Source: Haliotis cracherodii | Lineage: Eukaryota | DNA: 64,000 nucleotides | Reading direction: 5' to 3' | Assembly: GCF_022045235.1 (NCBI RefSeq) | Contig: NW_027266308.1 | Span: forward strand, 33,790,001-33,854,000 | Shown: positions 1-64,000 of the stretch, in pieces | How positions within the stretch are numbered: the first letter of the stretch is position 1 | Layout: each line of letters begins with the position of its first letter | The notes under the pieces: model-generated | What the model was told of the DNA's origin: nothing | The model's input: the letters and a program-made list of their open reading frames with translations, nothing else | Database searches by the model: none | Program-made: the position numbers and the translations under genes

Positions 1-303
1 GAATAAGAGGCATATTTTGGGTTCTGTGTTTTATGATCGAAGTGAAGACAGCAATAGAAGTGTGTTGTGTCAGGATAAGACACAACTTGACATATTCAAA
101 ATGGCTGCCATGGTAGTATGTAATGGTCAAGGTTGAATTGTGCAAACTATCACAAAGCACAGCAAGGATAGAATGTGTTATTGAGCATAACACATAATTG
201 CTGCAAATCATACTTAAAAATGATCTTTTCATAATGGCTGCCATGAATACCCTAACTTAAACATCACTTACTGGTTATGATCGAGCATCCACAAATCCCC
301 TCA

Positions 304-466
304 GGGTGGTCGGGTAGCCTTGTGGTTAAAGCTTTCGCTCATCACACGAAGACCCGGGTTCGATTCCCCACATGGGTACAGTGTGTGCAGCCCATTTCTG
401 GTGTCCTCCGCCATGATATTGCTGGAATATTGCTAAAAGCGGCGTAAAACCATACTCACTCACTCA
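304..466 (+). mobile_element. tRNA-derived SINE (family B) with 15-bp TSD
   Basis: A-box-like GTAGCCT.GTGG and B box GGTTCGATTCC; tail GCTGGAATATTGCTAAAAGCGGCGTAAAAC + (CACT)n; TSD ccacaaa(t/c)cccctca at 289-303 and 467-481. Other copies at ~13075-13175, 21455-21602(-), 22347-22510, 41720-41852, 47250-47412(-). Confidence 0.85.
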
Positions 467-486
467 CCACAAACCCCCTCACTCAC

Positions 487-1311
487 CCAGATTTGAAGAA
501 GCCTGTGATCAGAAAGCTGTACACTTTCTCTTTGATAGGGAAACCACATTCCTTCATGATGTTCATCACCGTACTGAAAATAATAAGCATAATAATAGAC
601 ATGGATGGGTCCTCATCAAATAGCAGTGACATGGAAACATTGTTTCAGACAAGTCAATCTGCCCCTTGGGCAAGCTGAAGGTTTTCTGGATACCTTCAGT
701 TTGTCTGTTTAACATCACACTCAGAAATATTCCAGCTATGTGACATCGACATGTAAATAATTGAGTCTGGACCATACAAACCAGATACTGATGTACAGTA
801 AACTAAGGTTATAACAAACTCAAGGGGCCACTAGTTTGTTATAAGCATATGTACAGCATAGACACAGCAGTGGCAAGGATAAATAACTTCGGCATGTCCG
901 TCAGTTCGTTATAAGCTTGTTCATTATAAACGTAGTTTACTGTACTACCATAAAAACATAAGGAACTAATGCTCTGAATGTAGCTATCGTTGAGGTGAAC
1001 ATTTATAAAACTGTGCCAATAACACAGCATCAAATTACAATTTATTAAATTTCACATCAATTTCATCAGCTTGAGCTAAACACTTGATTAAAAGTGACTG
1101 CAAGGCATTATCAATGAACAAAATTGCAAATTGTGGGTACGACGGGAAACCACGTCAGTATCCCAAGTTGCCCAAATGCTTGGCAGATCAAAAAGTGTAA
1201 TTTCTCGACTATGGGACAAGTACCATCAAACAGGTGGGTTGCAATGAGACCTGGGCGTGGTAGGCCTAAACAATCTACACCAAGACAAGATCGTCTCACT
1301 ACATACTACGC

Positions 1312-1345
<34 letters not shown>

Positions 1346-4300
1346 AATCATTATTCATGGATAATCATACTCATTAACAAAGTAAATCCTAAACCTAGAT
1401 ATTCAAGGTTTTTGCAATTTGTTGAAAAATTAATTTGTTGAAACAAAGATGGACAAATTGGTAAATATATTACACAGAGTGCCTATAAAATTAAATAGCT
1501 GGAAATGTAGATGTAGTAGGATATAATAAAATGACTCACGTTGCAGCTTGGACATCTCCATGGTTACAGTAATGTTCCATCAGGTTTTCATACGTATCCT
1601 GCAGAACAGTGGCAGTAGCACATCGTCAGCATCAACACACAACAGCATCAACACACAACAGCATCAACACACACCACAGAAATGTTATACAGCGACAGAA
1701 GTTAAAACATAAAATGAAACTGTGTATTAATTGTCATTCTATAATATTTTCATAGCAACAAAAAGCTGCAAACCATTGAAAAGAAAAAGAGAGTGAACAT
1801 TTCATGTTTTCACTTAACATATCTTCAGCAAGGTACTCAAAATACAGACCAGGGTACTCTTGGCCAAAAGATACTCATTGCCAGACAATGTGAATGTGTT
1901 CAGACAAACTGTCATAAAGTTTCAGGGAATACCGTGGCAACCGGAATATAATCGGGTTATGGCCAGGCAAATCATAGGCTGATAGCATGAGCACTGAGCC
2001 ATTCCTGGGAGTATGAGGGAGTATAAGCATGACTTTGCAATATACCCTGACTTGAATCCCCATGGGAAGCATACAGGAAGAATTCCTGATGTCAGATAGA
2101 AAATGACAAATGGATGGGACAAGAAATCTTTTTCCAGTCTAATTTGTTTATTTCAATAATATATTTCTACTGATTTTGTCTTTCTTTTACATCTCATTCC
2201 TATCATGTCTCATTGAAGCCACTTAGCGCACTTAATTTGCACTAGAATATATAAAACAACGTGCAAACTCTTAAGAGCAATTCTACGGTAATTATGTTGG
2301 GGCACAGGTTGAAAATTGCTTGTCAGGGTTGTGTCCATGAGTGACTGAGTGAGTTGGGTTTAACACAGCTTTTAACAGTATTCCAGTTATATCACGGCAT
2401 GTCAGCTTAATGTGGGAGGAAAGCCTGAAGTGATGCAGGTCTCAGACGTTTACCACTTCGGTGAAACACATGAGCACGGGTATGGTGCTGACAAACCTAG
2501 AAACATAATCGGGCTAACCGGGATTTGAACCCACTATCATAGTTTTCTGGCGGGCCCAAGGGACCCAACTGTACTCAGTGAATCGTGGCGCCTTAGACAA
2601 CTGGGCCACCCATGCCACAATGTTGTCAATGAGATACACCAAAAAAAAAACTATAATCGTCTGTATGAATACCAGATTTGCTCTGATGATATTTATTTGT
2701 CACAGGCAGCACCCTAGGTCTGTTCAGGGGTTTCACCAAGGTCGTAAACATCTAAGACCTGCATCATTTCGAGCTCTCCTCCCACACCAAGCTGACACGC
2801 AGTGACGTCATATTAATACTGTCCAAAGCAGTGTCACACCAAACTCACTCACTCACTCCAATACTGTCAACATCCCCATGAAGATCGGGTGTGAATAGGT
2901 CTTCAGCAAGCCATGCTTGTCATAACAGGTGACTAATGGGAGTGGGTGGTCATTCTCACTGACCTGGTTGGTGCATGTCATCACATCACAATTGTGTAGA
3001 TCCATGCTCATGATGTCAATCACTGGATTGTCAGTCCCAGACATGATTATTTACAGACCACTATCATATAGCTGGAATATTGCTGAGTGCGACATTAAAC
3101 AACAAACAAATAGCCATGGGAGCCATGCCAATGGGAACGGTGACAATTTACACTTGTCAGAAGGGTACACGAAGCATGTGATCTAGACTACCAGTTGTCG
3201 GACTTTCATTTTTGTGAAAGCCTCAGTGGCTGAGTGGGTTAGATCGTTGACTTTGCTGGTGATTAGGTGCCTCACTCTAGAATTTTTGGTTCAAATCCTG
3301 GAAGGGACTCAACCCAAAACAAATCGAGAATCTGTACTATACTAAGAAAGTGTTATTCCAAATAGAACATTTGTATCAAACAAAGACACAAACAATAATT
3401 TTCGGAGAAGCAAGAGGATCTCACCATGTTGGGTATGATATGGTGAGCCTGCATCTCAGTGATGATGTCGGTTGGAGTAAAGTTGTGGCCATTTTCAACA
3501 TAGACTTTCAGTAGAGTGTTGTAGTGGCCCACCTCAAACACAGCTGTTATACAGAGAAAAGGGAACTTATATATATCATGTCAGCCTTCAGGATAAGATT
3601 CACATACAAAAAATAAATCACATGTATTTTCAAGAATGGTGCAATTAATCCACCATTTCAGGATTTGAAACTCCTTTTATTGTTGTGCAAAAGGAACAGT
3701 TAAAATCAAGATAGCAAAATTAAAATTAGTAACCAGAGCCAAAGGGAATACTTAGAAAATCACTTTTCTTTTCACTTAAACTACCTTTTGATGATGTTTA
3801 TTATTTGAAGCCAGTGACTTGAACATGTTAACTGGACAAACATGGGAAAGGATAGACATATGAACACACCTAGAGTTCTCAATACCACTATCAAACCCAG
3901 TTTATGTTTACTTTGGTCTTAACCTCTGTATGTTTGAAAATATCAGGATATTTCTTTATAATAATGAGTCTTTTTCTAACAGGTATAATGTGCAAAATAT
4001 TGGTTTATTTCTCCCTTGTTTAATGAAGCCTCGAGTGTTTCAAATCACCCATCTTCAAGAGGCAAGAGAGTTAACTGACTTTAAAAGTCCAGATTCCACC
4101 CTTGCCGAACAAGGCTGGAATTCCTGGGCTCGATCATAGCGCCACTAGTGGTTATTATGAGTTATGTCCCTTCTGAGCCTCTCCTATAGACCAATCCCAT
4201 CCCATTACTTGCCTTTGTTTCAAACAAAATGGTGGCGCCCAGTCAAGACGATCTGATCGATAATCAAGATCTATACTGTGATAAAACGGGTCTAACATCG

Positions 4301-6497
4301 CGAAGTGCATCAAATCACGTGAGCACCTTGATTAAAAACATGAAAAGGTTTCGAAAATATCTTTGGACAATGAGTTGGTGGTGCACATGCTTTGCAAATC
4401 CTGCAATCGACCGAAATCTGCACAACAGTTTACAAACCAGATTTTGATTTCGGTGCACGATTTTGATTGGACTATGCATAGACTCGTTAGTCCAGCCAAA
4501 ATGTAACTCCATAATACCAGCCTAGTTCGGCAAGGGTGGAAACTGGACTTTTATAGTCAGTTAACTCTCTTGACTCGGAAAGATGGAAATCACCGCACGC
4601 ACTCACTGTTTTGTCGCAGCATGTGCCAGGTCTCCTGCAGTAGGTTGGTCCTCTGTTTCGGGTGGACGTTATACAGGCAAGAGCCGAAACAGCTGAGTAG
4701 AGTCGTAGAAACTCCTTGGGATACATGCCCTGAAACAGGGGAGTGAATAATCCTTCAACAATTCAAGCTATACTTCAGTAAAAGCAAACCAGTGGTCAAT
4801 GACATGAGAAGTGATTTCAATCGGATGGCACTAATGTCGGTGACCCATTCTGCCCTTGGATTTACTACCCGGATACCCAACCCCCTATTACCTGACCCTA
4901 CCAAGGTAGCCACTGTAGGTTTCAAGAGATAGGTGCAAAATGTCCAATTGGGAAATGTTTGACCGCACTCCTGTCAAAATGAATTTAGATGCACGTATAA
5001 ACCGATCTGGTCATGCATACACTGAAGTTGACTGAAATTTTATCTTTATGCAAACATATAAAGTCAGAAGGATTGTGTGCATAGTCAGAAAGAAATATGA
5101 ACATTTGTCACTTATAGTGTAACCATAGAGTTCTAGATAATTTTTGCCATTAAACAAAATAATCACGTGACTAACCACACGTCCAGGTAGTCTTGTGGGT
5201 ACCTGGGTCCTACTCAGTACCTAACCAGCCCCAGTTACTCATCCCAGCCTACTCTACAAGTTGAGAGTGCATGTCCATCATCTTTTGTGATTTTTTAATG
5301 ATTTTTTTATGTACAACATTCAACAAAAACGAAGAAAAGGAAAAGCTCAGTTATGGATGTCTTGCATGATTAATCTTCACATTACATTAGGTAAGGTGAA
5401 ATGGGGTTTAACGTCACGTTTAACCACCTTATCAGTGACCAAGCATCAGCGGGCAGCTGCATGAACAGGACTAGCCATGTCTTCTCCTGCAACCAGTCAA
5501 CACAACACACTTTCTCAACCTGTAAGAACATATTCCTGTATGTTATAATTCAGTGAACTTTGTTGAATCTCATACCTGCATTTTGCACCAGATGGCGAAA
5601 ATTCTGGACCTGACTTTCATGTAAGCCTGGCGGCATTTCAATACTTTTTCTGACACGTTCTGCTGCTTTGGCAACATCCTCTTCGCCATGGTTACACTGG
5701 GGAAAAGCTGAATGTTCCGCAGTCCTTACTGTAATAGATCTGTAACATAACATTCTGTGTCACTCAAAAAAACAGAAATATCTATCTTCCTTCTACTTGT
5801 GAATTGAACAAATAAAATTGGCTTTCCTAAATAATAAAATTAAATGTTTTTTTGTATGAATACTGTCATGTGATTACTGATAACTATGGGCAGACATTCG
5901 ATAAAAAAATAAATCAATTGAAACAAAGATGTACGAAACAAGTATGCAATAACAGAAATGTTACAAATAAAGGTCATGTTACAAAACCAATACAAATGTA
6001 CAACCCTCAAAGAAAAACGCCATATTTTGTTGCTGTTTATATTGAGGGCAATATTTTTATTTTTAATTAGAATCTACGTATTATATTAACAAGGAGGATT
6101 TATAAATATTGTTAGACAGAACATATGACCTTTACTTTACATGGATTCTGGGGTTAAAACATTTTTATCATTATTCGGGTATTTATTCCCACAAGTTCGC
6201 TTTTTTTTCTTACGAGTCTTGATTTTTCGTAAGAATTTTGGTAAAATTGGAATCATAAAATTTAACATGGTCAAATCGTCTGCAAATGATGAAATGTCAC
6301 TCTTCTTGTCTACGTCCACGAGTTATCTTTGCAGCCTGACAGAAACTGCACGTTTACCTGACATAATTCAAATGTGTCGGCGTATGGAGAGACTTTGCTT
6401 GTCGCCTTGCCATGCAAACCATTGACGTATAAGAGCGTACAAGCTTCGGCGATCGTGCAGCGATCAGAGTGTGCATGTGCCGCATGAGAGCAGCCAT
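487..6497 (-). CDS. LRPPRC: LRPPRC-like mitochondrial pentatricopeptide-repeat protein, 5' part (first 6 coding exons; gene continues beyond window start)
   Basis: Exons 6497-6358, 5739-5576, 4729-4607, 3543-3425, 1598-1540, 573-487, all GT-AG and frame-consistent. Translation: MAALMRHMHTLIAARSPK...STTLLSCFGSCLYNVHPKQRTNLLQETWHMLRQNTVFEVGHYNTLLKVYVENGHNFTPTDIITEMQAHHIIPNMDTYENLMEHYCNHGDVQAATTVMNIMKECGFPIKEKVYSFLITGFFKSG. This matches the LRPPRC N-terminal PPR region (human ...DVSHYNALLKVYLQN...QPNRVTYQRLI..YC..GD). Basic, acid-poor N-terminus resembles a mitochondrial targeting peptide. May be a paralog rather than the ortholog. Confidence 0.85.
796..942. mobile_element. pogo/Tigger-like MITE (TA TSD)
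   Basis: TA|CAGTAAACTA...TAGTTTACTG|TA; related copy at 49345-49503. Confidence 0.7.
1314..1347. repeat. (CAT)n microsatellite
   Basis: Direct reading. Confidence 0.9.
3220..3352 (+). mobile_element. tRNA-derived SINE fragment (additional family)
   Basis: GTGGCTGAGTGGGTTAG...GGTTCAAATCC...GGGACTCAACCCAAA...GAGAATCTGTACT; second copy at ~48680-48780. Confidence 0.6.
4050..4585. mobile_element. Non-autonomous DNA transposon M1 (long TIRs, 9-bp TSD; Mutator-like)
   Basis: ~65-bp TIRs CATCTT...AAGATG; TSD caaatcacc/gaaatcacc; homologous to 16184-16718 and 48123-48635. Confidence 0.85.
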
Positions 6498-6775
6498 GTT
6501 TACTGTTACTCGGAGTCCATCGGTCATTACCGTAACTTTCCGAGATGAGCCGAGGGCATAGTGTTGACTCAAAACTTGTAACAAAATATAAGAAACATCA
6601 AATGAATGAAAAGAAATGTGTGCTACTGTAGAGCAGCCGAGATCCCATTACACACGTGAGACGGCCCCAGAAGCGTACCCTAGGTAATCGTACGAATTAC
6701 CACATATCCTTGTGGATGAAATGAGGAAAACAAGAATTCACACATTTTATGCAATCAAACGCAGACCTTTAACAG

Positions 6776-7037
6776 TTGGTTGGTTGTTTAACGCCACACT
6801 CAGCAATATTCCAGCTATATGACGGCGGTCTGTAAATAATCGAGTCTGGACCAGACAATCCAGTGATTAATATCATGAGCATCAATCCACGCAATTGGGA
6901 TTGATGACATGCATCCACCAAGTCAACGAGCCTGACCACCCGATCCTGTTAGTCGCCTTTTACGACAAGCATAGTCACCTTTTACGGCAAGCATGGGTTG
7001 CTGAAGACCTATTCTACACCGGAATCTTCACGGGTCC
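6776..7037 (-). mobile_element. Short retroposon family A (non-tRNA head), full-length copy
   Basis: ~260-bp element flanked by acctttaa(c/t)ag direct repeats. About 19 copies or fragments in the window, e.g. 2872-3110, 10025-10272, 11235-11468, 12545-12765, 22915-23080, 24341-24595, 26290-26527, 31219-31480, 33198-33455, 35417-35595, 38415-38680, 43605-43803, 49510-49712, 54782-55053, 63160-63385. Confidence 0.85.
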
Positions 7038-8036
7038 AAACCTTTAATAGGCAAGGCGAGCGAACTAGCCTACCAACTGCATGGGTATGGGGAGATGTCC
7101 TTTTGCATATACCGTATGTATGAAATGTTCCCAACAAAAATTGGCTGCGGTGCAAGAGGCGGGTTACCTGGCATGTCTGCACCAAATTCGGACTAACGGG
7201 CTATTAGTCATTAAGGGCAAATGTCTGTGTATATTGGGGCAGTTAGCAATTATCGAGTGGAAATTTCCATGTTTCGGTTGCCTTGAAATGCCTTCTGATC
7301 CACTTTATTCATGATGATCCGTAACGCACCACAGACCTGTACTACGTACTTATTCTACCTCGGCTATCGATGGGAATAATTTTATATTCTGCTGATGAAA
7401 CAATGTAACAGAGCACATTATGTGACATAGCAGTAGTTGCAAAAAAAATATATAGAAATATATTACCATTACTGTATATGTTGTGTTCACTGTCTGAAGC
7501 AATATCTTATATTAGGGTTAAGTAGAGAATTGTATGACTAACACCCGTTCCCTTATTTCTTTCCGTCAGTATACACGGTGCCGCTACATCTATTTGCAGG
7601 TGTCGCTCAGCACTGACCATAATCCCATGTGTGTCTAAAGAACCGAATAAATTGAGGATCGGATGGTTTAACAGCGAAAGAAACTAACAGTTTTAGTCCA
7701 CTGGTCCTGATAATGATAACATATGGCAAAACCCTTAAAATGGGCGAATTTCTATTCGTCCTTATGGCAGTTTGGCAAGGACTATAGGACCAGTGCCAAT
7801 TTCTAACGTTGGTTACAAAGTGTGACCAGAGTCCCCCGACGGCAGGGACCGCTGCCTGTGCTAACAGCTAATGGTGTGCCTGGTGTAGACTTGATTATTA
7901 TTACAGGGCGTCGCGACATAGCTGGAATAAACAACATTCCCTCATTTCCCTGCATGTATTAGGACAGATATCCGCCGGAGATTCTATTCTGAACGTCTGC
8001 TCTTCTGGCCTGATCTGCCATGTCCAGATGCGACCC

Positions 8037-8545
8037 CAGAGCTCCAGATAAGCTGCGTATCTGCGTGAAATACGCATAAAAAATGCAGAAATACGCAGTA
8101 AAATAAAATCCAAGCGTATCAAATACGCAACGAACATTACAGATACGCTACAAAAATAAAACTTGTGCTTATCAACAAAATAGTGATAAGTAACCCTGCG
8201 TATTCGATTAGCCGAAATCAGCAATTTATTTTGAAATTATAATCGGGCATTCCGTCAACCTTGCCAAATTCCACGATGACAGTTACATCATGATCATTTG
8301 CCATCACACTTTCTTGTGGAAGTATCGTGGTATTTTTTAGTCCAATAAAGCTCTCGAACCCACACGACACCAGTTTGCAGGGACTAGATGAATAGTGTTT
8401 TTTAAATATTTAACTTAAATACCCACATGTGTAAAAACTAGTGGGTAACAGAAATTTGAATACCCAGATAGAATTACTGATACCCAATGATTTTAAAATG
8501 CATGGGTAAAATACCCACAACACCAAAAGCTTATCTAGAGCTCTG
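8037..8545. mobile_element. MITE with ~18-bp TIRs (superfamily uncertain)
   Basis: CAGAGCTCCAGATAAGCT...AGCTTATCTAGAGCTCTG, flanked by gaccc repeats; related element at 56056-56625 flanked by gataac. Confidence 0.65.
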
Positions 8546-9137
8546 GACCCGATATATACAGCTTAAATGTTGTGACAGAGGCCTATAATAACGTACACTT
8601 TTTTCAGAAGGACGAGGACAGTAGGGTGCAATTTCCCGACCCAGATAATAAATAACTATATAAGCATGTTCAGTATATGCCCGTAATGCCCGAATGATAT
8701 ATCATTGAAATATTTAGGTGGGGAAAATTTTCTGCCTCCAATAGTTTTCTTTTACATGGTCATTGTTTGTTAAATTCAACGTTGTCAAAACAATATAACA
8801 AAGTGATTTTTTACAACTCTATCACTTTTTCACTAAAGAGATAATTGAAGAAGGATCTTGAACTAAAACATGTTTTAACAAAGAGTGACTTTTTCTAATA
8901 TCACTAAGTGACCATCGCTGTACCAGAATCTGTAAACGATGAAATATGACAGTCGACTTGACATTTTGCACATGATGAATACAGAGATGTCCGACTACTC
9001 TTATGAAGGTTCCGATTGTATGCTTTTTCTTTCAAGGGAGGCCACTCTAGTCGTTACACTCACGCTAATCGCGGCTGTCAGACTCCTTTGCGAGAATATG
9101 GACTATCCTACATCTAAACCTTTACAACACTAGAACA

Positions 9138-12100
9138 ATGGAGCGATCGAACACAATGTGTCATAAAAACTATGGTGATCTCGGAAGCGAATTCATCATT
9201 GAGCACCGGAAAATCAAAACCATGAACCTCTGGATAGCTTTAATTATTTCTGTCATATTTGCATTATGCGTTGATCTACACACAAAGGTTATTCATATTC
9301 GTTGCATTTAATTCATAGATTTAGTCTCCCTCCATTTGTCTCTGTATAAGGCTTTGCATATCTAAAACTGTTCGCCGACCAGCTGCTGACGTTTGGACAT
9401 TGCTAGCTTCATGTTTCGGAATGGTTTCCGCCCATAAGACCTGCTTCAAATTTTACCCTTAACCATAAATACATTGTAGCTTTTGGTTATATCACATCAT
9501 ATTTAATTATTACATCAAATATGTTTATGTTTTTTGGTTACATTTATTGTTTCCACAAATGTTCTCAGTGTCTTATTTCATTTATTGCAGGACATCTACC
9601 ATCTATGGTCTATTTCAGCTGTTTTGTTTGGTGTTCTAGTTTTCAAACTCTATACAAAAGTACACAGAGGTATGTACATATGTGATGTAGGTACATTTTG
9701 ACAGAATACATTACCAAAAGTGTTTAGTTGTGAAACATTTAATGCATTATTATTTATTATATCAAGCTATGGTCAGCCCAATCACAGGAATTCGAAACTG
9801 TACACAAGTAATAATTGTTGGTGCTTTCCTGTCATGATGATACTGGAATTTTCTGTTAAGAGCAGTGTAAAATTACTAAAAAGCCTAACTCACTAACTTC
9901 AAAATAGGTCTTGAAACCTTGAACTCATCAATCCAAAAGTAATGCAATAAGTTGCAAAAGGAAAGCCAGGTATAGTAAGATCCAATGTTCAGGCTACACT
10001 AAGTGTAATAGTTTATACTTATTTGCTTGTTAGTTTGTTGTTTAACGCCACACTCAGCAATATTCCAGCTATATGATATGAGTCTGGACCTGACAATCCA
10101 GTGATAGACATCATGAGCATCGATCCACGGAGTTGGGATACAATGACATGCATCAACCAAGTGAGCGAGCCTGACCACCTGATCCCGTTAGTTGCCTCTT
10201 ATGACAAGCATAGTCGCTTTTAACGTCAAGCATGGGTTTCTGAAGATGTATTCTAACCCGGATCTTCACAGGTTATATTTAATTGAAAGTCATTTAGTTT
10301 GTGTAGGTGAAAAGCATGGTAATAGAAATAATCTATCTCTTGTATTTAATTTCAGTGTGACGTTGTATAGGTCAGTCATCTTATTTTAGAAAAATAGTGT
10401 TAATCCCGATTACAGGGCAGGATGTGAAGCTGTTAACCATCTTGTATTACATGTATAAATTTTACAGACTGTGTACAGGAAGTTGATCTATTATTATTTG
10501 AAAGGTTAACAGTTACCTTTTGGATATATTTATGTAATTTTCCTTTCCTAATCCATCAAAGATAAGGTCTCCCCCCCCCCCCCTCTCTCCCACTTTGGTT
10601 GTTCCACAATTATACATCCACCTCTGTACATTTAGAGTTAATATGCTACAACTATTATTCCTGTGTTTAAGTAAGGATCAGATATATGGATGGACAACTT
10701 CTTTATTACAATTAGGAGCGACGTTTCGGTGTAGGATACCAAATATCTTATCCTTACTTAGTTCTCCAACTTGGAAATGCCTCTCAAAGAAGTGTGTTTA
10801 AGACTTTCCCTTTGGAACTTTTGGTCGTATCACAAATGAGCATTTCACCTGTTGTGAGATGGTTCATTTTCTGATTGCTGAGGACATGATAAACGTGTGT
10901 TGTTTCCAGAGGTGATCCTAATATTACCCACAGTTGGAGTACAGCTGAAGACGGAGTACATGCTGGGATTGAAGTGCACCAAGTTCATAGATCTCTCGCA
11001 CATCCGGGACATCATCATCAATGAAGCTATCACTATGGTACGTTGTCTTCAAGTTCACTTTGTCAGTTTACAGTCACATCACGATATGCAATTTGTGAAA
11101 TTTTGTTGCAAGACATGTGACGTCAGCCTAGCAACAGGGTTGCTGGGGTCATCGATGTTCATAAGCTCCTCTCAGTGATTTATCATCTCTACACGTTTGA
11201 TAGTGAAACTTGTTACTGCAGTACATAAGCACATGCTTGTTTGTTTGTTTGTTTGTTTGTTTAACTCTGCACTAAGCAATATTCCAGCTACCGGCATATG
11301 ATGGCGATCTGTAAATAATTGAGTCTGGGTCAGACAATCCAGTGACTGATATCATGAGCATCTATCCACACAATTGCGATACGATGACATGCATCAAATT
11401 AGTCAGCAAGCTTGACCACACAAGATTGGGTTGCTGAAGACCTATTCTAAACCAGATCTTCACGAGTCGTTTTGGTATTATGCACAGTATAATAGCAGCT
11501 TATTTTTATTAAAGGATTGATCTCTTCACGAGCGTGCTATTAAGTTATTTATGATGTTAATTCATTATTGTTTTTTGGTGTTACAGAATTAGATGCAAAT
11601 GAATCACCCCCAAACTAATATTTCATTTCCACACCATTTCATTTTCTTGTGTTACATAGCTGTGCTAAATCATGCAAAATCAGGAACAAAAGTTTATGAT
11701 GCTTTGTATGATTAAAAATATGCTTATTTTGAACTTAATTTTGTTTAAGATAACTATTTTAAGCATCCTTTTTAGGAAATAAACTCCAAGCCCCTGTCAA
11801 TATTTTCATTGTTTATTTTGATCCTATATTTTGTCGCATGAACTGGGAAAGTCTGTACAAAGAGATCTATTGGTTTACAGTTTTGTTCAAACTTTTAATT
11901 TTATGAGGTCCTGTTCAGCATGTTCTGACAATTAATGGATCATATTTCTATTTTGCCTTTCATCTTTCAGTGTTTAGATATAAAGAATCTGTAATTGTCT
12001 CTCTGATCAGTTTTGATGACCATGAAATAGAAATTAACTACTGCCCTTGGTCACCCTAAGCGTATTCTCCTACCTTCCCCACCCAACACGCCAGGGTCAT

Positions 12101-12195
12101 TAGTTAACTTCTATTGTCACTGGTCTTGGTCCCATTTATTCAATGGTCAAGATGATAGTTACTAATGACTCTAATTCTGAATGTAGGCCAGACTG

Positions 12196-12243
<48 letters not shown>

Positions 12244-15200
12244 CGACACACCACAAACNNNNNNNNNNNNNNNNNNNNNNNNNNNNNNNNNNNNNNNNNN
12301 NNNNNNNNNNNNNNNNNNNNNNNNNNNNNNNNNNNNNNNNNNNNNNNNNNNNNNNNNNNNNNNNNNNNNNNNNNNNNNNNNNNNNNNNNNNNNNNNNNNN
12401 NNNNNNNNNNNNNNNNNNNNNNNNNNNNNNNNNNNNNNNNNNNNNNNNNNNNNNNNNNNNNNNNCTGGCCAGTTCTAAGCCCACCCATCATATTGGTGAC
12501 CCTAACTACTCCTTAGTGCATTCCATACTACTTACAATACACCTGTAGGGATTCCAGGTAAGAACATAGGTCCCCAACCTGTGCTAGTTGTAAGAGATGA
12601 ATGAATTAATGGTTAGGCTCAGTGACTTGGTGACATGGTTGATTGCCTGTCACCGTATCCTAATTGCATGGATCGTTGTCCATGTTTACTGGATTGTCTT
12701 GTCCATACTCGATTATTTACAGACCTCCTTCATATAGCTGGCATATTGCTGAGTGCGGCTTTAAACTTCCAATATTGAATTTTCTACTTGTTTGTATTTT
12801 GTTCCAGCAAAGTGTCATCAGTTATCTTGCTGTTTTACTGAAGGAAGAAAAATCCGGAAAGTTAAAAACTTTGTATCCATTATTTTCGGTAAGTTGATCA
12901 CATTCATGGGAGACACAATGACTAGACTGAATGTATCTACATAGGATTCAGCCTGGAGTACTGGCTAACTGGACCAACTGGTCTGGGGATGACGTCATGG
13001 GTTCACCCTTATGATCACCCACGTTCTATCCAGAGATACACCTCTACAAAAACTTGGGATATCCAATTAAGGGGTTGCTGGGGTAGCCCAGTCGTCAATG
13101 TGTTTGCTCATCATGCTGAAGGGCCAGGTTCAATTTCCAATATGAGTACAATGTATGACGCCCATTTCTGGTTGTTTCACAATTTTATTTGCCGAGAAAT
13201 AAGTGGTGTTGGTTCTTGCTTGCTCAACTTCCAATCATATTTCAGACTATTGCATTTTTCTGTTGGAACTTCACCATAAAAGTAAACATCTTTTTTTCCT
13301 GTTTTGCCAAGCTCTTACATGTTTAAGTGAAAATATATGACTTTGTAGGAATGGTCACCGCAAGTTCATTACTGAAAACTAAACAATCAAATTCTCCTGG
13401 TCGGATATGGTTTATTGCAATCATAAATGTTGTCAGTATTCAAGAAAAGACTTGAGTAGTATACAGAATTATGTCTTTATATCCAATATACAGTCAGTAT
13501 CTCTTTCACACTTCAACACCCTTCTTGAGATTCTACTGGCAATACAATGCATTGTTATACACACTTAATGATAGATACCTTAAATATTCAGCTTTTACAA
13601 ACATTCAATGTGCATCAACATTTCCTGGGCACTGGCTAGAAGTATTATTCAATAACTTTAAATCATCTTTCAGTATGGAAAATGTTTCCATGTTTTTCAC
13701 AACATATCTTGTATGCAGACTTTTCTCAAATATGAATCATCAAATTAATCACTTCACAATACAGTCAAGTCTGTAAATACATATGAACATGAATATCATG
13801 ATATGTTAACTATTAATGTGTAGTTTGATGTTTGTTAAAGGGGAAGTGTACACGCAAAAATCACTTTCTTTCTTTTTCTTAACAAAACGCAATTTTAGAA
13901 TTAGTTAGTATCTGTGTTTGAAAATATACACTCATTTTTTTTCACAGTGAAAGTAGGAAGCTCACAATAGTGTGAAAGTGATATGCCGTTATGAGGCCTT
14001 CGTTTTACGAGCGAAATAGGCCTGAGTTATCCCCCTTAGATTATGACGTAATTGGTGCCAATTCAACTGGGTCCCTGTCTATCCTCAACGCAAAAGATAT
14101 CAAGAACCAGTTTGCGGTAAAACAACATGGTCTACGACACACTCCGGCGCAGTGGTGACTCAGCATAACACAATTCTGGCTGGCATCTGAGATGCTAGAA
14201 TCACAAAACTGTACCTACACCACGTGAAGCGGCTCTAACAAAGCATGATGATGTCATAATGTTTATCAATTGGCACCAATGACGTCATATTGCAAGGGAC
14301 ATAAGCTATGGTGTTTTTGTTATGGAAATAGAACATTTGGTAAATGTGAAAAATATAAATCGTTTTAGTGCAAAAAATATGTTAATTAAATATGATGTTT
14401 TTATATTTTTGTCTATGACACTTCTATGTTACCGGTAACACTTTTAATGTGGAAAAAGTACAAGAAAAAAAGGTTCATTTCCGTGTGAACTTGCCCTTTA
14501 AAGTTGGTAATCTATGTGCCAGTGTGACCAGCGTCTGTAGCTCCACTTGGTCCTTGAATACAGATCTGTAGGAGGCATACTGACATGACTTGGCTGTGCT
14601 CATACAATGGCTAGACCACTTTGTAGTTGAGCTTCAGTTACTTTATAGAGAGTTGACACCACTTTGAACAGTATTTTAGTTACATCACTCCATGTCTTGT
14701 TTCATCATCATGTTGACCAGGAAGGACAGTGATGGGATGCAGGTCTTAAATGTTCACCACTAAACCAAGAATCATATTCATAATTATCATAGGTCACATT
14801 TGGGATTCAAACCCAAAACCATACTCTCTGGCCACCCCCGGGACCACCTCTGTCTGTGGTGAAGCGCAGCACCTCAGGTTACTATGCCAACCATACCACC
14901 CGTAGCCAAGGTATCTTTAATATTACACTCTTCAGTAGTAACCTTGTAACAAACCAGGGATTTACCTGGGGTATTTATTTTGGTGGTCCAGGGAACTCAC
15001 AACCTTTAATTACAGTACCAGTTAGAAAACATGGGATTCCCATTGAATTGACAAATATTGAAGATAACAATCTTATTTCAAACAAAGCAGCTTAATTCCT
15101 TGCTTGTTCTCGTCTTATTTAATATGTAAATTGTAATTTGATGTACAAGTTGAGACTCATGATTGTTTGAATCTGAAGACATACTTGAACTTTCCCTTTC

Positions 15201-18200
15201 AAAAAAACATTTACAACTCTTCTTGTTCTGCCAATGCCATGCTTTGATGCACACACTTCCCCACGATCATCAATAGGTACTCCAGTTCAAATAGAATATA
15301 AACTTGTGCAAGCTGAAAGGAAATTGATGTAAGACAAGTGGTGGCATATTATGAAATCGCAGCATAAACATGCATACAAATTTTTCTGCGTCCAAGTGGA
15401 TGCACTTTGCATTTCTTTAGCATCCATGTTTACGAGTCAAGGACCCAAGATTTTGCGTCCCGCAAACTGGACACTTCAAGATTAAGTTTGGAGAGGTGAA
15501 CAACAATAACAGATGCTAAAAGACTGGAACTAGGAAAACACCCAAAAACATTAAACTAATAAACATGGATAATTTTAAATCTGTGGATCTTATTGCATTT
15601 CATCACCACATTAAACATGTTAAAACACTTGAGCTAGAAGTTGGACGTTCTAGAAGGCACAATTTGTATAATCATTGAGTAAACCATGTCATATTTTGTA
15701 CTTAATCGCATTTCTAGATATAGAAGCCCTGCCTATGCATACTTTGTGTGCGTAATAACTTGATGCAAAATTATGTAACAAGACAATACACTTTGTAACC
15801 CTTTTACACACTTATAATCAGTTTTTGAAATTTAGCATTGCTCTAATGTTGGAAGGTAAAGATGTGTAGGGGCCCTTGATTCAAATACCATAGGAGCAAA
15901 CCTACAGGACACCCCCGCACCCCTAATTTCAAACTCTGACTATTTCATTGTTACCCTGTACAGTGTCCTTGATTGATATTATTCACGTGCTGATCTGTCC
16001 TCTTATCTGTTTGTATATTCTACCACAAAATACTCCATTCACATCCAAAGCTGTGGATAAAACATCTAATTTCTAAATAAAATGAGACAAAACAAATGCC
16101 CTTATATCACCTCTCAAGTACACCTGCATTCATAATTCAGTAAATGATTACCGAGAGCGGTTCCCTACCAAACCAATCAATATCATCTTCCCAAGGCAAG
16201 GGAGTTAACTGACCATAAAAGTCCGATATCCATCCTTTGCCTAACTAGATTGGAATTTCTGGGCTCAATCGCAGTACCACTAGTGGCTATTACGAGTTAT
16301 TTCTCTTCTATGTCCCCCCTATTGATTCCAACTCTTTTATCACTTGCATTTGCTTCAAACAAAATGGTGGTGCCCAGTCAAGACAATCTGATCAATAATC
16401 AAAATCTATATTGTGATAAAATGGGTCTTAATGCACAAAGTGCATCAAATCAGGTGAGCACTTGAGTAAAAACATGAGGAGATTCGGAAATATTTGCTGA
16501 CATCAAGTTGACGGTACACATGCTTTGCAAATTCTGCAACCAACTGAAATCTGCATGGCAGTTTACCAACCAGATGTCAATTTCGTTATGCAATGTTGAT
16601 TGGACAATGCATAGAATCGTTAGTCCAGCCAAAATAAAACTCCATAAGCCCAGCCTAGTTTGGCAAGGATGGAAACAGGACTTTTATGGTCATTTCAGTC
16701 CCTTCCCTCCGGAAAATGTTCAATATTTAAGACATCCTATAACAAATGGGAAAACTCATGTCCCTTTTCATTATGCCAAAAATTAGCATAAGATAATATT
16801 GGAGTTGTCCGTGGCTGCAACAAAATATATCCCGATTACGATCAACTTGCATGTATATATGTATCCTACTGTAAATAAACCCAAACCCAAACAATAGGCT
16901 TCTCAAACATGTCAAACAACGTGCACAAATTTAACAATCAACAACTATTGTTCAACTGAGAAAGTTCATTTCGCCGTTCATAACGAGCATAGTCCAAAAT
17001 ACTTTGCACCTGCAATATTGTAATATAGTCAATGTTTTTAGACTCCAACCACTGAAGGCCGATCTCAAATGCTTTGACTGCCTCGGCATTGGATGGAATC
17101 TTTGACTGGCTGTCCTCCTCATCCTCACTGGGCTCCTGCTCCATGGGTTCAGATGGGACTTCCTGTTCTTCATTCTCAGTAGCACCTATTGTGGAGATAT
17201 CTGTGGTTGGGAGATTCTCATTGAGGCCGGTCCATTCCTTGATGGTTGCTACGGATGTCTCAATGCCTGCTGCCTCCAGTCTCTCCTGAAACAGCTTCTC
17301 AGAATCAGCTTTGTTTCTGCCGCTGGCATCGGCAAGAGGAGTTGATTCTTCATCAGCAGGATCAGAACCACCAGCTAGGGGGTCGAACACCATGGGCAGA
17401 CACTTATGCCACATCTTTTCGATTGTTCGTGGTTTAATGGCAGACCATGCCTTCTCTCCAATATACATCATCCTCTTCAGTGAAAGGTGACGAAGAAATA
17501 GTTTCACATCAGTTTCGGTTGTCACCACCTCCTTGATTAACTCAGTCCTGTAGCTTGACTTAAAGGTGGCCATTAATCCATGGTCTAGGGGCTGAACAAC
17601 TGAGGTAGTGTCTTTTGGCAAGAAAATGACCTGGATATTCCCATCTGGAGAAACCAGAACATCACCAGATGGATGAGCAGGATTCTCATCTAAGAGCAAC
17701 ACGGCTTTCTCGTCCAATTTCTTTTCTCTCTGATAGTGCCTCACTTCAGGAATAAAACATGTTATGAACCAGTCCATGAAAATTGCAGATGTCATCCAGG
17801 CATTGTGGCTACATTTATACCAAAAAGGCAATTTTGATACATTTACATGTTGGAAGCCCCTAGGCGATCTATACTTCCCGACACAGAGAGGCTTCAGTTT
17901 GTGCTGGCCTGTTTTATTCAAACAGAACAGCATTGTCACCCGGTCTCTGATTCTCTTGCTGTTTGCACAGCTAGGTTCATCTGACGGAACAAGAAAGTTA
18001 TTGTCTGGAAGAAGTTTGTAGAAAAACCCAGTCTCATCACATGTGTACACTTGTTCATCATTGTAACCACCAGAAAGTAAAAGTTCCCTCACTTTCTGAC
18101 AGAACTGGTGAACCTTCTCGTCAGCAGCTGACACATCCTGGTTCTTAAGAACTTGATCATATGGGAAATGCAGGATTTCCTCCTTGTATCCCAGTGTTGG

Positions 18201-20978
18201 CACATTCTTTGCATCGTCTTCATCTGGATCTCTCTGCTTGCCAAGGTTATGACGTTTCTGAAATCTGTACAACCATCCAGCACTAGCTTTGAAATTATTT
18301 TCACCATTAATGTCTTTATTTAATTCATCAGCTTTGATCTTCAACATGGCTCCTGTGACATTCATTCCACGTTCCTTCTGCTGCAAGTACCAGCTATGCA
18401 GAACTGAATCAAGTAATGTATCTTTTGCTGTCCTTGCTTTCTTTTTCTTAATGTCAACATTGTATGCAAATGTACGCAGTTTGTCCTCATCTTTCATCCA
18501 ACCTCTAAGTGTAGAATCAGGAATTCCCATGTCTCTCAGAATCTTTGATCTTGGTTCACCTGCTTTTACTCTTTCAACGGTATTTAGTTTTTCTTTGATA
18601 GAGTATGCCTTCCTTTTTAGCTTACGAGGAGAAACATGTAATGGTTTGGGAACCATTGATACATTTTTCAGTACCTCTGCCAGGTCGATTTGTTCCTCTT
18701 TGCTCATTGCTGAGAGAGGGTCAGGGGTTGGCACAGCTGCAGTAGAAGATCGCGTTTTTGTTGGTGACATTTTAGCTGCTGAACGAGGGGATGTATTTTT
18801 GCGTGATGTTTTACCACCTGAAGGCCTGCCCCTTCTTCCATGTTTTGGACCAACATCTGTTAGTTCATTCAATTTTGCTTGTTTGGTAGGGGGCGGAGCC
18901 TGAACTCGGGTCTGAGGCAAAACCTGAGGCTGAGGTGTTATGGGCGGTGTATTCACTACAGCTTGAGCGAGCTGTGCATGATGGGTAGTGATGTGTCCAG
19001 TCTGACTATCTATAACTGGTGCATGTGTCACTACTGAGTATGCTGCAACAGAATGAGGAGCATGCAACATAGTGTCTTGTGCATTGATTATTTGCTGATG
19101 TCCATCTTGAATAGATATGTTTGGGACCATCTGGATCTGACTTGGAGTCCTTGCAGATATAGTAGTAGGAACAACAACATGGGTTTCTGGTTGGAGTTTA
19201 CTTGATTCCAAAGCAGCAGATATTATGTTGTTATCACTTTGCATTGTTGCTGCTAACCTATCTTGTTGAAGGGGCACAGAAGTTACTGACCGGACGGATG
19301 TCATATGAACTGTAGTAGCCATCATTGTTGATGGGTCAATCATGGTGACGTTATTAGCAGGTGCTGTGGGTGGTGGTGTGTGCCTGATTGGCTCCTCAAT
19401 TGTTTGGCGGAGCTGTCCTTCTATTGTTTGCCTTATCGGCGCTTCAAGTGTCTGTCTTATTGCTGGGGAGTCAATATTTTGACGAAGGGGTGCTTCCAGG
19501 GTGGCCCCACCATAAACTGGTGCAGATGTGTGGTAACTAGTTGGGTAGTTTCTTGGAACAACCTGGGATGCTAATGGCCTGGGTATGCCATCAGGATTTG
19601 ACACCCCCAAAGGTTGTGGAGGTGCTGCATTGCTCAGTCCCACATATGAGTTCCATGTCATGACAGGCGGTATGTTGGACGGTGCTGCCAAGCTGCTTAT
19701 CGGAGGCATGGGAGTGTTAACCCCATGTGTGTCATGACTGACACTTGCAGTATGAACTGGAGGCGGGTCGGTCGACATGTTAACTCACCAAATAATACAC
19801 AGTTTAAAATTATGAAAAAAATCAATGATTGTCTTCATAGGTAACATATATTTTCAACACATCACCCACACCTATGGAGCGATCTGTAGGGTGAAAGTTA
19901 TCTCACTTGTCAATCGATTTTCTGAATGGAAGCAATTTTATGGCGAGCGGCGACGTTACAACGAGGCTCTCGGGCAGAGGTTGATAACAGTCTCAATTTA
20001 CCGCTTCATGCATTTTTATACTTCTCACACATCGCAGTTTTGGTTGTAAACCTTCTTCCCAATTTGTTACTTCGATCCATCCATGGGAATAGTTCTTCTT
20101 AACTTCTTTTGAAGCCGGACAAATTTTGATACAGATGCGGCCCAAGAAAACTATAACGCCATTTTTGTCATGCGTAATGAGTACTTCCTGTTTTCGCGCG
20201 CCTGCTAAATTCAGGGTTACTTCCCTTAGATCACACTGTCACCTCTTATCAATGATTCCTCGGGACTACCGTGAATAACACGCCCTCACCTTGTGCAATG
20301 TTAATGTTGATGTTGTCTTCTTGAAGTAAGTCACAATACCACAGCTTTCATTTCACTGTCACCAAAGGCAGTGAAATAACAAATAAGAACAGCAAAATAT
20401 AGTTGAACACATGATGAAAAAAACACTTGACCACTACCAAACAGTGTTATCATATGCANNNNNNNNNNNNNNNNNNNNNNNNNNNNNNNNNNNNNNNNNN
20501 NNNNNNNNNNNNNNNNNNNNNNNNNNNNNNNNNNNNNNNNNNNNNNNNNNNNNNNNNNNNNNNNNNNNNNNNNNNNNNNNNNNNNNNNNNNNNNNNNNNN
20601 NNNNNNNNNNNNNNNNNNNNNCAGTACTATATCCATTTATATAGTACTATGACCACGTTAGTGACAATTTATATCTTGCTGCTATATTTTGCCTAACAAG
20701 CCCCTGTGATCATGTGAAATACGGTCTGTTTTAAATAGAAATCAAAACTCTCATCTCCGAAATAATACCGCTTATTGTATCCGTCATTTTTGTAGGCCCA
20801 CTAAGGTCTTCTAACCCCTTGTTATTACACATTTACCAGTTAAAAAACATCTTCGAGCAAAATCGCCTTAGCTGTAATGTTAGCTTCATGTTGCTTTCAG
20901 AACTCCAGGTATGGGATGGACTGTCTCACAGCAGTGTATGAGGTCTCGCAAGAAAAGCTCTTCCCAAAACGCACATGA
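9138..20978 (+). CDS. PIGH: Phosphatidylinositol N-acetylglucosaminyltransferase subunit H (GPI-GnT subunit PIG-H)
   Basis: Exons 9138-9287, 9591-9669, 10910-11037, 12808-12888, 20901-20978, GT-AG and in frame. Two hydrophobic TM segments, then KVHREVILILPTVGVQLKTEYMLG..KFIDLSHIRDIIINEAITMQSVISYLAVLLK...LYPLFS-NSRYGMDCLTAVYEVSQEKLFPKRT*. Matches the PIG-H motifs (DIVINEAI; DCL..VY...QE). The last exon is less certain (~0.75). Confidence 0.88.
12197..12241. repeat. (CA)n microsatellite next to an assembly gap
   Basis: Direct reading. Confidence 0.95.
12259..12464. other. Assembly gap (N run)
   Basis: 206 N. Confidence 1.
13839..14497. mobile_element. Kolobok-like foldback MITE
   Basis: TTAA flanks; degenerate TIRs AGGGGAAGTGTACACG / CGTGTGAACTTGCCCT; inner inverted repeat ATGACGTAATTGGTGCCAATT / AATTGGCACCAATGACGTCAT. 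Confidence 0.7.
16184..16718. mobile_element. Non-autonomous DNA transposon M1 (older copy), just downstream of the nested gene's stop codon
   Basis: Colinear with 4050-4585; degenerate TIRs; tcaatat repeated on both flanks. Confidence 0.8.
16938..19778 (-). CDS. Intronless pogo/Tigger transposase-derived protein (CENP-B/Jerky/TIGD-like), 946 aa, probably domesticated
   Basis: Single uninterrupted ORF. Domain order: ~380-aa P/T/Q/A-rich N-terminus; AT-hook-like GRRGRPS; CENP-B_N/psq HTH (KRKAYSIKEK...GIPDSTLRGW); second HTH (FKASAGWLYRFQKRH); DDE_1 domain (CDETG...LLLDENPAHP...VQPLDHG); acidic linker; TIGD-like C-terminal helix (PSNAEAVKAFEIGLQWLE). No TIRs seen around it. Confidence 0.93.
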   Translation of the reverse strand: MSTDPPPVHTASVSHDTHGVNTPMPPISSLAAPSNIPPVMTWNSYVGLSNAAPPQPLGVSNPDGIPRPLASQVVPRNYPTSYHTSAPVYGGATLEAPLRQNIDSPAIRQTLEAPIRQTIEGQLRQTIEEPIRHTPPPTAPANNVTMIDPSTMMATTVHMTSVRSVTSVPLQQDRLAATMQSDNNIISAALESSKLQPETHVVVPTTISARTPSQIQMVPNISIQDGHQQIINAQDTMLHAPHSVAAYSVVTHAPVIDSQTGHITTHHAQLAQAVVNTPPITPQPQVLPQTRVQAPPPTKQAKLNELTDVGPKHGRRGRPSGGKTSRKNTSPRSAAKMSPTKTRSSTAAVPTPDPLSAMSKEEQIDLAEVLKNVSMVPKPLHVSPRKLKRKAYSIKEKLNTVERVKAGEPRSKILRDMGIPDSTLRGWMKDEDKLRTFAYNVDIKKKKARTAKDTLLDSVLHSWYLQQKERGMNVTGAMLKIKADELNKDINGENNFKASAGWLYRFQKRHNLGKQRDPDEDDAKNVPTLGYKEEILHFPYDQVLKNQDVSAADEKVHQFCQKVRELLLSGGYNDEQVYTCDETGFFYKLLPDNNFLVPSDEPSCANSKRIRDRVTMLFCLNKTGQHKLKPLCVGKYRSPRGFQHVNVSKLPFWYKCSHNAWMTSAIFMDWFITCFIPEVRHYQREKKLDEKAVLLLDENPAHPSGDVLVSPDGNIQVIFLPKDTTSVVQPLDHGLMATFKSSYRTELIKEVVTTETDVKLFLRHLSLKRMMYIGEKAWSAIKPRTIEKMWHKCLPMVFDPLAGGSDPADEESTPLADASGRNKADSEKLFQERLEAAGIETSVATIKEWTGLNENLPTTDISTIGATENEEQEVPSEPMEQEPSEDEEDSQSKIPSNAEAVKAFEIGLQWLESKNIDYITILQVQSILDYARYERRNELSQLNNSC
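20100..20230 (-). promoter_or_regulatory. Putative core promoter of the nested Tigger-derived gene
   Basis: CpG-enriched patch ~400 bp upstream of the ATG with clustered motifs: YY1-like CGCCATTTT (20157-20165), ETS-like ACTTCCTG (20183-20190), E2F-like TTTTCGCGCG (20191-20200). Confidence 0.55.
20459..20621. other. Assembly gap (N run)
   Basis: 163 N. Confidence 1.
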
Positions 20979-21495
20979 TGGACGATGCTGCAGAATTGCG
21001 TGCATACTAAGTCATCGCGATACGCTGTGCCTTAGTGCGATACAGACGATGCATGCACATATATAGAAACATCTTGAACATGATAAGGAATTGTTGATAA
21101 TGATTTTGGACGGCATGTGAAAATGCTGGCAAGCTTTTGTTAAATTAACCGACGCAAACAGACCAAACGTGTCTTCACCAGACGAAGTCAGTTGTTCATG
21201 TATGGTATCGGAAGTTACTATGGAGATATGTATTCAGTCGCGACCAAGTGTATCTCCACAACCCTACACATAGACGTTCACAATGACTGTGTGAGTGATC
21301 TATGTTTTACGATGTACTCGACAGTATTTCGGTGACATCAGGGCGTGTCAGAAACAAAATGTGGGAAACAAAGCTCAAAGAGGATCCAGGTATGGGACGT
21401 TATGTCTAACAGCGCTTGAGACTACTGGGTAATCGTGCTCCCTTAATTACTATGAGTGAGTTTTGTTTCACGCTGTTGTGAGCATTATTCCAGCA

Positions 21496-21529
<34 letters not shown>

Positions 21530-21969
21530 CACATATGTAGGGAATCGAACCGGGTCTCCGGCGTGAAGGGCCTGTGATGTAACCACTAGGTTATCCAACG
21601 CCACAAGTACCTTGAATCAGATGAAATATGAAGAGTACTTCTATCTTTTATATTGACAATGACATCCATAAACATAATTACCAGGGAGGTCCCTATAATT
21701 TTTGTGTGGTGATCTGTGTGGGTAAAGTGTCACGGCGTTATTGTAGTCTTCGTATTTGGCGCCCTTTTTATGTATTTACGTTTTGCACAATACAGTATTT
21801 TTACATGATTAGTTTGTTTGTTGTATAACTTCAGTGATTCCCCGCTGATCATTTAGCCCCTTACTTCGAACAATTTCACCAGGAACGGTATCAGAACAAT
21901 GGAGTTTGTATCAACTGTGTGTGTATATATATATATATATATGCTGTGACCTGTGGTAACCTTTCCTGA

Positions 21970-22272
21970 GGTGAGGTTCAAATGGGGTTTGACATCGCGT
22001 TCAAGATTGCAGCATTTACATTAGGACGTACATGTATGTATTTTCGCGCGCACTAGCCCGGGACTAATGCCACAGTTTAACATGAATACCCCACGCAGAC
22101 ACAGTATACTGACTCCGAGCCGACCAGTCCTTGTTTCAGCCCCTTAATGCCGAGTGCCAGACAGGGTAACAACAAGTATCATCTTTTAACATCTTTTTGT
22201 ATGACGCATGCAGCAGGGGATGGAATCCCCGACCATCCGCTCTCATGGCCAACGCTCTAGACCACAGAGGCA
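21970..22272 (-). mobile_element. tRNA-derived SINE with Meta/MESC-like central domain
   Basis: Minus strand shows a degenerate tRNA head, then CCCTGTCTGGCACTCGGCATTAAGGGG...GACTGGTCGGCTCGGAGTCAGTATACTGTG, which resembles the MetaSINE core as I recall it. Confidence 0.55.
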
Positions 22273-22346
22273 GTCTGTGCAGTAGTGATCAGTGTGTGAG
22301 CAACTTGCAAGGTTTGTTAATATTCCTTCAGAGCTTTAGCCCAGGA

Positions 22347-22510
22347 AGCGGTCGGGTAGCCTAGTGGTTTAAGCGTTCGCTCGTCACGTCGAAGACCGGG
22401 GTTCGATTCCCAACATGAGTACAATGTGTGAAGCCCATTTCTGGTGTCCCCCGCAGTGATATTGCTGGAATATTGCTAAAAGCGGCGTAAAACCATACTC
22501 ACTCACTCAC
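22347..22510 (+). mobile_element. tRNA-derived SINE (family B), near-consensus copy
   Basis: GCGGTCGGGTAGCCTAGTGGTT...GGTTCGATTCC...GCTGGAATATTGCTAAAAGCGGCGTAAAACCATACTCACTCACTC, highly similar to the 304-466 copy. Confidence 0.85.
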
Positions 22511-25500
22511 TTCAGCCCAGCAGGGAATCTGGCTTTAAATAGGCCCCCAGCAACCTATCGCTCTATCCACTCTACACAAAAAGAGTTGTACATTTAGTAC
22601 AATTCATTTAGCAGTATTGCAGCAGTAATACACCGGGAGGGAGATTATTGCCAAAATGGGAATCGATTGTCTGCGGCGTGACGAGCGAACATTTGAACCA
22701 CTAGGATACTCTGTCGCACTACCTGCTCGGGCCTCCCGCCCACAATGAGGCGTATCTGCAAGAGATTACACATTCAGTATACAGTCAACGCGTAGACATA
22801 CACGTTACGGCTGCTCGCTTCATAAAATGTACAGACTAAGTTAGGGATTTGAGGTAATGACAAACAAGAAGGGTCCTCACGTATATTAAGAATACAGCTC
22901 CTGTATTCTATTTCTTTGTTGTTTAACGCCGCACTCATCAATATTCCAGCTATATGACGGCGGTCTGTAAATAATTGAGTCATGAGCATCGATCTACGCA
23001 ATTGGGATACGATGACATGCATCAAACAAGTTAGCGAGCCTGACCACCCGATCCCGTTAGTCGCCTCTTAAGACAGGCATAGTGGTTCTGTATACTGATG
23101 GTTGCGCTATGGATTTTAGTCGTTCATATGTCGTATTAGCAGGAATTTGAGCAAAAAAAAATTCAAATACATGATATGTTTTGAAACCCCCTCGTGTTTG
23201 TTCCAAGACACCACTTCACGCGTGATGAGTTACATGCCTTTACAAACGTATAATTGTTGGATCAATCGGTGTTGGGATATGATGACGTTGTATTTAGATC
23301 AACGAGCCTACATGAGTGATAACCCATACGAATGACTGTAATACTCACTAGCTAGCTTGTAAATATAACCCGCCTGCATGCGGGTGTAGTGAGAGAGTTG
23401 GGTTTTACGCCGCTCTGTATTCCAGTTATATCACGGTGTATCAGCGTCATGTGGGAGGACAGACCAAAGTGATGCAGGTCTTAGACGGCAACCACTTTGC
23501 AGAAACCCACGAGCACGGGTATCGTACTGACAAATCAAGAAACATAATCGGGAAGAACCGGGACTCGATATCACAATCACGGGTTTCTGGCGTGTCCAAG
23601 GGGCGCAACTCTGCACAGCGAAATGCGGCGCCATAGGCGACAGGTCTAGCCGTGCCCCACACGAGAATAGAGGCTACGTACCGTCAATCACATTTACCTG
23701 TTCATAGTGATATTCAGAACTCCATTACCAACGTTTAACCTCAGTTTGGGTCAGTAATCTACATATTGTGCTTTAATGGGACCCTGTCTCTATTAGGACC
23801 GCCTCCGTTGTCTAGTGGTAGAAGGGAAAGTTGGCTAGCACTATTAAATTGGTATTAGTCTGGGCTAGTACAAGCAGCCCCGCGCACGCACGCACGCACA
23901 CACACGCGCACGCACGTCGCTATATAAGTGCAATAATCTTGAACACGACGTTGAAACCCATTTCACCTCACCTCTAACTAATACCAGAGGGGTAGCTTGA
24001 AACACGTGGAAAATAAGATACAAGGACCACACTGAGAAGTTAGTTTTCCAATCATACACGAAACTATTTGTTCCACATTCGAGAAGCGTCGCCATCCACT
24101 ATGCTGAAGGTTGTCGTCTCTCAGCTTTCCTAATTCTCCAGGTTGGACAAAGTTAACAATCATCTGGTAAGTACTACAGAGCCGTGCTCCTCATGTCTGA
24201 GATTGTTAAGGAACTCTGTGTAGCAGACACACTGTTGACCACAGTGGATGGAATTCATACCACAGCACCCGAAGATGTCATAATGAATATCATAATGAAT
24301 ATTATCTACATTGAATCACAAATACTACCAAACAGAACTTGACCCGTGAAGATGCGGGTTAGAATAGGTCTTCAGCAACCCATGCTTGCCGTAAGAAGCG
24401 ATTATATCATTGTCGTATTTGAAGAGGCGACTAACGGGATCGGGTGGTCAGGCTCGCTGACTTGGTTGATGCATGTTATCGTATCTCAGTTGCGTGGATC
24501 GATGCTCATAATATCAATCACGTGATTGTCTGGTCCAGACTTGATTATTTACAGACCGCCATCATATAGCTGGAATAACGCTGAATGCGGCGTCCTAATG
24601 CGCGTGCGTGTGCATTTGCATGAATGTGTAAACGTGACGTATCACCAGGTATATTTTGAATTTCTATGTGTGATGGCAGTCGTGTAATTCAAATGCAAAT
24701 AGTGGAATGAAGGTAGTATGTAGTGTGTATGTGTTCGCTCTCATTCTTTACGCCTGTTGACGACTTTCAGAAAAGAATGTGTACTCTGTACTTCAACACC
24801 ATTATCTGGATGCAGACCCAAGTGGATTTTTTTCTATCAGGTTAATAAACAATTACTTCCAGCTTCCAACGCACCGTCCCATCGGGTTTGTTCAAACGAA
24901 CTCGAACAATCGCGAGGCAATCTCACGTTAAGGGTTAATAAAACGCACCAAGGGAAATAACTCGTGTAAGCATTATTACTGTCCTCTCCCATGAGGGCTG
25001 TCCACACTTCTCGTAATGCAATTAAATGTAATGCTGACCGAGTGATATTGAGGGCACCGACGTTGTCTGAATTTCTGATAGGCTGTCATATGCCGATATA
25101 AAGAGGTGTAAATATCACATTACTGCGCGTGGTGATATCATTATGAGGGGGCGTATCATAAGTCAGAGGTTTATTATTATTATTATTCCACTTGCGGTAC
25201 ATATACCGCTTAAACACAATGTGTAAGTTCGGAACCAATGGCGTAGGGCTAGGGTTATGTGTCGTTTTACCATTATGATGCGTTATGTCCATTTTCCCTC
25301 AAGTTCGTCATTCTTTCGAACGACCCCTGCACGCGCTAGGCCATTCGATTCGGACGAAATGGGGCGAACCTCGGCTCAAAGTCTGGAATTGTGAGCGTCA
25401 CTGCGCCTCGAACTTGAAAGTCCTTGAAGAGGGCGCTAACATATACTTATCGTATTTGACTGCTTGAAAAAATATTGAAACATGTGTAGGACAGAATAAT

Positions 25501-25835
25501 GATGATAAATAGAAATTACTCTGAAAAAAACATTTCGTATAATTATCATCAATCTGAATTTATCAATTTGAAATTTTATACAGTTGATAATAATTGATAA
25601 TTTCAGCATATTTGCAACGATGCTATGATGCTATCGTAGTTAATCAGTTGTTAAAATCCTCGATCTGCGTCACTACCATCCAAAGGTGTCATCTTAAACA
25701 GGTTTTGATAAAAGGCAATGCTGTAAATTGAATTCTTATGTTAAACATCATCATTATATATGAGCTCCTTTGGGACTCCGGTGTAGAATAGATAGCATTT
25801 ACTCAACGCTTGACGTAAGAGCCGACTGAAATGAG

Positions 25836-26108
25836 TGAGTGAGTGAGTTGGGTTAACGCCGCTTTTCACAGTATTCAAGTCATATCACGGCGTGTCAGCT
25901 TAATGTGGGAGGAAAGCCCCAAGTGATGCAGGTCTTAGACGTTTACCACTTCGGTGAAACCCACGAGCACGGGTATTTTGCGGACAAACCTAGAAACATA
26001 ATCGGGGCGAACCGGGATTCGAACCCGCAATCATAGGTTTCTGGCGGGGGACGCAACTCTGCACAGCGAATTGTGGCGTCTTAGGCGACTGGGCCACCCG
26101 TGCCCCCT
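25836..26108 (-). mobile_element. SINE family C with 14-bp TSD
   Basis: Reverse complement of the 32767 copy; perfect TSD ccgactgaaatgag (25822-25835 and 26109-26122). Further copies at ~2340-2617(-), 2715-2857(+, partial), 23390-23657(-), 14730-14900 and 46880-47070 (degraded). Confidence 0.85.
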
Positions 26109-28632
26109 CCGACTGAAATGAGGATGGGGTGATTACAATGTGTGACCTGGCCTGTCTGGGTGTCGTAATGTTTGACGTAAATAATATAGCAATATTTCCA
26201 GTGAGGGTAGTCCGCATGTTTTAGGTCGTCCGACCATGCATGCACGTGAATGACATGACGACCCAACCTGCTTGTACTAAAATAAAACCATGGAGATCCG
26301 GGTAGAGAATAGGCAACCCATGATTGCCGTAAGAGGCGACTGACGGGTTCGGGCTGTCAGGCTCGCTGCATTGGTTGATAGTTGATGCATGTCATCGTAT
26401 CCCAATTGCCAAGATCGATGCTCATGGTGTCAATCATCAAATTGTCTGGTTCAGACTAGATTATTTACAGATCGCCGTCATACAGCTGGACTATTGCTGA
26501 GGGCGGCGTTAAACAACAAACAAACAAGTATTAAAATAACAAATGCCAGGATACAACCTCAATTGATTTATTGCATGATGAACAACAAAATAACCACACT
26601 TTGCGTGCATATTATGCAGAGCTGCAAAAGAATAAATAACAATCTACTTGATTGCTCAACAAATGGTCGAGCAGAACCAGTGTATCACTTGCTCATAGAT
26701 ATCCACACTTGTGCATTGCAAATAGCGTATGTAGATTACACTAAACCATGAAAACCAGCATACACAACTTATTCTTGGTCTTGGAGACAAATTATCACCA
26801 CATACATGCATGAATTGAAGTGGTGGATCATATTAACAGAACAGAATACCTTGTGATGACAAACTCTTCATACACTGGTTTGAAGCTGGAAGCAGCCAAT
26901 TAATAAAGGGCAAACAAAACTGTAATATGATGTTATTCCTGAACAGTTCAAATATGCTTGACAAATATCAAGGAATAATCGATTTCGCGAAGCACATATA
27001 TCCTTAGCGGGATAGTTACATAACTAAAGCCCATCACTTTACATATATAATATTACAACGTGTTTACACAGTTATTGTTTACCTTTGAATGTTTATAATC
27101 AAGCCATCTAACATGTAGTGAAAGGTTAAACGCCAGCAATTATTCCTTTTCACATATCCCCAAAAATAATAATAATAATAATAATTGTAAAATAAGGATG
27201 ACGAGATTCCATAGAATATATATGAACATGAGTATACTTTTCTTAAGGCAGCGTGTAATAAGTGTTTGTTGCGCGTAAATCTGAATAAATAGGGGAACAT
27301 TATTATGAAGATTGTTCCAGCTCTGTTAATAGGTGTTATTAAACTAGAGTATCATCACGTAAAATATTGCACTTGATAAACTATATCATTCGAGAGCACT
27401 CGTGTCATTCCGGGACAAGCCGGATGGCGATTCGGAAGGTTACGGAAAGAGACGAGCGGTGACGAATGAACCGATATAACCTGGTTAACCATCCCAAATA
27501 TACACGGAATGAAAGATGATGACTTGATTCAGATGTTGTCTACATGAGTTAGGGTGTGTTATAGAAACCTCTGGTGAACTATAGAGAATGTCACCCAGTG
27601 TCGTTTGATATCAATAATATCAACACGATTAAACTCCGAGGCTGGCTATTTATCGATGAGATTTGATATACTTGATATCAAGACACGAGAGTGAGATTCT
27701 ATTTATTATCCAAAATAATTCTTTCAACTTTTTCGGTTGCAAACAGTAACATGTGTCTTGAGTGTAAACAGTACAGCTAACCAGCTTCAGCGACAGAGGG
27801 ATTAGTGATGTCATATTTACGTCATGTTAAACGATGACGTCACAAGGGTTTACAAAGCATTGTGATGCAATTTATTTGTAGCGATATCTAGGATATCTCC
27901 CGTGGAAGCCAGTTTGGTATGATAAACAATCGCCCTTGACTCATCTATACAAAATGTTGTCTTGGTTCGCAATGGAATATCCCTCATGTGAACCCGAAAT
28001 ATAAAATATTCAAAAAATACCTTGGACACCAATGAATGATATTGTAAAGCAAAGAGACATTATTTCCCGAATCACCTTCAACAGACAATGAATTGAGGCT
28101 TTTTCATTGCTTGGTTTACGGATTTTCAACACAGCATGACTGTGGTCGAAATGAAAGTAACATGCAATTGCAAAACGGATTGTGGTATCAAACGAATGCA
28201 GATCGGTTCATTTTCTTGGACAGTGACCGATTATTATTGACAACTTATCTCTCTCTATATTTTGCAATGAAAAAGAAGATCACAATGAATTTGTTCCACT
28301 ACTACTTTTTTTCTTGCAACATCAATGCAGGGTAAATGATCGTCCGATCTTTAAACCAAGAAATGAAAGTCGCCTAAAGAGCTCAACCAAATACTCTTCC
28401 ATCAGGAACTTCCATAGTATCTTCAGTAGCGATTCCAGGCACAACCATGCACGTCTCCATCGTGGAATGTGTAGACATTAAATAGCACTAACAGGCACGC
28501 CTGAACCTCGCCCTCCCCAGTGTTAAACGCACACGGGGGCTCGGTTCAGGGTGTTTTCTAATGGTAACAATTAAGGCTTGTAGACTTTCAGGGCAAAGCT
28601 CTATTGATGACTACAATGCTACGCTAATGACG

Positions 28633-31600
28633 TCACAGTAGTTTAGTCCTCGTGATGTCGACAAAGGTACAGCCGTCTGGCACGTTGCATTCGTACTCGA
28701 TGTTGTGAAGTGGTTGCCCCCAATGGCAGTGTTTTGTTTCTCCCTCAGTGTAGAACTTACATTGTAGTGCCAACGTCATAGTCACGCCGTTAGACATCTA
28801 CAACATAGGGAATATTTTCAATGTGGGAAAAATCCAGTTTCAACGTGAAAAGGGTACTGCAGTGCAACTTGCTTTGCAGAGTTATAACAAATGCAGAGTT
28901 GCGTCCCTTTGACGACAGGATTTTGACTTAGAATTTGACAATATCACAGAAAGTTGTATTCCCAGACAAAGTATACACTATCTGGGATAAACCTAAAACG
29001 ATTTTCAAAGCGCAGCCCATAAAATAACTATACACGTGGAATCGCTCAACCTAACGGCTTTTAACCTATTTGGGTAAACATTTAAACAATCTCATATGTC
29101 GGTGGGAATATAAGAGAACAAAGAAATCGTTTATTGCTGATTTAAACCAAAGTTTCGATTGAACCATACAAGTCATTTCCAAACGAACTTTCATGTCAAC
29201 CGCCTACCCACCACCCATCCATGGGCGTTGGGGCAGTGGAGAGGACTGGATTATTTTGAAGTGTTTTTTTCTGCAAGTAGATTACAGGCTTTACACATAT
29301 AAAATAACTGTTCAGTGGACTTGATGGATATCCTGGGGAAACATTTTTTTCGGACAAGAGTGTGTCTTGACGCAGTGACAGTGAAAACACCAAACTCCCT
29401 ATGCGCACGCATACGCACACCTAACATGCTCAATGATCGTTAAGCGTTCCCTTACTTCTTTTCATGAGTATATATATATAATTCGAGTCGGGTATACCTC
29501 CAGCACGACCGGGAGCTCCTTCCTCTTGGCGTTCATGCTCTGCTCGAAGCCGACAGTGACCCAGCTGGCCTGGTACTTGCAGCTGTCGTCATCGTCGTGT
29601 TCTGGCTTCACCTGGTCCAACTCCAGGCGTTCACCAGCGATCTGCAGTCGCCTGTACCAAGAAACATAGCAAAGTGGGTATTAAGGTAAGATAAAATGAT
29701 CACATTGAGATTTGAATTTAATCAATGTTTCATAACAAGGTAGTGTTTTAAACACGCTAAGGTGATTTCCCTTTCGATAACATTCGTAAATATATATCTA
29801 CATTTGAATGAAACTGTATTGAACGCATTCATGTTTGGCGTTATATGATCGGGACAAATGGCAGCCCTATCAAGTTTGGTCCCTATAGTTGAAACCCACT
29901 TTACACTACGTGCAACGTTTATACCTGGACTGGACACTGGCAATGGGCAGTGAGATCTAGTCTCCCTGTCACAACAACGCGGCAATTGGCAAAGTGTTCA
30001 CTTGCGCTATGAGGTTTATCTTACGAAAATGACCGCTCCAATATGTATTCCTCGCAATTAACAGCATCGATGACGGTTTCTTGTAAGGAATGGTATCGGA
30101 GTGCTTCAAAATGCAGGTAAACATTGGCGTGATGTTCTCAAAGATTGTTACTTGTAACGCAGCACACGCTGATCAATACTGGGCTTTGGGCTTTTTGAAG
30201 ACTGAAGAGCTGCATGGTTCCCTGAGTATGCTGCGCTGGCGCTACAGGAGCATACCCAGAGAACGAGGCTGGACTGAAGAGATCCTTGCCTGCGGCCAGG
30301 TGCCCAGTCTAGGTCCAAGTGAGGCATTACTGCCGTGTTTGAACCCAGACGCCGAGAGTCTGTGGATATGTGGATAACTCATTACCCGCTTGACTGATAA
30401 ATATAATAATGTTCGAGTGACAGCGGACACGAGTACAGCCTCTCATCAAAATCAATACACAGTCTAAGATACTATTACAGAAGTTTTACTATAGATAGGG
30501 GTTTAAAGGTCATAACTGCCTAGCCTCTATTCTTCAGTATACTGTATCCAAGTGACACCATTAAGAGGGGTTGTACTGTTGTATTGCGTGTGTACTACAT
30601 GTGAGTATACATCTGATTACCCTGGTTTGTGAATTTGAAATATAATATACCTTACCAAGGTAGAATAACTGTTTATTTGTTGTTTTCGCCACAGTTAGTA
30701 ATGTTCCAGCTATATCACTGTAAATAAATCACAGTGTCTGATAAAATGAGCAACGTGAGCAAGGTCCCACCCCGTCGGCTAAGATGACATGCAATCAACT
30801 GTTACATTTAAGTCACCGAGCTTCCAAGTCGCTTCTTACGACAAACAATAAAGTGCTAGGGATCTAACCGGCTCCACACAACGTTAACTGCTGTCCTCAC
30901 ACATTGAAACTGTGGCAACCTATGCTTGATAAAAGCTATTCTTGCTTTCACGAGACTTCCAGATTTACACCTTACCACAGCCCCCTCACCATTATGTTAA
31001 AAAAATCCGACTTTTAAATACGTGTATAAAACAATTTGTTGTGGTTTATCTCATTAGGACCAACATATCTCATGAAAAAACACAACGATAAAAATGTCTG
31101 GGGTAACGTTTGGTAATATTATGGTGGGAGATATATACACCCTGCAGCGTGTAAACTGACGATTGTAACCACCACAATAGTATCTTACTTCAGACACGAC
31201 AAATATCCAAAGCATAGAGACCTGTGAAGATCCGGCGTAGAATAGGTCTTCAGCAACCCATGCTTGTCGTAAAAGGCGACCATGCTTGTCGTAAGAGGTG
31301 ACTAACGGGATCGGGTGGTCAGACTCGCTGACTTGGTTGATGCATGGCATCGTATCCCAATTGCGTGGATCGATGCTCATGATATCAATCACTGGATTAT
31401 CTGGTCCAGACTCGATTATTTACAGACCGCCGTCATATAGCTGGAATATTGCAGAGTGCGGCGTAAAACAACAAACCAAGCAAAGCATAGAAGCCGCTTG
31501 GTCAAGGAGCACGTCTGTCACGAACATGTGACGCTTAGTCACATTTAAGTCGGTACAGTGGGGAACAAACTAGTGCCATTAGTCAACTACACGCACGTCA

Positions 31601-34600
31601 GCTTACAACACATGTTCCATCGGCAACGTTATAATTATGTTTATATATGATAATTGTTTATGCGCCTCATGTCACCTGCTAGCGATGGAATATGGATAAT
31701 GTGGTTCTGTAGCTTAGTGAGAGTGACTGTACATTCGCTGTCTCATGGTTCTGCATATAATTTTATGTCCCTAGTTGCCACGTGGTTACAGGTGTGTCAG
31801 AAACCAACGACCGTCATTTTGAATCCCAGATGATTACGTTCCTCGTGTGTCATAACAATACCCGAGCTTGTGGGTTTGATATGAGCGGTAAACGTTAAGA
31901 CCGCTATCACATGGGGCTTTCCTTACACATACCCGCGACAATTTCAACCAATCTCAACAACTCAATGTATAAGCCCATTCATGATGCCCCGTCCTTCAGT
32001 GACCATCGTTTAAAATATGTCAACTGACACGAAGACCATTTAGTGAGTAACAGAAATGACATTTCCACCTTTCAATGCTCCAACAGATGCGGTCTCAGAC
32101 ACTGTCGTGTCCCAAGATACAGCCCTGAAGCGTGTACTGTGGATGGATCTTGACTGAAGCCAATGCCAACGAGTTGTTGATTGCTGTGGCACGTGAAATC
32201 AATTTGTCCTAAAAATACACTTGCAGCTATGGAGATCATCTTGGGACGCTGGTCCTACGTGTGTGTGTCCCAAATCAATTACGGCCTAAAAATACACGAT
32301 TCACTTAGGGTTATGAAGTGAGTGACAAATACGCCGCATTTCCCACGCTGCATTCAGTCACAAACCATTTCTGAATAGGAAGTACATGCATAATTCATGT
32401 ATCGACAACAACTTTCGCATCAAAGATTCAAATCCCAAATCGAACATTTTTACTTCCTGCTTCAAAGTGCCCATCTTGCGATTTCGGTTTCATTCCAATT
32501 CATTATAAGGAAGAAAGACCCAACAGCATACGATCCGTGTCGACATAGGAATGGATTGTGCAGCCTCCTTACTATCTCATAGTCTTAACCCACTCTTCAC
32601 AGAGACAGGGGTTACATGTGATCTGCTTCTACATCCAACATTAACGCTGTTTCCACAATGTATAGGTGTAGCGTGACACTGCCTCCCGACAGGAGCATTA
32701 CATCGAGTGTAAACGTATGACAACACTATAACTACCTCACAGGTGATGTGTATTCAACAAAATTACGGGGGCACGAGTGGCCCAGTCGTCTAAGGCGCCG
32801 CGATTCGCTGTGCAGAGTTGCGTCCCTTCGGCACGCCAGGAACCTATGATTGTGGGTTCGAATCCCGGTTCGCCCCGATTATGTTTCTAGGTTTGTCAGC
32901 ATCATACCCGTGCTCGTGGGTTTCACCAAAGTGGTAAACGTCTAAGACCTGCATCACTTCGGGCTTTCCTCCAAAACTAAGCTGACACGCCGCGATATAA
33001 CTGGAATACTGTTAAAAGCGGCGTTAAACCCACTCACTCGCTCAACAAAATTACATGACTACCAGCACAAATCGACACATATAAAATGCATCCCCGCTGT
33101 TCCCGTGCCTGTAGCTTGTTTATATGAGGTTTAGAAATGCTGACAATAGTTCAGAAGCCATTGTTAATTGATTTGACTCAAGTTAAAAACAATCATTGAC
33201 CCGTGAAGATCCGGGGTAGAATAGGTCTTCAGCAACCCATGATGGCTGTAAAAGGCGACTATGTTTGTCGTAAGAATCGACTAACGGGATCAGGCTCGCT
33301 GACTTGGTTGATGCATGACATCGTATCCCAACTGCGTGGATCGATGCTCATGATATCAATCACTGGATTGTCTGGTCCATACTCAATTGTTAACAGACCG
33401 CCGTCATATAGCTGGAATATTACTGAGTGCGGCGTTAAACAACAAACAAACAAACAATCTTTAAGTAGGGTCTACATTTTCCCCCCTCTGCTCCTCTTCA
33501 CAAGTGTGAATTCATTTCTTCAGATATATCGTGACTTAACTATAGATATATACGCATTGTGCAATTCTGACACAGAGACAGCAACATTCTTTACTGTCAC
33601 ACGTCTTCGGATAATAAGACGATTGGCACAGTGGTTTAAGGGCTTGTACTTCACGCGGAGCAACTCGGTTCGTTTCCCCAATATGTGATCACCATCTGGT
33701 GACACGGCCATGTTAATTCTGTAATGCTGCCAAATGCAACGTTCGTTCCTCTAATCGATTAATCTACATATTTATAGAATTGCCGGTGACTATGGTGTGG
33801 ACATTACTTTACATGGGACCAGCACATGTACTTCATAATACTGAAATCTGACTTACAATGTAATATGTTACATTAAATGGAAGCTTCTCCGGTCTACAAA
33901 CTATAAATATTTGTGTGTTCTCTTGCACAGGCTGTTTCGCAGAACAGTAGCCTTTGCTAATATAACCCACAATTTATAATAATAAAGCATCTATTAATCA
34001 TGAGTACATAAAATAAATAAAGTTTTCGTAATAAATGTTTTGACTGAACATTTCACTTGTTAATGAACACCAGATGCGTATTCAAGGACATCTGTTGTTT
34101 CTGTCTAACGAATTTCATTTACATTTAAACAACATTCTGAACTAGAGCAGCTGTGTCATGCATGACGGTACACGATTGTCGTGCCTTTGACCTGGTCAGA
34201 GTTTCAGAAAGTCTGATGGCTAAGTGATGTACTTAGGATCCACGCCCTGTGACAAACATTGGCCTCATGTACGAATTGATTGAGTGTAGCCAACACTTTA
34301 ACCCTTTAGTTATATCACTGCGGGCCGAGTGAATGTGTGAAGAAAACCAGAAAGTTCTAGATAAGACGTTCAGCAAACGAAGACAGCGTGTATAGTGCGA
34401 CCAATCCAAGAATAATGATCAGGGAGAATGTATAGAATTCGAAATCACGATCAGCTGATGCTGACAGACAAAAGGGATGTTTCGTTCTGATTTCAACATT
34501 GGCACAATGTGTGAAAGCCCATTTCATGAATCTTGCTCACACGCAGCGTTAAACCCAATTCACACACTCACTCAGATTATAGAACGTTTTTTAAAAGAAT

Positions 34601-36552
34601 TATTTGCATAAAGTACACAACAAAGGATTGGATGAGTACGTGTCTAGCCACATTTACACATTCCATTCATATGCCGGAAGATAATAACCAATGGGTAATC
34701 TATTCAATATTATCCCATTGAAAAGTCGGTTCTTGTTACTTTTTAGCCTGTCAAGCGAACCCTTTATCCACGTAGCTACCCAACCGCAACACTTCACTAC
34801 AATGTCATTGTGCATGGTGTAAGCAGGAGTGGAAATATGTGCAGGGTCGGAATAACATATTGCAGCTAAATCAACCGGGCTTGTATTAATAATATACATC
34901 GGTTTAAATGATGGTACCAGCTGTTGTGATATCCCATGTAAAACTTTTTAAACTTTTAAAGAGCCATTTATCGCGTATTCACTACACAAATGAAAGCGTG
35001 TATTAGGTAACATTGTCAACAGGAACCGCTGTGAAGACATTGAGCTCATGCATATTAAATGCATGTGTAGCTCCCATTTATGTTAATACCTCTCTGAAAC
35101 GAAAGTGTTTGAAAGGGCAAAACGTAAATATTTATATTACTTTCTTTTCTTCCTATTTGACTTATTGTTGTGAAAATGGGGATGCATTTGCATGAGAATA
35201 AAATGTTTTAAACTTAAACTCAAACACTGTAGCTAATATCAAGTTTGAACCAAATAACTATTGATATGTCGAGTGAAGATCCATAACTTGGGGGTACGAA
35301 CAAAAGAAAAAAACACCTTTCCATGTTCATAAGAAATCTCTGCCAAAAACATGAACAACAGCCAGGCAAGAGATCGCAAATACACTATCGTCACTTAACT
35401 TGACTCTTAAAAAAAGACTCGTGAAGGTCCGGGTCAGAAATGGTCTTGAGCATCCCATGCTTGTCGTAAGAGGCGACTAACGGGATCGGGTGGTCAGGCT
35501 CGCTGACTTGGTTGATGCATGGCATCGTATCCCAATTGCGTGGATCGATGCTCATGATATCAATCACTGGATTATCTGGTCCAGACTCGATTATTCAAAT
35601 ACTACTAATTTGTATCCTGTATATTGTATCATTAAACGCCCGTGTAGTTGTATATAGGTTCGGCTTTGGCACTTATGGTAGAAGTGTAGTGGTAGTGGAG
35701 ACAGCAAGAGGCAAACGTGAAATTTTGTTAACTCTGTTAAATCAGCAATATGCTGTAATGGTACTCGGCGTCGGTTCTACTTACGGATACCCTCGACATG
35801 TATTCGAGGGTCACAGGTATTCGAGATAACGAGGTTTCACTGTCGTTAACAGTGGGGGTACCATACTTTAACATAGACCTACGATCGCGTTGTGGTCCAT
35901 GTTTTATTTGTCCACGGTATCGAAAAACTGCGATGTTTTCAGTTATGATATAAAGCCGAACTTAATACGCCGATACATATCTTTCTACATTAACATTACA
36001 TATCTTAAGTTCAAGTATCTTGATTCATGCATTACGTCAGAGGGAAACAATACATCAAAGAATTCTATGGTGATTTCCCATCCATCGGTCATCCCTATGT
36101 ACAGCCAAATATCGTGTCGGTATGTCGTTAATATGAACATTACGCCTTTACACATCTCAAGAGAAACAACAATAACCTACAAGAGACAAGTAGGCGGCAC
36201 TGGTGTCAGAACGTGGACAAACGAGAGTGAAGATGTCATGCAAATGACATATGACAAGCGGTCGTTGATCGAGCAAGCCCCTTGTGTATTCGCGTCAACC
36301 TTTGAAGACAAATATTATACATCAACATACCATTCGTGTCACCTGAACAACGAACAGAAGCACAGAGGATATGGTTTATACTTACAATAAAGTACGTTGG
36401 GGGCGGATCACAACGCTCACCGTGTAGGTTGAGTTGACGTTTAGTTTAATAGTGTTGCAGACGGAAAACCTCTGCCCGTCCTGCTTCTGATACACCGGTT
36501 CATCCTTCGGTTGCTTGGTGAACGCCAAGAATACTTTGAAGTTACTCGCCAT
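28633..36552 (-). CDS. CNRIP1: CB1 cannabinoid receptor-interacting protein 1 homolog (CRIP1a), 161 aa
   Basis: Exons 36552-36386, 29651-29498, 28797-28633, GT-AG and in frame. MASNFKVFLAFTKQPKDEPVYQKQDGQRFSVCNTIKLNVNSTYTVSVVIRP...LQCKFYTEGETKHCHWGQPLHNIEYEC matches the CRIP1a motifs PVFYKVDGQRF..TIKL and KFY....HCQWG....IEYEC. Absent from the supplied ORF track. Confidence 0.93.
31219..31480 (+). mobile_element. Short retroposon family A with TSD
   Basis: GACC.GTGAAGATCCGG...GCTGGAATATTGCAGAGTGCGGCGTAAAACAACAAAC, flanked by aaagcataga repeats. Confidence 0.85.
32767..33041 (+). mobile_element. tRNA-headed SINE family C (V-domain/RUDI-like)
   Basis: A-box-like TGGCCCAGTCGTCTAAGGCG, B box GGTTCGAATCC, V-domain-like CCCGTGCTCGTGGGTTTC...TTTCCTCC, tail GATATAACTGGAATACTGTTAAAAGCGGCGTTAAAC; 13-bp TSD tcaacaaaattac. 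Confidence 0.8.
33198..33455 (+). mobile_element. Short retroposon family A
   Basis: Full head and (CAAA)n tail, flanked by aacaatc(a/t)tt. Confidence 0.85.
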
Positions 36553-39500
36553 CACATTCCTTGAGATAATTGATCTATTATCGTAAGTATATTCCGCAGG
36601 ATCAAGTGTCGTCTGCTATATACAACCTAGGGCTGTTTTCCTCCCTGAGAAGACCTGGATTGCCGGTGGTTACATGAACTCGCTCGGCAAGACGTAATGG
36701 CCCGCCAAATGATCAATACATTTCTCTTCCAGGCTAGTTCTATAGTTGTCAGGACTCATGGCACCACCTCTCTCACTCGGCATCAAGTTACAGGCTTCTG
36801 CGCATGTCTAGAACAGAGGCAGACTACACGGGGCTTTCCGTCCAGCCTCGCGACACAATTAGGCCAGTGCGGGACGACAATCATGGATCATGTGTAGGGA
36901 ACTACTATGCGCTATTTTCACTAGCTATCTGTGCCGGGGGCGTGACTATTTTTACTGTAATCTAATCGCTGCATATTTCAGAGGTCACAACCTTCGTAGT
37001 CAGAGTGTGTTTATGAATCAACAATGGTGTTTTCGTCTTTGGGTATTAAAACACACAATACTTGTGTGTTTTATACAACGTTACAGGAGATTTTGATTGT
37101 AACATCTAAAGCATTTGAAATAACTATAAAAGTTCATCTGCATACACCTTACTCTATGTAGATATTTAAAGAAGTACACACAATGAATTGTCAACCTGAA
37201 ATATTAATATCTTGCAAACGTTCCATTTTGAAATTTTACACTGATACATGTTTCATGTATTTTGACTTCCACAAGGTATCCTTATGTACATATTCGATAA
37301 TGCTGTCTTTGGATAGATGCAGTTGGTAATTATTTTAACTGTCGCTATAAATCACTAGCTCATTGCTTAGAGCTAGCGCCAAAATATTATGCGTGTACAT
37401 ATATGCGTAGATGTTATTATTCCTTTGACAGTTCAAACAGGTTTCTATAACATGGGTTTCTTTTCAGCACAACACAATGATACAAACGCCTATTACATTC
37501 TACCAACAGATTGGACGTGGCGTTCCCCACGTGGTTATATCTAGTCTGTTTGTTAGCGTCAGTGTGAACTTCAAAGGCATAACTGTCAACTGAGAGGCAC
37601 ACACAATTGGAACAACAGGTCTATTTCAAGGTCTATTTCCGTACACAAAAATGTGAAATCTATTGTAATGCCAGTGATATGGGTCAGACAAACAATATAA
37701 CGCTTGTTTGTATCTAGATTTTGTACTGTTTCAGTCCTTAATAGGACACAAGGTAGCAGCCATACCATTGAGGATTTCAGAGCAGAATGGGTCCATTTTT
37801 ACAAAGCTCTTTGCACCATGCCTCCTGAGAATCACAAGGGCACAAACTGTGAAATGACTGATTTTGTGTGTTACCATAATCTGACAATGTGGAGGATCGC
37901 TTATGCAACCAGCATATATTTAGATGAGCCCTCTGGTTCGAGGTTTTAGGTAATTTAACTGAAGATCATTTTTAACTTGGAACCCTGCCCATTCAAATGT
38001 ATCAATAAGAGGTATCTTATATACAGTTAGACTAACTCAAATTTCACTGTAGGTTTTTAATCTATTCTCCCATGAGGACAACAGCACTTGACATGTTAGT
38101 TTTGAGGATTAGAATGGAATTAGATACCTGATTTTGACCAATCAGAATCAAGCATTCTACAGTGTCATGGCAGAATTTTCTTGTACCAGTCTTGAATATT
38201 TAAAAGACATCTGATATGACACAATCTGTGCCAAACAACTTTTGAGTCTAATGGAACCAGTCACTTGACATAATGTTTAGTAGGTTTTAGTGTTAATGTA
38301 TGAATGGACTTACAATAGCAAAGCTTACTGAAAGTAATTTTTGACTCAAGCTTTTGGACCAGTGGCTGAAGTCACAGACTGCACAAATAAAGCTGAAACA
38401 ACATTCTTGATTTTGCTTGGTTGGTTTGTTGTTTTGCGCTGCACTGAGCAATAATCCAGCTATATGGCGGCGGTCTCGAAATAATCGGATCTTGACCAGA
38501 CAATCCAGTGATTGATATCATGAGCATTGATCCACGCAATTGGGACCGATGGCATGCTTCAACCAAGTCAGCAAGCCTGACCACCCGATCCCGCTAGTTG
38601 CCTCTAACGACAAGCATAGTCGCCTTTTACGGCAAGGATGGGTTGCTGAAGACCTATTCTACCCCAGATCTTCACCGGTCAAAACAACATTCACTCAGCC
38701 ACTCATTATCACTGCTAGTGTTAACATAGTGTACCCATGTGGTTATCAAACAGGGTCTGAGTGTAGTCTTGATATTATGATAAGCCAACAAACCAAGTTT
38801 CTAATGTGAGTAGCAAGAAGTTGTCCTGTTGACTCATCTCCATGTCTGAAACACCTCCACACAATCAACAAACATAAAACCAAAGAGTTTGTTTTTTTAA
38901 TATCACTAGGTAGCTTTTTAACAAGATTGTGCTAAAACTTTCTCTCACTTCTAAGTAGTCCTTCTGACATGTTAATACTAAGTCAACAAATATTAGTACA
39001 CACACCAACACTGGTGGATCAGGAATACTCCAATAAATAAATACACTATACAAAATCATTTATGGCTTCAAGACTCAGAAGAGTCTGACTACAAAATAAA
39101 TAATTTCAACAATCCATATTATTTTTAATTGGTGTTCCAATTATAATTCTCTTTAATGAAATTTTTTTTTTACCTGGGGTTCCAGGTACTGCTATTATTT
39201 GATTCTAGAATAATAAAGACTGGGCCTGTCTGTATGGGTTCATGCAAGAAACAGCTTATGGGCTGTTTACACCAGGGACATTAACATAGTAAACACACAA
39301 GATAATTGAAATCACTCATATTGCTGAGAGTGTAAACACTGATATTGTCAGTTTTCTCTGCTTAATGATGCACCATGGGTATACCATTCTTCACTTAATT
39401 ACGATGTCATAAGATGTGTATCCTCACAACTCAAATGAAAGTTATTATCAAGAGAAATTAGATGTACCATATCTTAAAATAAAGCTGAAATTGCCAGGAA

Positions 39501-42209
39501 ATGCCACAACACAATATGGTGGGTAGCTATCCATATTCACAATCAATACCAAAACAAGGCACACTACAGGCAGAGGGACAGGAGGACCACAAGGTTCATG
39601 TCCCCAGAAGTGACCAACATCTTCCTGAAAGAAGACATGGATGACAACTTCTCTGTTTTTCATCTGGTTTAGGGCTGTTTAATCAGTCACTTCTTTATCT
39701 TATCACTGGGAAGTTTCATGGCTGTTTCCTCATAAAATAGAGACGATTTATGGATAACAACCTCTTTACTGTAGAGGCGATGTTTCAGAGTAGATCCTTA
39801 TACCGTTGTCAAACTTTGCCTTAACAGTAAATAAAGAAGTTGTTATCATGGTTATCCATAAATTATCGGTATTTTGTCATCCATCAACTTCAAAGTAATG
39901 GCTATCAAACAATTGTTTCTTCATAGTTTTGAAGTCACTTCTCATTTCACAACTTATTATATATTCATTTCATTATGTAAGGGCTATTTATTAATGGATA
40001 ACATATTTCACTGATGCTTTCCCTGGGAAAGTTCATGATTAATTCTTTTCTCAAATACTTTCTCATCTCACTGGGAAATTGAATGTCTATTATTGATGGA
40101 CAACGTCTTTACTATGTCCTTGTTATGTTTCAGAGTAATTTCTTAATTGATAACGACTCATAAATAGGCACATTTTAACCCTTTTGTAGATTTATAACAA
40201 TTACACTCTCATTCAAAAAATTACATGCCTTCCTGTTCTTACAGCCCATAAATATCTATCAAAAGACAATTTAAGTTCTCGTCACTTATAAGCAGCTTCC
40301 GTTTACTGAAACCCGTTCCTGGACAACCTGGAGGACATGAGAACAATGTGCTCTACTTACAACATAAAGCCTCTTACAAACAAAGAACTGTGCATGTTAC
40401 TACTCGTATAATGTTGAGCAAATCACGTGGAATAAACAGAACACTAATAATCAAAACTCATGCAAAATAGAGGTCACAGAACCCTGTATACTTCTGATGA
40501 TTGAATGCTTCCAGGAATGTGCAGATTGTCCTAATCATTGTGCAACAAATAGACATCATGGCCCCTGGTGGTTCAATGCTGCTTGAACAGTACATCAGTC
40601 AAACAACAGCCTGTCAGTTTATTGTTGGAGAAAAGGCCAGAGTGATAAAGTTGATTGTGGTAATAACACAAAACATGGACATGGGACTAGTACTGACAAA
40701 CCAAGGATAATAAAAATGGCTAATCTGGGATTCAAACCCAGACTCACCAGATCATGTCACCACAACTCTGCAGAGCAAATATCAGCACCTTTGACCACAT
40801 GGCCACCATGATCATTTTGAAAATCAATAATATGATTAACCTGAAGTACATACACACATTAAACAGAACACTGCAATGAAAATACATGATAATGAAATAT
40901 GTATTCATTTGTGATGTATTCATGATATTTTCAACATTCCAGGAATAACCAATAATGTTGCAATAATTGGCATGTAGCATACAATGAATATGTGTATCCT
41001 GGTGCTGACAATCTTTATAATCATTAAACATTTCTTCAACATAAATATTTATAAAGGCAACAAAAGACAGTATGGTGAAAGAAACAAAATAAATATCAAC
41101 AAGCAACTTGATAAATAAATCATAATTGTCATTTTGTGAAATAAAACATCAATAAGATTTGTTCAAATGTTCAAATATAATTTCTAATATTTCAATAGAC
41201 AGCAATTCGAATTGTAACAACAGCAAAAAATTCTGCTAAAATATGACGTAGGCACTACACTCAAAATCGAAATTTTAAACAATTTACCGCCCAAGAGAAA
41301 CAACTGCTTAACATGTAAATGAAAAAAATGACCTATAAACAAATGCATGACATCACTGTTACATGCCTTGAAAATGTTGTATACAAGGCCAAAAAGAATA
41401 ATAGTCTTGGCTCTCAGGCACTGCCTGCATCATCATAAAGTCTGCTGCACGTTACGTTTTATATTTCCATTTTTGAAATAAAAATACAAAAAATCCTAAT
41501 TCTTAAAAACAATGCGATCCACTATAGTACACAGTTACTTCCCTCTCCATGTGCAATGCCAAGCTTCTTCCCAGCGCGTGACACCTTCGTTACACTCTCG
41601 GTACATGCTTTCTAATGATGAAAAGGTATATATATATATATATATATATATTTAGGTAATTTACTTGAGATGGAGATTGGTCAGGACAAGGCCTTTTCAA
41701 AGCATGTTACCCTTTTTGGGGCAGTGGGTTAGCCTAGTGGTTAAAGCCTTCGCTCGTCACATGTGTACAATGTGTGAAGCCCATTTCAGGTGTCCCCCGC
41801 AGTGATATTGCTGGAATAATGCTAAAAGTGGCATAACACCATGCTCACTCACAGCCTTTTTATGGCAAAGTTGAATTTTAAGCTTGTGCAAACCCTAAAG
41901 AGCTATTACTACTCTAATACCACACAGACCAAACACCAGTCTTAGATTACATGCTTACAGCGCATCAAAATCTTGAAGAGACAAGCTCTGTGATCCATTG
42001 CACAAGCTCTGATCAACATCAACACATAGATGTAGACATGATACAGAAATAACACAAATAATGCCACAAGACACTTCAGTAACAAGACATGCCACAGACC
42101 TCAAATACAGATTATCTACAAAAATAATTTCTTTGTTTTCTAAATATATATTTCCCACAGAGCAAAAATGTGTGTGTTTGTTGAAATGCTACACTCAGCA
42201 ATATTCCAG

Positions 42210-42872
42210 CCATTCTAACCCAGAATCCCCATGGTACGACCAGCATAGTTTGCTGGGGACCTATTCTAACCCAGAATCCCAACGGTACGACCAGCACAGA
42301 TTGCTTGGGACAAATTCTAACCCAGAATCCCCAATGTACGACCAGCACAGATTGATGGGGACCTATTCTATCCCAGAATCCCCAAGGTACGACCAGCACA
42401 GATTTCTGGGGACCTATTCAAATCCAGAATCCCCAAGGTACAACCAGCATAGATTGCTGGGGACCTATTCTAATCCAGAATTCCCAAGGTACAACCAGCA
42501 CAGATTGCTGGGGACCTATTCTAATCCAGAATCCCCAATGTACGACCAGCACAGATTGCTGGGGACCTATTCTATCCCAGAATCCCCATGGTGCGACCAG
42601 CACAGATTGCTTGGGACCTATTCTAATCCTGAATCCCCAAGGTACAACCAGCATAGTTTGCTGGGGACCTATTCTAACCCAGAATCCCAACGGTACGACC
42701 AGCATAGATTGCTGGGGACAAATTCTAACCCAGAATCCCCATGGTACGACCAGCACAGATTGCTGGGGACCTATTCTATCCCAGAATCCCCAAGGTACGA
42801 CCAGCCCAGATTGCTGGGGACCTATTCTAATCCAGAATCCCTAAGATACAACCAGCATAGATTGACTAACCC
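42210..42872. repeat. 51-bp tandem repeat (~13 units) derived from the family-A head
   Basis: Unit TATTCTAACCCAGAATCCCCA(T/A)GGTACGACCAGCACAGATTGCTGGGGACC; gives the 17-aa periodic ORF 42061-42939. Confidence 0.95.
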
Positions 42873-44526
42873 AGCATCACCACTGGGGCATCATGGACAT
42901 AGGAAACATTTTTTCGATGCTGAAAATATCAACTATTGAGGAAAACATTTTGTGATGCTTGCTTTGATTACCTCTGCTTCATAACTACACCAAAGCACCT
43001 GTAACAAGAATGTTTAACAGCTGTCTCAAGTTTTAACCTGAAATCAAGTGGTACAGTGTATCAGGTATCTGTAACAGACTCAACAAAACAACAGTAGGAT
43101 ACACAACATAGGTTAGAGTAGAGAAAGACACGGAGTAATACTCCTGACATCAACAATATTCCACAGAGAGTCTGCAGCAGCAGTTTGGACATTCAGGCAA
43201 GTTGGGCGACACTCTTTTAATTTTTTTTCGTTTATGGACTCAACTGACAAGAGACAAAGTAGACACAATTTATGGATGACAACTTCTTTAGTAACCTTAA
43301 AGGCGACGTTTCGGCCACCTTAACAGTAAAGAAGTTGTTATCCATAAATTCTGTCCACTTTGTCAACCGTCAACTTCTCAGTAATGCCTATCAAACAATT
43401 GATTCGTGACAATACCAAAATCCACAAATTCAGTTATATTTATTCTATCACACTATCTTTAACATGTTTAATGGATTGGAAAACAGCTACAAAAATAAGC
43501 TGCTAACCCTTTACACTGATGAATGCATTGAATGTTTAGTTTCTGCCCTCTGCAAACCCATTATCATAAAGGCCTCCTCAAACAGGTACATACAGGTACA
43601 GTAGTGTTTGTACCGCACTCAGCAATATTCCAAACATATGATAGCAGTCTGTAAATAATCGAGTCTGGACCAGACAATCCATTGATTTATATCATGAGCA
43701 TCAGTCTGCACAAATAGGATACGAAGGCATGCATCAACCAAGTCAGCGAGCCTGACCACCCGATCCCGTTAGTGGCCTTTTATGGCAAGCATGGGTTGCT
43801 GAAAGTACAGTAGTGTAATGTAAATCATACAAGCACCATGCACTCGCAACAGGATTATCATTTATTTGTACGTATAAACCAACCAACGCAAACAAGTTTC
43901 TGCCTGAGAAAAACATAATAATGAGTTAAGCTAATTTTCTCTTTTTATTTTGACCTACTGAAGACAAAAGGTCAGCAGAAAATCAGTAAAACTATGAAAC
44001 AATGAAAGGATGCCCTTCCTTCCGCCATCACTATCCAGGTTAATGCACTTCAATTCAAACCATTTCACAGCTTCAAGCAGATCTGAATACCTGTTCCAGA
44101 CCAATTTTAGTTTTTCAGGATTTCTTTGTAATCATATATTGTTACAACTGATTTCACATTAATTTCTTCTATACAAATCCTTCAAATACACATTTTTTCA
44201 GAACACTGTAACAAAGACATAAGTTCAATTATGCTCAGCCTTCATGTTTCATTTTTCTTTGTAAAATATGTAGTCATTTTCGTTGATCTACCATAAAAAA
44301 CAACAACTATATATGCTGATTTTGTGAACATGTGTTATCTGTGAAAATGATGTGCCGGGTTCTAGAAGTATTTTACCTGGGGACCCATATTTAGCCCAGA
44401 ATTTATTTTCTGGGGTCAATGACCAAGGTGACCTTGAGTAATCCAGCATATTCTGTTTGTCTAAGTGTCTTAGCACAATTCAAATAGGTGGGTCATGACA
44501 TCCCTCAAGCACCAGGGATGAAAATA

Positions 44527-52484
<7,958 letters not shown>

Positions 52485-52768
52485 GGTCCCAAGTTGATTG
52501 CAACAATTTCAATTTTTGGTCAAGGTGGAAATCTAATAAAACATGGTATGGCACAAACTGCTGTGTGCTTCGATCAGCTGTTGATGTCTAAAACATCTTG
52601 TTGTGATAGTTGACAGATTCTCATTATTTTCCCGGAAGTAGAGATCTTTAAACAAGAGTTATCTTTTCTTCAACGTGCGTGCACATATATGGTTTATTTC
52701 ATCTTATACACGTGGTTCCGGTAATAATAAGTGACAGGTGACTGTCGAAGCCGGTTATAAATATAACT
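52485..52768. promoter_or_regulatory. Bidirectional promoter / 5' UTRs of LRRC57 and NTPCR
   Basis: Divergent ATGs 284 bp apart. ETS-type CCGGAAGT at 52632-52639, E-box CACGTG at 52709-52714, TTCCGG immediately after. Confidence 0.75.
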
Positions 52769-55700
52769 ATGGCAATTTCAGGAGCCAGGGCAAGACATGT
52801 ATTTTTGACAGGCACACCAGGTATATAAAAGGTTATTAAAATGGGGTCTCATGAAAAATGTGACATATTTGAGGGGGCCATGAAATGGGGGGAGTGAGAA
52901 GGTGTGTGCGGAGGAGGGGCCCAGGGTGGGGACAAAACGTGTAAACATGTTTTGCCGATATGCAAAATAAGCGATTTAAGAGAACCGTTTGCTTTCTTCA
53001 TATTGAATTGCATATTCAAACTTTAAGGTTTAAAAAAAATGCCAGACAGGCCCCTTAGAAAACTATAGCCCACGGGATAGCAGGCTGGCAGCAATTTCGA
53101 ATACTGATGTTGAAGTGATTGTCCGGCACAGCGATTTCCTCCAATATTGCAGTTTATCATCACTTGACCTCTAATTAGTCGCACATACATTGAATTGATC
53201 ATATGTAAAGGTTCAAAATCAACTGAAACTCTGCACACTCACCATGCATGTCATCATATCCCAGTTATGTAGATCTATGCTCATGGTGTCAATCACTGGA
53301 TTGTCTGGTTATCTGCCATCATAGAGGTGGAATATTGCTGAGTGTGGTGTTAAAAAACAAGCAAACAAATAATGGACAGTGTCATTCAGTTGGTGTTGTA
53401 TGTGTCAAACAGTTAGTTATGTCAAATTGTTTCACAGGCACATTCAAGCACTACACGACAGTGTTTAACTATTTTTTTATACAGGTATCTTTGAACTCAA
53501 ATTTAATTAACTCACCAAAATAACCCAAAATAGAACCTGGACAGCATTAATTTTAACCTTTGAGAACTTGAACATGTTGAACTCAGTCTATCATAAAACA
53601 CCACCACTTCCTACTCCCCTGATGTTTTGTTGTTCGTTGTTTGTTATTCTTCATCGAGAGCAATGTTATGAGTTTAGATTTGAATAGGATTAGATATGAG
53701 GTGCTGGCTTCTAAACTATGACTTTGCAACATTTCATAAAAGTTACGTGTTTTGTTATGCTCCATAGGGATTGGCAAGACCACCTTAATTCACAAGGCCT
53801 GTCAATCTCTGAATGAAGCAGGACTTCTTACTCAAGGCTTCTACACAGAAGAGGTCCGAGTTAATGGCAGGAGAACCGGTTTTGATGTCGTTACATTAAA
53901 TGGTAGAAGAGGACCCCTTGCCCGAGTCAGGTAGGCTGCTATTTCACTGTTAGGATGGATATATATTTGTTTTTGAGTACTTCTGCAAATAAGCTGAACC
54001 ACAATACAAAAGGAAATCGTCAAACTGCTGTCCTTTTTCATGCTGGGACTTAGAATAATCAAAGCATAAAATAATCTTGCAGTGAGCAGTGTGACACTTT
54101 CTCTGGGCGAAGAAGGGAGTACAGAGTGGGCCAGTATTCTGTGGACCTGCAGTCATTTGAACAAACAGCCATGCCTACCATCAACACCAGGGTGAGTTGA
54201 GGAGCTGGGAAACAGCTTCAGGAGTCTTGGGCTTCCAGGTTAGAGTAGGAATGAGATGACATGATGAAGTGTCACACATACCATGGGGTGTCAGTGGGTC
54301 ACAGTGACCCTTGAGTGAAGTGTCACACATACCATGGGGTGTCAGTGGGTCACAGTGACCCTTGAGTGAAGTGTCACACATACCATGGGGTGTCAGTGGG
54401 TCACAGTGACCCTTGAGTGAAGTGTTCAACCAGGTGATGAAGTACATGTGGTAAGAAGATGAATAAGAAGATTATATGAGAATAAGAATGAAACTATCCC
54501 ACACACTGTATATGTTTACTGATTGCATAAAGCAATATAACTTCTACAAGATCTTATTAAATTAATGTCATGCCACTTCTAAAAGATCTTATCAGTAATG
54601 TCAATTCCATCATCAGCATTATCACATGCATTTGTAGTCATCATCTGTTCACAGTCTAAGAATGATTCCTGGAACTATTGATCTAGTATGACAACATGTG
54701 TCAACTGCCAGTAGTCCCATGAGGGAATTATTATTTGAAACATACAAAATGTTATTTGAAGCATTAGCGGAGTCATCATGAGACCCGTGAAGATCCGGGG
54801 TAGAATAGGTCTTCAGCAACCTATGCTTGCTGTGAAAGGCGACTATGCTTGTCATAAGAGGCGACTAACGGGAATCGGGTGGTCAGATTTGCTGACTTGG
54901 TTGATGCATGGCATCTTATTCCAATAGCGTGGATCAATGCTCATGATGTCAATCATTGGATTGTCTTGTCCAGACTCCATTATTTACAGACTGCCGTCAT
55001 ATAGCTGGAATATTGCTGGAGTGCAGCTTAAAACAACAAACAAACAAACAAACATGTCATGATGGTATGTCAGCATAATTTGTACACTGAGTCAGGTTAA
55101 TACCAGATAGGTGAGTATTTTAAGGTTTAGTTAGGTGCTGTAATGAATTATTCCTCAGCTGGAACCATCACATTCCCCATTGTTTCCATCCTCTGTATCT
55201 CCAGGGCTCACATTCGGTAAACCTACACTAACCCCTGGATCCATCCCGTGGCTCTCACCATCTCAAATTACCCGTCCTTGATTTCTATTTGCCAATTTGC
55301 TTGGCTACACTACTAGGTCTAACATACCAATCAGAATACGAGTTACAAACCATCCTCAATGTTGGGTTGGCAATATCAACAACATGGCGGCCAGTCTCAT
55401 TAATTCTGATCGAGTTTGCGAGAACTTCAACATTGAAAAACTGACTGACACGCAAAAGAAAGCTCTAAAAATCTTATTGTTGAAAAGGATGCCATCATGT
55501 CCATTTGAACTGACAGTGGCATTAGTACCCCATTACCCTTTCCTTTGTGTCAACGTTCGATTGGTCCATAAAATGTTAAGGAAAATCAAGTGCCGCTAAT
55601 TTCAGATCGCGAGAACCATGGGAATGGATCCAGAGGTTCGTGTAGGTTTACCGAATTGCGAAGCCTGGAGATTTAGAGGATGCAGTGTTTCATGCCTAGT

Positions 55701-56977
55701 GAACATATCATTCCAGAGCGTTAGTCCAGGACAGGAACCAGTGTTTGTAATTGATGAGATCGGGAAGATGGAGCTGTTTAGTCAGTCATTTGTCCAGTCA
55801 GTGAGGGGCATCCTGGATAATCCCATGACAACTGTGCTGGCAACTATTCCAGTCTCCAGGGGAAAACCGATCTCATTTGTGGAGGAAGTGCGCAATAGAA
55901 AAGATGCAGTTGTCTACACGGTATACAGCTACAATATTTCATAACTTATTTGAGCAGTGGTATAGCTTAATGGCTGCTGGAATGTTGCTACAAACGATCA
56001 ACATATAGCAGATCAAAGGTCATATGCCAAGTCGTGCTTCTTTTCAAATGATAACCAAAGCTCCAGATATTTGATCCAGGAGTCTGATTTTGACTGGGTA
56101 TCCACAAGGTTTAATGGGTATTCAAAATAAATTTACTCACCTGTATAACGACATTTGGGTACTTTAATCTGTTTCGTAAATCATTTAAAACTCAATGAAT
56201 AGTAGTATTCCCATCTGCGTCTGCTTGCAGCTCCCTCTCCGGGAAGCCATCTTTGTTTGCCAAACCTAGCATTGTATGAAAGGTGCTATGTTTTTAATCA
56301 TTTAGGATACATTAATTAGGCACAGTGTGCTTTTCAATTGAAATCTATCGGTATTCAAGTTTGTTTGTCGCCCAATCTTTTGTAAACATAACTGTCAGTA
56401 CCAGTAAGTGAATTTCGCGATCGGCTGAGACGCAATCATTTTATGTAACTGTTGTGATGTACACAATCGTTTTATCTAATAGTTGTAACATATGTATTAG
56501 TTTTATTTCAATGGCATATTTATAGTTTCTGTTGAGTATTTGATACACTAGGAATTGATTTGTCTGCACATTTCAGTTTATTTGATGTATATTTTATGCA
56601 ACTACCCAGCTTATCTCGAGCTCTGGATAACTTTAAAAAACACCTCTGCTGGTCCTTAGAGGTGACTAAATGGATTAGGTGGTCTGGCACGGTGACTTGC
56701 ATCCATCATATCAGACACAGGATTATTTATTTACCACCATATCTCTAGAATCTTGTAAGTGTGGCGTACAACAAACACACAAACACACACACAAGACACT
56801 TATTCTCTCTATCGCTCACATGCAGTCACACATTTGAACACGCACCCATATCCCGTCTGAGCACAGAGTGAAGAAGAGTTCTGGTTGTGGTTTCAGGTAA
56901 CAAGGGAAAACAGAGACAACATTCTGAAGGAAATTGTGGAGTCGGTGAAGTGTTCAGTGGAGACCTTCAACTCTTGA
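52769..56977 (+). CDS. NTPCR: Cancer-related nucleoside-triphosphatase (THEP1/NTPase_1 family), 202 aa
   Basis: Exons 52769-52820, 53768-53930, 54083-54191, 55717-55920, 56897-56977. Walker A HVFLTGTPGIGKTT, GFYTEEVR..GRRTGFDVVTL, RVGQYSVD, Walker B VIDEIGKMELFS, C-terminal VTRENRD. Confidence 0.95.
54265..54425. repeat. 51-bp tandem repeat x3 in NTPCR intron 3
   Basis: Identical units GAAGTGTCACACATACCATGGGGTGTCAGTGGGTCACAGTGACCCTTGAGT. Confidence 0.95.
54782..55053 (+). mobile_element. Short retroposon family A in NTPCR intron 3
   Basis: Full head, internal ~22-bp duplication, (CAAA)n tail. Confidence 0.85.
55187..55682. mobile_element. Non-autonomous DNA transposon M3
   Basis: TIRs CATCCTCT.TATCTCCAGG...CCTGGAGATTTAGAGGATG; TSD cattgtttc/cagtgtttc. 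Confidence 0.82.
56056..56625. mobile_element. MITE related to 8037-8545
   Basis: CAAAGCTCCAGATA...TTATCTCGAGCTCTG with gataac on both flanks. Confidence 0.65.
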
Positions 56978-57602
56978 CATAATGGGATGTTGAGACCTCC
57001 AGATCGTGACACAATGTCATGTGGATGCCTACAGCTCGTGACACAATGTGATGTGGAGACCTCGAGATCGTGACACAATGTCATGTGGATGCCTACAGCT
57101 TGTGACACAATGTCATGTGGATCGATCCGAGACCTCCAGATTGTGACACAATGTGATTTGGGACCTCCAGATTGTGACACAATGTGAGGCCTACAGCTCG
57201 TGACACAATGTGATTTGGGACCTCCAGATTGTGACACAATGTGATGTGGAGACCTCCAGATTGTGACACAATGTCATGTGGAAGCCTACAGCTTGTGACA
57301 CAATGTCATGTGGATCGATCCGAGACCTCCAAATTGTGACACAATGTGATTTCTGACCTCCAGATTGTGACACAATGTGATGTGGAGACCTCCAGATTGT
57401 GACACAATGTGATTTGGGACCTCCAGATTGTGACACAATGCGATTTTGGACCTCCAGATTGTGACACAATGTGATTTTGGACCTCCAGATTGTGACACAA
57501 TGGGATGTGGAGACCTCCAGATTGTGACACAATGTGATGTGGATGCCTACAGCTCGTGACACAATGTGATGTGGATGCCTACAGCTCGTGACACAATGTG
57601 AT
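56957..57602. repeat. ~30-38-bp minisatellite in the NTPCR 3' UTR
   Basis: Units built on GACCTCCAGATTGTGACACAATGTGA / GCCTACAGCTCGTGACACAATGT, ~20 copies. Confidence 0.95.
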
Positions 57603-57835
57603 CAATGGTGATGTGAAGACCTTCGTTCCAGAGGCAGTCACAAACAAGATAGAGATAACTGGCATGGTTACTTTGCCCCAAAACATTTTGTCATTAGTGG
57701 GATGTGTTGGATTTTTCAAGATGAAAGACTTAGTGTCTTCAGGAGCTTTAATCATGTTGATTCCGTTTATGAAATGCTGTACTCCCTTATAGTATTCACA
57801 TTGTAAAACGTGGTGTTAAAGCATTTCAAAGTCCT

Positions 57836-58034
57836 GGCATTCCCGATATCTCGAAACAAACTTAGGTTTTTACTCAAATCTCAAACTGAGTTTGAAAAAA
57901 AACCTCAGCTGAGTTTTTAACTCAACCATGTCAACTGTATTTCTTGAAACAAACTCAGCAAAAGCTCAGCTGAGTTTTTAACTCAGGACTTAAGTCAGTT
58001 TTCGAACTTAAGTTTGTTTCGAGAAATCGGGGCC
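57836..58034. mobile_element. Palindromic MITE (possibly PIF/Harbinger-like)
   Basis: CCCGATATCTCGAAACAAACTTA...TAAGTTTGTTTCGAGAAATCGGG inverted repeats, with internal CTCAGCTGAG repeats. Confidence 0.6.
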
Positions 58035-59476
58035 TGATCATTGCTGACAAAACAAATCTGTCATGAATATATTTTCCAATTCCAATAGTTAAAGTACAAT
58101 ACTGTGTACTTTATTTTATGTTTATCATCCCAAACTGGCTCCCACAGGAGATATCGCTTGGGTGAGATCAAGCGATATCTACACTGTAGATATTGCTTCA
58201 ATGAAATTGCATCACAATGCTTTGCAGACCATTGTGATGTCATTGGTTACAATGACATCCCAATCAAATGACATCACTAATGGCTCTGCTACTGAAGCTG
58301 TTAGCAGTACTTTGTACACTTAAGACACTATTACTGTCTACAAACTGAAAAAGTTGGAAGAATGATGTTGGATGATAAATAAAGTCTCACCCAAGTGTCT
58401 TTTGATATCAAATATATCAACACTCGTTGATAAAAGTGGAAGAAATCCTTGACAAGCCTCAGAGTTTTCCCACTTTTATCAACTCGTGTTGATATATTTG
58501 ATGTCAAAAGACACTCAGGTAAGATTCTCTTTATGGCAAACATGGAAAAATAAAACTTAGTTATGTATTTATTATTTGTTGTTAATAATCATGATAATTG
58601 AATACCCTGTATTTGTTGAGGGTTCATTTTGTTTGTGAGATATTTGCGCTATTTGGCATTTGTATAGCACCTGGTATACACCTCACAGCTTCCACTTTCA
58701 GGATTCTGTGATCACAAATGTAACTGTAGTCATCATGATGGTACCATGTTTTTGTGATAATAATTGAGTCATGTTACCACACTTGGTTACCATGGTTACA
58801 GGACATAAACACAAGGGGATGTTGATGATGTATTGTAGTCCCTATGTTATTGGAAGGTTCTAAGTTGTGCCAGATGATATTTACCTTTTGTTTGAAAATA
58901 TACATGACATTTTGTGATACCGGTCTGGTTACCATTGTTGAGTTTTTTGCTAATTTCAAGAACATGGTAACATATATATTTGCTACAGAAATATATTTCC
59001 CATATTTTGAGTAGAAAACAACATGAACAAAGCAAACTCTGCCACATCATTGAATTACATTTTCTCCATGACTCTGGGATCTGTGACTTACCATGCTTTC
59101 ATCAAGATCGGTCAGGCTATATATTTTCTGTTGGGACTAAACTTTTGCAGCATTTTATAGAAAATAAAAGTAATAAATAAAAATGTTGATTTGAAGTTAA
59201 TTTTGCTATATAAAAATTCTTGAATAATCATAAGATTTAGTGAAGCAAGTAGAATTTTAATTTAATTTAAAAATTAAATTTAGTTATTCATGGCGGAATA
59301 TTTTATTTTTTTTCTGAGTGAATGTGAATGTAGTTTTAGTCCACGGTCGGTACAAATTCCAGCCATGTGACAATCCTTAACCCAGCAAACCAGGTGCTGG
59401 GGGCGTGAACAACAATCCGTTTACAACACGAGGGCGACCAGGTCACAGACACTGACCACTTGATCTTTGCAGCAAA

Positions 59477-59562
59477 CCTACAGGCTCTGATCTTATGGAC
59501 GTTTGTCATTTGGGTCACTACCTACAGGCTCTGATCTTATGGACGTTTGTCATTTGGGTCAC
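59477..59562. repeat. ~44-bp tandem duplication
   Basis: CCTACAGGCTCTGATCTTATGGACGTTTGTCATTTGGGTCAC occurs twice. Confidence 0.9.
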
Positions 59563-60599
59563 ATGTTATGTACAAGTATATCCTAATAATACCCTCCAAC
59601 CTTACCCTCGACCATGGGTTCTTGATCCTAGAGGCAAAAGTTGTTTTCAAGAGCTGTTCACTATATGCACTGACATGCTACCCATGGACAGATAGAGTAT
59701 TGCCCCTTTGTTCCTGCCACTGTACCTTTATAACCCAATATCATATGACCCAATATCATACTGTTACTCTCCCTGTACATTGTATCTAGTACTTGGTTTG
59801 AACGAAAGCTAGCTACTCTTACCCAGGATCCCCATGGGGCCCTCACAGTGGGGCTAAGTGTCACAGAGGTACTCGAGTGATGGCAGATTGATTGTTGTTT
59901 TCCTTCATCTGTAGAATATGTTGAGGAAATGGCACGTTAATTGTTGGTGTCCTTTATCAAGGATTTTGTTTACAAAATGTATTGTTTTAAAAGCTTCCCC
60001 AACATGAGCTGTGAAGGACAATTATGATGATATATGTTAAACAATGCCACACTCTTATTGCTTTTACAGAGTTCACAGGTATTTTGAGTGAAGCATTTGC
60101 ATTGCATGGTTCTGCTGTACAATGTCCCATTTTGCTTTGTTTCCGTCTGTAATTTTGCAAATGATTAAAGGATTTTGTGCTAAACATTTTATTATAATTT
60201 TGAAATATTACTCCGCTGCAATACCTCCTGAGAAAAGCTTGGCTGAATGAAGAATGTGTTGTTTTTTTATCCAGTCATGATGTCAGATTTCTAAAATGAT
60301 GCGGGGTTCATTTTAAAAAAAAATATATTGACACACATATTCCTTCGATGCTACTCCTTTTTAAGTGTAGATGATATGGCGCTCAGAAACAACACTGTGT
60401 TTACAACATAATGGCACTATCTTGATTATCTACATTCAGAACTTGTTGTTTTAGTTTTTTTTATAGAAACTGAAATCAGACATGCTGATCTGAATGCTTT
60501 GCTCAGAAACTTCACCTGATATGACCCCTGTGGAGTAGACCATATGCAGATAGGTATCGTATCAAAGCAAAATATTTGCAGTACCTAATGTTTTACTCC

Positions 60600-63020
60600 C
60601 AGTTGGGACTCCAGTTCAGAGTATATCCCCAGTACATCATGCTTATCTCTGTTGGGATTCCGGTTCAGAGTATATCCCCAGTACGTCATGCTTGTCTCTG
60701 TTGGGATTGCGGTTCAGAGTAAATCCCCACTACGTCAGGCTTGTCTCTGTTGGGATTGCGGTTCAGAGTAAATCCTCAGTACATCATGCTTGTCTCTGTT
60801 GGGATTGCGGTTCAGAGTAAATCCTCAGTACGTCATGCTTGTCTCTGTTTGGATTCCAGTTCAGAGTATATCCCCAGTATGTCATGCTTGTCTCTGGGAT
60901 TCCGGTTCAGAGTATATCCCCACTACGGCAGGCTTGTCTCTGTTGGGATTCCGGTTCAGAGTATATCCCCAGTATGTCATGCTTGTCTCTGTTGGGATTC
61001 CGGTTCAGAGTATATCCCCACTACGGCAGGCTTGTCTCTGTTGGGATTGCGGTTCAGAGTATATCCCTACTATGTCATGCTTGTCTCTGTTGGGATTCCG
61101 GTTCAGAGTATATCCCCTCTATGTCATGCTTGTCTCTGTTGGGATTCCGGTTCAGAGTATATTTCCACTATGTCATGCTTGTCTCTGTTGGGATTCCGGT
61201 TCAGAGTATATCCCCTCTACGTCATGCTTGTCTCTGTTGGGATTCCGGTTCAGAGTATATTTCCACTACGTCATGCTTGTCTCTGTTGGGATTCCGGTTC
61301 AGAGTATATCCCCTCTACGTCATGCTTGTCTCTGTTGGGATTCCGGTTCAGAGTATATATATCCCCAGTATGTCATGATTGTCTCTGTTGGGATTCCGGT
61401 TCAGAGTATATATATCCCCAGTACGTCATGCTTGTCTCTGTTGGGATTCCGGTGGAGATTATATCCCCAGTATGTCATGCTTGTCTCTGTTGGGATTCCG
61501 GTATATCCCCAGTACGTTATGCTTGTCTCTGTTGGGATTCCGGTTCAGAGTATATTTCCACTACGTCATGCTTGTCTCTGTTGGGATTCCGGTTCAGAGT
61601 ATATCCCCTCTACGTCATGCTTGTCTCTGTTGGGATTCCGGTTCAGAGTATATTTCCACTACGTCATGCTTGTCTCTGTTGGGATTCCGGTTCAGAGTAT
61701 ATCCCCTCTACGTCATGCTTGTCTCTGTTGGGATTCCGGTTCAGAGTATATATATCCCCAGTATGTCATGATTGTCTCTGTTGGGATTCCGGTTCAGAGT
61801 ATATATATCCCCAGTACGTCATGCTTGTCTCTGTTGGGATTCCGGTGGAGATTATATCCCCAGTATGTCATGCTTGTCTCTGTTGGGATTTCGGTATATC
61901 CCCAGTACGTCATGCTTGTCTCTGTTGGGATTCCAGTTCAGAGCATATCCCCAGTATGTCATGCTTGTCTCTGTTGGGATTCCGGTTCAGAGTATATTTC
62001 CAGTATGTCATGCTTGTCTCTGTTGGGATTCCGGTATATCCCCAATACGTCATGCTTGTCTCTGTTGGGATTCCGATTCAGAGTATATCCCCAGTATGTC
62101 ATGCTTGTCTCTGTTGGGATTCCGGTTCAGAGTATATCCCCAGTATGTCATGCTTGTCTCTGTTGGGATTCCGGTATATCCCCAGTATGTCATGCTTGTC
62201 TCTGTTGGGATTCCGATTCAGAGTATATCCCCAGTATGTCATGCTTGTCTCTGTTGGAATTCCGGTATATCCCCAGTACATCATGCTTGTCTCTGTTGGA
62301 ATTCCGATTCAGAGTATATCCCCAGTACGTCATGCTTGTCTCTGTTGGAATTCCGGTATATCCCCAGTACGTCATGCTTGTCTCTGTTGGAATTCCGATT
62401 CAGAGTATATTCCCAATACGTCATGCTTGTCTCTGTTGGAATTCCGATTCAGAGTATATCCCCAGTACGTCATGCTTGTCTCTGTTGGAATTCCGGTATA
62501 TCCCCAGTACGTCATGCTTGTCTCTGTTGGAATTCCGATTCAGAGTATATTCCCAATACGTCATGCTTGTCTCTGTTGGGATTCCGGTTCAGAGTATATC
62601 CCCAGTATGTCATGCTTGTCTCTGTTGGGATTCCGGTATATCCCCAATACGTCATGCTTGTCTCTGTTGGGATTCCGATTCAGAGTATATCCCCAGTATG
62701 TCATGCTTGTCTCTGTTGGGATTCCGGTATATCCCCAATACGTCATGCTTGTCTCTGTTGGGATTCCGATTCAGAGTATATCCCCAGTACGTCATGCTTG
62801 TCTCTGTTGGGATTCCGGTATATCCCCAGTATGTCATGCTTGTCTCTGTTGGGATTCCGATTCAGAGTATATCCCCAGTACGTCATGCTTGTCTCTGTTG
62901 GAATTCCGGTATAGGCCCAGTAAGTCATACTTGTCTCTGTTGGGATTCCGGTTCAGAGTATATCCCCTCTACGTCATGCTTGTCTCTGTTGGGATTCTAG
63001 TTCAGAGTATATTTCCAGTA
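60600..63020. repeat. 2.4-kb satellite of 49-bp units with 42-bp deletion variants
   Basis: Unit TTGTCTCTGTTGGGATTCCGGTTCAGAGTATATCCCCAGTACGTCATGC; ~50 copies. Confidence 0.97.
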
Positions 63021-64000
63021 CAGTTTACTTGTCATAAGATCCGTTTCAATGAAGATCAGTTGTCATAACATCTCGTCATACCCTGTTTATGGTTTCAGTT
63101 TCTGGATTGCTTCAGCCATACTTGATAATGGACAGGCCGTTATGAGACAGCTGGATATTTTGGTTGGTTGGTTTGTTGTTTAACGCCGCACTCAGCAATA
63201 TTCCAGCTATATGACAGCGGTCTGTAAATAATCGAGTCTGGACCAGACATCCAGTGATTAATATGAGCATCGATCCATGCAAATGGGATCAATGACATGC
63301 ATCAAGCAAGTCGGCGATCCTGACCACCCAAACACGTTAGTCGCCTCTTACAACAAGCATAGTCGCCTTTTACGGCAAGCATGGGCGATGATACAGCTGG
63401 AATATTGAGGACTGTAGCAATATAATGACAGTCACTCACTCATTCTTGGCCCAGAGTCCGACTACTTCCCTTGTAGCAGTGACATTCAATAACACGAAAA
63501 CGATATAAAAAAAATAAATTCCCAAATCATCAAAATGCACCAGTTCCCTACTAGACTGATCTATATAGAAAGTTTCAACAAGAAATATTTTACTGTTTTA
63601 GAGTTCTGCTCCTGTATTGGAAAACTGCTGGCTGACAGACATGGTGATCGCCATATCTCCCCCCCCTTTTTTCAAAGGGGATAAAAATAACATTCAACAC
63701 AACATTGGAACAGACAACAGAAAATGATTTTTTATGAAAAGTATTTACCTCTTTATTTTCATGTGGAAACAAATTATTAAAACAAACAAAATGATAGCAT
63801 AACAAAAATACCATGTACACTCAAAAATGAGATTGGTCAGTACTGACCAGTTAGTTCCTCATGGAACTGTCCAGTAAATGGCACACATGAAGGCTGCAAA
63901 TACAACATTCTTGCCTCTGAGACACCAGTGCACACATGACCTCTTATTTCTGCTTTAAATGACTACAAACAGTAACACTCAACCTAGGTAGCCCCTTTGC

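What the first reader, a model, noticed from the sequence alone, without database searches (positions are those of the whole stretch)
16938..19778. Apparently domesticated pogo/Tigger gene with an intact DD34D triad, AT-hook and long disordered N-terminus
Seen: a 946-aa intact single-exon ORF with two HTH domains and a DDE_1 domain. All three catalytic Asp are present (codons at 18036-18038, 17688-17690, 17583-17585), with 34 residues between D2 and D3. The usual D-N motif reads D-E (LLLDENPAH). An extra ~380-aa P/Q/T-rich extension carries an AT-hook-like GRRGRPS and several S-P-basic sites (TSPRS, MSPTK, VSPRK). No TIRs or TA TSD are visible. Established: pogo transposases were domesticated repeatedly (CENP-B, JRK/JRKL, TIGD1-7, fission-yeast Abp1/Cbh). 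Inference: this may be an independent invertebrate domestication, a CENP-B-like chromatin or transcription factor with a new activation/IDR module that may retain nuclease chemistry.
Basis: partly seen in the sequence, partly recalled or inferred. Interest (0 to 1): 0.78.

Follow-up and report, generated by a model that had tools for sequence, protein, structure and literature searches.

The report
Abalone gene derived from pogo transposase
A jumping-gene enzyme of the pogo/Tigger type has settled in abalone genomes as a single, immobile, conserved gene with a long new front end; this is an ordinary kind of event, and here it has no described counterpart.

Summary
Window 16938-19778 (-) is an intact 946-aa ORF with CENP-B_N, HTH_Tnp_Tc5 and DDE_1 domains. 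D581, D697 and D732 lie at the stated codons, with 34 residues between D2 and D3.

It behaves as a host gene, not a transposon:
- It is unique in the 1.18-Gb genome at protein and DNA level, whereas a resident pogo family gives at least 70 DNA matches.
- A TIR search validated on that family finds no TA-flanked inverted repeats.
- Contigs from four organism labels are collinear with it.
- The ORF contig diverges 1.0-1.4% against 3.3-4.0% in the flank.
- All 6 listed in-ORF substitutions are synonymous.
- Two other abalone proteins differ by 5 residues each.

RefSeq names the Haliotis rufescens copy "jerky protein homolog-like", but JRK arose in mammals. No protein elsewhere exceeds 51% identity, and none shares the N-terminal 380 residues.

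New here:
- The near-invariant residues beside the catalytic Asp are replaced (N579T, N698E, N723D, Q733H), so retained catalysis is doubtful.
- The gene lies antisense in the last intron of the PIG-H gene, as an earlier scan note on this same stretch said.

Limits: conservation is shown only among very close species, transcription is probable but unproven, and function is inferred.

The parts
16938..19778 (-). Intact single-exon ORF, 946 aa, pogo/Tigger-derived
18639..19778 (-). N-terminal extension, residues 1-380. It is P/T/S/A-rich with low model confidence, and has no relative in any search
19380..19499 (-). Residues 94-133: about five degenerate 8-10-aa repeats of an (I/L)RQT(I/L)E-like unit. 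A short helix is predicted at 108-123. There is no tandem repeat at the DNA level
   Evidence: read from the translation
18609..18848 (-). Basic segment, residues 311-390, holding the RGRP (AT-hook-like) core at 314-320 and the S-P-x-K sites SPTK and SPRK
   Evidence: for the residues. The motif definitions are recalled, and Pfam gave no AT_hook hit
18468..18617 (-). CENP-B_N helix-turn-helix, residues 388-437
   Evidence: 2elh, 1hlv; pLDDT above 90; 1hlv, TM 0.63 by target
18234..18413 (-). HTH_Tnp_Tc5 second DNA-binding domain, residues 456-515
17379..18131 (-). RNase-H-like DDE core, residues about 550-800 (Pfam DDE_1 at 612-790). It holds D581, D697 and D732 (DD34D) and the replaced neighbours T579, E698, D723 and H733
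17100..17216 (-). Acidic low-confidence stretch, residues about 855-893
16947..17090 (-). C-terminal pair of helices, residues 897-944. Relatives share them (their alignments run to about residue 940), and they may form a dimerisation module
   Evidence: The dimerisation role is inferred
19779..20161 (-). Unspliced upstream stretch covered by the contigs, which end at 20134-20161 in all four runs. It is a candidate 5' UTR and start region
   Evidence: The tool itself warns that contigs cannot prove a start
20157..20199 (-). Cluster of GCGCGAAA, CAGGAAGT and AAATGGCG motifs. It is promoter-like and was noticed post hoc
   Evidence: The motif meanings (E2F, ETS, YY1) are recalled
14600..16210 (-). 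Downstream stretch covered at the same contig depth as the ORF in all four runs. It is either a long 3' UTR or plain genomic coverage. The first polyA hexamer is 1.8 kb past the stop
16184..16720 (.). Old high-copy MITE, 537 bp, inserted about 220 nt 3' of the stop. It is not part of the pogo-derived gene, and contigs of all four runs break there
12889..20900 (+). GT..AG intron of the host PIG-H gene, which contains the ORF in antisense
10915..11049 (+). PIG-H exon, Pfam PF10181 positions 2-46
12808..12888 (+). PIG-H exon, PF10181 positions 42-67. The match is weak alone (E 0.11) but collinear with the exon before
20901..20978 (+). Candidate last PIG-H exon. It is in frame after the TTTCAG acceptor and ends in a stop
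   Evidence: Pfam gave no hit, so its identity rests on the frame and on a recalled resemblance

Best explanation
This is a domesticated pogo/Tigger transposase. It is a single-copy, immobile, protein-coding host gene known so far only from closely related abalones (Haliotis). It lies antisense in the last intron of the PIG-H gene.

Shown:
- Transposase ancestry.
- Loss of the transposon's ends.
- Uniqueness in the genome.
- The same genomic position in four organism labels.
- Purifying selection on the protein.

Inferred mechanism:
- The two CENP-B-type helix-turn-helix domains bind a specific DNA sequence.
- The adjoining basic RGRP / S-P-x-K segment adds minor-groove contacts in AT-rich DNA.
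- The C-terminal helices pair two molecules.
- The orphan 350-aa low-complexity front end and the acidic stretch recruit partners.
- The protein therefore acts as a chromatin or transcription factor.
- The DDE core is kept mainly as a scaffold. Its Asp triad survives, but the conserved residues next to the catalytic Asp have changed, so cutting or joining DNA is probably lost or altered.
For: Ancestry:
- Pfam finds CENP-B_N, HTH_Tnp_Tc5 and DDE_1.
- The model's fold matches Mos1, Sleeping Beauty and SETMAR cores and the CENP-B DNA-binding domain.
- DD34D lies within the Tigger range DD29-36D (PMC7386202, passage read).

Immobility:
- Of the 60 matches (48 of 1499 first-look candidates scored), the only one above 52% identity is the gene itself. 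None covers residues 1-322.
- The 3423-nt locus has 1 DNA match, itself.
- The resident pogo family has at least 70 DNA matches, a TA duplication and a 14-nt TIR.
- A scan that recovers that TIR finds no pair between the ORF and the host exon.

Same position: contigs of 4 of 4 runs, each a different organism label, are collinear from about 16607-16663 to 20134-20161, and again across 14600-16210.

Constraint:
- The ORF contig diverges 1.04, 1.06 and 1.36%, against 3.31, 3.57 and 4.02% in the flank (Fisher p 3e-7 to 5e-8).
- 6 of 6 listed in-ORF substitutions are synonymous third-position changes.
- The H. rufescens protein and a Logan protein each differ by 5 residues and one in-frame Gly. Neutral drift at the flank rate would give about 71-85 changes and about 4 stops.

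Independence:
- In 1.84 billion representatives only its own cluster is full length. The other 149 listed hits are 25-51% identical and match the transposase part only.
- On the tree it has a long solitary branch outside the resident family.

Active site: it keeps 76 of 96 highly conserved columns, while most relatives keep 0.85-1.0. The changes N579T, N698E, N723D and Q733H lie beside the catalytic Asp.
Against: - Conservation is shown only over about 1-4% DNA divergence. No ortholog from a more distant abalone or gastropod was found, so long-term maintenance is unproven.
- I could not obtain orthologous DNA. dN/dS is therefore an estimate (about 0.06-0.15 under assumed ORF difference counts), not a measurement.
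- 148 of the 188 differences that read laying found were not listed. At least two non-synonymous changes known from the proteins (L303S, I364M) are among the unlisted ones.
- The runs are only guessed to be RNA, and an intronless gene gives no splice joint, so transcription is not shown.
- TIRs decay with age, and a 159-nt N run (20462-20620) could not be read.
- DNA binding, dimerisation and loss of catalysis are all inferred.
- An intact DDD triad is still compatible with activity.
Confidence: 0.75

Rival explanations
1. It is a domesticated gene that is still an enzyme. The DDD triad works, with a remodelled second shell, and the protein cuts or rearranges DNA for the host, for example at relic transposon ends.
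For: - All three Asp are kept with the family's spacing.
- The DDE core is modelled with pLDDT 86-98.
- JRK, JRKL and POGZ also keep the triad (PMC7386202, passage read).
- The whole core, not only the DNA-binding part, has few changes between species: 2 of the 8 distinct substituted sites lie in residues 381-946.
Against: - Four residues that 29 to 34 of 35-36 relatives share beside the catalytic Asp are replaced.
- No cognate TIR-bearing elements exist for it in this genome.
- Conservation of the core is also expected if it is a structural scaffold.
Confidence: 0.15
2. It is not domesticated. It is the last intact copy of an otherwise extinct or newly arrived pogo element, open by chance or youth.
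For: - The Asp triad and all transposase domains are intact.
- Conservation is shown only among very close species.
- Low ORF divergence could in principle reflect recent arrival.
Against: - The flanks are the same in four organism labels, so the insertion predates their split.
- Substitutions are biased to synonymous sites: 6 of 6 listed.
- 5 amino-acid changes are seen where about 71-85 are expected at the flank rate, and only 1-3% of simulations had no stop.
- There is no TIR or TA duplication.
- A 380-aa extension absent from every transposase relative stays open.
- The terminal branch is long.
Confidence: 0.07
3. It is the mollusc ortholog of vertebrate JRK/JRKL or a TIGD gene, as its RefSeq name 'jerky protein homolog-like' suggests.
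For: - The automatic name.
- The nearest Atlas clusters are named Jerky or Tigger-derived.
- It has the same domain order and DD34D, as JRKL does (PMC7386202).
Against: - JRK and JRKL arose in mammals, and the oldest TIGD genes within vertebrates (PMC7386202, passages read).
- The best identities are 37-47% to transposase-length proteins from an elephant shark, a reedfish, a bee and unnamed samples.
- No starred clade holds the query.
- I had no human JRK or TIGD sequences to put in the tree.
Confidence: 0.02

Closest known systems
JRK / JRKL / TIGD2-7 (mammalian and vertebrate Tigger- and pogoR-derived genes)
   Same: - CENP-B_N + HTH_Tnp_Tc5 + DDE_1 architecture.
- Single immobile gene under purifying selection.
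- JRKL is also DD34D/N, and the published Ka/Ks values are 0.05-0.2 (PMC7386202).
   Different: - An independent origin in a mollusc lineage.
- 946 aa against about 510-670 aa.
- An orphan 380-aa N-terminal extension.
- Replaced neighbours of the catalytic Asp.
POGZ and POGK (Passer-derived genes with added N-terminal modules)
   Same: A pogo transposase core fused to a long, new N-terminal part that gives host function.
   Different: - POGZ and POGK carry zinc fingers or a KRAB box and lack CENP-B_N (PMC7386202).
- Here the added part has no recognisable domain, only an RGRP core and low-complexity sequence.
CENP-B, fission-yeast Abp1/Cbh1/Cbh2 and Drosophila CAG
   Same: - A pogo-derived double HTH. 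The model matches the CENP-B DNA-binding domain (1hlv).
- An acidic stretch, and C-terminal helices that could pair.
   Different: - The triad is not recognisable in CENP-B (PMC7386202), whereas here it is kept.
- No evidence ties the abalone protein to centromeres or satellites.
Pogo-derived 'CENPB' transcription factors catalogued in Aplysia, Octopus, Nautilus and Crassostrea (PMC10027918)
   Same: Lineage-specific pogo-derived genes in molluscs with no one-to-one homolog in neighbouring taxa.
   Different: - Haliotis does not occur in that paper's main text. Its supplements were not readable.
- The passages I read classify by domain and phylogeny and mention no test of copy number, TIRs or constraint for each gene.
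Resident abalone pogo transposon (family of L002, C12:47.04 Mb)
   Same: The same superfamily and domain order, with 38-43% identity.
   Different: - That family is a real transposon of about 2.9 kb, with a TA duplication, a CAGTG(A/G)TCCCTCGA TIR, at least 70 DNA matches and near-identical copies.
- The query has none of these features.

Membership tests
Domesticated transposase (six Feschotte-Pritham criteria as listed in PMC4231638, section 4, read) | 1. No transposon hallmarks (TIRs, target-site duplication) | tested here: met
   One search used criteria that recover the control TIR in L002. No TA-flanked pair lies between the ORF and the host exon. The one bracketing pair (15214/22575) is at the level shuffles give and encloses a PIG-H exon. 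The N run 20462-20620 could not be read.
Domesticated transposase (six Feschotte-Pritham criteria) | 2. Sequence and domain similarity to a transposase | tested here: met
Domesticated transposase (six Feschotte-Pritham criteria) | 3. Intact coding capacity under functional constraint | tested here: met
   The ORF is intact in three protein sequences. The ORF contig diverges at about 0.3 times the flank rate (p <= 3e-7), 6 of 6 listed substitutions are synonymous, and 5 amino-acid changes are seen against about 71-85 expected. The species are close and dN/dS was estimated, not measured.
Domesticated transposase (six Feschotte-Pritham criteria) | 4. Kept at the orthologous position in other species | tested here: met
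   contigs of 4 of 4 organism labels are collinear into both flanks. This holds only within a clade about 1-4% diverged. Deeper species could not be tested.
Domesticated transposase (six Feschotte-Pritham criteria) | 5. Expressed | tested here: inconclusive
   Fourteen transcriptome-sized runs (80-123 Mb of contigs, against about 1 Gb for X15-X18) hold the ORF. In the four runs laid, contigs end at 20134-20161 in all four, with no coverage at 20284-20450 in 3 of the 4, including the run nearest the window. But the runs are only guessed to be RNA, and contigs cannot prove transcript ends.
Domesticated transposase (six Feschotte-Pritham criteria) | 6. Mutant phenotype or host function | not testable with these tools
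   No paper links this gene to abalone.
pogo superfamily, Tigger family | CENP-B_N/HTH_Tnp_Tc5 DNA-binding part, DDE_1 core and a DDxD triad with spacing 29-36 | tested here: met
   spacing range from PMC7386202. Placement in Tigger rather than pogoR was not tested with reference sequences.
Active pogo transposon | Multiple copies, TIRs with a TA duplication, insertion polymorphism | tested here: not met
   Contrast with the resident family.
Ortholog of JRK, JRKL or TIGD | Nests in that gene's clade and shares its phyletic range | tested here: not met
   Those genes arose within vertebrates or mammals (PMC7386202). Identity to anything else is at most 51%, and the branch is solitary.
CENP-B-like centromere protein | Binds a centromeric satellite motif and localises to centromeres | not testable with these tools
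   Only the fold of the DNA-binding domain is shared.

The most novel reading that the evidence does not exclude
An abalone-specific pogo-derived protein that still uses its Asp triad, with a rebuilt second shell (T579, E698, D723, H733), as a host-controlled nuclease or recombinase. An orphan disordered module and an AT-hook-like minor-groove reader would direct it to AT-rich repeats. That would make it a mollusc counterpart of CENP-B/Abp1 that has kept its chemistry and arose by capture of new coding sequence inside a host intron.
Probability: 0.1. Interest if true: 0.65.

Novelty: new member of a known kind. Interest (0 to 1): 0.35.

Why it matters
Repeated domestication of pogo transposases is well documented in vertebrates, insects and yeasts, and has been catalogued by domain in some molluscs. 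This locus adds a case checked against the standard criteria in a vetigastropod.

Three features could be useful:
- A large orphan N-terminal extension, which bears on how a transposase acquires a host-function module.
- A kept Asp triad with replaced neighbours, a natural test of which residues matter for pogo catalysis.
- Nesting antisense in a housekeeping gene's intron, which may explain how it acquired expression.

It also shows that the RefSeq name 'jerky protein homolog-like' should not be read as orthology.

Tried and rejected
- Word-indexed protein searches with the whole protein, residues 381-946 and residues 1-380 returned only the gene's own cluster, plus one elephant-shark protein. 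They gave no deeper ortholog.
- The Atlas search of the N-terminal part gave no usable hit.
- A search of the genome with the N-terminal 380 aa gave only chance-level hits (E above 0.3).
- The metagenome scan had 34 pattern matches, none a relative.
- The first inverted-repeat scan (seed 10) was underpowered. The same settings missed the true TIR of the control element, so I replaced it with a custom scan.
- The pair 15214-15227 / 22575-22588 was considered as relic TIRs and rejected. It encloses a PIG-H exon, and shuffled flanks give a similar count.
- The resident family's TIR motif is absent from the window.
- There is no DNA tandem repeat under the peptide repeats.
- The promoter-like motif cluster was defined after I had seen the sequence, so its 0 of 100 shuffles is not a test. 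The single motifs are near chance.
- The careful tree search did not finish, so only the quick tree is reported.
  - For alignment A2 I picked 35 of the 150 listed hits by hand from the top 65, leaving out short fragments and the 988-aa bee protein P0016, and added P0002.
  - For the tree I added 6 of 29 own-genome loci, those with the longest open frames.
- Supplementary tables of PMC7386202 and PMC10027918 may list mollusc or abalone sequences.
- I did not try to name the window's species. The cluster look-up shows only that its protein is in NCBI next to H. rufescens.
Full report
**Observation**

A stop lies two codons upstream of the ATG (open frame 948 aa).

Pfam finds three domains:
- CENP-B_N at residues 388-437.
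- HTH_Tnp_Tc5 at 456-515.
- DDE_1 at 612-790 (E 2.9e-43).

By sequence, the DNA-binding part matches the solved CENP-B domain 1hlv and the fly protein 2elh.

In an alignment with 36 relatives these columns are D in 29 of 36, 34 of 36 and 31 of 36. The residue after the second Asp is N in 29 of 35 relatives and E here.

The RGRP core (residues 314-320) and the S-P-basic sites are present. Pfam gave no AT_hook hit at E <= 1.

The first 380 residues are rich in P, T, S and A, with Q only 6.8%.

**Structure**

An AlphaFold2 model built on the 37-row alignment has mean pLDDT 63:

| Residues | pLDDT (means of 10-residue blocks) | Part |
|---|---|---|
| 1-350 | 30-46, 52 in one block | N-terminal extension |
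| 385-512 | above 90 in most blocks, with dips to 64-86 | the two HTH domains |
| 550-800 | 86-98, with a loop near 594-606 at about 50 | DDE core |
| 855-887 | low | acidic stretch |
| 897-944 | 81-92 | two long C-terminal helices |

No homologs inform the N-terminal part, so its low confidence is only weak evidence of disorder.

Foldseek matches the model to Mos1 (4u7b, E 2.7e-5), the CENP-B DNA-binding domain (1hlv, TM 0.63 by target), Metnase/SETMAR and Sleeping Beauty.

**Gene or transposon?**

The genome is 1.18 Gb in 80 contigs.
- A six-frame search with the protein gave 60 matches at E <= 1e-5, with 48 of 1499 first-look candidates scored. The gene itself is at 100% and the rest are at 26-52% identity. 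None reaches into residues 1-322.
- At the DNA level the 3423 bases from 16738 to 20160 match only themselves.
- As a control, a resident pogo element (locus L002, with an open frame of 557 aa) gave at least 70 DNA matches at 69-100% identity. These include matches to its ends only.

That element's ends are shared by several copies. They show a TA duplication and the inverted repeat CAGTG(A/G)TCCCTCGA.

My first inverted-repeat scans, with a seed of 10, missed that repeat. I therefore wrote a scan that recovers it and applied it to the flanks of the query.
- With 14 nt and one mismatch there are 0 pairs.
- With two mismatches there is one pair, 15214-15227 with 22575-22588. Shuffled flanks give a mean of 0.2.
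- That pair encloses an exon of the host gene, so it cannot mark the ends of an element that landed in the intron.
- The resident TIR motif is absent from the window.
- The 159-base N run at 20462-20620 was left unread.

**Host context**

An earlier scan note (s1-826450) said the gene lies antisense in the last intron of PIGH. I tested this.
- The Pfam PIG-H model matches window 10915-11049 on the plus strand (positions 2-46, E 5.6e-13).
- It continues collinearly in the next exon (positions 42-67, E 0.11 alone).
- That exon ends at a GTAAGT donor at 12889.
- A TTTCAG acceptor ends at 20900, and the frame runs on for 25 codons to a stop at 20978.
- The last exon gave no Pfam hit. Calling it PIG-H rests on the frame and on a resemblance I recall.

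On this reading the ORF, its upstream stretch and an old MITE all lie inside an intron of about 8 kb.

**Other species**

The protein's 90% cluster has three members:
- the window's own protein, which is in NCBI;
- XP_046371801.1, 'jerky protein homolog-like' of Haliotis rufescens (947 aa);
- a Logan protein on a 3825-base contig.

Each of the other two differs from the window's protein by 5 substitutions and one extra Gly. Six of the eight distinct substituted sites lie in residues 1-380.

Eighteen public runs from 7 studies and four organism labels hold most of the ORF's words. I laid one run per label on 14600-20450.
- In all four runs, contigs are collinear with the window from 16607-16663 to 20134-20161, with no joint inside the ORF.
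- They are collinear again across 14600-16210.
- They break at the MITE at 16184-16720.

The same flanks in four labels mean the same insertion site.

**Constraint**

| Run | ORF-bearing contig | Flank 14911-16211 | Fisher p |
|---|---|---|---|
| X3 | 1.04% | 3.31% | 3e-7 |
| X8 | 1.06% | 3.57% | 5.1e-8 |
| X9 | 1.36% | 4.02% | 6.6e-8 |

(All, using the counts.)

- The flank also carries 8-19 gap letters against 3-4 in the ORF contig.
- All 6 in-ORF substitutions that the tool listed are synonymous third-position changes, which has probability 1.3e-4 under neutrality.
- Against this, 148 of the 188 differences were not listed. The two non-synonymous changes shared by both other proteins (L303S, I364M) are among them.
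- Simulated drift at the flank rate gives 71-85 amino-acid changes and about 4 stops. Five changes are observed.
- With 15-30 assumed ORF differences, omega would be 0.06-0.15.

**Expression**

The 14 runs that hold the ORF and are flagged 'RNA?' have 80-123 Mb of contigs. The four genome-sized runs have about 1 Gb.

Coverage stops at 20134-20161 in all four runs laid. In 3 of the 4 there is nothing at 20284-20450, including X1, which is closest to the window. That is hard to explain for genomic reads.

Just upstream of the contig ends lies a cluster of GCGCGAAA, CAGGAAGT and AAATGGCG. I recall these as E2F-, ETS- and YY1-like motifs, but I defined the pattern after seeing the sequence.

No polyA hexamer occurs within 1.8 kb of the stop. 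The downstream 14600-16210 has the same contig depth as the ORF in each run, which fits a long 3' UTR. It fits plain DNA coverage equally well.

The tool states that contigs cannot show a start, an end or a strand. Transcription is therefore probable but not shown.

**Relatives**

HMMER against 1.84 billion representatives gave 12605 hits at E <= 0.001.
- Of the 150 listed, only the gene's own cluster is full length.
- The other 149 match only residues from about 374 onward, at 25-51% identity. The 51% hit is a 187-aa fragment.
- Most are 450-570 aa long.

The named ones among ten looked up are from an elephant shark, a reedfish and a bee. The nearest Atlas clusters are called Jerky or Tigger-derived.

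On a quick maximum-likelihood tree of 43 rows:
- the query has an end branch of 1.2 against a median of 0.75;
- it falls in no starred clade;
- it lies outside the resident abalone clade, which has support 100 and near-identical members.

The careful search did not finish.

Passages read in PMC7386202 say that Tigger elements are DD29-36D, that JRKL is DD34D/N, that JRK and JRKL arose in mammals, and that Ka/Ks of the vertebrate genes is 0.05-0.2. The RefSeq name therefore reflects similarity, not orthology.

**Active site**

Across the 96 columns that are at least 80% conserved among relatives, the abalone protein keeps the consensus at 76. Most relatives keep 0.85-1.0, and the lowest keeps 0.70.

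Four of its 20 departures sit beside the catalytic residues:

| Change | Position | Relatives with the consensus residue |
|---|---|---|
| N579T | two before D1 | 34 of 36 |
| N698E | after D2 | 29 of 35 |
| N723D | nine before D3 | 33 of 36 |
| Q733H | after D3 | 33 of 36 |

The triad is intact, but its conserved surroundings are not. I read this as relaxed or altered constraint on catalysis.

**Mechanism, mostly inferred**

- The two HTH domains bind a specific DNA sequence, as in CENP-B.
- The adjoining basic RGRP and S-P-x-K segment adds minor-groove contacts.
- The C-terminal helices, which relatives share, may pair two molecules.
- The orphan N-terminal part and the acidic stretch may recruit partners.
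- The DDE core serves as a scaffold.

The N-terminal part has no relative in the Atlas, in 5.8 billion proteins or elsewhere in this genome. It evolves faster than the rest.

**What is known**

Applying the six Feschotte-Pritham criteria, as set out in PMC4231638 (section 4 read):
- Criteria 1 to 4 are met, though criteria 3 and 4 only at shallow depth.
- Criterion 5 is inconclusive.
- Criterion 6 is untestable here.

Pogo-derived 'CENPB' factors have been catalogued in Aplysia, Octopus, Nautilus and Crassostrea (PMC10027918, passages read). 'Haliotis' does not occur in that paper's main text.

My literature searches found nothing on this gene:
- 'Haliotis' + 'transposase' + 'domesticated': 5 papers, none on this by title or abstract start.
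- 'jerky protein homolog' + 'abalone': 0 papers.
- 'jerky protein homolog' + 'Haliotis': 0 papers.

Supplements were closed and may hold more.

**Verdict**

This is a sound but ordinary finding: a new, lineage-restricted member of the well-known class of domesticated pogo transposases. It is already annotated under a misleading automatic name. Its orphan N-terminal module, its remodelled active-site surroundings and its antisense nesting in the PIG-H gene are its points of interest.

Noticed in passing
L002:751-3653 (G000 C12, about 47.037-47.040 Mb): A resident pogo transposon of about 2.9 kb with an open frame of 557 aa, a TA duplication and the TIR CAGTG(A/G)TCCCTCGA. It has at least 70 DNA matches, including pieces that match only its ends, and near-identical copies (L017, L002). 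It looks like a young and possibly still mobile family.
   Followed up: partly
window 16184-16720: A 537-bp MITE with inverted arms of about 54-70 nt, 8291 first-look candidates in the genome, and copies about 81-82% identical. It lies about 220 nt 3' of the ORF's stop and is present in all four organism labels.
   Followed up: partly
window 10915-11049, 12808-12888, 20901-20978 (+): Exons of the PIG-H (GPI-GlcNAc transferase subunit) gene. Its last intron (12889-20900) hosts the pogo-derived gene in antisense.
   Followed up: yes
window 20157-20199 (-): A tight cluster of GCGCGAAA, CAGGAAGT and AAATGGCG just upstream of where all contigs end. It may be a TATA-less promoter about 700 nt from the last PIG-H exon.
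   Followed up: partly
G000 C15:2908004-2908573 (-), C78:35332445-35333995 (+), C1:85007219-85007932 (-): Other pogo-like matches inside long open frames (1176, 686 and 715 aa) with no stops. They may be further domesticated or fused pogo genes. An earlier scan note (s1-847789) reports a zinc-finger exon spliced onto a dead pogo transposase elsewhere in this genome.
   Followed up: no
window 14600-14795: Contig depth 131-277 against about 11-20 in the neighbouring bins, in all four runs. This points to another repeat or an abundant RNA at the edge of the laid stretch.
   Followed up: no
window 19380-19499 (-), residues 94-133: About five degenerate peptide repeats of an (I/L)RQT(I/L)E-like unit, with a predicted short helix and no DNA-level tandem repeat. 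The weak hits at C34:71556716 and C34:71557196 (E about 0.3-0.45) are not significant.
   Followed up: partly

Follow-up and report, generated by a model that had tools for sequence, protein, structure and literature searches.

The SINE at 54782 and its genomic setting

The repeat that starts at position 54782 of the window (the whole 64-kb stretch of Haliotis cracherodii DNA that was analysed) is a SINE copy of the LP type (54782..55053, forward strand), belonging to a duplicated-core subfamily and composed of a head, a body of unknown origin, a Nimb-like tail and an (ACAA)n end. The structured head (the LP motif; 54782..54872, forward strand; 57.9 bits with model R1) begins, as judged from 5' end statistics, at G54782, six bases before the U of loop 1. 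It contains a 22-nt tandem duplication (54823..54866, forward strand; units 54823-54844 and 54845-54866), which is a mark of the commonest SINE subfamily. The head sequence quoted in the initial annotation is real as a family consensus, from which this copy departs by the duplication and by decay (ACCT for ACCC, a decayed first core and CpG decay in the second). The tail (54999..55034, forward strand; scored on the reference copy L002) is homologous to the 3' end of RNase H-bearing LINEs of the same genome (L394-L403). A possible 9-bp target site duplication (TSD; left copy 54772..54780, right copy 55056-55064, with one mismatch) was seen by eye and is marginal, the TSD script having made no call.

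An exon with an NTPase_1 domain (PF03266, E 2e-9) lies at 55690-55860 on the forward strand, about 700 bp downstream of the SINE, which probably sits in a sense-strand intron of this gene. A MITE-like element of ~500 bp with terminal inverted repeats of ~100 bp occupies 55187-55682 (related pieces at 45352-45818), and unrelated minisatellites are found at 44663-45223 (37 nt), 54265-54425 (51 nt) and 56957-57602 (32 nt).

The element measures ~250-270 bp and is present in the window in about 19-20 interspersed copies, in line with the ~19 first reported (24 merged BLAST hits when pieces of arrays are included). Among them, a 3'-truncated copy at 35416..35603 (forward strand) has a single intact core (the non-duplicated form), and a copy at 12540..12766 (forward strand) belongs to subfamily B (the GGGGA/TCCCC stem variant). 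BLAST searches of 60 sampled 10-kb stretches of the 1.18-Gb genome recovered 150 copies, 54 of them near full length, from which a genome total of about 3 x 10^5 copies is extrapolated. TSDs of 8-17 nt flank 35 of 65 near-full copies; in 16 of these the first base is the G of GACCCG and in 31 it falls within -3..+2, with random bases upstream. The TSDs and the LINE-type tail of the initial annotation were thus recovered, as was the lack of Pol III boxes: the SINE has neither tRNA homology nor an A box, and its one 9-nt B-box-like match falls in the body. TATA sequences 20-40 nt upstream were not enriched (2/30 vs 0-1/30 in control windows), and three small-RNA runs gave 1, 20 and 0 reads, too few to inform. 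Head and tail are both LINE-related, as the proposal of a bipartite LINE derivative supposed; the body (~110 nt), however, matches no LINE examined and a single parent was not found; none of the 10 long-ORF loci ends in the exact (ACAA)n tail expected of a partner.

It is probable, judging from the described features, that the element is the published abalone LP-SINE. In the accessible part of Matetovici 2016 (PMC4758252), LP-SINEs are reported from Haliotis (255 bp), Littorina and oysters, and those of abalone (Hdi_LP, Hmi_LP) resemble our element in their non-tRNA, LINE-derived head, their ~255 bp, TSDs, LINE-related tail and tandem-repeat end. The same part states that the first ~70 bp are common to Nimb-17_LMi, I-3_DR and RTE-9_CPB, and presumes a promoter there. 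The head is therefore in print, as the initial annotation had allowed for, but in that text it stands without a structure, a functional test or a link to viruses. The same LP head is found on Nimb-like LINEs of this genome.

Predicted fold of the LP motif

The head of 75 bases is a conserved RNA element, predicted to form two tandem pseudoknots around a near-invariant core. Its strands follow in the order S1, U, S2, S1', a variable loop ending in AGAAT(A/T), S2', S4, a loop (S3) and S4', after which come one base, the core hairpin, TAA and S3'. In the copy at 54782 (all on the forward strand), pseudoknot 1 comprises helix S1 (54784..54799; 54784-54787 with 54796-54799, T54788 being loop 1; covariation) and the 7-bp helix S2 (54789..54814; 54789-54795 with 54808-54814; covariation, RNAalifold), and its loop 3 ends in the conserved AGAAT(A/T) (54802..54807), before which families have a loop stretch of 6 to about 70 nt. 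A stacked helix S4 (54815..54827; 4 bp; covariation, RNAalifold) joins 54815-54818 to either 54824-54827 or, in the second repeat, 54846-54849. The loop closed by S4 (54819-54823) provides the 5' strand of S3, and the S3 3' strand (54869..54872; swap test, non-viral only) pairs with it in pseudoknot 2. The near-invariant 18-nt core (54851..54868) consists of a 4-bp hairpin with a 7-nt loop and TAA, and is altered here at one CpG. In two other families (L110, L230) loop 3 is 70 nt or longer with both pseudoknot helices still paired, and it is likewise long in L127, which was not parsed. In scallop LP heads (Fig. S2 in the accessible part of PMC4758252, compared by eye) the same core occurs with one extra base, alongside a 5' C-run/G-run and a 7-bp S2 written in different letters.

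We made use of a swap test in which strands were cut by anchors and exchanged among 23 retroelement and virus representatives (17 non-viral, 6 viral). S1, S2 and S4 were each matched by 0/20000 exchanges, while S3 reached 10/20000 in the 17 non-viral rows and was not significant in the 6 viral ones (2286/20000). When 15 non-viral representatives are aligned plainly with MAFFT, 88.6% of cells are paired (vs 73.5% when shuffled and 29-48% in slid controls) and 49 cells show both-sided changes (vs 17.7 in shuffles, 0/500); the number of pairs with a both-sided change was not significant (10 vs 8.8, 143/500). RNAalifold recovers S2, S4 and the core hairpin unaided. These figures refer to representatives chosen by eye for intactness, several of them related, with decayed rows (L263, L125, L071, L127, L077, L137, L139, L132) excluded.

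The invariance of the core is partly by design, as the search patterns demanded most of it. The core hairpin shows no covariation in the alignment because the core never varies, the searches having demanded it, and its only covariation-type support is a G-C extension in LINE heads; relaxed scans for core variants in viruses returned only chance matches (at most 20.4 bits). A fixed-length parser set against shuffles placed 9 of the 23 representatives at 0/200 and 16 at no more than 10/200, did not parse family A and failed on three (L197, L213, L263). Folded singly, copies were no better than shuffles (z -1.27; not significant in 6/7 sequences), and the evidence for the structure is hence comparative.

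The fold first proposed survives in part. Its stem GAAGATC/GGTCTTC is S2, and the pairing of the loop GGG holds upstream (1/20000 in the swap test) but not downstream (7650/20000). A CCCG/CGGG closing stem is unsupported (11938/20000), and helix S4 and the second pseudoknot were missing. The suspicion of an uncharacterised structured RNA of LINE origin, with covariation and a pseudoknot, was well founded: the Rfam comparison that had been suggested gave no match to the motif, and no description of its structure or function was found in the openly searchable papers. We conclude that the LP motif is a real, conserved and undescribed RNA fold in a known SINE.

Subfamilies, head arrays and the 5' boundary

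The GGGGA/TCCCC variant, previously regarded as satellite-derived, is rather an interspersed subfamily B (25 loci aligned). It differs from subfamily A by the two compensatory A-U to G-C changes in the stem that had been noted, which are real, and, within the 5' helix, by one change from C-G to U-A. The sightings of the variant at 12545 and 60.6 kb correspond to the subfamily B copy described above and to a tandem array (60602..63021, forward strand) of about 50 copies of a 49-nt unit, in which a subfamily-B-like head runs into a decayed core. A further array (42212..42864, reverse strand) repeats the first 51 nt of the subfamily-B head and continues into the SINE tail. Both arrays derive from subfamily B. 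Head-to-tail junctions of subfamily A gave 498 matches genome-wide; among the first 100, units span the first 34-59 nt, and most end in or beside the core hairpin. Perhaps the reverse transcriptase jumped between templates at the 5' end and so produced the head arrays. A use of the 51-nt arrays as markers of a cleavage site was ruled out by these 498 matches with many unit lengths, and a 5'-truncation hot spot at the structure is confounded by the duplication.

Five families begin at -6, counted back from loop 1, and the sequence at -7 is random in them; family E starts 1-2 nt later. The first base varies among the families that share the -6 boundary (G, A, G, C/T), and the boundary is thus fixed by distance and not by sequence. 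Exact-TSD junctions of the SINE lie at G0 in 6 of 8 cases and are mostly precise to a single base. SINE starts that fall 1-2 nt short (8/30 vs 0/27, p 0.005; vs 3/30 when longer truncations are counted, p 0.18) are only suggestive.

LINEs with and without a predicted ribozyme

The motif is carried by 6 of the 10 long-ORF LINE loci, which form one family group (APE-RT-RNase H); the first in-frame ATG of ORF1 follows it at a distance of 470-630 nt. In the ribozyme-headed LINEs the element reaches 57 nt further 5' than the LP motif, and this segment fits an HDV fold (L394-L449: P1 with a G-U at G1, P2, P3, L3, P1.1 and the J4/2 C, P4 being absent). Rfam assigns it to RF02682 at 27.5 bits (E 0.0024), below the gathering threshold of 44, and returns nothing for the LP motif in the same 301 nt. 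In 5/5 cases the alignment of the LINE 3' end to the SINE tail scores better than any of 200 shuffles. Of 30 ribozyme-headed copies picked by their sequence downstream of the core, 27 have G1 as first base, 3 begin inside the ribozyme and 0 at the motif; altogether, 0 of the 36 copies read start at the LP motif. TSDs join at G1 in 8/8 cases (25 copies examined), and genome-wide the 3' strand of the ribozyme adjoins the motif in 514 of 542 matches, the six exceptions that were read all carrying the ribozyme still.

The family (L394-L396, L400, L402, L403 and L414-L449, many of them at C2:20.9-21.75 Mb and C3:30.3-30.9 Mb) is young, has two ORFs and numbers more than 500 copies that include a 5' end, in dense and nested clusters. 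Between its subfamilies, identity is 96-100% in the 57-nt HDV-like segment as against 77-87% in ORF2. In L394-L403, ~150 nt on the 3' side of the motif are 85-98% conserved and open with a 7-bp hairpin that is common to L232, a contig of another animal.

A sister LINE group (30 loci, 20 with ORF1 homology) is devoid of the ribozyme in 29/30 cases, and the 18 of its copies that were counted (one being mis-parsed and one having a duplicated flank) are conserved from -6 and random at -7. The loci L450-L479 are older sister copies, and L475 joins the ribozyme to a sister-type core. In the ribozyme-headed LINE the core is changed by a linker G (29/30), a loop change (18/30) and a C for T (13/30). 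Sister copies share the linker G and the T-to-C change, which together extend the core hairpin by a G-C pair, and since they start at the motif edge, these changes do not switch the boundary off. The loop change is unmatched in the common form of the sisters, and thus a partial relaxation of the motif in the ribozyme-headed LINE is possible.

One and the same motif therefore defines the 5' end of elements with nothing in front of it, and does not detach the ribozyme of those that have one there. The intact Nimb-like LINE with an LP motif directly behind an HDV-like ribozyme is new here (a word search for the arrangement gave no result), and its ribozyme-plus-motif and motif-only sister lineages offer a ready natural control.

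Occurrence in viruses and other DNA

The core pattern was found in at least 120 metagenome stretches, of which the 80 read are repeats of many families from seemingly animal hosts. It is also present in 7 viral contigs, among them five distinct RNA-virus-like ones and one 212-kb DNA-virus contig. The RNA-virus assignments stem from an RdRp (L204, L213, L216) and a capsid peptidase A21 (L197/L215); L190 gave no more than a weak coat match. All five of these contigs carry the motif in the sense of the coding strand, downstream of the last stop codon by 4-99 nt and with 27-119 nt left to the contig end. Two tandem copies occupy the viral 3' UTR at L190:1-152 (reverse strand), the second being cut by the contig end. 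In the 212-kb contig (L200:4981-5057) the motif stands between two same-strand genes, 153 nt before an ATG. This contig, perhaps iridovirus-like, has BRO genes and a gene for an NAD-dependent ligase. Trained on 15 non-viral rows, a covariance model scored the viral copies at 45-68 bits and pattern-only matches in phage genes at no more than 20; phage records yielded no LP motif match. A bacterial occurrence was rejected: 7 GTDB contigs (L227-L233) look like eukaryotic contamination or chimeras, the matches being terminal on the contig, adjoining microsatellites or coming from assemblies of animal symbionts (three are both terminal and beside microsatellites).

A candidate barrier to exoribonucleases

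We reason, from sequence and comparative evidence, that the LP head is probably a passive, xrRNA-like roadblock to 5'-to-3' exoribonucleases (Xrn1/Xrn2). We infer transcription from outside, nuclease stalling, the enzyme, a ring fold and the partner LINE as parts of one scheme. Read-through host transcripts (from copies in introns or read-through regions, driven by host promoters) would supply the RNA; Xrn2 or Xrn1 would trim it back to the first base of the element and stall at the motif, whose fold would encircle the 5' end as a ring; and the RNA, being uncapped, would stay protected until the reverse transcriptase of a Nimb-like LINE copied it from the tail. In viruses, the fold would act as known xrRNAs do (PMC6299227, PMC12397905) and give rise to short subgenomic RNAs from the 3' end or shield a gene that lies downstream. 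The barrier is favoured over self-cutting because related elements keep a predicted ribozyme directly in front of the motif: self-cleavage at the motif edge, an endonuclease cut or initiation there would remove this ribozyme, and its retention argues against all three. Xrn1 requires a 5'-phosphate and is not known to attack 5'-OH ends. Since the products of HDV cleavage carry a 5'-OH (PMC3383444, accessible part), a barrier to such a nuclease would spare the ribozyme. Against the barrier count the failure of ordinary frameshift pseudoknots to stall Xrn1 and the structural differences from known xrRNAs (both given below), a loop 3 that may span 70 nt, the precise SINE junctions, a pseudoknot 2 that is unsupported in viruses and an 18-nt invariant core more typical of a catalytic or binding site. 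Moreover, a back-up barrier might give some ribozyme-LINE starts at the motif, and 0/36 were seen.

That the head might instead be a protein- or ribosome-binding RNA (a cap-independent translation enhancer or a handle for ORF2p or the RNP), with the bound protein setting the 5' boundary, we judge unlikely. The invariant core and AGAAT(A/T) would suit a binding site, translation enhancers reside in the 3' UTRs of tombus-like viruses (PMC6299227, accessible part), and the motif is kept at 82-99% identity in LINEs that already have a ribozyme (4-fold sites 41-64%), although swapping of 5' UTRs between subfamilies (L395/L400) inflates that identity. Binding alone, however, makes no end, and non-coding SINEs of several lineages keep the motif and start at its edge.

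Self-processing and internal promotion, two of the roles that the initial annotation had considered, are opposed by the HDV-like ribozyme kept upstream in all 36 LINE copies read. A new class of self-cleaving ribozyme, slow or regulated and cutting at the 5' edge, has in our estimation quite a low probability. Its size, double pseudoknot, invariant core and precise 5' end are what such an enzyme could present, many non-LTR elements are headed by ribozymes (PMC6765202), and ribozymes are found in the UTRs of linear RNA viruses (mostly 5' UTRs; PMC13725137, accessible part). The core changes of the ribozyme-headed LINE could even mark an inactivated enzyme, but two of the three are common to sisters that start at the motif. 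In addition to the 0/36 starts, cleavage would cut off the last 100-200 nt of linear viral genomes, the first base is not conserved, and head arrays show many junctions in place of one cut site. The lack of a canonical ribozyme fold, as first reported, was upheld: among the 23 representatives no nested double pseudoknot of the HDV type was found (L3 and J4/2 motifs in 2/23 each), the core motifs of hammerhead, twister and pistol occur in 0, 0 and 1 without an Rfam match, and the AGAA of the hairpin ribozyme is present in 23/23 but without a model match. The published presumption of an internal DNA promoter with transcription initiating at +1 seems very improbable to us. It draws on the 5'-terminal position of the head in SINEs, Nimb and RTE LINEs (PMC4758252, accessible part), on the precise start and on Pr77, a precedent for a promoter with an additional RNA function (PMC3383444, accessible part). 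Nevertheless, the motif occurs in RNA viruses, its variation follows base pairing, initiation at +1 would drop the upstream ribozyme, the first base can be C/T, and extra 5' bases are not G-biased.

Taken as a whole, the proposal that the LP motif represents a new class of exonuclease-blocking RNA, which takes the place of a promoter or ribozyme in forming the 5' end of animal retrotransposons, travels as a module between SINEs, LINEs of the Nimb and RTE types, RNA viruses and one large DNA virus, and is interchangeable with an HDV-like ribozyme in one LINE lineage, appears to us, from the sequence comparisons, slightly better than an even bet. If true, it would add a third route, beside internal promoters and ribozymes, to an exact 5' end of non-LTR elements; it would account for the spread of SINEs that lack Pol III boxes to roughly 10^5 copies, resolve the puzzle raised in 2016 of unrelated LINEs that have no more in common than the 70 bases at their start, and extend xrRNAs from viruses to host genomes.

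Comparison with known systems

The LINEs are judged Nimb-like (Nimb clade, I group) from their two ORFs, APE-RT-RNase H arrangement and tail homology, and the SINE TSDs are similar in length to those of Nimb-2_DR (10-15 bp; PMC4245944, accessible part). With the HDV-like ribozymes of R2, RTE and L1Tc/ingi the LP motif has in common that it defines the 5' end of promoter-less or co-transcribed elements; it differs in lacking the nested P1/P2/P3/P1.1 order and in sitting behind such a ribozyme.

Ordinary H-type frameshift pseudoknots do not stall Xrn1 (PMC10321173, accessible part). From the known xrRNA classes (class 3 of dianthovirus, polerovirus and ST9, coremin, and flavivirus classes 1 and 2) the LP motif, which belongs to none of them, differs by having no sequence in common with them (the coremin pattern occurs in 0/23 representatives), by the absence of a three-way junction or T-loop, by its two tandem H-type knots and by its presence in host retroelements. 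Known xrRNAs lie in 3' UTRs after the stop codon, in intergenic positions or in tandem (PMC6299227, accessible part), and those of class 3 stop Xrn1 at the base of P1 (PMC12397905, accessible part). The LP motif is like them in this placing, in its predicted compact, pseudoknot-dependent fold and in a boundary at the base of the first helix.
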